Part shown: one piece after another, positions 1 to 64,000 of the stretch
Numbering within the stretch: the first letter of the stretch is position 1
Layout of the letters: every line of letters begins with the position of its first letter
Assembly (NCBI GenBank): GCA_965644265.1
Contig: OZ286465.1
Location: forward strand, 14,942,001-15,006,000
Direction of reading: 5' to 3'
Length of the DNA: 64,000 nt
Source: Glycera tridactyla
Taxonomy: Eukaryota
Program-made: the position numbers and the translations under genes
Notes under the pieces: model-generated
What the model was told of the DNA's origin: nothing
The model's input: only the letters and a program-made list of their open reading frames with translations
The model's database searches: none

Positions 1-11700: not shown

Positions 11701-14700
11701 ATTTGAATTTCTCCATAAGTATGTTAGAAGCATTGTGATAGTGTGGACAATCCCATTACCAGTTGTTAGCATCGTGATCATGCACATTTGGCTCCATAGA
11801 GACATATTTTCCTGAATCCATATATGGATAGATGATCCCTAGCCACATGTGTTTCACCTCCCATTGAGGACCCGGAAGAAGGCAGGCTTGAATGGTGCGA
11901 CCACCAGACAAGTTGTAGCAGTTCATCGTACATGTTGTGAGGCATGCCTTTAGCCCCACTGCTGGACATCGATCTTGTCATGGAAAAGTTATGTTTGCTG
12001 AAGAATCCTCCTAGTGCTTCCGCAAAGTCATCCAGATTCTCACAAAAGTTAGGCATCTTATTTGATTGGCTTACTCTCCCACTTGTTGTAGTTTCCACTA
12101 ATGGAGACGGGGGAGTCTTATGTTAGCTGTCATTATCAAACTACATCACTGCACTGCACACTAGTCACATGTTCCCTTTGCACCCATGTCTTGGATGCCA
12201 ATTCTCTGGGAAAATGACTACAATTCAGTGATTTGCATTCTAAGAATTGTAAGACCACACAGGAATTTAGCAAAAACCTAGTAATTTCAATGATTAATTA
12301 TGCACCAGTCATCTTGAGAATTCAGACTGAATACATTCGCTGAAAATTCCATGGCATGTATCAAAAATGCTTTGATGAGACTGAAATATAATTGTCGGTG
12401 ACTTTGAATAGGGATAAGTTACACTGGGAGACATTTCTTCATCAACCATAATTGTTCATTGCAGCTGAATGAGAAGTGTAATTTGTGCATTCTGGGCAGT
12501 TGATGGAACGATATTTAGGGCTTGATATTCTCAGCATGACAGGATTCACCCTCAGACAGATCGGCAATACCGGGAGACTGTCGTTGCGACGGTCGGGTCG
12601 TCAGATTCTGAGGTACAGCAGAGCCAGCTCCAGCTCTGGCTCTTACGATTCTATCGAGGAACTTTATACGCCTTTACTAACCATTCCGCTTGCTCGCCTG
12701 GTTTTCTCTCCAGACCCGAAGAGTCCCACAGAACCCAAGGAGGATGGTGTCAGTGGCTACACGCCACGCCAAGTTGTGATCGATCCTGAAGACAAACGTA
12801 CGGATACGCCGGAGGGTGAGACCATCTTCCAGCTGAATAACAAGAATGCTGCAAAGAGTCCACGGCAGGAAGACGTATCATTCACAACTGCAAATAAGTG
12901 AGTCAATATTGTTTAGTGGTGACAAGTTTACTTTCACCAGAAAAGCTCTGAAGTAATACACCTCTAGGTATGGGAATGCAGAAATGCCAACCACTACGTT
13001 TTCTGAGTGGCAACTACTCTTTTCAGGTCAAAGTTCAGATTCTTCTTATTATTCCATTGCATCTTCTGGCGGTGCTGCTCTTTGAAATTTACACAGCTGA
13101 TATTTTTGGCCTTCAAAGGATGACATCTATGGGAATTTGAAATTTGGTGAAAAAAAACTGTGTAATTTGTTCGTGAAGTATTAAATTGTAAGAAATGAAG
13201 CACTAATATATTTATTTTTCTGCAATTTACATGTAGGAATTCACACTTATTATACTTGAGTTAGTTCATGAAATAATCCTTGAAAAGTCCTTGACATTGG
13301 GGAAGAAATACAATCCCTGTATCCTGTATTATATGTTGAACAAGTAATTCTTGTAATTTTGGGGTTGTGACTTATTTTCCTGATTAATATTTCAGGACAT
13401 CTCCCCGAACAAATGGGAATGTGATTCAGCCAGATCCAATGAGCATTCCTGGGCTGATGGGGACACCTGCGCCAACACCAGCACCAGTCGAGAGCCGACC
13501 TCCACCTGTCCCACATGCTCACATGACCCGTGCAGAGCGTAAACGACTGCAGTGGGAGCAGGAAAGAGGTGAGTCGGAAAGTAATGCATCCAAACAGAAA
13601 GCTCCTTGGCAGATAGAAAACTCAAAGTCGCAACCCACTAATCGAACTTATGCTGGAATCCATAATACTCCGTCCAATGAGGGCATGCCTAACCAGGTAC
13701 CCCCTCCCGTACCAGCTTCTCATCTGAGTAGAGCGGAGAAGAAGCGCCTGGAATGGGAGAGGGAGCGAGCAGCAGCTCAGAATCAGCATTCGGTGATGCC
13801 CTGGGAGAAAGCCCAGGAGGCATCCATGCCCACGCCTCGGGCCCCGCCCCATTCACAGCCATCCCCACCGCAGCAAGATACTCACACTAACCAACACGCC
13901 CAGCTTCCCGCTGCTCCCCTGTCTAAAGCTGAACGCAAACGCTTGGAGTGGGAGAGAGAACGCAAGATTGGTGAGTTGTCAAAGATGTTCTAGTGGCCTG
14001 TATGCATTGTAGAAGATGAAATATGAGGGCTAGATTTCTCATAATATCTTCATTACATATCTCATTTTGTTGAGATGATTGAAACTAAATCTAACCCAGA
14101 AGTTATCATCTCTGATCAGTTGAGTTCTGTCAGCTTATTGTCTGCTTTTCAGAGGTCGGGATTTTGCATGTACATGTACCGTATATTGCTGTGTATACAC
14201 CCATAGCCAATTAGACGCATCCGTCTTACTTACTTGCCAACAGCACCAGTGAAATTCACTTTCACGCTATGTCAGATGACAAAATTTATCAAACAAGTGT
14301 GGAACAAAGCCAATGATTTCAAGTGTCAATCCAAGTGAAAAGTTATCTTGACCACTGAAAGCATGTGTCAAGGTGAATAATCACAGGTTTATTGATATAA
14401 ACAGAAAGCTGGCATCTTTGAACACAGTTAACAGTGCATTGTCCTATCGAGTCACAAGTCTTGCCATGTGGTGACTACGGACATGCTGCATTTATCTTCA
14501 TTGTTCTTTCTCACCATGGTTTGATGGGGGCTAAGATTGTGGATTACTCCGATTGTTCTACCTACAGAGTCAGCTGAACAATCATCCAACATGCAAGCAC
14601 ACTGGGTTTACAAGTGTCAGGCTTTATTTGCTCACATCCAACATGCGAGCTCACCGGGTCTACAAGTGTCAGGCTTTATTTGCTCACATCCAACATGCAA

Positions 14701-17700
14701 GCACACTGGGTCTACAAGTGTCAGGCTTTATTTGCTCACATCCAAGATGCAAGCACACTGGGTCTACAAGTGTCCAGCTTTATTTGCTCACATCCAACAT
14801 GCGAGCACACTGGGTCTACAAGTGTCAGGCTTTATTTGCTCACATCCAACATGCGAGCACACTGGGTCTACAAGTGTCAGGCTTTATTTGCTCACATCCA
14901 ACATGCGAGCACACTGGGTCTACAAGTGTCAGGCTTTATTTGCTCACATCCAACATGCGAGCACACTGGGTCTACAAGTGTCAGGCTTTATTTGCTCACA
15001 TCCAACATGCGAGCTCACCGGGTCTACAAGTGTCAGGCTTTATTTGCTCACACCAAACATGCGAGCTCATCGGGTCTACAGGTGTCAGGCTTTATTTGCT
15101 CACATCCAACATGCGAGCACACTGGGTCTACAAGTGTCAGGCTTTATTTGCTCACACCAAACATGCGATCACACTGGGTCTACAAGTGTCAGGCTTTATT
15201 TGCTCACATCCAACATGCGAGCACACTGGGTCTACAAGTGTCAGGCTTTATTTGCTCACATCCAACATGCGAGCACACTGGGTCTACAAGTGTCCGGCTT
15301 TATTTGCTCACATCCAACATGCGAGCACACTGGGTCTACAAGTGTCCGGCTTTATTTGCTCACATCCAACATGCGAGCACACTGGGTCTACAAGTGTCAG
15401 GCTTTATTTGCTCACACCGAACATGCGATCACACTGGGTCTACAAGTGTCAGGCTTTATTTGCTCACATCCAACATGCGAGCACACTGGGTCTACAAGTG
15501 TCAGGCTTTATTCGCTCACATCCAACATGCGAGCACACTGGGTCTACAAGTGTCAGGTTTTATTTGCTCACATCTAACATGCGAGCACACTGGGTCTACA
15601 AGTGTCAGGCTTTATTTGCTCACATCCAACATGCGGGCTCACCAGGTCTTCAAGTGTCAGGCTTTATTTGCTCACATCAAACATGCGAGCTCACCAGGTC
15701 TACAAGTGTCAGGCTTTATTTGCTCACATCCAACATGCGAGCACACTGGGTCTACAAGTGTCAGGCTTTATTTGCTCACATCCAACATGCGATCACACTG
15801 GGTCTACAAGTGTCAGGCTCTATTTGCTCACATCCAACATGCGAGCTCACCGGGTCTACAAGTGTCCAGCTTTATTTGCTCACATCCAACATGCGAGCAC
15901 ACTGGGTCTACAAGTGTCAGGCTTTATTTGCTCACATCCAACATGCGAGCACACTGGGTCTACAAGTGTCAGGCTTTATTTGCTCACATCCAACATGCGA
16001 GCACACTGGGTCTACAAGTGTCAGGCTTTATTCGCTCACACCAGATATAGTTGTTGTTGCGTGACGGATGACAAGATATGTCAGCAGCTCATTCATCAAC
16101 ATCATTGTCTTACATTCACACATCATACAATGGATTTTCTCTCTGATTTGGTTACAGATAGGCATACATGGCACTGGCTTATGCCTTTGTGCCCTGGGTG
16201 TATATCCAGCGATATATGGCATATGTTGTATTTCATACATCTATGATAGGCTTTTAATGCTTTTGCATGAATTATTGTGAAAATTTCCGTTTGCATAAGC
16301 TCTTGTCGGCCAATTTTTCATCTTCTCAATGGTAGTACAAACACTTGCTTGCATGCGAACACAGATGTTAGATTGATGTCCATTCCTTTCACGTCAGATT
16401 TTTTTGCATGATGTGAAAAACTAAGATAAGATTCCAGACATTATATGCCTCTAATATGTGGTGTTTCTTTGGCCTGGAGATATCATCTTTTTTTCTATCA
16501 TCACTATGCCCTTGCGTAAGATGCCCTGATATTTCTTTCTTCTTTACGTTATGATCTGGCTCCATTGCATCATTTCCCATCAATTCCTTCTGGTCATTTT
16601 TCTCAACTGCTTCATGTATTTATGGTTGCTGATTCATTCACAGCATCCTAATATTCCCACAGCTATTTTGCTTGATGTGCAGCTGATGATATGCATGTTT
16701 TATGGTCTTCCACTTTTCACACGCTTCTAACTCTTCATCTTTGCTCTGTGTTGTCTCTGTATAGTTAGCCTAACACCTCCTGCAGCAAAAAATGCTTCAC
16801 CTGCTCAGAAGATTTCAATAGCCGACTCGGCACCTGGAGTTATGTTGGGTAACACAAGAGGTATTCAGAAGAAATCCAGAGGCGTCATGGCTGGAGCTAG
16901 TCAGCACAGAGACAGAGGTGCTGATAGGCGTCATTCATCTAGCCAGGAACGTACGGGATCTGTAGGAACAATCAGCTCTAGTGAGTTGAGGAAGGTGGAA
17001 GAACTCATCAGTGGCAACTATGTGAAGAGTGCTCCCCGTGAGAGGCTGGATTCAGTGGAGGGATCTGTCAATAGAGCCGCAGATATATTAGTTGTACATC
17101 ACATCCACCATGATGCAAGTCAGGTCAATGATGCCCAGATGGCTGAACAGCTGTCTCAAAGCTGGGAAACTTCTAACGGACCAGGGAGCACATGGCCCAG
17201 TGCCAAATCTGTCACATCTTTGAGAGATCGTGAGACTCTAAGCAGTCAGTCTGATAAAAAGGAACATCTTATTGAGGAAACAATTCATGCAGAAACACAA
17301 ACAGCTTGTGATGGTATAACGAAAGGAGATCTGCATGCAGTGGGATCTTCCCTAGGTCTGGAGCATGATCACAAGCAGTGGGCTGAAGATCACAATGTTG
17401 GAGGAGTTTTGCAGAGTGCGAATGCAGTGTCACGTTCTGAGATATGTACCGAGTCACCTCTGCAGAGTCGTCAGTCACTCAGTCAACGTGAGCAAAAACG
17501 CCTCCAGTGGCAGAGGGAACAAACAGAACTGAAGGAGTTAGAAAAGTGTAATGTATGGAATTTTTCCTGTAGTCCAAAACAGAGAGTAGGTCATACATGT
17601 GACCTGTCTCCAATACCTGATCATCGACTCTACACTGCCGACTCCTTACAAAGTTTAGAGAGATCACGGGATCAGTTGAAGACTGCTTCTGCACCTGCGC

Positions 17701-20700
17701 ATGTAATCATCAGTCAAACAGCCATTAATGCCAATGATGCCAAGAACATTGATGATTATGAGCCGCAACCTCCACCATCTCGTGTCAGACAAAAGCGTAT
17801 TCAGTGGAAAAGAGAACAAGAAGAATTGGAGAAGATCTGTAGAGAGTCTGAGGTCATGGATGAACTCAACAAAAGGAAGCACCCTGTTGTAACACCATTG
17901 CTTGAAAACACAGTCACATCTGGCAGAAATACAGCCATTGAGGTAATTAATTCGGGCAAAGAGAAAAGACAGGCATGGGTCAAAAGTAGCAGTGCAGGTG
18001 GTGATCAGGTTCTTGGCAAGAATTCTGCAGATCGTTTGTTATCGTCAGAGAATGTCCAGCAGCAGTCAGCAACAGGAGTAGGGCAACAAGCAGAATTAAA
18101 CAGGCAGAGCACTGCCCCCACACTCACAAAAGTAGAGAGAATGAGGAAAAGGTGGCAAGCTGAAAAGGGTAAGAGAGTGTGCTGGGTTGCAATAGTGCTG
18201 ATTCTTGTTTTTTGTTGATTATTGGTTTCTAGTTTTTCTTTTACTATTACATTGCACCTTGAACTCCTTCACTAATGTCATCCATCAGTATCCACTGTTT
18301 TCCATGGCAAATAGTATTCTTGTGTCCACCAACCACTATAGTCCACCTCATGTTTGTATTGCTTTGGTAATCTCCCAACCTGACGCACTTCCCTATTTTT
18401 GGGTAATGTGCTTTGTTTAGAATGAAAGCATTGCTATCATGCTTGAGATTCAACTCTCGTTTAAGTTATATAGTTGAATATGCCATCAATAGCTTCATTC
18501 TAGATTTATGTCATGCTTGAAAAGCACAACCTTACTGGATCCTCATCATCCTTATTCCAAGGTTTGTGTGAGTGGTTCCTGCAGAGGACTGAGCATCCAG
18601 CTTTCAAAGACCAGTAACTTATGGAAGATATGATCCTTTGGGGTGATACATGCTGTTGAATTTCAATCATTCAATCAACCAATCAGTCAACTAATTGATC
18701 AATCAATCAATGCTCCAAGGACAGATATGTTTGAGTAAGATCCCTTGGAATGGTGAAAAATTGTAGTTTAATGGAACAGCTGTTGAGAATAGCACCGGAA
18801 TTAGAGTTGCACCTTAGAGAAGCAAGCCGCCAGTGAGCAATTATCTTTTACAAGCCGGCTTCTCTCTTGCGCCCCTGGGGAGAAAACCCGATAGCACATA
18901 CTCTGGAGGAAAGGCCATACTTGCTCTGCTCTCCATTACTCATCGATCACTTTCTCAGCATTGATATTGCTCTGTATGAATTATGATATAATTATAATAT
19001 GGGACCCAGGGATCTTGCTGTACTGACCTAGTGGTGGCAATCAATACCCGCTCTGATTCATTTTGATACGACAACTACTGTTCATTGCACTGTCAATCTC
19101 TGATTGGGTCTCTGCAGGACTTTTTTGTAGCAAGGAAAGGTGGATTGAAGGAACTTTGGCCCCAATACCCCTGAATTCCAAATCATTTGGCAGGCTCTAC
19201 CCGTCTTAAATCATATAGCACATTGAAGTTTGAATGTATTTCCGTGAAGCCTACATTCTTTTAGTACTCTCCTACTCCCACATAAAAAATTCATTTTCAG
19301 CTTTTCTCCCCATTGTTATCTTGATGAAATATTCTGCAGATATTGCTATCCCTAGAGTTTCATTTATGCCTATGGTGATTTTATATTGTCCCATCATGTG
19401 CTATAGCTGTATTGTCTAGTAGTTCCAATGATCATGTACTGATTACAGATGGCAATAAATATTCTGTATTCTGTGTGAGGTTGTGCAATACCTGTGATTA
19501 TGTTTTATTGTTAAGCCATCATTTCTACTCAATTCTTGGCTTGTGGTGGACCACTGTTAACACCAGCTTGTTTCTTTTAATGATGTTTGTCACACAGACT
19601 TCCATCTCTGTCCATCTCCAGATAAATTTGTGAATGTGATCCTATTTGGATGTATTTGGTTTCAGAGTACTGCTACATCAGAACTGTTTGTGCCAGTTTG
19701 GATTTTATTCCTACAAGTGATTGTACTGCCAACATTCTGATGGCCACTAAGTAACACAATTGAAATCTGTTCATCCCATCCAGTCTGTTCATGATATTTA
19801 TCACCTTCGGAGACTGTGAAATTACTTAGTGATGAATGATGAACAAAAGGGTTATAGACAGGGCTATGCTCAAAGGCGGATGACTGAAGAAAAAAATTGA
19901 TGAGGAGCCCTGAAGCCTAGCCATCGTTGGCCATCAGAATTTGATGTAGTCTAATGTTCACGTTGTTGAACTGATGTTGAGCAGTCTGGATCAAGGTTTC
20001 AATTCATTTCCACATTACCCACTTATTGATGAATTCTCTGGTATCCCTGTTCCCTGTTACAGTCATCTAACAAGTATGAGGTGAGGCAGCTTAGGGATGA
20101 ACTATGTAAGATGCTGCACATTTTGTGCATCACTAGTGGTGCAAAACCTGCATGCTCACTTGTCGCTTGAGTGAACTATCATGAATGTTGAGGGTGTTTC
20201 TCATTGGAGGTATATATTTTATCATGCCATGAAGGGATGGATATTACCAAACGTGGTCTCCGGTCTTTGTGATATAGGTGGGCTGTTTGAAACAAGTCCT
20301 GTTGTATGAGTTCCCAGCTCCTGTTGGTTTCGATTGCATTGGTGTGACTAGAATACTCTCAGAGTTTTCACTGGCAGTGCCAGCATTTGTTTCTGTTGTG
20401 CTCAGTCTGACCTGATGGCTGATGGTTGTTTTTCGGGTTGTAGCTGAGCAGGTGGCGGAGTACGATCCATGGGGACGGCCTGGTGCGGGAGCACCCCTGC
20501 GGGACAGCACTGGGAATGTCCTCGCCGACTTCATCTCACGAAGGGTGAGTTCTGCCAGAAATGACAGCTACTTCTAGCTAGCTCAGCTTATTATCTTAAC
20601 ATTCATGCTGCATGTTTAAAAGCTTATTTATTGTTCTATTATATTGCATGTAGTATCTAGCATTCTGTACGGGATGGGGTAGTTCGCAAGAATGGTTTTT

Positions 20701-23700
20701 ATTTGCATGAGCCATAAAAGTTCTTATGATTGGCAGCAGGACATATTTTATCACAAAGTGGCTGCTATGGTATTTGGACAAAGCCGTTGTGTATGGGAGC
20801 ATCTACATCCACCTCTGAGTGGAACTGGCACCCAGTAACATGCGCTCAATGATTTAGAGATGAAGGAAACCATGATTCATGATAGACCACCGGAATGTAC
20901 AAGTTACAGTCGAACCTGTATATAAAGACCGCCTTCGGCCGCATCAAAAAGTGGTCATCATGGGCAGGTGGTCTTTATAGAGATTGTTTACTTTTGAAAA
21001 TACTACCACGGTCGCAGCTCAGGGTGGTCCTCATAGAGATGTGGTCTTCATAGAGAGGTGGTCTTTAGAGCAGGTTCGACTGTACATCCTCAATAATCAT
21101 CCAATTTTGAGAAAGACTATGATTTGGTTGTCAGCCTTTGTGAGCTGTAGAGATAGCGCAGCCTCATTCCCATTCAGAGCGAGTCATCAATTATCCTGTT
21201 TCTCATTAAGCTGGCAACATCAATGTCTCAATGACAGCAAGCTCCTGAAGCCTGCTATCAGAATGCTGTATTTTGGTACAGGTATGTTCAGTGGAACCTG
21301 CAGCAAGTGTGAAACCTGTTTAAAGAGACATATTTTTGGTGGATCCAGGCCATTAGCCCCCATATTTGCCTTAATGACCCAAAAGATATCTCCCTGGATG
21401 GGTGATTTGGCCCGGCTTTTTCATGTTATTGCCTGTGATATTTCAAATTCATGGGCCAGTCAGTGAATTCGCTGGTTCTTTTTTGGCCCATTTCTTTTTG
21501 TCATATGCACCTCTACTGAGAGACCGCTGTTTTATAAGACCACTTCTCAGGGTAATTTAGGGTCATCTCTTGTCAAAGGTCACACTGTATATCTGATGGC
21601 CATTCATTTATTTTGTTGTGGGGTCAAACACCATTCAAGAGCTTATCTGCTTCAGCGTGGTTTATAGGAGACAACATGCTTTGCATACAATGGGAATGCT
21701 CTATTTTATGTATGTCTTCTCTTTCTATCTTGATGATACGGTTTACACCGGTTTGGATAGGAAAATTACTTTGAAAACCTGGAGTGGGATTTCTTTACAT
21801 GCAGTGAAGAGACTATGAATGCATTCTATGTTGACCCTTATTGGTTGACTTTTTAGTTTGAAAAACAAACTTTACATCTATATCTTTTTGAGTTCCCCTG
21901 ATCCACTTGACTGTCTGAAAAGTTAAAATGGCGGGACAAAATGGTTATCATGATCTTCTGATTGCTAAGTTCACAAATATCAAACATTGTGAATAAAGAA
22001 GATTTAATCGTTACTATTGATATAGACTCCTAGAGTCCAGAATTGATTATGAACTATTTGGTCGTACTCCTTCACTGTGATTGGTGGAGTGGTGTTCCTC
22101 AAGCTGATGGTGTTGCCATGCCGACCAAACATTGGTCAGTTGTACGCCTGGCTGGTTGATATTGCTCCTCTGAGTGTTGATATATTCACCTAGTGGCTGA
22201 TGTGGTAACTACCTCCTGTATTTATACGATTGATCCACATTATCAGCTTGCTACTTTATGTGTTTATTCAGTATCATGATGTGTTTTGTTAGTTAGAAAT
22301 ATTAAAGTGGGTAGAGCAAGTCACATTCTGGGTAAAATATATTTGCCCGTTGTTATCCAGAGATGGAAATTTTCATGTATAATTCATATATTCCGTGAAA
22401 TGTATTTTCCATGCAATATATGAGATGTACATTGAAAACTCCATGCTGTGTAAAATACATTGGCTCATGCATCAGTTTGTTTGCTTTACCTTTTTGTCGA
22501 CTTGACAGCATGCTAGTAACCAAATGTTTTTTCATGTTTCCAGCCTGAGGAGGTATGTCAATCTGTGTAGGAAGTCCTCTGTGCTGTATCTACTTATCTG
22601 TCTTGATTTCCCAGCAACATCCCATGTTCTCATGATGACCTCAAATCATTCTAGGCTTTTCTGATAAGCTCTACTGATGATGCAACCTCTTTCTCTAATA
22701 TGGAAACATTGAGTTTCAAGTATCTCTCATGAAAAACTCTACAGCACTGTTTCTTAGATGTAATAGTCTTCTATGAACATCTCATGAAAAAAACACAACA
22801 TCTCACCCATCCTGCACAATGTCTACATCAGCAGCCCCGTCAATAACCTCAGCAGAGTTTGCCAAGTCGACGTCAGGGTTTGGGGCACTTTAAAGAAGGG
22901 AGATTTAGCGACTCTATGAACAGGAATCTTCTTCGAAATGGATGAAGGTCCCTATACATTGATGTTATTTTTTAAAGAAATTTTGCGATTCCTGGAAATC
23001 TATTACATTACTCGGAACCTAAAAGCTTCTAGGATTTGTCAGAATATTTCAAATGAAGTACAGTCGAACCTCCTCTAAAGACCACCTCTCTATAAAGACC
23101 ACCTCCCTATAAAAACCACCCTGAGCTGCGACCGTGGAAGTATTTTCAACAGTAAATGACCTCCCTATAAAGACCACATTTTGATGTGACTGAGGGCGGT
23201 CTTTATAGAGAGGTTCGTCTGTATTTGGATGGATGCAGGGGTGTTTTTATTTGATTTAATCAGGAAGTTTCATTTCAAGTGATATCCTGTTGGATAATTT
23301 GGCCTTGGAAATTCTTCTATGGGCCCTGAAGATACATTTGATCAGGTGATGACTTGTCTCTATGTACTCTGATGCTATGCTGAGAAATGGTAAGGTGGCC
23401 TACATTAAAGTTCCTGTCAGTCTCAGTAATTAAAATACAAGAGTGGGCTTATAGACCTTGAGACATGAGACAGACTCAGCTTGCATGTTTGAGGAAATCA
23501 TGACATTTCACCTGCAGCATGGTGCTCTTGTTTCATCCAATCTCCATGTCATCAAGAATTGAGAATGATTGTCCTCCAATTGACAGAAGTAAGTCTTTCA
23601 TCAAGAAAATATCACGAGAATTCATCTGGAAATCAATAAGAATGATAATACAGGAGAAATTAGGATTTCTGGTAATATAGACAGACAGACAGAGAGGTCA

Positions 23701-26700
23701 CATTTGATTTTAAAGGGAGTCTCTTGTCACAGGTTTGACTCTAATCTATGGATAGAGGATGGTTCATCTTGCCTCCACCTGTCACTTGAGTCAGATGAGC
23801 AGATTCCACCGGGACATGGTGTTTTTATTTGCTCATCACCTAGCAACCGTCAATATCTGTAAACAGTATCATTGATCTGGATCAAGCCCATGTGTACGAC
23901 TACTCCTAAATGGATTCACAACCTGTTCAATACCGGCTCGTGTTTTGACCTTCCCCATTGATATTTCATCGACTCACTGTCTGTATGTGTGAAAATTGCA
24001 TTAAATCAATGTATGTGGTGCCCTGGAGTTGAATATGCATGTGAACTTCATCGAGATATGTCTCCCATGCTGCCGCCAGGATTGAGGATGCTCAGCAAAG
24101 TTGTTATATACATGTAATTATGAATCATTGTATGGTGATGGAATTCTATTTTGTAAAAGAGCGGAGTCTCAGTGCAAGGGCCTCCCTAGCTGCAAAAGGG
24201 AATCTCTACTATTGATTGGAGTCCTTTCTTTAGCTTAGACAATAATCAAAATGTGTCAATGTTTCTTGATGGCCTATTTGCGTAAAGGGAGTGATCGAGA
24301 AGATCCCAAATTTTAGGTGTCAAATAATCAAAAGCATGGGGTTCTGGTTGTGAGGGGGCAATCACAACACTGCATCTGACGCTAATGTCATCACCTCCAC
24401 CCTTTCAAGAAACCACATAATACTGGTACTTCATATTTAAATTTTTTACCCATCTCATGGTGTGAAACAAGGTTCTATGCTAAGGCTCAACCTTCTGGCC
24501 CAAACAGGTAGATTGATCAGTTCTGGACATGTCCATATGTATTTTTCAGTCTATATTCACATGGTGGAGGGCAGGTGAAAATATTGAGTGGGGCAGAAAC
24601 AATTCCACCTCACCTGCCCAAAGGGAAGAGCTGATGTAGAAAGTTGAAGGAGAGCCCTTTGAAATGATGTCCTCTGTTCAGAAATTGTATGTTCCAATGA
24701 TTTACTGTATATTGGGTACAGTGAAACCTGCGACGAGAGACCCCTCGACAAGAGATCACCTCTGACACGGGAAACATTTTGGTGACATTCAGAGCGGACT
24801 CTGGTCGGAGATTTTGTTGTATATAAGCATGGAAAGTTTCATTTACAGAGCTAATTTTCTTTTGTTCATTGCATTGATGCATCCCACAGCTGCTGCTTGG
24901 CTGAGCAAATTATCTGATATGAATTATGTTTGACTCCACCGCATGAACCCAAGTTTTGCCTATTTTATAGCAATATTAGCGATTAACTTAGTTTTTATGT
25001 ACTGATGAACTCCTCTCCACTCTTCTGTACTGCTTCCCGCGCTTGCTTCCTCCACTAACACTGGCGTTACTTCGTAGGACGACGATAACGAAAATAATCC
25101 CGCTCCCCCACAAGGTCATGGTCAGCCAAGTCCCGGAGAGTCGGCCAATACAGCGACGGAGGTACGGTGATGGTGAAGTATGACGTAGGTTGTAGAGGCA
25201 CTCTAATCTCCCGCTTGCTATCATAGTAGATGATAACGCACTGCTCTGTTCTGTTCAATTAAAGTAGTATTGTATGAAGTGATATGTCATATTAATATTT
25301 GATAATTTGTACTCTTCTTTGTTTTTGTGTTTGTGGAGAGTAATGATACTTTTCTTTTGTTCATTAGCATCATGTGACTTCTCACAATTAAATCACTATT
25401 TCTATGTATTGTTGGATGTAGGGTTTTGAGAAATATCCCGATGAACTGAATGTCCAGTGAAAATCATAGGATATGGGAGATCTCTGTATTCCTCTGATCC
25501 AATTTCTGTTTTTGGCTCACAGGCTTTCTTGATGTCGTAAACATGATACAAAACCTCAATTTGTCCTTTAAAAATGGCATCTTTGCATTTCCTGAAGATT
25601 TAGGCTATTGATGATGAATGGGCTTCGTTTTTATACCCTGCTCTTGAGAATAGTTTCACCTCTGGCTTCAGTAAGAACATATGTACGTACCTGCAAATAT
25701 TGCAAGCCACAAATAATTGAACATTCCAGACGTTGATGATAACGATACTAAGAACTTCTTTGTCTGAGCCAGCTTGTCTTGTATCATAGTGCTGGGACCA
25801 GCTGAGAACATTCACTATCAAATACTGGTCACAATCTTGGGTACAGCCAGTGTCCACATGTGTATATGGTGCAGTATAGGCATTCTGATCACTGTCACCA
25901 TGCCTTTATTTAACTATCACAGACTTATTGATTCTCAGAGAAGAGCGGATGGATAATTTCAAAAACATTGTGCCAATTGAGACAAGTATTTTGTGTTATT
26001 GTTTGGTTTGGATTGTTTTTAGTCCAAATGTTGCTTGCTTATAGAATTACATCCTGTCTTTTCTTAGGCTAACTTATCGCCTCTTCATGTTTGAAGTTTT
26101 GAATACCTGCAGGCTTGTGAGGCTAACGCTGGATAACAAATTACTTTTAGATTACAATTTTCCCCTGATTTGCTGTATTTTCTCTCACTACATGGAGAAC
26201 AGATATACCAGGGATTTCATGAAGTCTTCAAACTTTAAAATCTTGATGTAATTTTCAATGGATATTATATATATTTGCCAGTGCAAGGTTTGATGTGATA
26301 TCTGTCCACCATGCATCAGAGTTAGCAGAGATGTGGGGGATGTGGGCCAATTGACACATCAATGGCCACCTTGGCCCCATTTTGTCTTCAGCAGAGAACC
26401 AAGATCCCCATACATATTTCCAGTTGCCTTGTCTTTCACTTCATTGGCCTCTTTTGAAAAACAAGATGTATGTCTGGCTCACTACCCACTCAAATGAGCA
26501 GACTCTTCATCCTTCAACAAAATTGTGGGTTTTTTTAGAAGCAGGACATTGAATCTTTGAAAGGGCAGGGGCGAATCTTGACTATCTATAGTTGTGAGAA
26601 TGCTCAAAGACAGTCTGGTAGGACAGATGTTTCCTTCAGGGTCTATCACACCCCAGCCACGGCACACAGCAATAGAATGATTGATGGAGGTGGGGTGAAG

Positions 26701-29700
26701 AGGAAGGTCTGCTTAATTAGGTACTTACTACATAGTTGTTTGATTTGCTGTCCAGATTGATTCAGGAACGAGGAACACATTGTCCATTAGTCACACTGTG
26801 TACCACTCATGATAAAGGAACACATTGTCCATTGGTCACACTGTGTACCACTCACGATATAGAAACACATTGTCCATTGGTCACACTGTACCACTCACGA
26901 TATAGAAACACATTGTCCATTGGTCACACTGTGTACCACTCACGATATAGAAACACATTGTCCATTGGTCACACTGTGTACCACTCACAATATAGAAATA
27001 CATTGTCCATTGGTCACACTGTGTACCACTCACGATATAGAAACACATCGTCCATTGGTCACACTGTGTACCACTCACGATATAGAAACACATCGTCCAT
27101 TGGTCACACTGTGTACCACTCACGATATAGAAACACATCGTCCATTGGTCACACTGTGTACCACTCACGATATAGAAACGCATTGTCCATTGGTCACACT
27201 GTGTACCACTCACGATATAGAAACGCATCGTCCATTGGTCACACTGTGTACCACTCACGATATAGAAACGCATCGTCCATTGGTCACACTGTGTACCACT
27301 CACGATATAGAAACACATCATCCATTGGTCAAACTGTGTACCACTCACGATATAGAAACACATTGTCCATTGGTCACACTGTGTACCACTCACGATATAG
27401 AAAAACATTGTCCATTGGTCACACTGTGTACCACTCACGATATAGAAACACATCGTCCATTGGTCACACTGTGTACCACTCACGATATAGAAACACATCG
27501 TCCATTGGTCACACTGTGTACCACTCACGATATATCATTATTGGCCATATTTGATGCTGCATAAAAGTTACAGCCTATGGTACTTCAAGTCTTTGTCACT
27601 GGCTGGAAATATGCCTTGACAAGTTCCAGCTGTGAGTCTGAATTGACACCTACTTCACTGAACAGAACTTGGTATCAAGGGTTTGTTGTGTCCGTGGCAC
27701 ATGAACGAGCTGATGACATGTGTGCTATTTGAATTTGCCTTTGATAGCATTGCCCCTTTCATTGTGGTTTGGGATCTGTGAGTGGTGCTTGTAGCTTGCA
27801 AGTTAGGCTGTAGGGCTAGAACACATGATGTACAGGTACAGTAAAACCTGCTATAGTGAAATCCTGTCTACAGTCAAAAGAAAAATCTGGCCCGAACTTT
27901 TTTTTTCACTATAATTGACCTGTATATAGTGAAATCCTGTCTACAGTGAAAAGAAAAATCTGGCCCGAACTTTTTTTTTCACTATAATTGACCTGTATAT
28001 AGTGAAATCCTGTCTACAGTGAAAAGAAAAATCTGGCCCGTGACTTTTCACTATAGACAGGTTTCACTGTACTTGATGTCTTTGCTTAGGATGTCCTCGC
28101 TTACTGGTCTACCAGCCAAACTACCAGCCAATGAATGTTACAATTGTGAACATGGATCCTATTGTAGGAGTATATTGAAAAGAAGCGTCAGTGGCAGGCC
28201 CAGCAAGCAAAGCAACAACAGATGCTTCTGCAGCAACAACAACAACAACAACAACACAGTACTAGTCCAGCCCCTGCCGCCATACGCAGCTCATTTGTTG
28301 TTGGGGTAAGTACAGTCGAACCTGTCGATAAAGACCGCCTTCTGTCGCATCAAAAAGTGGTCTTTATAGGCAGGTGGTCTTTATAGAGAGGTGGTCTTTA
28401 GTGCAGGTTCGACTGTAGATTGGCTGTGAAATGATCTTTAGAAGTCTGTCATCACCTGCAGCGTTGTGTATTGATGGGCACCTGGTCAACATGTGCAACT
28501 GGAACTTTGGTGAAGTAATTGCAGGCTGTTCTATTAGGTGCCCTGATCATTCTGCCGCTCCAAACTTTGGTGAAGTAATTGCAGGCTGTTCTATTAGGTG
28601 CCCTGATCATTCTGCCGCTCCAAACTTTGGTGAAGTAATTGCAGGCTGTTCTATTAGGTGCCATGATCATTCTGCCGCTCCAAACTTTAGTGAAGTAATT
28701 GCAGGCTGTTCTATTAGGTGCCATGATCATTCTGCCGCTCCAAACTTTAGTGAAGTAATTGCAGGCTGTTCTATTAGGTGCCATGATCATTCTGCCGCTC
28801 CAAATGCCCGGACCTCATCTACTTTATTGATATTCCGTTGCTCTGCCAACACCAGTCAGAAGTCAGGCATGGGTCTTGAGCGGAACCTCTATTTTTGATG
28901 TTCTTCACCAAACTGGCTAGAGCATGCATCTGCATGTTCAGGCAAACCAAGAGTGATCTTTGTAGACGAGTTAGACTCATCCGCTATATGTGTGATCAAA
29001 ACCAGAATGTAAGTGATCAGTGGATCAGACAGTATTTCAGTATTCTTCAAAGTGTATTTCCCAAATTTCAAGCAATTCTTGGTTTTAGAGTTTCCTTTTA
29101 ATTCAGTGGTCAATCAGAAATGTCTACATCTTAAGATACTTGAGTTGCTCCCATCATTGTGTTTGTACAGTAAAACCTGTCTTGAGAGACGCCTCTTTTG
29201 GGAGACCACCACTTTTTATTGTCACTTTTCTATTTGACATAGTCAAACATACCTCCAATGAGGGACCACCTGTGTTGAGAGACCACTTTTCATTGGCATT
29301 ATGGGCGGTCTCCCAAGACAGGTTTTACTGTATCAAGCTGTGACAGAAATTTCTGAAAATGTAATGACCTCTGGAAATCCATGTTTAACTGGTGAGTTTG
29401 AATATTGTTGAATATCATACTATATGCTTTGATGTGCAATTACTGAAATACTTTATATTAGGATAGTTTCAGGGAATTTCATCACTTTCAGTCTGGATGT
29501 GGCACCTAGATGTGGCGAATAAATGGATGTACTGTGCATGTCATCCTGGTTGGTCACCTTCATTGCCTCGTATCTTCATTGTGTCAAAAGAGTTTTCTAT
29601 TCTCTTATGTTTGCAGAATAGTGCACCTGATGAGAACAAGTTTGAGGATGCCAAGCAGCAGCAGAAGAGACTCTGGCTGGAAGACCTAGGTACGCACTCA

Positions 29701-32700
29701 CGAGCACATTTCATTGCATATGAGCACCTGGGTGCAGTCAACATTGGCAGTTAGGAACTGTGAGAAGAAGCCAATGGTTTCAGAGGAAATATCTTGTCAT
29801 AGCAGGTTCAAATTTCAAATTGGCATATATTGGTCGCAAGCATATCCACACGCAGAATGGGAATATTGCCCACTCCTCCATCCAATGTATAAACTCAACT
29901 CTCACAGGCTAATCTGACCGATAAGGTCAGTAAATTTCAGAATAAACTGGTCATCCTTGTATGGTATCCATTCGATCCTAGTTGTTTGTTTAGCATCTCT
30001 AATTCAAGAGATCTCCAACTTTACAAATCACCCGTCCTGGCATACTGGAATTTCCGCCTGCCCTACCCAACATTTCTACTTGCCCTCTTCCAGAGAATGA
30101 TTGAGTGAATCCTGGTACTAGCACAGTCTATTAGGCAGGTACACTGATCAGTCTGTCTGCCTCTTAGTGCCTGTGGGGCCCGCCTTAGTTTAAAGTCCTG
30201 GATATTACTGAAGCAAATAGAGCAATTGACACAGCTGGTCTTTATCTGTCATGATGTTTACCTTGCAGAAAGGCAGAAGGAGGAGAAGCGCTTGCAGAAG
30301 CAGCGTGAGCGTGACGAGAGGTTGAAGGAGGAGTTACACGACACGTGGGCAGACCGCTTCAAGGTGTATCAGCCAGCGCAGGTGCCGGTTCAGCAGCTGA
30401 GGCAGCCAGCCACCGCCGAGGATACCTTACCCATTGTACAGAAGGTGGAGACAGACACACGCACCATCAGCGCCCCCGCTGGCGACACCACTCCTGATGC
30501 CCATGCAGCGTGAGTTCACCAACTGGATATTTCATCAATTGGCTCTGGAGAATTTGTGCTGATTTTTCCCAAATTCTCAGGGCGTGATGAGATGGCCTCC
30601 AACCTGCCCCGTGCTGGTAGATTTCCAAGATTGGGAGGTTGATTTTGAAAAAAAAACCTGCCCGAGGGACAGGTGGAAAATGATAAATGCAATGAATATG
30701 TAACGAGGGTATGGTAAGTATTGAAAGCAGCAGCAGATAGATCTGAAATGTATCGGCCCAAAGGGGGGCAGGTGGACATTTTATTGTTGAACTTCCTTTT
30801 CAATTCTTTACAATCTGTTCTCTGCACATTTGTCACAGTGCCTTTTATATGCATATTCTCGCTTTGGACATCAAGTTGCAAGAGGTGGCAGTGGGAAAAT
30901 ATTTGCTTTTTCATGTACTTTTCCCACCTGGTTGTGTTTGTTAGAATGTCAACAATGCTTGTCAATGATATCATGGCAAATGGATGTTCTGTTTGCTAGT
31001 CTAATCTGATTTTTTGTTCAAAATTGGCATGGCACTGCCAAGAGCTGTTCATACTAGTGTCCCTAGTAGGCTAGTGATCTTTGTAGAGAGGTGGCCTTTG
31101 TGGTTATCCATCCAGCATGAAAAAACATTTTGAGAATAATTTTACAAAACGTAAACAATTTTGGAAGTTCAGAAAGCAGCTTGTAGACAACCAGAAAGCA
31201 CTTCATCAAATCCAATACAAAAATATAAAAGATGGTGACGTCCTCATGCCAAATCAGTTTCTCTCGCATTTTTCCACCCAAATTGTACCATCAGGAATGA
31301 ATTTCTTTCCGCAAATTGAATTTGGTTTAGCATTAGCCTTCTCTAATTTGCTAAAATGTTGAAGTATATCAGCAACCTTGCCTTAGAACATTTTCCTTTT
31401 CAGAAGTTCATCATTTGACTGTGTTTTATTTTCTTTATTTACATGTTCCAGCTCATTTCAGAGAGGGGTTCACATGTTTGTTGACTCAAAAACGCAACAA
31501 GAACTTGAAGAGAAGCGACGCAAGCATTTGGAACATCAGGTGAGAAAGAAGAGAGAATATATCACCTCTGCCTATTCTGTCAAATGTGACCCATTGCTTC
31601 TGTGTATAGGCAAGAGTGTTGAACCAATAATCCAGTGGTATTCCAGTTTTATTTTGTAATTTTTTTGGGTGAAAACACATTTTCTTTAGGAAATCTTTGT
31701 TGGGTGAGGTAACTGAGTAACTTTGGTGCCTACCACCACATGATCTTATTCACACATGCTCTGTTGTATTTGGGAGGGTGTTTGATCATCCATGCACCAG
31801 TAGCTAAGATTTGAGTAGGGATTTTCAGGTAAGATTGCTTCTTTTTGAGAAAATTGATTCAACAATTTGTTGAAGTCATGCTACTCTGCAAGCATGGCCC
31901 CCACCTTCCCCAGATTTCATACACACATGCTCCAGTGTATTATGAAGGGCAGCCACCCAACCATTCAGCAGCATCTCACTTTTGCATTAATGATTTTTCG
32001 GTAAAAATGTAATCTTTCATCTCAACCCTTATATGCTTCATGGCATGTGAATGTATGCACCCATCTTAGTGATTAGGGATTGATACCTTATGCGTATTTT
32101 CATTCCCTGCGATTTTATCCATCCTATTAGAGCCAGTCCGTGACAAATTTGAGATTTTGCATCAGAACTTCACTTTTTTCAAATGACTGCACTCTGACAT
32201 TTCTCTTAAGTATTCAGTACTCAGTCAAACGAATCCCAGGTACAAATGTGGTCTGTATAGATCTCATAGTATCTTGGCACTGTCCTGAATTGGTAGGAAG
32301 CCGTTCGAGCACAGGTTGAGGAGAAGGAACGACTGAAACGTGAGGCGCGTGATAAACAGAGGGCAGAGGAGCTGGAAGAAGAGAGGAAACTACAGGTGGA
32401 ACGTGATAAACTTCAGAAACAATTTGAGACGGAGCAGCACAAGTTGAAACAGAAAGAGGTGAGGATTGGAATGTGCACAGGTTACATTCTGGGGGTTGAA
32501 GCATTTCACATTCTGTCAGGTGTGAGCCCCTCTCGTAGAACATCTTGAGGCACAATGCCCTTGATCCAATGAGAGGATTGCACTTGTACTCTATTGACTG
32601 AACCCTGCTTTCGAGGTATTTGTGGAGGAATTCTTTCATCTGATCTGACCACGCAAATATACTTTTGCTTGCTGTATATGTTTTATCGCCTGTTCAAATA

Positions 32701-35700
32701 TTGAGTTTCTTATGTCTAGGTCTATATTGATGATGATATCGATCTGTCAATCACCTGGGCTTATCTTAAATTGATCCTTGATATCAAAAAGCCAGCCCGT
32801 TCTTTTCAAAGAGTGCTTGCGGATTCATGAAATGCTCATATTTTTTAGAATTCCTGTCGAAACCATGTTTGCAGGATTTGCAGAAGAGACGAGCTGATCT
32901 GCTGCAGGAGGCGCGGGATCGAGCGCGAGAGGAAGCGGAGCGTGACAAGCATCACCAGCGAATGTTGAAACTGAGGCAGGGCGGCCATGACATCTCACAT
33001 TTGCAGGCCAGCTTTGAAGGTAGGCAGCTCACAGTAGACATCAGAGATACTTGAATGTATACTCACACCATCTCTTACTAGACTAGTCCTTCAGTTCATA
33101 TAGTTTTAGAGTTATTTTTTTTTCTTGAAGATTCTTCAGGATTTACAGCCTAGATCCCTAGAAATGATTCAAACTCCCAGTGCTTCTCTTTCCCAATTAG
33201 GGTATCCAAAATATATATCACACTGATGGATGGAAATTCCAAACTCAGTTGGATCTTGTGTCATTATGAAAGATGTAAGAAAGAAGTTATCCATGTCAGG
33301 AATTGAGAATACCCTGTGCCCATCATTTTGATAGAAACCTCTTTTTTTCTGAAAAAAAAATATGGAAATTGTATGGTATTTGATTGATGATAATGGCAAA
33401 AAACCTTGATAATCTGCATATTAATTTTGGGTGCTATCTGGCATCTGCTCTGCCTTTATTCTCGACATTACTAAATGAGTGTGACTTAATGTAAACTGTC
33501 TCCAGGTGGCCTTATTCTCAGGGATATGTGAACTGTTTCTTGGGTGAAAAGGCATATCATTTTGGGACAGTGCAAATTGTCATGGTGTGACCCCCCCCCC
33601 CCCCAAAAAAAAAAAAACTTATGCAAGTCACATGCAAGACAGCAGACTTTGATGAGAAAACATGGTATAGGCTATATGTAATGTGGCACATGGGAACTGC
33701 ATCAATGTGACCATAAGACCCACACAGCTTCAATTATTTGAAAAAAATCTTGGGTTCTGCTCAATATCTTCTCCTACAGCATGTGAGGACTCCTGTCTCG
33801 TCTTTTCTGTGTTGAATGCGTGTGGATTCTGAGCAGAAGTGAGATTGTTGACATTTTCAAGTTGGGTGTCAGCCACATGTGCTGGAAGAAGATAATGGAA
33901 GTAGCTGGCTTTCACAATGATACAATGGCTGACTGTCATATGTGCAGTAAAGCTTCCATCATGCTCCCCATCTCTGAGAATCTACCCATGGTCATTTACA
34001 ACGCATGTCATTCTTGCCTCTGCATTCTCCATTTCTGCCTATCATCCATGTTTTGTCCTATTGACCACTGGTGTCAAGCATCTGAAATCTGTCCCAGTCA
34101 TGGGCAGTGGGTTTTTTCATGTGACAAATCTTCCTGTGATAAATTTTACATTGACTGTCCAGTTTCTGTTAACAACAACTAATTATATCTATGTCAATTT
34201 CATTTTTTAGTTCCAACGGGTAATTATTCTGGGACTTTTATTTCTTTGATGTTTTTATCTTGTAACTCAATAACCTGTGAGATGATCTCATTGAAGATGA
34301 TTATGATTGCATGACATATTTGTATGTTTTCTGATAGAGTTATTCTGGCAGAGTTTAGCACTTGTGCTAATCATGGGACAGTTGCCTCAGATCACTATCA
34401 CATGCCATTCTGATTTCTCTCTCTTTCCAGCTGGAGAAATCCTCATATGTTTCTGCTCTGGCTGGAGTTGGTCATGAGGGGCCATTTAGATCCTGGTTGC
34501 AAAATTGATTAGAATTATTCCTCAATTCATAAGTGCCTTCCTAGTTGTTAAGATAAAGTTTTATGGGCTTAGTTTTGGTTTCCACGTTTGAAAGCATAAA
34601 AAGAAACTGCAATAAATGACACTTTAAAATGGTCTAACGGTCTCGTTGATTAAGCCAAAGAGAGGGACTATTTTCAGGGTGGGTTTCATGGAAATTTATT
34701 GCAGACATGTCATGCAATTGGTATTGTTTCTCCGTTCAGGCTAACAATTATTACATTTATGTTTGTTCAACACCATATACATCATGTGGATGGTCAAAAC
34801 TTGTGCAATTCCACACCTGTTTCACTGTTGTTATGAGTGAAATATTTCATGCCGTACTACTTGCTTGACTTACTTTGTGGGGTGCAACTTGTACTAACAG
34901 ACATGGTCGCATGCTGGTGTCTGATCCATGATTGTCATCTGTTTGTGAAAGCTTCTCAGCCATCTGTCTGTGTGTCTGTCTGTGTGTCTGTCTGATATTT
35001 TGTGGCATGTCATTCGAGCTGGATTGGTGATTTTTTGCTGTCAAAATGGTAAGAACAATGAATGGCTTCTTCACTCAGGAGTGGGTTTCATCAATATCTA
35101 CTGCAGTTTAATGTCTATGTTTGACCATTTGTAGACCCCTGCTGTCAAAATACTTATGTCTAGGCTTGAAATACACCAATATCCCCCAGTTTTAAGCAGG
35201 TTAGAGTGTATTTATAGCTGTCTGATGACATTTTATAGGCCTGAAAAAGATCGTTTTTTACCTGTCAAACTCGCGAGTAGTGCCAGTTTATGTGCTGACA
35301 ATCACCTATAAGTTTGTAAACTGCATCCACATGAATCATTTCCCCACAAAACCACCCATTACTTGCAGTTTTGAGCAGAATTGAGCATGATTTTAGCTGT
35401 AATACTGTATTTTCAAGCACTGAAAAATATCGTTTTTACCTGTCAAACTTGGGAGTAGTGAAATGTGAACATGCTAACAATAAACTCTATGTTTATGAAC
35501 TGCTTACAAATGAAATGTTTCCCAACAAAAACACCCATAACTCATAGCTTTGAACAAAAATAAGCATGTTTGTAGGTCCCAGACTCCATTTTCTAGCCCT
35601 GGAAAATACCTGTTTTTCTTGTCAAACTCAATCACAGACAATTTATCTACTTCCTGTTTGTAAAATGCTCACAAAATTATACAGTTTCCTGCAGAACCAT

Positions 35701-38131
35701 AGGCCAATTCAAGTTACTATTGTTTTGCTTTCATTCAAACAGTTATCATGTGAATGAGGACATAGCAACGGGCAGGGAACCTCAGCTCCCCCATCCCATT
35801 CAGAATGATGATTTACTTCCTGTTTGTGAAATGCATTTATGAAGATGCCTGGTTTCTAAGTCATCAAGTGTCATGAAATACATATGTAAGCTGAGAATTA
35901 AAGTAGAAATAAGTGAATTTGTAGCTGTCAGACTCCCATTTCAAGCCCTGGAATGGTAAGGCATGTTTTTACCTGTCGCAAAAATATGTAATGCCTAACT
36001 TCTGGGTCTGCTCCCATTTCAAGCCCTGGAATGGAAAGGCATGTTTTTACCTGTCGCAAAAACATGTAATGCCTAACTTCTGGGTCTGGATGTATTATTT
36101 TCTTTATGTGTAATATTTCCTTTTTCTGATTGCAGACCTTGGCATCTCTCAATTGAAACTCACCGTGAGGTCAACCATCACACATCGGTTGTCGCTGGCG
36201 ATCGCTCCATTCATGTCGGTTGCTGGTTGCTCGTCAGAAGGCATTTTAGAATTATTTGTCATTGGTTTATTTGTTATTCATATCAGACAATCAATAGTGA
36301 AATCTCGTAAGTGAAAAGAAAATTTGTGACTTTTCACTTGAGACAGGTTTTACTGTACAGTGGTGGTAAACAAGCCATTTGTCAGAAGTTCTCATACTGA
36401 TTTGAATGACTTGAGAATACTGTCATTGTGCTTCAGCTCAAATTCTCATATCTTTTCTGATGCTCATCAAGTGATTTTCTGCCAATTCCAAAAATAAATT
36501 GTGATGAAATAGGTCATAATAATCAGAAATATTTTCTTCTCATTTGGTAGCAAGCAAGTAATAATTATCATAATTTGGTAGCCTAGACAGTTTTGATTGC
36601 CATCTTTTGAGCTTCCCGTTATGATGTGGTGGTTTATCCTCTTGATGTTCAATACCATTTTTTTCTGATTGTAGACCTCAGCATGTGATGAAGTCTGAAC
36701 TAAAAGTCACCAGGGGTCTCCTCACACCTCACATTTCACTGTGGCTGATTGAAGAATACATTCTAGAAAAGGCCAGCAAGAGGTGACGACCAGAGATCGC
36801 AAAGTTCAACATCCAAAATATATTCACTAAGGTTGCCCATGTCTTCCAATATTATTGATTAAGTGTATGATGTCCCTTAAGTAATCTCTTAGAAGTCCGC
36901 TAAACCAGAGATGTGTACCAGGTTCTGTACCTTGGATTTAGCCAGGACAAGAAAAATTAAAGATTTCCAATCTAACATTTGCACGGGCAAGAATGATTTC
37001 AAAACTAAGTAAAATTACCGAATCAATTGCCATTTTGTAATATTCCACAATTTTGCATTAATTCTTTCTTTAATACTTGTTTCAGAATCTTGGTAAATGG
37101 CACTTTGGGGAATGCATCCTGAATTTAAATATTTTCTTTTGAGATTTGCCAAATCTTGGCTCAGAAATTTATTGGATCATCCAACCAGTCAGAATCTCAT
37201 GAGCCAAAACCGAGATGTTCTAGCCCCAAAAAAGTCAGATCTAGATGCAGGATTAAATCTTGTTATATGCCCAAATGAAAATGTAAACAACTACCATACT
37301 TCCTTGATAATTTTCATCCGTCTGCCCGTCGGGCAGACCACCTTTGCAGAACCTGTATCCCATGAAGTGCCTTGATTTGAAGATGTGCACTGGCAAATTT
37401 ATCCTAGGTCTGGGCATGCAATCTAGAAAAGTTTGCCCCGAATNNNNNNNNNNNNNNNNNNNNNNNNNNNNNNNNNNNNNNNNNNNNNNNNNNNNNNNNN
37501 NNNNNNNNNNNNNNNNNNNNNNNNNNNNNNNNNNNNNNNNNNNNNNNNNNNNNNNNNNNNNNNNNNNNNNNNNNNNNNNNNNNNNNNNNNNNNNNNNNNN
37601 NNNNNNNNNNNNNNNNCAGCATTTGTCAAATGACCTAGCCCAATTTGTTTTTCTTATGGGGATGAAGCCCATAACCTATAATTGATAGTTATGCCAATGA
37701 GATGAAGCTGAATTTTCAGAAATATGGAAGCATTTCCTGAAACTATCAGCACATCATCAAAACTATTTGTTTTGAAGCCCTCAATCAAATTTTAGCAATT
37801 TCTGAAAATTATTATTTTTCCTCCAATTTTTGGAAAATTGGAGCCACTGAATTGAGGCTCTCACCAACAGCAACACATTGCCACCATCCTTGGCCGTATA
37901 AAGCCAGGGCTTCAGATTTTCTGACAGGTCAATGGGCCCATATGACCCATGAATTAGAAATGCCCTGGGCCATCTACTACATAGTGATGGTTAAAAGGGA
38001 TAAAAAAGCTGGACCAGTGGACCCATAACAGGTGATATCAATCGGCCAAGAAGGCAAAAATTTGGGCCTCAGGCCTGGGCCCACCAGCAATCTAGAAAAA
38101 TTTGCCCCGAATATTTCATCAGGGTTTGCAT

Positions 38132-38162
<31 letters not shown>

Positions 38163-48472: not shown

Positions 48473-49494
48473 TGTGTGTGTTTGTGTTTGTGTGCATGTG
48501 TGCGGGTATGTGTGTCATCTTGGATGTTAATCTGTGGTGCTCATAAGTTCACATCGGCTAGAGTGAGTGTGGGGGGGGGGGGGGGGGGGTTGCATTAGTC
48601 ATCCTCTGGATTACAGTTCTAGTTTGTGTTGGTTTGTTGACATACACAATTTGGTGATTGGCTTCCAGGTGGTCTTCATACATGCCATCCTATTTATGGA
48701 CAAAAAGTCGTTTCAAAAGCTCAGAAAAAGTGTAGACAAAGTGTAGTCAAAACTGTGGACAAAAAGCCACTCTATATAGACGAATTTAATGTCTAAATGT
48801 CTTCATACATGTCAACATTTATTTCGTTATACCCATCCTATTTATTGACCAAAAAATCATTTTGAGGGCTCAGAAAAAGCGTAGACAAAGCGTAGTCAAG
48901 GTGTGGTCAAAACTGTGGACAAAAACGTGGAAACATTTTATGAATAACTGATTCCTGCATTTTGGGGTTACGCCCATATTTAATTCCAAAGAAATTATCG
49001 AGTCATTATTTTATGTCATTGCTGTCAATGTGTGTGGGTATTGTTCAACTTAATCTATGACTGGTGGATGTGGTCTGCTTTCATGAACAAGACAAGTGTA
49101 ATTTGCGCATTGTAAGTCTTTTCGTTCGGATGTGGACAAGTTGAGACAACAGGCTTGTGAGTGTTGAGAAATGTTTACCCACCAGACTCCTGCAGTCTTG
49201 CTCATCTTTTGTATGATTTGATAGTTTAGACAATCGAACTTGTGATGTTTTAGATGAAATATACAGGGCTGGTCAATATTGTCTGTTGTTACATCAGGTG
49301 GAGCAAGTTGTTGCTGGTGACAAACATACATAGATTTTTCTCATCTGTTTGACCTTTGAAGAGTAGAAACAGCTCCCCTACTGATTGTGTGACCTCCATC
49401 TGTTATCATGTACATGTACCTTTTTCTGTTTCAGGGTTTGATTCAAAAGCAGCGTGAACTTGAAATTGGTATGGCCCCAATAGAAGTGGAGTGA
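2672..49494 (+). CDS. CCDC66: Coiled-coil domain-containing protein 66 (CCDC66) ortholog; spliced gene with 19 coding exons found, 5' start exon not located
   Basis: Exons 2672-2730, 4410-4438, 5642-5930, 12714-12897, 13396-13970, 16765-18168, 20444-20544, 22544-22552, 25078-25161, 28168-28305, 29617-29689, 30269-30509, 31452-31539, 32297-32458, 32875-33019, 43131-43346, 44176-45209, 46432-46518 and 49435-49494 all have AG/GT borders and matching phases (total 4978 nt = 1 + 1659 codons, ending in TGA). Segments resemble human CCDC66 as recalled: TLTQTQLNSIL (CLTQDQLQQIL), EEKRRKHLEHQ-EAVRAQVEEK (RRRQKQLEHQKAITAQVEEK), GHDISHL (GHDTSRL), RDYGVQTD (KDTGVQTD), FIPFIRS (FIPYVRT), DPITNP..RQGRILQQLSSLRQGLIQKQRELE (DPLLNP..RQQAILKGLSELRQGLLQKQKELE). 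Confidence 0.9.
4410..4438 (+). CDS. CCDC66: CCDC66 29-nt exon (phase 1 to 0): AIEKKNGKKK
   Basis: Strong acceptor cccttttttttcag and donor gtatgt. It supplies exactly the phase change needed between 2730 and 5642. Confidence 0.75.
5642..5930 (+). CDS. CCDC66: CCDC66 exon (phase 0 to 1): FETKTK...TVTLTQTQLNSIL...RTAN
   Basis: Acceptor gttttcttccag, donor gtaggc. Lies inside ORF 5546-5989 and carries the TLTQTQL..IL motif. Confidence 0.85.
6387..6538. mobile_element. hAT-like MITE
   Basis: Terminal inverted repeats cagggtgagaag / cttctcactctg; internal cctgccc and gggcagg motifs. Confidence 0.55.
7741..8290. mobile_element. DNA-transposon end with GGGGTAACTTTGAAC subterminal repeats
   Basis: About seven copies in both orientations, including a perfect 16-bp hairpin at 8122-8158; runs into an N gap. 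Confidence 0.55.
11200..11560 (-). pseudogene. Possible highly decayed Tc1/mariner transposase fragment
   Basis: The minus frame reads LYLRTSVQQP..LITKHCLRLQFAR, resembling the Tc1 KPLL..H...RL.FAR motif, followed by frameshifted DES-like and VWGIS-like remnants. Confidence 0.3.
12714..12897 (+). CDS. CCDC66: CCDC66 exon (phase 1 to 2): DPKSPTEPK...FTTAN
   Basis: TACTAAC branch point at 12675, acceptor gttttctctccag, donor gtgagt; phases match on both sides. Confidence 0.85.
13396..13970 (+). CDS. CCDC66: CCDC66 exon (phase 2 to 1), Pro-rich, with three L(S/T)xAE(R/K)KRLxWExER motifs
   Basis: Acceptor atttcag, donor gtgagt; ORF 13421-13993. Confidence 0.9.
14585..16042. repeat. 52-bp minisatellite, about 28 copies (CCDC66 intron)
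   Basis: Unit tccaacatgcgagcacactgggtctacaagtgtcaggctttatttgctcaca; register confirmed at 15001, 15261, 15521 and 15781 (5x52). Confidence 0.97.
16765..18168 (+). CDS. CCDC66: CCDC66 1404-nt symmetric exon (phase 1 to 1) with three more W-helix motifs
   Basis: Acceptor tgtctctgtatag, donor gtaaga; 468 codons with no stop (ORF 16842-18218). Confidence 0.85.
20444..20544 (+). CDS. CCDC66: CCDC66 exon (phase 1 to 0): AEQVAEYDPWGRPGAGAPLRDSTGNVLADFISRR
   Basis: Acceptor tttcgggttgtag, donor gtgagt; encodes a CSPP1-family PWG..GAPLRD..GN motif. Confidence 0.9.
20907..21082. mobile_element. Tc1/mariner-type MITE (CAGTCGAACCT TIR, TA target duplication), copy 1
   Basis: ta|cagtcgaacctg...caggttcgactg|ta; internal gaccacct repeats. 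Confidence 0.85.
22544..22552 (+). CDS. CCDC66: Candidate 9-nt microexon (PEE), phase 0 to 0
   Basis: ttttttcatgtttccag|CCTGAGGAG|gtatgt, in frame between two phase-0 junctions. Confidence 0.55.
23061..23221. mobile_element. Same MITE family, copy 2 (opposite orientation)
   Basis: ta|cagtcgaacct...aggttcgtctg|ta. Confidence 0.85.
25078..25161 (+). CDS. CCDC66: CCDC66 84-nt symmetric exon (phase 0 to 0): DDDNENNPAPPQGHGQPSPGESANTATE
   Basis: CACTAAC branch point, long pyrimidine tract, acceptor ttcgtag, donor gtacgg. Confidence 0.75.
26777..27533. repeat. 45-bp minisatellite, about 17 copies
   Basis: Unit acacattgtccattggtcacactgtgtaccactcacgatatagaa. Confidence 0.97.
27839..28069. mobile_element. 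TA-flanked MITE with internal tandem triplication
   Basis: ta|cagtaaaacctg...caggtttcactg|ta; atagtgaaatcctgtctacagt(c/g)aaaagaaaaatctggcccg occurs three times. A related remnant lies at about 36295-36357. Confidence 0.8.
28168..28305 (+). CDS. CCDC66: CCDC66 exon (phase 0 to 0): EYIEKKRQWQAQQ..Q8..SSFVVG
   Basis: Acceptor cctattgtag, donor gtaagt; contains a CAG(CAA)7 poly-Q tract. Confidence 0.85.
28313..28415. mobile_element. CAGTCGAACCT MITE, copy 3 (internally deleted), adjacent to a splice donor
   Basis: gtaagta|cagtcgaacctg...caggttcgactg|ta. Confidence 0.85.
28503..28804. repeat. 60-bp tandem repeat, 5 copies
   Basis: Unit aactttggtgaagtaattgcaggctgttctattaggtgccctgatcattctgccgctcca, aligned line by line in the 60-column display. 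Confidence 0.97.
29168..29330. mobile_element. TA-flanked MITE (CAGTAAAACCTGTCTTG TIR)
   Basis: ta|cagtaaaacctgtcttg...caagacaggttttactg|ta. Confidence 0.85.
29617..29689 (+). CDS. CCDC66: CCDC66 exon (phase 0 to 1): NSAPDENKFEDAKQQQKRLWLEDL
   Basis: Acceptor cttatgtttgcag, donor gtacgc; resembles human KQELQRKWIEEL (recalled). Confidence 0.9.
30269..30509 (+). CDS. CCDC66: CCDC66 exon (phase 1 to 2): ERQKEEKRLQKQRERD..HDTWADRF
   Basis: Acceptor taccttgcag, donor gtgagt; coiled-coil, and HDTWADRF resembles human HDRWAMHF (recalled). Confidence 0.9.
31452..31539 (+). CDS. CCDC66: CCDC66 exon (phase 2 to 0): SFQRGVHMFVDSKTQQELEEKRRKHLEHQ
   Basis: Acceptor atgttccag, donor gtgaga; start of the conserved CCDC66 domain. 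Confidence 0.92.
32297..32458 (+). CDS. CCDC66: CCDC66 exon (phase 0 to 0): EAVRAQVEEKERLKRE..KLKQKE
   Basis: Acceptor gaattggtag, donor gtgagg; core coiled-coil of the CCDC66 domain. Confidence 0.92.
32875..33019 (+). CDS. CCDC66: CCDC66 exon (phase 0 to 1): DLQKRRADLLQEARDRA..GGHDISHLQASFE
   Basis: Acceptor catgtttgcag, donor gtaggc; GHD.S.L motif. Confidence 0.9.
35250..36090. repeat. Degenerate internally repetitive element (tttttacctgtc motif, about 78-bp tandem duplication)
   Basis: Motif at about 35256, 35434, 35966 and 36044; duplicated block 35933-36088. Confidence 0.55.
38895..40560. mobile_element. Complex repetitive element with about 160-bp subunits and many (G)TCTCCATGGCAAC / GTTRCCTAGCAAC motifs
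   Basis: Near-identical subunits at about 39730-40220; larger duplication about 39140-39700 vs 40100-40560; eight X-box-like motifs. Confidence 0.7.
38950..39136. mobile_element. hAT-like MITE nested in the X-box-bearing element
   Basis: TIRs cagggctgtacgttaac / attagcgtagagccctg; it interrupts the host motif ttggattcatgatgcac. Confidence 0.7.
41768..41912. mobile_element. CAGTCGAACCT MITE, copy 4
   Basis: ta|cagttgaacct...atgttcgactg|ta. Confidence 0.8.
43131..43346 (+). CDS. CCDC66: CCDC66 exon (phase 1 to 1): AKQSPRVGG..SPRRDYGVQT
   Basis: Acceptor gttcatgtttgcag, donor gtattt; GVQT motif. Confidence 0.88.
43540..43742. repeat. (GGA)n/(GGT)n/(GGC)n triplet repeat inside the 43347-44175 intron
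   Basis: Directly visible in the sequence. Confidence 0.9.
44176..45209 (+). CDS. CCDC66: CCDC66 exon (phase 1 to 0): DNNLVHT..RPRWGQ..SERDPNYQRR..DFIPFIRS..TKTK
   Basis: Acceptor cttttccattgcag, donor gtgtgt; ORF 44184-45224. Confidence 0.9.
45793..46422. repeat. 41-bp minisatellite that shortens to 34-bp units
   Basis: Unit tgtcaggatgtgggcagcagagatggtcacacaatgtttat; 34-bp period from about 46280. Confidence 0.95.
46432..46518 (+). CDS. CCDC66: CCDC66 penultimate exon (phase 0 to 0): DPITNPGLVLDHPTGRQGRILQQLSSLRQ
   Basis: Acceptor gtgttgcag, donor gtatgt; matches the CCDC66 C-terminal helix. Confidence 0.92.
47238..47718. mobile_element. hAT-like MITE with ctggaaa(tgtt)ctggaaa subterminal repeats
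   Basis: Ends cagggttcgcacag / cttgtatgaaccatg. Confidence 0.6.
48414..48500. repeat. (GT)n microsatellite
   Basis: Directly visible in the sequence. Confidence 0.95.
48676..48926. repeat. Two diverged copies of a ctcagaaaaag(t/c)gtagacaaag..gtcaaaactgtggacaaaaa block
   Basis: Copies at about 48680-48765 and 48830-48926. Confidence 0.7.
49435..49494 (+). CDS. CCDC66: CCDC66 last coding exon: GLIQKQRELEIGMAPIEVE*
   Basis: Acceptor cctttttctgtttcag; GLIQKQRELE resembles human GLLQKQKELE (recalled); TGA at 49492-49494. Confidence 0.92.
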   Translation, partial: GLIQKQRELEIGMAPIEVE

Positions 49495-50844
49495 GCCACT
49501 CGAAAGAAGCTGGTCAGTTGGTGCTTAATAGACGGGCAAACTTTGACGTATGGATCTGTTTGTCAGTTGTGACTCTTGATTCAATGACTTGAGCTCACTT
49601 GTGATCCCTTATGTTTCTTGATCATTCAGATTGAACAGAAAGTCCACTATGATTTGATTATTTTTGTTTTAATCAATGAAAGTGACATCTCTCATATTAA
49701 ATGACGACCTTTTAGCTGAGGAGATGAGGAGAAGAAAACTTTGAATGCCTCCTCGAATCCATCTCAAATACCAGCTGGGATTTGCTTGGGACTGCGCTGG
49801 GCAGGTGGTGTTGCAGCTGGTGAGAGTTGGGTGAGCAGTTCATGTATGGATGCCATCAACTTGTCACCATGTCACGCTGACATCTGCCGAGTACACAATC
49901 AATGCAGAAACTCATCACTGATGACACAATATTAGAAAGCATTTCTTCCTGAGGAGGACTTTTTACTGTAGACCTGGATGGTTCGAGTAATATCCAACCT
50001 TTTGTGATCATTTTGGCTTACCTTTTTCTTCTCAGAGTCATGAGGAAGTCGCCACCTTTCATTCATTTGAAGAAAAAATGGTTAGCGAGTATAGACATAT
50101 CCTTACTATCAAGACTTCTCTCCAAAATATGAATTCAAAAGTATGTTTTTGTAATTTGCCATCACAGTGGTGTATCAGGGGAAAACCATTCGATGGTGAT
50201 TCATGGTGACATTGCTTGGAGTGGTTCCAAATGATATGAACAAATAATGTATACCGATAATATTAATTCATTACGATGGCTCTCAAAAAAACTATTTTGT
50301 GCTCATCTGGCGTATGATAGGATGGCTTTACTTGTCTGTCATTGTATGTGTGTCTGTGTACAAACCATCTCAAGATAACTCAATCAGTTTGGAAACCATC
50401 AATTTTAAACAGGGTCTACATACTTCCCTTAGAAAGCATCAGGGGCCTGTTACACTAAGGTAGTACTTAGACTCAATATAGTGTTGGTACTCAGGGAACC
50501 ATGGTTATCAAGAGCATATCCATACTGAGTGCACTCACTGTCATGTGAAATTGACCCCAGACGCCTATCATCTTAGAGCAGCGATGTGAAATTCCCGCTT
50601 CTTGAGGTGCAAAATAGTGAAAACAGGTTTCTGCAAACCAACTCAAAAGTTGTATATATCAGGTTTAAAGAAACATCTGTTGCATCTTCACAGGCTCAAA
50701 ATTGGGAAGTTCATCGTTGAATTCTTCGCATGTTAGTAGTCATTTTGTGTCAGTTAAGGTCAAAGTCCAAGGTTGAAGAGGTCACTGAAGGTTAGTCTAC
50801 ATCAGATTACCTGCATTATCATCCGATAACAGGTCTATTGGGTA

Positions 50845-51125
50845 ATTTCACGCTGTCTACCCTCCCGCCTCGCTGCCGTACTTTCATTCGATAGCGTAAA
50901 TCATGTGTGTATTACGCCTTCTCTATCAGTGGCGTCGGTCACATGACGCGCATTTGATTGTCGCGTCACGGCAATAAACAAACCCTACCTCTCGCTGTTT
51001 GAGCATGCTATATCATATAATTTCACTCAAAAATCATGGCAAACAGCATAATAGATGGATGTATCGGATGATAAGTTCAGAATGCTACTCGTGCTGATCA
51101 CGGAAGGAGCGCAGACGCCTCGTAT
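50845..51125. promoter_or_regulatory. CpG-rich promoter-like patch downstream of CCDC66
   Basis: Local CpG enrichment (cccgcctcgctgccg, ggcgtcgg, gacgcgc, tcgcgtcacgg) and a GTCACATGAC E-box at 50938; no TE ends seen. Confidence 0.35.
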
Positions 51126-52148
51126 GTATGTGCAAGGCTTTTGCAGTATATCAGAGCCACACACAAATGATTGATTATATGTCTTTTAGACACCTTCTGC
51201 CGAAATAACACTGATGTCCTTTCTTGTCAAATACAGTCAAACTTGTCCTATGCATGAAGTTTGGTGGAGAGAAAAAAACATGTGCCTAGGGCTAGTTCAT
51301 GCTTAGAATAGGTCAATTATAGTATAAAATACGCTGGCGGAATGATCAGAAACGTGTTGCTTAGGACGAGTCTGACTGAATGTTCTGTCCCTCTGGATAC
51401 CAACTTACTAATTGAGATAATTTCTAATGAGGTTTTACCGTACTTGTGCAGAAATCACAAGACGATGAAGACTTGGGGTTTCAGCAGTTTGCTTTCACCA
51501 CTCAGTTCCGTTGCACACTTGCACTGTAAAAGTGACATAGTGGTTTCTCATAAACATGTTTGACACCGAGTGATGGTTTCAGAGCCATTGTTTCTGTTGA
51601 GCAGATCGACTGAATATCTATTGACTGTAGAATCTGAACTATTTTTACAGGTAGATTTTGTACCTGACCATTATCTTGATGAGTTGATATTTTGTGATGT
51701 ATGTATATGTAGAATATCCTGAGTTGATTCAATTGCTACCCAATTTGAATTTGTATATCTTTGTAAATTTCAATCTGTCTGTGATATTGTTGCCTGCTAT
51801 ACATGTATCAGGTTCTTCACTTTCATTCTCCCTTGTTATGATATGGCCAATGTCACTTTGGGATATCCTGTTACTTCCCCTGTCCTTGATATGTACTAGA
51901 CCTATTAAGCCTTAACAAATAACAGGGAATAATCCTTGAATTTCTGTTTAATCCACTCAGATTTCACCACAATTCCCAGAAACATCATCCCACAAAATTA
52001 TGTACATAGATATCTGTAGTGGAACCCATCTACACATTTCTTTGTGGTTAACTTGACAGTCAAGTATTCTCGGAATCTGATGCATTTCTTTGTTTCAAAT
52101 ACTTGAAATTCCCAAACTTTAGGAAATTTCTTATAAGGTTTGAATGTA

Positions 52149-52309
52149 CAGTCAAACTTCCTCTAAAGACCACCTCCCTATGAAGACCACCCTGAACTGC
52201 GACCGTGGTAGTATTTTTAACAGTAAATGACCTCTCTATAAAGACCACCTCCCTATAAAGGCCACTTTTTGATGCGACAGAAGGCGGTCTTTATAGTGAG
52301 GCCCGACTG
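52149..52309. mobile_element. CAGTCGAACCT MITE, copy 5
   Basis: ta|cagtcaaactt...ggcccgactg|ta; internal sequence shared with copies 2 and 4. Confidence 0.8.
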
Positions 52310-52794
52310 TATTCATATAGCGATCACATAAATGGGAGGTGCCAAAGGACTTGTATGCCTAAAATGAAAGCATTTCTATCAGGCTTGCTGTAAGGCTTGA
52401 ATGTCAGTTTCAGATTTAGATATGCCATCATTGGGTGCAGAGGGTTTATTTTCACCGTAGTGATTACACATACCCATATTTTCTCTTGTTTTTGGAATTG
52501 TGTTTTGTGCAAACCATTGCTTTGGATTTGAGTCAGCTTCCAGTGAGTTCCTTAGTTTTTGGTTCATTCCTATCATATATGTTGCAAGATTGTCCCTACT
52601 TTACGCTACTTTCACTTGACAACCTTTTGGTTGCTTATCATCTAGTGTTCAGGGTTTGTGAGAGTGATGCCTGCAGGGGACATAGCATCCAGCTTCCATA
52701 GATTGGGTACACATGTCATACATAATCCATTGGGTTTGATACATGCTGTTAAACTTCAATCAGTGAGTCAATCTATGTTGATACATGACATTAA

Positions 52795-54181
52795 AGGGTC
52801 TGGGTCACGCTCACGGGTACTTTTCAGAAATCAGTAGGTGATATAAGATCTTTGAACATGGTGTGTGTAGAACATGACAAATGTGAAGGATTTAATCAAG
52901 AAATTGACGATTTATAGCTCAAACTTGTCATTTTTCGCAACTTTGACGGAGTGCCCGGAGTGCCAATGGTAATCGCGTCTACGTCAGATCAGTATCCACG
53001 GAGCCGGCTCGCGAGTGAAGAATTCATTGGGCATGCCTATCTAGCTAAGACATTGTGTATGGGGAAAAAAATCGTCGTGTCACCAATAATGGGATCTCTG
53101 ACCCCAAACTTCGCTGATGAATGCAAATCTATATGACGAACACGCACACTATCTTGTATTTTCGATTATTCAAGTGTATTTCTCATGAATGTAGGGTGAA
53201 CAGCAAACTTCCATTTGAAAATGAGCAAGTATCAACAATGCCAGTTTGACAAGTGACTGCCGTACATTCGCACGAGAAATACACGACTTACCGGCCGATA
53301 TTCGCTATATAACTCAGAGTTGGCATGTTTATTGCCTCCTACATAACCGATTGACGCGTATATACTTCATTTCAATGTTTAATTCAGCATGAAGATGACT
53401 GTCAACAGCCCAGCCGGTGATCGTAGACGCCATTTTGTCTTGCCAGATCACCTTCGAGACATGCGCGCGTGAGCATTCTCCCACCAAGCAGCGCTGCCAT
53501 TGGCTGATAGATGCGTGCATAGTTTCACCTGGCGGGGGGAATGGGAACTATGACTGGGTTTGAGAGGCCGGCTATTCGTCATCAAATGCAACTTCACCCT
53601 CCCTTTGTGGTGAATATAAACATCTGAACTTGATTCCATCATGCTGTTTATATTCGATATGCAGGTCTACATCTCCCATGTCGGTTTTTATCTGGACACG
53701 TCACGATAAAGGCATAGAGATTTTTCTAGTACAACACCACCAGCAAAATTTGACAAGCTGTCACTTGATGGCATCATTTTTTGCCGGGAATTTCGTCTTC
53801 AAACTCATCCTATTTCGCAAATATGTGTTCTTGAGCAAATCCGATGCGATATATAGCTTCATCAAGAAGTTTTACGAATGTATATCAAGTATGGTGAATG
53901 AAATCCGAATATCAAAGCTGTGACAATTTTTTTCTTACAGCATGTCTGGCTGATTTCAGGCCTTTCACATGTATTTTCTCGCCACGGGAGTGCTCCAGTG
54001 ATACTGAACTGACGTCACAAGATGGCGGGCCCTCTGGAAAAAGCGGCGGGAATTTCAAATCGATTTTTCTCAGACATAACGATCATATATACTAGTGGCG
54101 TATGTATGAAGATGTTCCATTAAGACCTCCCTACACATCCCAAAACAGATCTCAGCATCGTCAAAGTGTGTCGCTGGCCCT
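52795..54181. mobile_element. Non-autonomous Kolobok-like DNA transposon (TTAA-flanked, AGGG...CCCT ends)
   Basis: ttaa|agggtctgggtcac ... gtgtcgctggccct|ttaa (10/14 inverted match); CpG-rich interior with no long ORF. Confidence 0.6.
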
Positions 54182-55169
54182 TTAACTCCACCCCGTCTAT
54201 CTATCAATCAAACAAACAATCGCAATCAAGAGTATTTGACTGATATTTGTGTAGATAATGCCTCTCCAATTGTCATACTCTCTTCTTGAGAAGCAGGCTC
54301 CAACAGTACAGGTGAAAAGTGGTTTATGCATATTCGATCATTGATCAATCTGACTCTGTTCAATGTGCTGGAAGTCATACATAGAATAGCCAGTAATAAG
54401 CCAGATGGGAACACATTGAAGTGCACCAGGCTGTCATGTTCATCAATTCGTGAAATGATATAAAGGCCCATAATAGATTCCTATTCGATGTGTTCACTGG
54501 TGCACTCAATTGTTTTGCAGCGGAGGAAACTCTCTGCGTTGACTTGTTTCATGGTGGACTTCTTACACAGACAATGTACCACTCAGAATAAGTCCATAAC
54601 ATCAGCTTGCAATCAGCTAGCAATGTTATGTAATATATTGAATATCATAAGACTTCGCATTATTCAGCATTATTTCTGTTGTAGCCATGGCTGGATTGAA
54701 TCCACTTTTTCAATAATAAAGGATTTAGAAAATCATGTTTGCAAAATGTGTTGTATCTCAATGATAATGGTTTGTCATCCAGTTTTTACCTCACCTCAAC
54801 CTAATGGGGGAGGGGGAATTATATTGCAGATGCCCTGGTGTTGGCATCAATGTCAGCGTTGGCATCGGTGTCTGCAACTGCATCAAGCTCACACATATAA
54901 GTCATATTGAGGTCATGTCAAAGTTGTTTTGCTCAACAACTAGCAGGCCTAGTTCCAGGAAACCTGCTATGTATATGCTTCAATACATTCACTACCATAT
55001 CCAGCCATCATCAAAGCAGCATCCCAAGTATCCTACTTGATTAATTATGGGTTAGAAACATTATTTCAAATGAAGGGACTCCGGGCTCTTTCTAGATGCA
55101 TGTGATTCATATTCAGTTTGGGGTTCGGTCTTTATAGATATCTTTATCCCCTGTGATTGTATTCTGCCC

Positions 55170-56660
55170 ATGAGAGATAATTATATGCCAGATAGGTGAT
55201 TTAGGGGCAAAATATCACAATCTCTAAATGACTGAACTGTATCATTTCTGTTGTGTTTTTCAGTCCCCGGCCACACCATACTTTACAAAGATGAGTGCAG
55301 GCCATGGATTGGGTCTTCTGACAAGCCTGGTCGATTTTGAGTACAATTTGTTTTCTTCATAAATTTATTTTTCCAAAGATATTAGCTGTCCCTAGCCACA
55401 TCAAACTTGACAAAGATGCAATTCATAGCGTTTCCCTACAAGTATTGAACTCTCATTTCTGGTGAGGTTTTAGAACCCAGTCACACCAGACTTGACACAG
55501 AAGCATTTCACAGCATTCCCTGAATGCCAGCCATGGATGGGCTCTGCCTGCATGCGTGATTGCTTTCGGGGACAACATTGTTTTTTCAGAAATGCATATT
55601 TCTAAAGATGGTAGCTCTCCATATCCATATCAAACTCGACACCATTGTATTCCAAGGGATTCCCTAATGAGTGCCTGTCCCTAGCCACACCAGACTTGAA
55701 ACATATGCTTTCCATGGCACCCCCCCCCCTCCCCCCCAAAAAATTGATTTTTCAAGCAAGGTGCCTTTCCTCAAGCCAGAGTGAACTTGACACAGATTAA
55801 TTTGATAGCATTCCTTAGTGGATGGGGACTTATTGCAACCGTGATTGATTTGGAGGACAAAAATGCGTTTTCAGAAATCGATTCATTTCAATGGTGTATG
55901 CCCCTAGTCACACCAGACGCGGCACAGATGTACATCATAGAATTACCCCCAATGATTGCCAACTACAGATGATGTCTGAAAATCCTGATTGATTCGGGGG
56001 GGGGGGGGGCAGAGATGGATTTTTCAAAAGATAGGGGCGGCCAGAAAAAACCTGCTGACCGATACATTTCGCAGCATTGCCTGGTGAATCCGAGCCATGT
56101 TGAGCAGTGTGGTCGATCATCACGATAATATCATCGACATCGTCTCCTCCAGATCTTTACTTGTTGAAGTGGGAATGTGTCTAGCGCATGCTTCTCAAAC
56201 CATTCCCTGGACAGATTAGCTATGATTGCGCTCACACAAGACCCCTTCGCAGCATCCACCTGGATCACACCGTCAAAGAGAAAATAGATGGTCTTTTTAT
56301 ACGTGAGAAATATTTGATCTGTGTTGGCGGAAGTGCTTAACTGCAGTGTTGGATCATTGTGTAGCATGTCACAGATACTCTCAAGGTTCGTATCTACAGG
56401 TATAGTATTAGATAAAGTGGAAACATCAAATGATACCAACATTCATCTTCATCAACATATACAGATGACAACTGGCGCACCTGCAGGCTGTTCAACTTGG
56501 CTAACAAAGAAAACGTTTGTGAAATCCCTTACCATGAGGGATAATTATTTGCCAGATAGGTAATTTAGTGGCAAAATATCACATTTTCAAAATGGCAACT
56601 TTATCATTTCTGGTGAGTTTTTCAGTCCCCAGCCACACCATACTTTACACAGATGCACTG
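55170..56660. repeat. Degenerate satellite-like repeat (tagYcacaccagac units) interrupted by a retroelement fragment
   Basis: 55175-55295 is homologous to 56541-56660; the unit motif recurs at about 55394, 55480, 55682 and 55905. Confidence 0.55.
56090..56460 (-). mobile_element. Penelope-like reverse transcriptase fragment (decayed)
   Basis: LVSFDVSTLSNTIPVD..L.DMLHNDPTL..YFLFDG..AKGSCVSAIIANL..WFEKHAL..KIWRR..DD matches PLE RT motifs. Confidence 0.8.
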
Positions 56661-56879
56661 GATAATTGGACAACTGGCGCGCCTGCAGGGTAGGTCAAAC
56701 ATCCACGTCAGGCATAATCTTTCGCGTTGATGCATTGGTATTAAGTAATCAATCAATCATTTGAGGACCTCATATATCTACATCATAAGCTAACAATCAT
56801 CCTTTCAAACACGGGTTTATGATGTTGAAGGTGGCACTCAGTACCAAGCCTTCGCCATGGGGGGTGCGGTCCGATTATC

Positions 56880-59100
56880 TCAATTCATCCTAAACATTGC
56901 ACCAGATCCAAAGAGAATTCTTCTCTTGTGAAGATTATTTCTTGTTCTTATTCCGGACATAAGTAGTAGGTTTGTGCGTGGTATTTATTCTCATGAGCAG
57001 CTAGGTCCCGAGTAGGGGAATCTACTACATGTATTCAGTGTCATCACATAATTTTGCCGCATGAGGTGCATCCAGAAATGCATGAATGGAATCCTAAATA
57101 TGAACTTTCATGTCTTCCATTCCATTGCGGTCCAGAAGTTTGATATGCCTGCTGATGTCAGTCTGCTGTTTGGGGTCTTTTGATTGGATTGTGTTCATAT
57201 GGGCTTGGGTTCGGTCCATACATCTTAGTTTCGTCCTACCAACATACTGTTTCTTGCATTTTTTCGCATGAAATGCAGTATATCAAGTTGGTACTTTTGC
57301 AGGTCACATTTTTTCCAGAAATATAACTTTTGCCAGTGGAAGAACTGTTAATTCTTCCAGATCTGTCCAGAATTGCACAATATCTGCAGCTTTTGGTATT
57401 GCATCTATTTCTAGTTTCATAGTTAAAGCCCCTCGACTTCGTCCGTAGGTGTGGTGAGCTCAGTTTGGCCCATACTAGACTATTTCTGAGATTCTTTGGA
57501 CGTTGGCACCCATGAATAATACGTATAGTTTGCTGAGTCTTTTCATAGGGCTAGATCGACTCGAAACGCCCCATTTGTTTGTTCACCATGTTCTTGACTC
57601 CTGTGAATCCTGGTGCATAATTGGTGTAGAGGAAGATGGTTTCGTCTTCCTTCTTGGATTCCTTCCTTGGTTCGAAGAGGTCTCTCCTGTCCAACTAGAA
57701 CCCGTCTGAAGGCATTTCTGAGTTGTCTTTTCGGATAGCCCCTTTCGATAAAATGAAAAGGTATCACCTGGCTATGTCGGACAATGTCTGGTTCATTGCT
57801 ACAGATCCTTTTCAATCACAGGTATTGGTTATATGGCAAACTTGTCTTATTATGTTCAGGATGTGCTGAATCATAATGAAGGCAGTTGTAACTATAAGTA
57901 GGCTTACAATATAGGTCCGTCCAAATGACACCATCCTGCAGATGCACGCTGATATCAAGAAAGGGCACATATTCCTTTGCGACTTCTGATGTAAATGTGA
58001 TGCTTTTGTGGCAAGCGTTTGGGTATGCCACAAACTTATGCCATTTTCTTGATCATGGCTGCAGCCCAGAAGACAATCATCCCTACAGATATCTGATGGA
58101 GAAATCTGCGGCCAGGTCGTGGCTATAGAGGAACTTTTCTTCATGTTCGCCATGAATACATTCACTCGGCTGGGTGCTATTTGTGTGCCCATGGCTGTGC
58201 CTCCGATTTGGAGGTAGTTGTTCCCATTAAATTAGAAGTTGTTGAATTCCAAGATGAAGCTTAAGACTCCGTGTTCGGCTTCTCTGATCGATGAATAGAG
58301 TAAATCGAGTTGGGATGTACGTGGGTTACTGAAGAACAAATACTGGCCAGTGTTAAGGGTGATTTCCCCACCCTGCACCATTTTTTATGTGTTTTCCAAT
58401 TATTCCATTGTGATAATTAGCCAGGCATTCCTCGACTGGTTTGTGAAAATTGACATCTGAAAGTTGGCATTGGCCCTCAGCAGGGTAGTCATCATGGTTG
58501 AGGATTACCACCCTTGTCAGCCAGTCTGATGATGATATCGGGGTTTTGTTCCAATTCCTTGATGGCTGATCTCCACCGATATGTTATATTTGGATGGTGC
58601 ATGTAGCTTCAATAAACTGAGAATAAGTTCATTGTACATCTGGAATGCTTCAAGTGATACTGGGGGATTGCAGGGTGGCTCCCATGTTGACTGGATCCAG
58701 GTTCAGCCCCAGACGGTCGGACATATTGAAATTCCAGAAAAGCTCCTCCAGCTGTTTTATGCTCAGTTTTCCTGAGTTTGTCTTCGTCAAAGAATTCTTG
58801 AAGTGTGAGGAGTCTGAAATTAGAGGTTGACAACACTGGGTGCAACATTTTCGAAAAAGAAAACATGTTAGATATATAAGTTTCATGCTTCTTTTCATTA
58901 TTAAGCGCCACAGTGTTTTCAGAAAGGTTGCTGTCTGTTTTCGTATGATTGTGATTATTGTTCGTGTTCTGAAAGCCATGGTCCATCGGAGATGGCTCCT
59001 GTTAGTCCAAAATGGGTGATTGAGATGAGCATGTGTTGTTATTTTGCCAGGGCCCTTTACCCAGTCGTATTATCGACGGCACTTGTGGGAAACACTATTT
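56880..59100 (-). mobile_element. Decayed Penelope-like retrotransposon: RT + GIY-YIG endonuclease
   Basis: Frameshifted motifs in order on the minus strand: ADKGG, NNF.FNGNNYLQIGGTAMGTQIAPS..NVFMAN, DD, HKSITFTSE..VPFLD..TDLYCKPT..LHYDSAHPEHNKTSLPYNQYL, KRICS..RGYP, then NVTCKSTNLIYCISC-KCKKQYVGRTK (GIY-YIG). Confidence 0.9.
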
Positions 59101-60757
59101 TTCATGTCATGTGTCTGTCAATAGTGATATGATCCAAGGTTATGTTGCGAACCCTTTAGGCTAAGTACAATGGGAACAAATGTTTCAATAGCTCTGCCGT
59201 GTTGTAATCCATTGATCTGCATCTCTATATGGATGCCGCTTTCAAGGACTGTGGAGGCTACTTGGGAAGGCATGATTTCAAATACCTCTCTCTGAACTAA
59301 GTATCATATTACCTACCTGGAATTGATTCCGATTGTGGTGGCTGTATCTACTTTTGCACCTGCTCTAGCCAACAAGCTTCTTTGTTTTCACACTTACAAC
59401 TAAGCGCTTTTGTCATTCATTAGGTGTAGAACACCTCGTGACAAAAACGTCTTGTGTGTCAGACAACTTGTCGTTTCGTGCCTTAGCACCAATGTCAAGT
59501 TCAGAGAACATGTCCCTGGAATTTAGAAGAATATCGCTGGCGCATTCTCACATTTTCTCATGAGCTCGACGTATCAGCAAACAGCCAATTCATGTTGGAG
59601 GCCCGAGAAGATTCCATATTATTTCACAGAAGTGGACAGGCTTGTGACTGACTTTATTTTCAGTTGCATTGCTCGGTCCATGATGCAGATGTATTCTCGC
59701 GCTTGGGAAGGTTTCATAATTATCATCCCTTGTAGAAATCAATGGTTTACCTCCTAGTTTCCCGGACCAAGCATCCTTGTATTATTTAGTGTCAGTATTT
59801 TGGGACCTGTCATCTAGTACCATTCGGAGTATCTGCTCAGCGATTGCCTTTGGACACAAGGGTCATGACGTCCATGACCCCAAGAATTTTTCATAATTTC
59901 GAAATTGTTTATTGTTTTTTTTCTTCTAAAAACAAGCCAACTTCCGATAAGCACAACCCCAGCCATTTATTGAATGCTACCTTGTTGACCACACCTTCGA
60001 ATTAAAATTAACAAAACTTTTATCTTGACTCGTATTCACGTAGAATTCGTAATTAATCCCATTATAGCTTTATTCAACACATGCGAGAGGCAAAATAGCG
60101 CAAGCATCAACATATGTACAATACCCACCTATACCCAGGTTAGTATAGGTTTCACTCACGCACACATACACCCAGCATTTTCACCCATTCACACCACATT
60201 CATATCCAAAACAATGAACAATCCTACTCTTTTCTTACACACATGCATTCCAACCATTTTAGGTTAGTAAGCACTAAATCATCATTGCAGCTTCATGAGG
60301 AATCTGCAAATGAGGAAACTTATTATTGTGGGTGGGTCCTGGAGTCAGGGTCCTGATCCTGTCAGTTGTAGAACAGTGACGTGGAGGAGTCAAAGAAACT
60401 GAGCCACTGAGCCACCAAGGCAGGCTATGCATTTGCAGGTGCTGCATGTTTTAATTACACAAGTGGATCCACTATGATTGTTCTTAACATAGTTAAACAT
60501 AGATTTGAAACTCCGTGGGGGTATTTTCAGCATCTATCGCTTTATATACGAAGTGCACTTTCTACCTGCCTTACAGTTGTTGCATTTTGAATGATTGTAG
60601 TCTTCGAATTTAGCCACTCTCCCGAATCTCGGGGAGAGTGAATCTATTTTCGGGAGAGTGATTTTCCAAATCTACTTTCCCGACGGGAGAGTGGCTGAAA
60701 AAGGCTTTCGTGATGACTGGACTGACTGACTGACTGACGAATGTGCCTGTCGCTTAT

Positions 60758-63036
60758 CATACAGGGCTGCCCTTTGGAGAGGCGAGCTTTTTGATTCACC
60801 AGACACTTCGCAGGCCTATCTAGTTCTACTGAGAACAACAATGTTTGCTCCATTGAGTTGTCTCCATTGTCGTACAAATCGTATGTCGGGATTCCAGTTT
60901 GCATAAGATGCATTCCCTGTTTGCTAGATGTAGTTTGCCAGGCCCTATTTCGATTGATATACATGCGTCAGGTCAGAAATGACTGGGGGGAGAGAGAGTG
61001 CAAGCTCGAGCATCACCGGCGGGAGTCGGCGAGTGTGTGCAGTCGGGCGTGACTCCCGAATCTGACACTCAGGAGGCAGTTGCCCTGCTCGGGAGCATCT
61101 CCCAAGAGGGGCTCCTTTTAGATATAGATTATTAATTGTGTCACATGGTATTTTGAGTAACCAATAGGGTTTAGGTTCGGATTCTGCCCAGAGCAATGAT
61201 AGAGAGGTGTGGAGGCTGCTGGGATAGCAAAACCCCTTTTAAAAGGGCAAGGTTTTTGAAGGATTAAAGCACTTCGCCGTTGGGGTCAGGAGAGACTCCA
61301 CTACAGCAGCAGCAGACCTCTACACACCTCTACAGCTCTGGGCTCTAATAATCATCTGTACTTGCACACTGGTTTATGCCCAATAAATGGATACACGTTA
61401 CTGGGATGCTGCCTTTGAGTATTCCCCTACTAGGATCCCGAAGTCGGGCCACCCAGGCCTGATACATGGGTTCCCTGGTTCTCTATCCACTCAAATTCAG
61501 TGGTAAAATGTCAAGTTGTTAATCCTTGTCAGTAGTACTCATCTCGCAGTTTTCGTATCGGTGCCGGTAGTGATTTTGTTGAGTTGGGTGCCTTGCTTAT
61601 GGCGTGGTCCCACTGCGGTCAAGTTCGTTTCCGTGGGAGGAAAGTCAAAAATTCATTACGAAAATGTGCTGTCAACCGCCGTCAGTGTCCGTCAAATCGC
61701 AGTCTCCACATTTCTTTCGTCGTTTTTTTTGCGTAGGATTGGGATTGATGGCGTGAAGCGCGGACATTCATGGACATAAGCGGTCATTTCAGGANNNNNN
61801 NNNNNNNNNNNNNNNNNNNNNNNNNNNNNNNNNNNNNNNNNNNNNNNNNNNNNNNNNNNNNNNNNNNNNNNNNNNNNNNNNNNNNNNNNNNNNNNNNNNN
61901 NNNNNNNNNNNNNNNNNNNNNNNNNNNNNNNNNNNNNNNNNNNNNNNNCAACCACCTATCCAACCTCCCTACCAACCAACCAACCGACCAAGCAACCAAC
62001 CACGCACCCAACCAACCAACCAACCAATCCTCCCACAAACCAACCAGCCTCCCCACCAACCAACCAACCACCTGGCCAACCAATCTTCCAACAAACCATC
62101 AACCCAACCAACCAACAAACCATTCTACCTACAAACCAACCAACCAACCAACAAAACTTCCCACCAACCAGCCAACCTCACCACCAACCAACCAACCTCA
62201 CCACCAACCAACCAGCCTTTCCAGCAACGACCCAACCAACGAACGAACCTTTCAACCAACCAACCAACCTTCCCACCAACCAACTAACCAACCAACCAAC
62301 CAACCACTCACCCACCCACCCACCCACCCACTCACCCAACCAACCAACTAACCACCCAATCAACCAACATTCCGACCACCAGCCAACCTCCCCACCAACC
62401 AACCAACCTCCCCCCCCCACCAACCAACCCACCAACAAACCTTTAAATCAACCAACCAATGTTCCCACCAACCAACTTATCAACCACTCAACCAACCAAC
62501 CACCTATCCAACAAAACATACAGGGCTGCCCTTTGGAGAGGCGAGCTTTTTGATTCACCGGACACTTCGCAGGCCTATCTAGTTCTACTGAGAACAACAA
62601 TGTTTGCTCCATTGAGTTGTCTCCATTGTCGAACAAATCGTATGTCGGGATTCCAGTTTGCATAAGATGCATTCCCTGTTTGCTAGATGTAGTTTGCCAG
62701 GCCCTATTTCGATTGATATACATGGGTTTCCTGGTTCTCTATCCACTCAAATTCAGTGGTAAAATGTCAAGTTGTTAATCCTTGTCAGTATTACTCATCT
62801 CGCAATTTACGTATTGGTGCCTTTAGTGATTTTGTTGAGTTGGGTGCCTTGCTTATGGCGTGGTCCCACTGCGGTCAAATTCGTTTCCGTGGGAGGAAAG
62901 TCAAGAATTCATCATGAAAATGTGCCGTCAACCGCCGTCAGTGTCCGTCAAATCACAGTCTTCACATTTCTTTCGTCGTATTTTTTCTGCGTAGGATTAG
63001 GATTGACGGCGTGAAGCGTGGCCATTCGTGGACGTG
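60758..63036. repeat. Tandem duplication: 60758-60965 + 61469-61794 corresponds to 62517-63036
   Basis: Direct sequence match (cagggctgccctttggagaggcgag...; ggttYcctggttctctatccactc...); each copy is followed by an N gap and a CCAA array. Confidence 0.9.
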
Positions 63037-64000
63037 NNNNNNNNNNNNNNNNNNNNNNNNNNNNNNNNNNNNNNNNNNNNNNNNNNNNNNNNNNNNNNNN
63101 NNNNNNNNNNNNNNNNNNNNNNNNNNNNNNNNNNNNNNNNNNNNNNNNNNNNNNNNNNNNNNNNNNNNNNNNNNNNNNNNNNNNNNNNNNNTCCAACCAC
63201 CTAACCAACCTCCCTACCAACCAACCAACCGACCAAGCAACCAACCACGCACCCAACCAACCAACCAACCAACCAATCCTCCCACAAACCAACCAGCCTC
63301 CTCACCAACCAACCAACCACCCGGCCAACCAATCTTCCAACAAACCAACAACCCAACCAACCAACCAACCATTCTCCCCACAAACCAACCAACCAACCAA
63401 CAAAACTTCCCACCAACCAGCCAACCTCCCCACCAACCAACCAACCTCCCCACCAACCAACCAACCAACCTTCCCACCAACGACCCAACCAACAGACGAA
63501 CCTTTCAACTAACCAAACAACCTTCCCACCAACCAACTAACCACCCAATCAACCAACATTCCGACCACCAGCCAACCTCCCCACCAACCAACAAACCTCC
63601 CCACCAACCAACCAACCAACCAACCAACAAACCTTTCAACCAACCAACCAACGTTCCCACCAATCAACTTATCAACCAATCAACCAACCAACCAACCAAC
63701 CACCCACCCACCTGCCCAACCAACCAACCAACCAACTAACAAACCACCCAATCAACCAACCTTCCGACCACCAACCAACACACAGCCGACCAACCAACCA
63801 TCTCCCCACCAACTGAACAACCTCTCAGCCAACTAATCACCCAACCGACCAAACGACTTCCCCCAACCAACTAACCAACCAACCAACTTTCTCACCAACC
63901 AACCTCCTCACCAACCAACCTCCCAACCATCCAACTGACCACCCACCCACCCACTCAAGCAACTACCCACCAAACCTACCAAAAACCAAACTATCAACTG
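61949..64000. repeat. Degenerate (CCAA)n arrays (61949-62516 and 63192-64000)
   Basis: Directly visible; the two arrays share variant patterns. Confidence 0.95.

What the first reader, a model, noticed from the sequence alone, without database searches (positions are those of the whole stretch)
13396..20544. CCDC66 with a six-copy Trp-helix module array, half of it on a skippable 1.4-kb exon
Seen: six related motifs - HMTRAERKRLQWEQER, HLSRAEKKRLEWERER and PLSKAERKRLEWERER in exon 13396-13970; SLSQREQKRLQWQREQ, SRVRQKRIQWKREQ and TLTKVERMRKRWQAEK in exon 16765-18168. Copies 1 and 2 are followed 10-12 residues later by PW, and copy 4 by VW. The 1404-nt exon is phase 1-1. Both it and the preceding exon end in a module just before the donor, so either one splices onto AEQVAEYDPWGRPG and rebuilds a full helix+PW unit. 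Recalled: human CCDC66 (about 950 aa) has one similar stretch (EAKKAQWRKEL...NDPW); this protein is about 1660 aa. Inference: alternative splicing could switch between 3 and 6 copies of a microtubule- or partner-binding unit in a ciliary/satellite scaffold.
Basis: partly seen in the sequence, partly recalled or inferred. Interest (0 to 1): 0.7.

Follow-up and report, generated by a model that had tools for sequence, protein, structure and literature searches.

The report
Expanded Trp-helix array in worm CCDC66
This cilium/centrosome scaffold gene (CCDC66) carries six copies of a short tryptophan-containing helix that most relatives have once or twice; half of them lie on a large exon that is expressed and could be skipped without breaking the reading frame, but skipping itself could not be tested.

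Summary
The recurrence is far beyond chance (0 of 20,000 shuffles).

The gene is CCDC66: Pfam PF15236 is split colinearly over three downstream exons, and orthologs align along the window.

The motif is the first half of an ancient unit that I found described nowhere. It is a basic Trp helix, then a phase-1 intron four codons after the W, then a (Y)DPWGRPGAGAP box. Vertebrates and a hemichordate have one helix, bivalves and the annelid Owenia two, other relatives three to about eight, and this gene six.

An RNA contig from one public run joins 18168 to 20444, so the big exon is expressed and spliced to the box exon. The skip 13970>20444 could not be tested.

NCBI isoforms in three bivalves remove a segment that ends exactly in their upstream helix, which is a precedent for tuning copy number by splicing. 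A perfect in-phase donor (GAG|GTGAGT, 13568) also sits just after copy 1.

No function is known for the unit. I rate this a new variant of a known kind, of moderate interest.

The parts
13396..13970 (+). Exon A (575 nt; enters in phase 2, leaves in phase 1). It encodes helix copies 1-3 separated by Pro/Gln/Ser-rich linkers.
   Evidence: Splice sites. Orthologs align here. The big HMMER search with this exon finds CCDC66 relatives.
13520..13567 (+). Copy 1, HMTRAERKRLQWEQER. PW follows at 13604-13609.
   Evidence: 32 bits
13569..13574 (+). Internal GTGAGT (GAG|GTGAGT; last exon base would be 13568). It is in phase 1, four codons after the W of copy 1, which is the position and phase of the ancestral helix|box intron. 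Its use is untested.
   Evidence: same position in Owenia, L005, L006, L007, L001 and Mizuhopecten
13721..13768 (+). Copy 2, HLSRAEKKRLEWERER. PW follows at 13799-13804.
   Evidence: AlphaFold2 helix with pLDDT about 92
13916..13963 (+). Copy 3, PLSKAERKRLEWERER. The exon ends two codons later (donor TTG|GTGAGT at 13970, W+6, phase 1).
14583..16040 (.). Intronic minisatellite, 52 nt x 28 copies, 94% matches. It is open in all three frames but is not coding, and it blocked read laying across the A-B intron.
16765..18168 (+). Exon B (1404 nt, phase 1-1). It has a Ser-rich, poorly conserved first half and helix copies 4-6 in the second half. It is expressed and spliced to exon C.
   Evidence: contigs at 17637-17867 and at 18012-18167 joined to 20443-20545. 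No ortholog aligns to it and the word search was blank.
17475..17522 (+). Copy 4, SLSQREQKRLQWQREQ. VW follows at 17553-17558.
17778..17819 (+). Copy 5, SRVRQKRIQWKREQ. No W follows.
18120..18167 (+). Copy 6, TLTKVERMRKRWQAEK, the most divergent copy. The donor AGG|GTAAGA at 18168 lies at W+4, phase 1, which is the ancestral boundary.
20444..20544 (+). Exon C (101 nt). It starts the conserved box, (A)EQVAEYDPWGRPGAGAPLRDSTGNVLADF; PWGRPGAGAP itself is 20467-20496.
   Evidence: 52.7 bits to the ortholog unit profile; junction in RNA contig
31462..31539 (+). Exon holding CCDC66 domain profile positions 29-58.
32297..32458 (+). Exon holding CCDC66 domain profile positions 60-112.
32875..33019 (+). 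Exon holding CCDC66 domain profile positions 113-153.

Best explanation
This is the CCDC66 gene of a lophotrochozoan-type marine worm.

Its N-terminal, largely disordered arm carries a lineage-specific amplification of an ancient two-part unit:
- a basic amphipathic helix centred on an invariant Trp, ..[LM]-[ST]-x-A-E-[KR]-K-[KR]-L-[QE]-W-E-x-E-R;
- then, across a conserved phase-1 intron four codons after the Trp, the box (Y)DPWGRPGAGAP[LI]R..SG.V.AD[YF].

Helix-bearing sequence was duplicated repeatedly upstream of that intron. Exon A now holds three well-conserved copies, two of them with their own PW tail. The next exon (B) is a fast-evolving, 1404-nt, phase 1-1 exon that holds three more divergent copies and ends at the ancestral boundary.

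Every exon that ends in a helix leaves in phase 1, so any of them can be joined to the box exon. This is a consequence of how the array grew.

Shown: exon B is a real, expressed exon spliced to the box exon.

Inferred: the helices act as a multivalent set of short partner-binding sites, with tubulin/microtubules or a centrosome/cilium partner as the likeliest targets. Copy number is set mainly by evolution (1 to about 8 between lineages) and possibly, in addition, by splicing.
For: Gene identity:
- PF15236 is split colinearly over three exons.
- Orthologs from Owenia, bivalves, Patella and Tubulanus align from 5630 to 46518.

The repeat is real and selected:
- The shuffle test gives a very large margin.
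- A 19-copy alignment has W invariant and E+3 nearly invariant.
- Copies 2 and 3 share 13 of 16 residues, and 9 of those 13 use different codons.

The unit is ancient:
- Bivalves, Patella, Tubulanus and Owenia have helix + PWGRPGAGAP, and Ptychodera has helix + WDPFGKAGAGAP.
- Vertebrates keep one helix; the mammalian sequences keep WNNPW or WNDSW after it.

The phase-1 boundary at W+4 or W+5 recurs:
- Owenia, Mizuhopecten, L005, L006 and L007, and window copy 6.

Copy number varies:
- 2 in Owenia and bivalves, 3 in L005, 3 helices plus 2 boxes in L007, and about 8 in one ORF in P0001/L001.

Expression:
- One contig joins 18167/8 to 20443/4 across GT..AG, and another lies inside exon B.

Helix prediction:
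- AlphaFold2 gives pLDDT about 92 for copy 2 and 75-87 for the canonical unit, with a non-helical box.
Against: - No experiment or structure says what the unit binds.
- The human N-terminal fragment 1-408 was used as a non-binding control for CEP104, CSPP1, PCM1 and CEP290.
- Copies 4-6 are degenerate, and 4 of the 6 listed differences between the RNA contigs and the window in exon B change the residue. Half of the array may therefore be under weak constraint.
- Run X1 is labelled RNA only by a guess. The spliced contig is what shows it holds RNA, and it is 90-97% like the window, so it may come from a relative or another haplotype.
Confidence: 0.75

Rival explanations
1. One reading: exon B is a regulated cassette. 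Tissue- or stage-specific skipping (13970>20444) switches the protein between 3 and 6 helices, and each form ends in a rebuilt helix + PWGRPG unit.
For: - The exon is 1404 nt and phase 1-1, and both joins give Ala and stay in frame.
- Exon B is absent from the short helix-to-box introns of relatives: about 470 nt in L005, about 400 in Owenia and 215-265 in bivalves. The A>C join would therefore recreate their architecture.
- NCBI isoforms of C. gigas (X10, X16), Mizuhopecten (X5) and Pecten (X6) each lack a segment that ends exactly in the upstream helix.
Against: - No skip junction was seen. The only junction recovered shows inclusion.
- Phase symmetry is expected for any exon born in or next to a phase-1 intron.
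- Exon B has strong splice sites.
- The bivalve events remove the upstream helix exon, not the exon next to the box, and their RNA support was not checked here.
Confidence: 0.3
2. A nested-donor dial. Three phase-1 donors lie just after helices 1, 3 and 6 (13568, 13970, 18168). All can use the acceptor at 20444, giving forms with 1, 3 or 6 helices, each capped by the box.
For: - GAG|GTGAGT at 13568 is a perfect consensus donor at the ancestral W+4 phase-1 position.
- In the relative P0001/L001, all three GTRAGT hexamers of the 1836-nt ORF are in phase 1 at W+4 after helices 1, 3 and 8. A fourth R-G-E site uses GGC GAA instead.
- C. gigas isoform X10 is made by an internal donor (AAAG|GTACAA) in the same phase as the exon's normal donor, and it removes the helix.
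Against: - R-G-E after the helix is conserved as protein even across a real intron in Owenia. GGTGAG may therefore be a relic of the old exon junction rather than a working site.
- The sequence after 13568 is clearly coding: the PW sits at the conserved spacing, and the ORF is continuous in the relative L005.
- There are no reads.
Confidence: 0.15
3. Neutral repeat drift. Only the canonical helix + box unit is functional, and the extra copies are tolerated slippage or duplication products in a disordered arm, with no role of their own.
For: - Copy number is very labile between lineages.
- The upstream helix of bivalves has lost its Trp.
- Copies 4-6 are degenerate, and exon B changes residues quickly.
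Against: - Copies 1-3 keep the peptide while their codons have diverged.
- Extra copies in four separate relatives keep the same invariant W and E.
- Two extra copies also keep a PW at the conserved spacing.
Confidence: 0.2

Closest known systems
Vertebrate CCDC66 (PF15236 family; ciliary tip module and centriolar satellite protein)
   Same: - Same gene family and overall order of conserved blocks.
- One N-terminal helix..EAKKAQW[RK]KELDEQVALKKK.., is homologous through the hemichordate intermediate.
   Different: - Vertebrates have one copy, and the GRPGAGAP part of the box is lost.
- This gene has six helices and a full box, and is about 1.7 times longer.
- No role has been assigned to that stretch in the vertebrate literature I could read.
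Owenia fusiformis CCDC66 (CAH1785208.1 / A0A8J1T4P6)
   Same: - Best overall match to the window.
- Two helices, each ending an exon in phase 1 at W+4 or W+5.
- The second lies on a phase 1-1 exon just before the box exon, the same layout as exon A (up to 13568), exon B and exon C here.
   Different: - Two copies, not six.
- Its 1-1 exon is about 255 nt, against 1404 nt here.
- There is no read-through of the first helix donor.
Bivalve CCDC66 isoform sets in RefSeq (Magallana gigas, Mizuhopecten yessoensis, Pecten maximus; named 'trichohyalin-like' or 'ZC3H13')
   Same: Helix number is changed by splicing in the annotation: the deleted pieces (129-188 aa) all end in the upstream helix.
   Different: - The switch is between 2 helices and 1.
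- The upstream helix has lost its Trp.
- The boundary there is phase 2, 10-12 residues after the Trp position.
- These are pipeline models whose read support I did not check.
Tau/MAP2/MAP4 microtubule-binding repeats with 3R/4R splicing (from general knowledge, not tested here)
   Same: Works-like analogy only: short repeated binding modules in a disordered microtubule-associated protein, whose number is changed by a cassette exon.
   Different: - No sequence relation; no Pfam model matches exons A-C.
- Microtubule binding by this unit is not shown.

Membership tests
CCDC66 (Pfam PF15236) | CCDC66 coiled-coil domain | tested here: met
   Three consecutive + strand exons match profile positions 29-58, 60-112 and 113-153, at 18.9, 25.7 and 17.8 bits. 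Each piece alone is under the 29.9-bit cut-off, but they are colinear and sum to about 62 bits. Joined scoring was not done.
CCDC66 (Pfam PF15236) | Colinear similarity to accepted orthologs outside the domain | tested here: met
   tblastn of Owenia, bivalve, Patella and Tubulanus proteins, all of which carry PF15236, hits 8-9 ordered blocks from 5630 to 46518.
CCDC66 (Pfam PF15236) | Localisation to cilia, centrosomes or satellites, and microtubule binding | not testable with these tools
   Known for the human protein only.
Tandem peptide-module array | Recurrence beyond composition | tested here: met
   3 + 3 matches against at most 1 in 20,000 shuffles of each exon.
Tandem peptide-module array | Same module in orthologs, with conserved key residues | tested here: met
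   The HMMER search finds only CCDC66-type proteins with 1-8 copies. W is invariant and E+3 nearly invariant in 19 copies.
Tandem peptide-module array | The module forms a helix | tested here: met
   AlphaFold2 predicts helix 9-27 of the copy-2 module with pLDDT about 92, and helix 17-38 of the canonical unit with pLDDT 75-87. This is prediction only.
Alternatively spliced cassette exon | Length a multiple of 3, with canonical splice sites | tested here: met
   1404 nt, phase 1-1..tgtatag|TTA and AGG|gtaaga.
Alternatively spliced cassette exon | RNA with the exon included | tested here: met
   One contig joins 18167/8>20443/4 and another lies at 17637-17867 in run X1. The run is 90-97% like the window.
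Alternatively spliced cassette exon | RNA with the exon skipped (13970>20444) | not testable with these tools
   - Only one run holds the stretch.
- The minisatellite stopped laying across exon A.
- Among the loose ends shown, none is at 20444, but 15 were not shown.

The most novel reading that the evidence does not exclude
The array is a splice-encoded valency dial. Phase-1 donors kept right after helices 1, 3 and 6 (13568, 13970, 18168) all feed the single acceptor of the PWGRPGAGAP exon. One gene would then make scaffolds with 1, 3 or 6 partner-binding helices, each capped by the same box. The same logic (internal in-phase donors after helices) is kept in a distant relative (P0001) and is used in oyster isoform X10.
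Probability: 0.15. Interest if true: 0.65.

Novelty: new variant of a known kind. Interest (0 to 1): 0.42.

Why it matters
CCDC66 is a ciliopathy-linked scaffold of the ciliary tip module and centriolar satellites, and the job of its N-terminal half is unknown.

- This work defines a conserved unit there: a Trp helix, a phase-1 intron, then the PWGRPGAGAP box. It is shared from hemichordates and vertebrates to annelids and molluscs. It has no Pfam model and no solved structure, and none of the papers I could search mentions it.
- Lineages have multiplied the unit 1 to about 8 times, and annotated bivalve isoforms remove one copy.
- That gives CCDC66 researchers a concrete peptide to test for binding to tubulin, CEP104, CSPP1 or PCM1, and a natural copy-number series to test valency.
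- If copy number is also set by splicing, it would be a tidy example of tuning scaffold valency at the RNA level.

Tried and rejected
- Word search with exon B found nothing. It is length-limited, so this says little.
- Word search with Owenia residues 235-400 found only the query itself.
- Pfam on exons A, B and C and on P0001 gave only sub-threshold noise.
- A PDB profile search with the unit gave only a chance match at E = 7.
The A>B and A>C junctions were therefore never examined.
- The three-frame-open stretch 14537-16246 was considered as a hidden exon and rejected: it is a 52-nt x 28 tandem repeat.
- A Trp-cage-like fold-back of the box on the helix was considered. AlphaFold2 gives no compact fold (pTM 0.28), so the idea was dropped and no fold search was run.
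- A CSPP1 relation was considered. The whole-library HMMER search with exon A returned only CCDC66-type hits. I had no CSPP1 sequence to compare directly.
- Tubulanus locus look-up: not on record.
The one exception was a screen print that placed the exon C residues after a bar, for inspection only.
- Runs of N were left untouched.
Full report
**1. The observation**

- copies 1-3 at 13520, 13721 and 13916;
- copies 4-6 at 17475, 17778 and 18120;
- AEQVAEYDPWGRPG at the start of 20444-20544.

The three exons have good acceptors and GTRAGN donors, and are 575, 1404 and 101 nt long. Exons A and B both end with a spare G and exon C begins with CT. Either join therefore makes GCT (Ala) and keeps the frame, and the 1404-nt exon is phase 1-1.

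PW follows copies 1 and 2 after 12 and 10 residues, and VW follows copy 4 after 10.

The recurrence is not a composition effect. Three matches per exon compare with at most one in 20,000 shuffles. A stricter pattern hits only these sites in all six frames of the window.

Copies 2 and 3 share 13 of 16 residues, and 9 of those are written with different codons. The duplications are therefore old and the peptide is under selection.

**2. The gene**

Pfam's CCDC66 domain is split colinearly over three downstream exons (profile positions 29-58, 60-112 and 113-153).

Proteins from Owenia, four bivalves, Patella and Tubulanus all carry PF15236. They align in order from 5630 to 46518.

Earlier notes of this scan call the animal a marine worm. 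The annelid Owenia gives my best summed score. I did not identify the species.

**3. What the motif is**

A whole-library HMMER search with exon A gave five hits. One is the full-length Owenia CCDC66. The other four are exon-sized predictions. For three of them (P0003-P0005; loci L005-L007) the locus shows a PWGRPG-type exon just downstream. No such exon was found in the 4 kb held downstream of P0001.

A profile of the copies, applied to the orthologs, shows that the motif is the first half of a conserved unit:
- the helix, ..[LM][ST]xAE[KR]K[KR]L[QE]WExER;
- 8-14 residues;
- (Y)DPWGRPGAGAP[LI]R..SG.V.AD[YF].

The hemichordate Ptychodera has the helix followed by ELDEQVALKKK and then WDPFGKAGAGAP. 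Vertebrates keep ..EAKKAQW[RK]KELDEQVALKKK.., with WNNPW or WNDSW after it in the mammalian sequences.

AlphaFold2 predicts a confident helix over the motif (pLDDT about 92 for copy 2 and 75-87 in the canonical unit). It predicts an extended, non-helical box and no compact fold.

I found no description of the unit. No Pfam model covers it. No PDB chain resembles it. None of four full-text searches, nor the five CCDC66 papers I opened, mentions it.

**4. The intron logic**

A phase-1 intron separates helix and box four codons after the Trp in these cases:

| Gene or locus | Helix | Donor |
|---|---|---|
| Owenia | helix 1 | GAG\|GTAAGA |
| Owenia | helix 2 (W+5) | AAC\|GTAAGA |
| Mizuhopecten | canonical helix | C\|GTATGT |
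| L005 | third helix | A\|GTATGT |
| L006 | single helix | GAG\|GTGTGT |
| L007 | two helices | GAG\|GTAGGT, GAG\|GTGAGG |
| Window | copy 6 | AGG\|GTAAGA at 18168 |

Window copy 3 ends two codons later (W+6, 13970).

Copy 1 carries a perfect GAG|GTGAGT at 13568, at exactly the ancestral position and phase, but the reading frame runs on through it.

In P0001's 1836-nt single ORF, the only three GTRAGT hexamers are all in phase 1 at W+4, after helices 1, 3 and 8.

Any exon ending in a helix at this boundary can be joined to the box exon.

By position, exon B corresponds to Owenia's phase 1-1 exon that carries helix 2, and to the long low-complexity exon that carries the canonical helix in bivalves. 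No sequence similarity to either remains.

**5. Copy number between lineages**

| Lineage or locus | Helix copies |
|---|---|
| Vertebrates, hemichordate, Patella, Tubulanus, L006 | 1 found with my profiles |
| Bivalves | 2 (upstream one has lost its Trp) |
| Owenia | 2 |
| L005 | 3 |
| L007 | 3 helices plus 2 boxes |
| This window | 6 |
| P0001 | about 8 |

In the window, copies 1-3 form one subfamily (AE[RK]KRL[QE]WE[QR]ER). Copies 4-5 form another (QKR[LI]QW[QK]REQ). Copy 6 is the most divergent.

**6. RNA**

Only one public run holds part of the stretch. It is kept as contigs and is labelled RNA by a guess.

On 16300-20700, one 343-nt contig covers 18012-18167 and jumps across GT..AG to 20443-20545. 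It then runs on for 84 letters that lie beyond the stretch, as expected if it continues into the next exon. A second contig lies at 17637-17867.

Exon B is therefore transcribed and spliced to exon C. The contigs are 90-97% like the window, so they may come from a relative or another haplotype. Of the six listed differences in exon B, four change the residue, while both differences in exon C are silent. The sample is small, but it fits a fast-evolving exon B.

The junctions 13970>16765 and 13970>20444 could not be examined.

**7. Precedent for splicing that changes helix number**

NCBI isoform sets show deletions that all end exactly in the upstream helix (..WKHMT.xERRRLM.AR..):
- C. gigas X10: residues 273-401;
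- C. gigas X16: residues 214-401;
- Mizuhopecten X5: residues 210-390;
- Pecten X6: residues 210-383.

The scallop event is a 546-nt cassette skip. Oyster X10 uses an internal donor, AAAG|GTACAA, in the same phase as the exon's normal donor.

These are pipeline models whose read support I did not check. They still make splicing control of helix number plausible in this family.

**8. Function**

Nothing is known.
- Human fragment 1-408, which holds the single helix, did not pull down CEP104, CSPP1, PCM1 or CEP290.
- Fragment 1-570 localises to microtubules in cells, and the authors state that the role of the N-terminal region is open.
- CCDC66 binds the microtubule lattice and recruits CEP104 through CEP104's jelly-roll domain.

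My working model is inference. The helices are short, Trp-anchored binding sites in a disordered arm. More copies would give more avidity for one partner, with tubulin/microtubules or a satellite/tip-module protein as the first candidates.

**9. Verdict**

- The naming is right.
- 'Skippable' is true only in the sense of frame.
- 'Switchable' is untested: about 0.3 for exon-B skipping and about 0.15 for the nested-donor version.

The real gain is the definition of an ancient, undescribed helix|intron|box unit in a ciliopathy gene, together with its lineage-specific multiplication.

I rate this a new variant of a known kind, of moderate interest.

Noticed in passing
window 14583-16040: A 52-nt minisatellite (28 copies, 94% matches) lies in the intron between the two motif exons. 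It is free of stop codons in all three + frames for about 1.5 kb, so ORF lists show three overlapping 350-500-aa 'ORFs' that are not genes.
   Followed up: yes
window 26774-27534, 28503-28804, 45793-46422: Further intronic minisatellites of the same gene (45 nt x 17, 60 nt x 5, 41 nt x 16). The last one ends about 20 nt into the tblastn match of a conserved C-terminal exon (46402-46518).
   Followed up: partly
window 18358-18798: A stretch of the intron between exons B and C attracts many unrelated contigs of run X1 (summed word depth up to about 80, all only partly fitting). It is probably a high-copy repeat or mobile-element fragment.
   Followed up: no
window 13569-13715: The perfect donor at 13568 could also pair with a phase-compatible acceptor (ccctcccgtaccag|C at 13716). 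That would define a 147-nt in-frame 'exitron' that removes the PW tail of copy 1. The Pro codons before each helix double as polypyrimidine tracts.
   Followed up: partly
window 12535-12897: The exon upstream of exon A is 363 nt, appears to be phase 2-2 (also frame-neutral), and matches no ortholog. It may be another fast-evolving or optional exon.
   Followed up: no
window 61949-62502 and 63193-63982: Long imperfect CAAC/CCAA tetranucleotide arrays give PTNQ-type pseudo-ORFs and a strong negative GC skew at the end of the window.
   Followed up: no
L007 10262-13254: In one relative the whole two-exon unit is duplicated: helix, helix | EYNPWGRPGPG.. and then helix | EYFPYGRPGGGAP... The box can therefore be multiplied as well as the helix. 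An IFT46-like gene lies upstream on the other strand.
   Followed up: partly
L001 1644-3479 (P0001): About eight helix copies lie in one uninterrupted 1836-nt ORF. All three GTRAGT hexamers of that ORF sit in phase 1, four codons after a helix Trp.
   Followed up: yes
RefSeq names of bivalve orthologs (P0007, P0009, P0011, P0014, P0126): Bivalve CCDC66 orthologs are named 'trichohyalin-like' or 'zinc finger CCCH domain-containing protein 13' by the annotation pipeline, although they carry PF15236. The names are misleading.
   Followed up: yes
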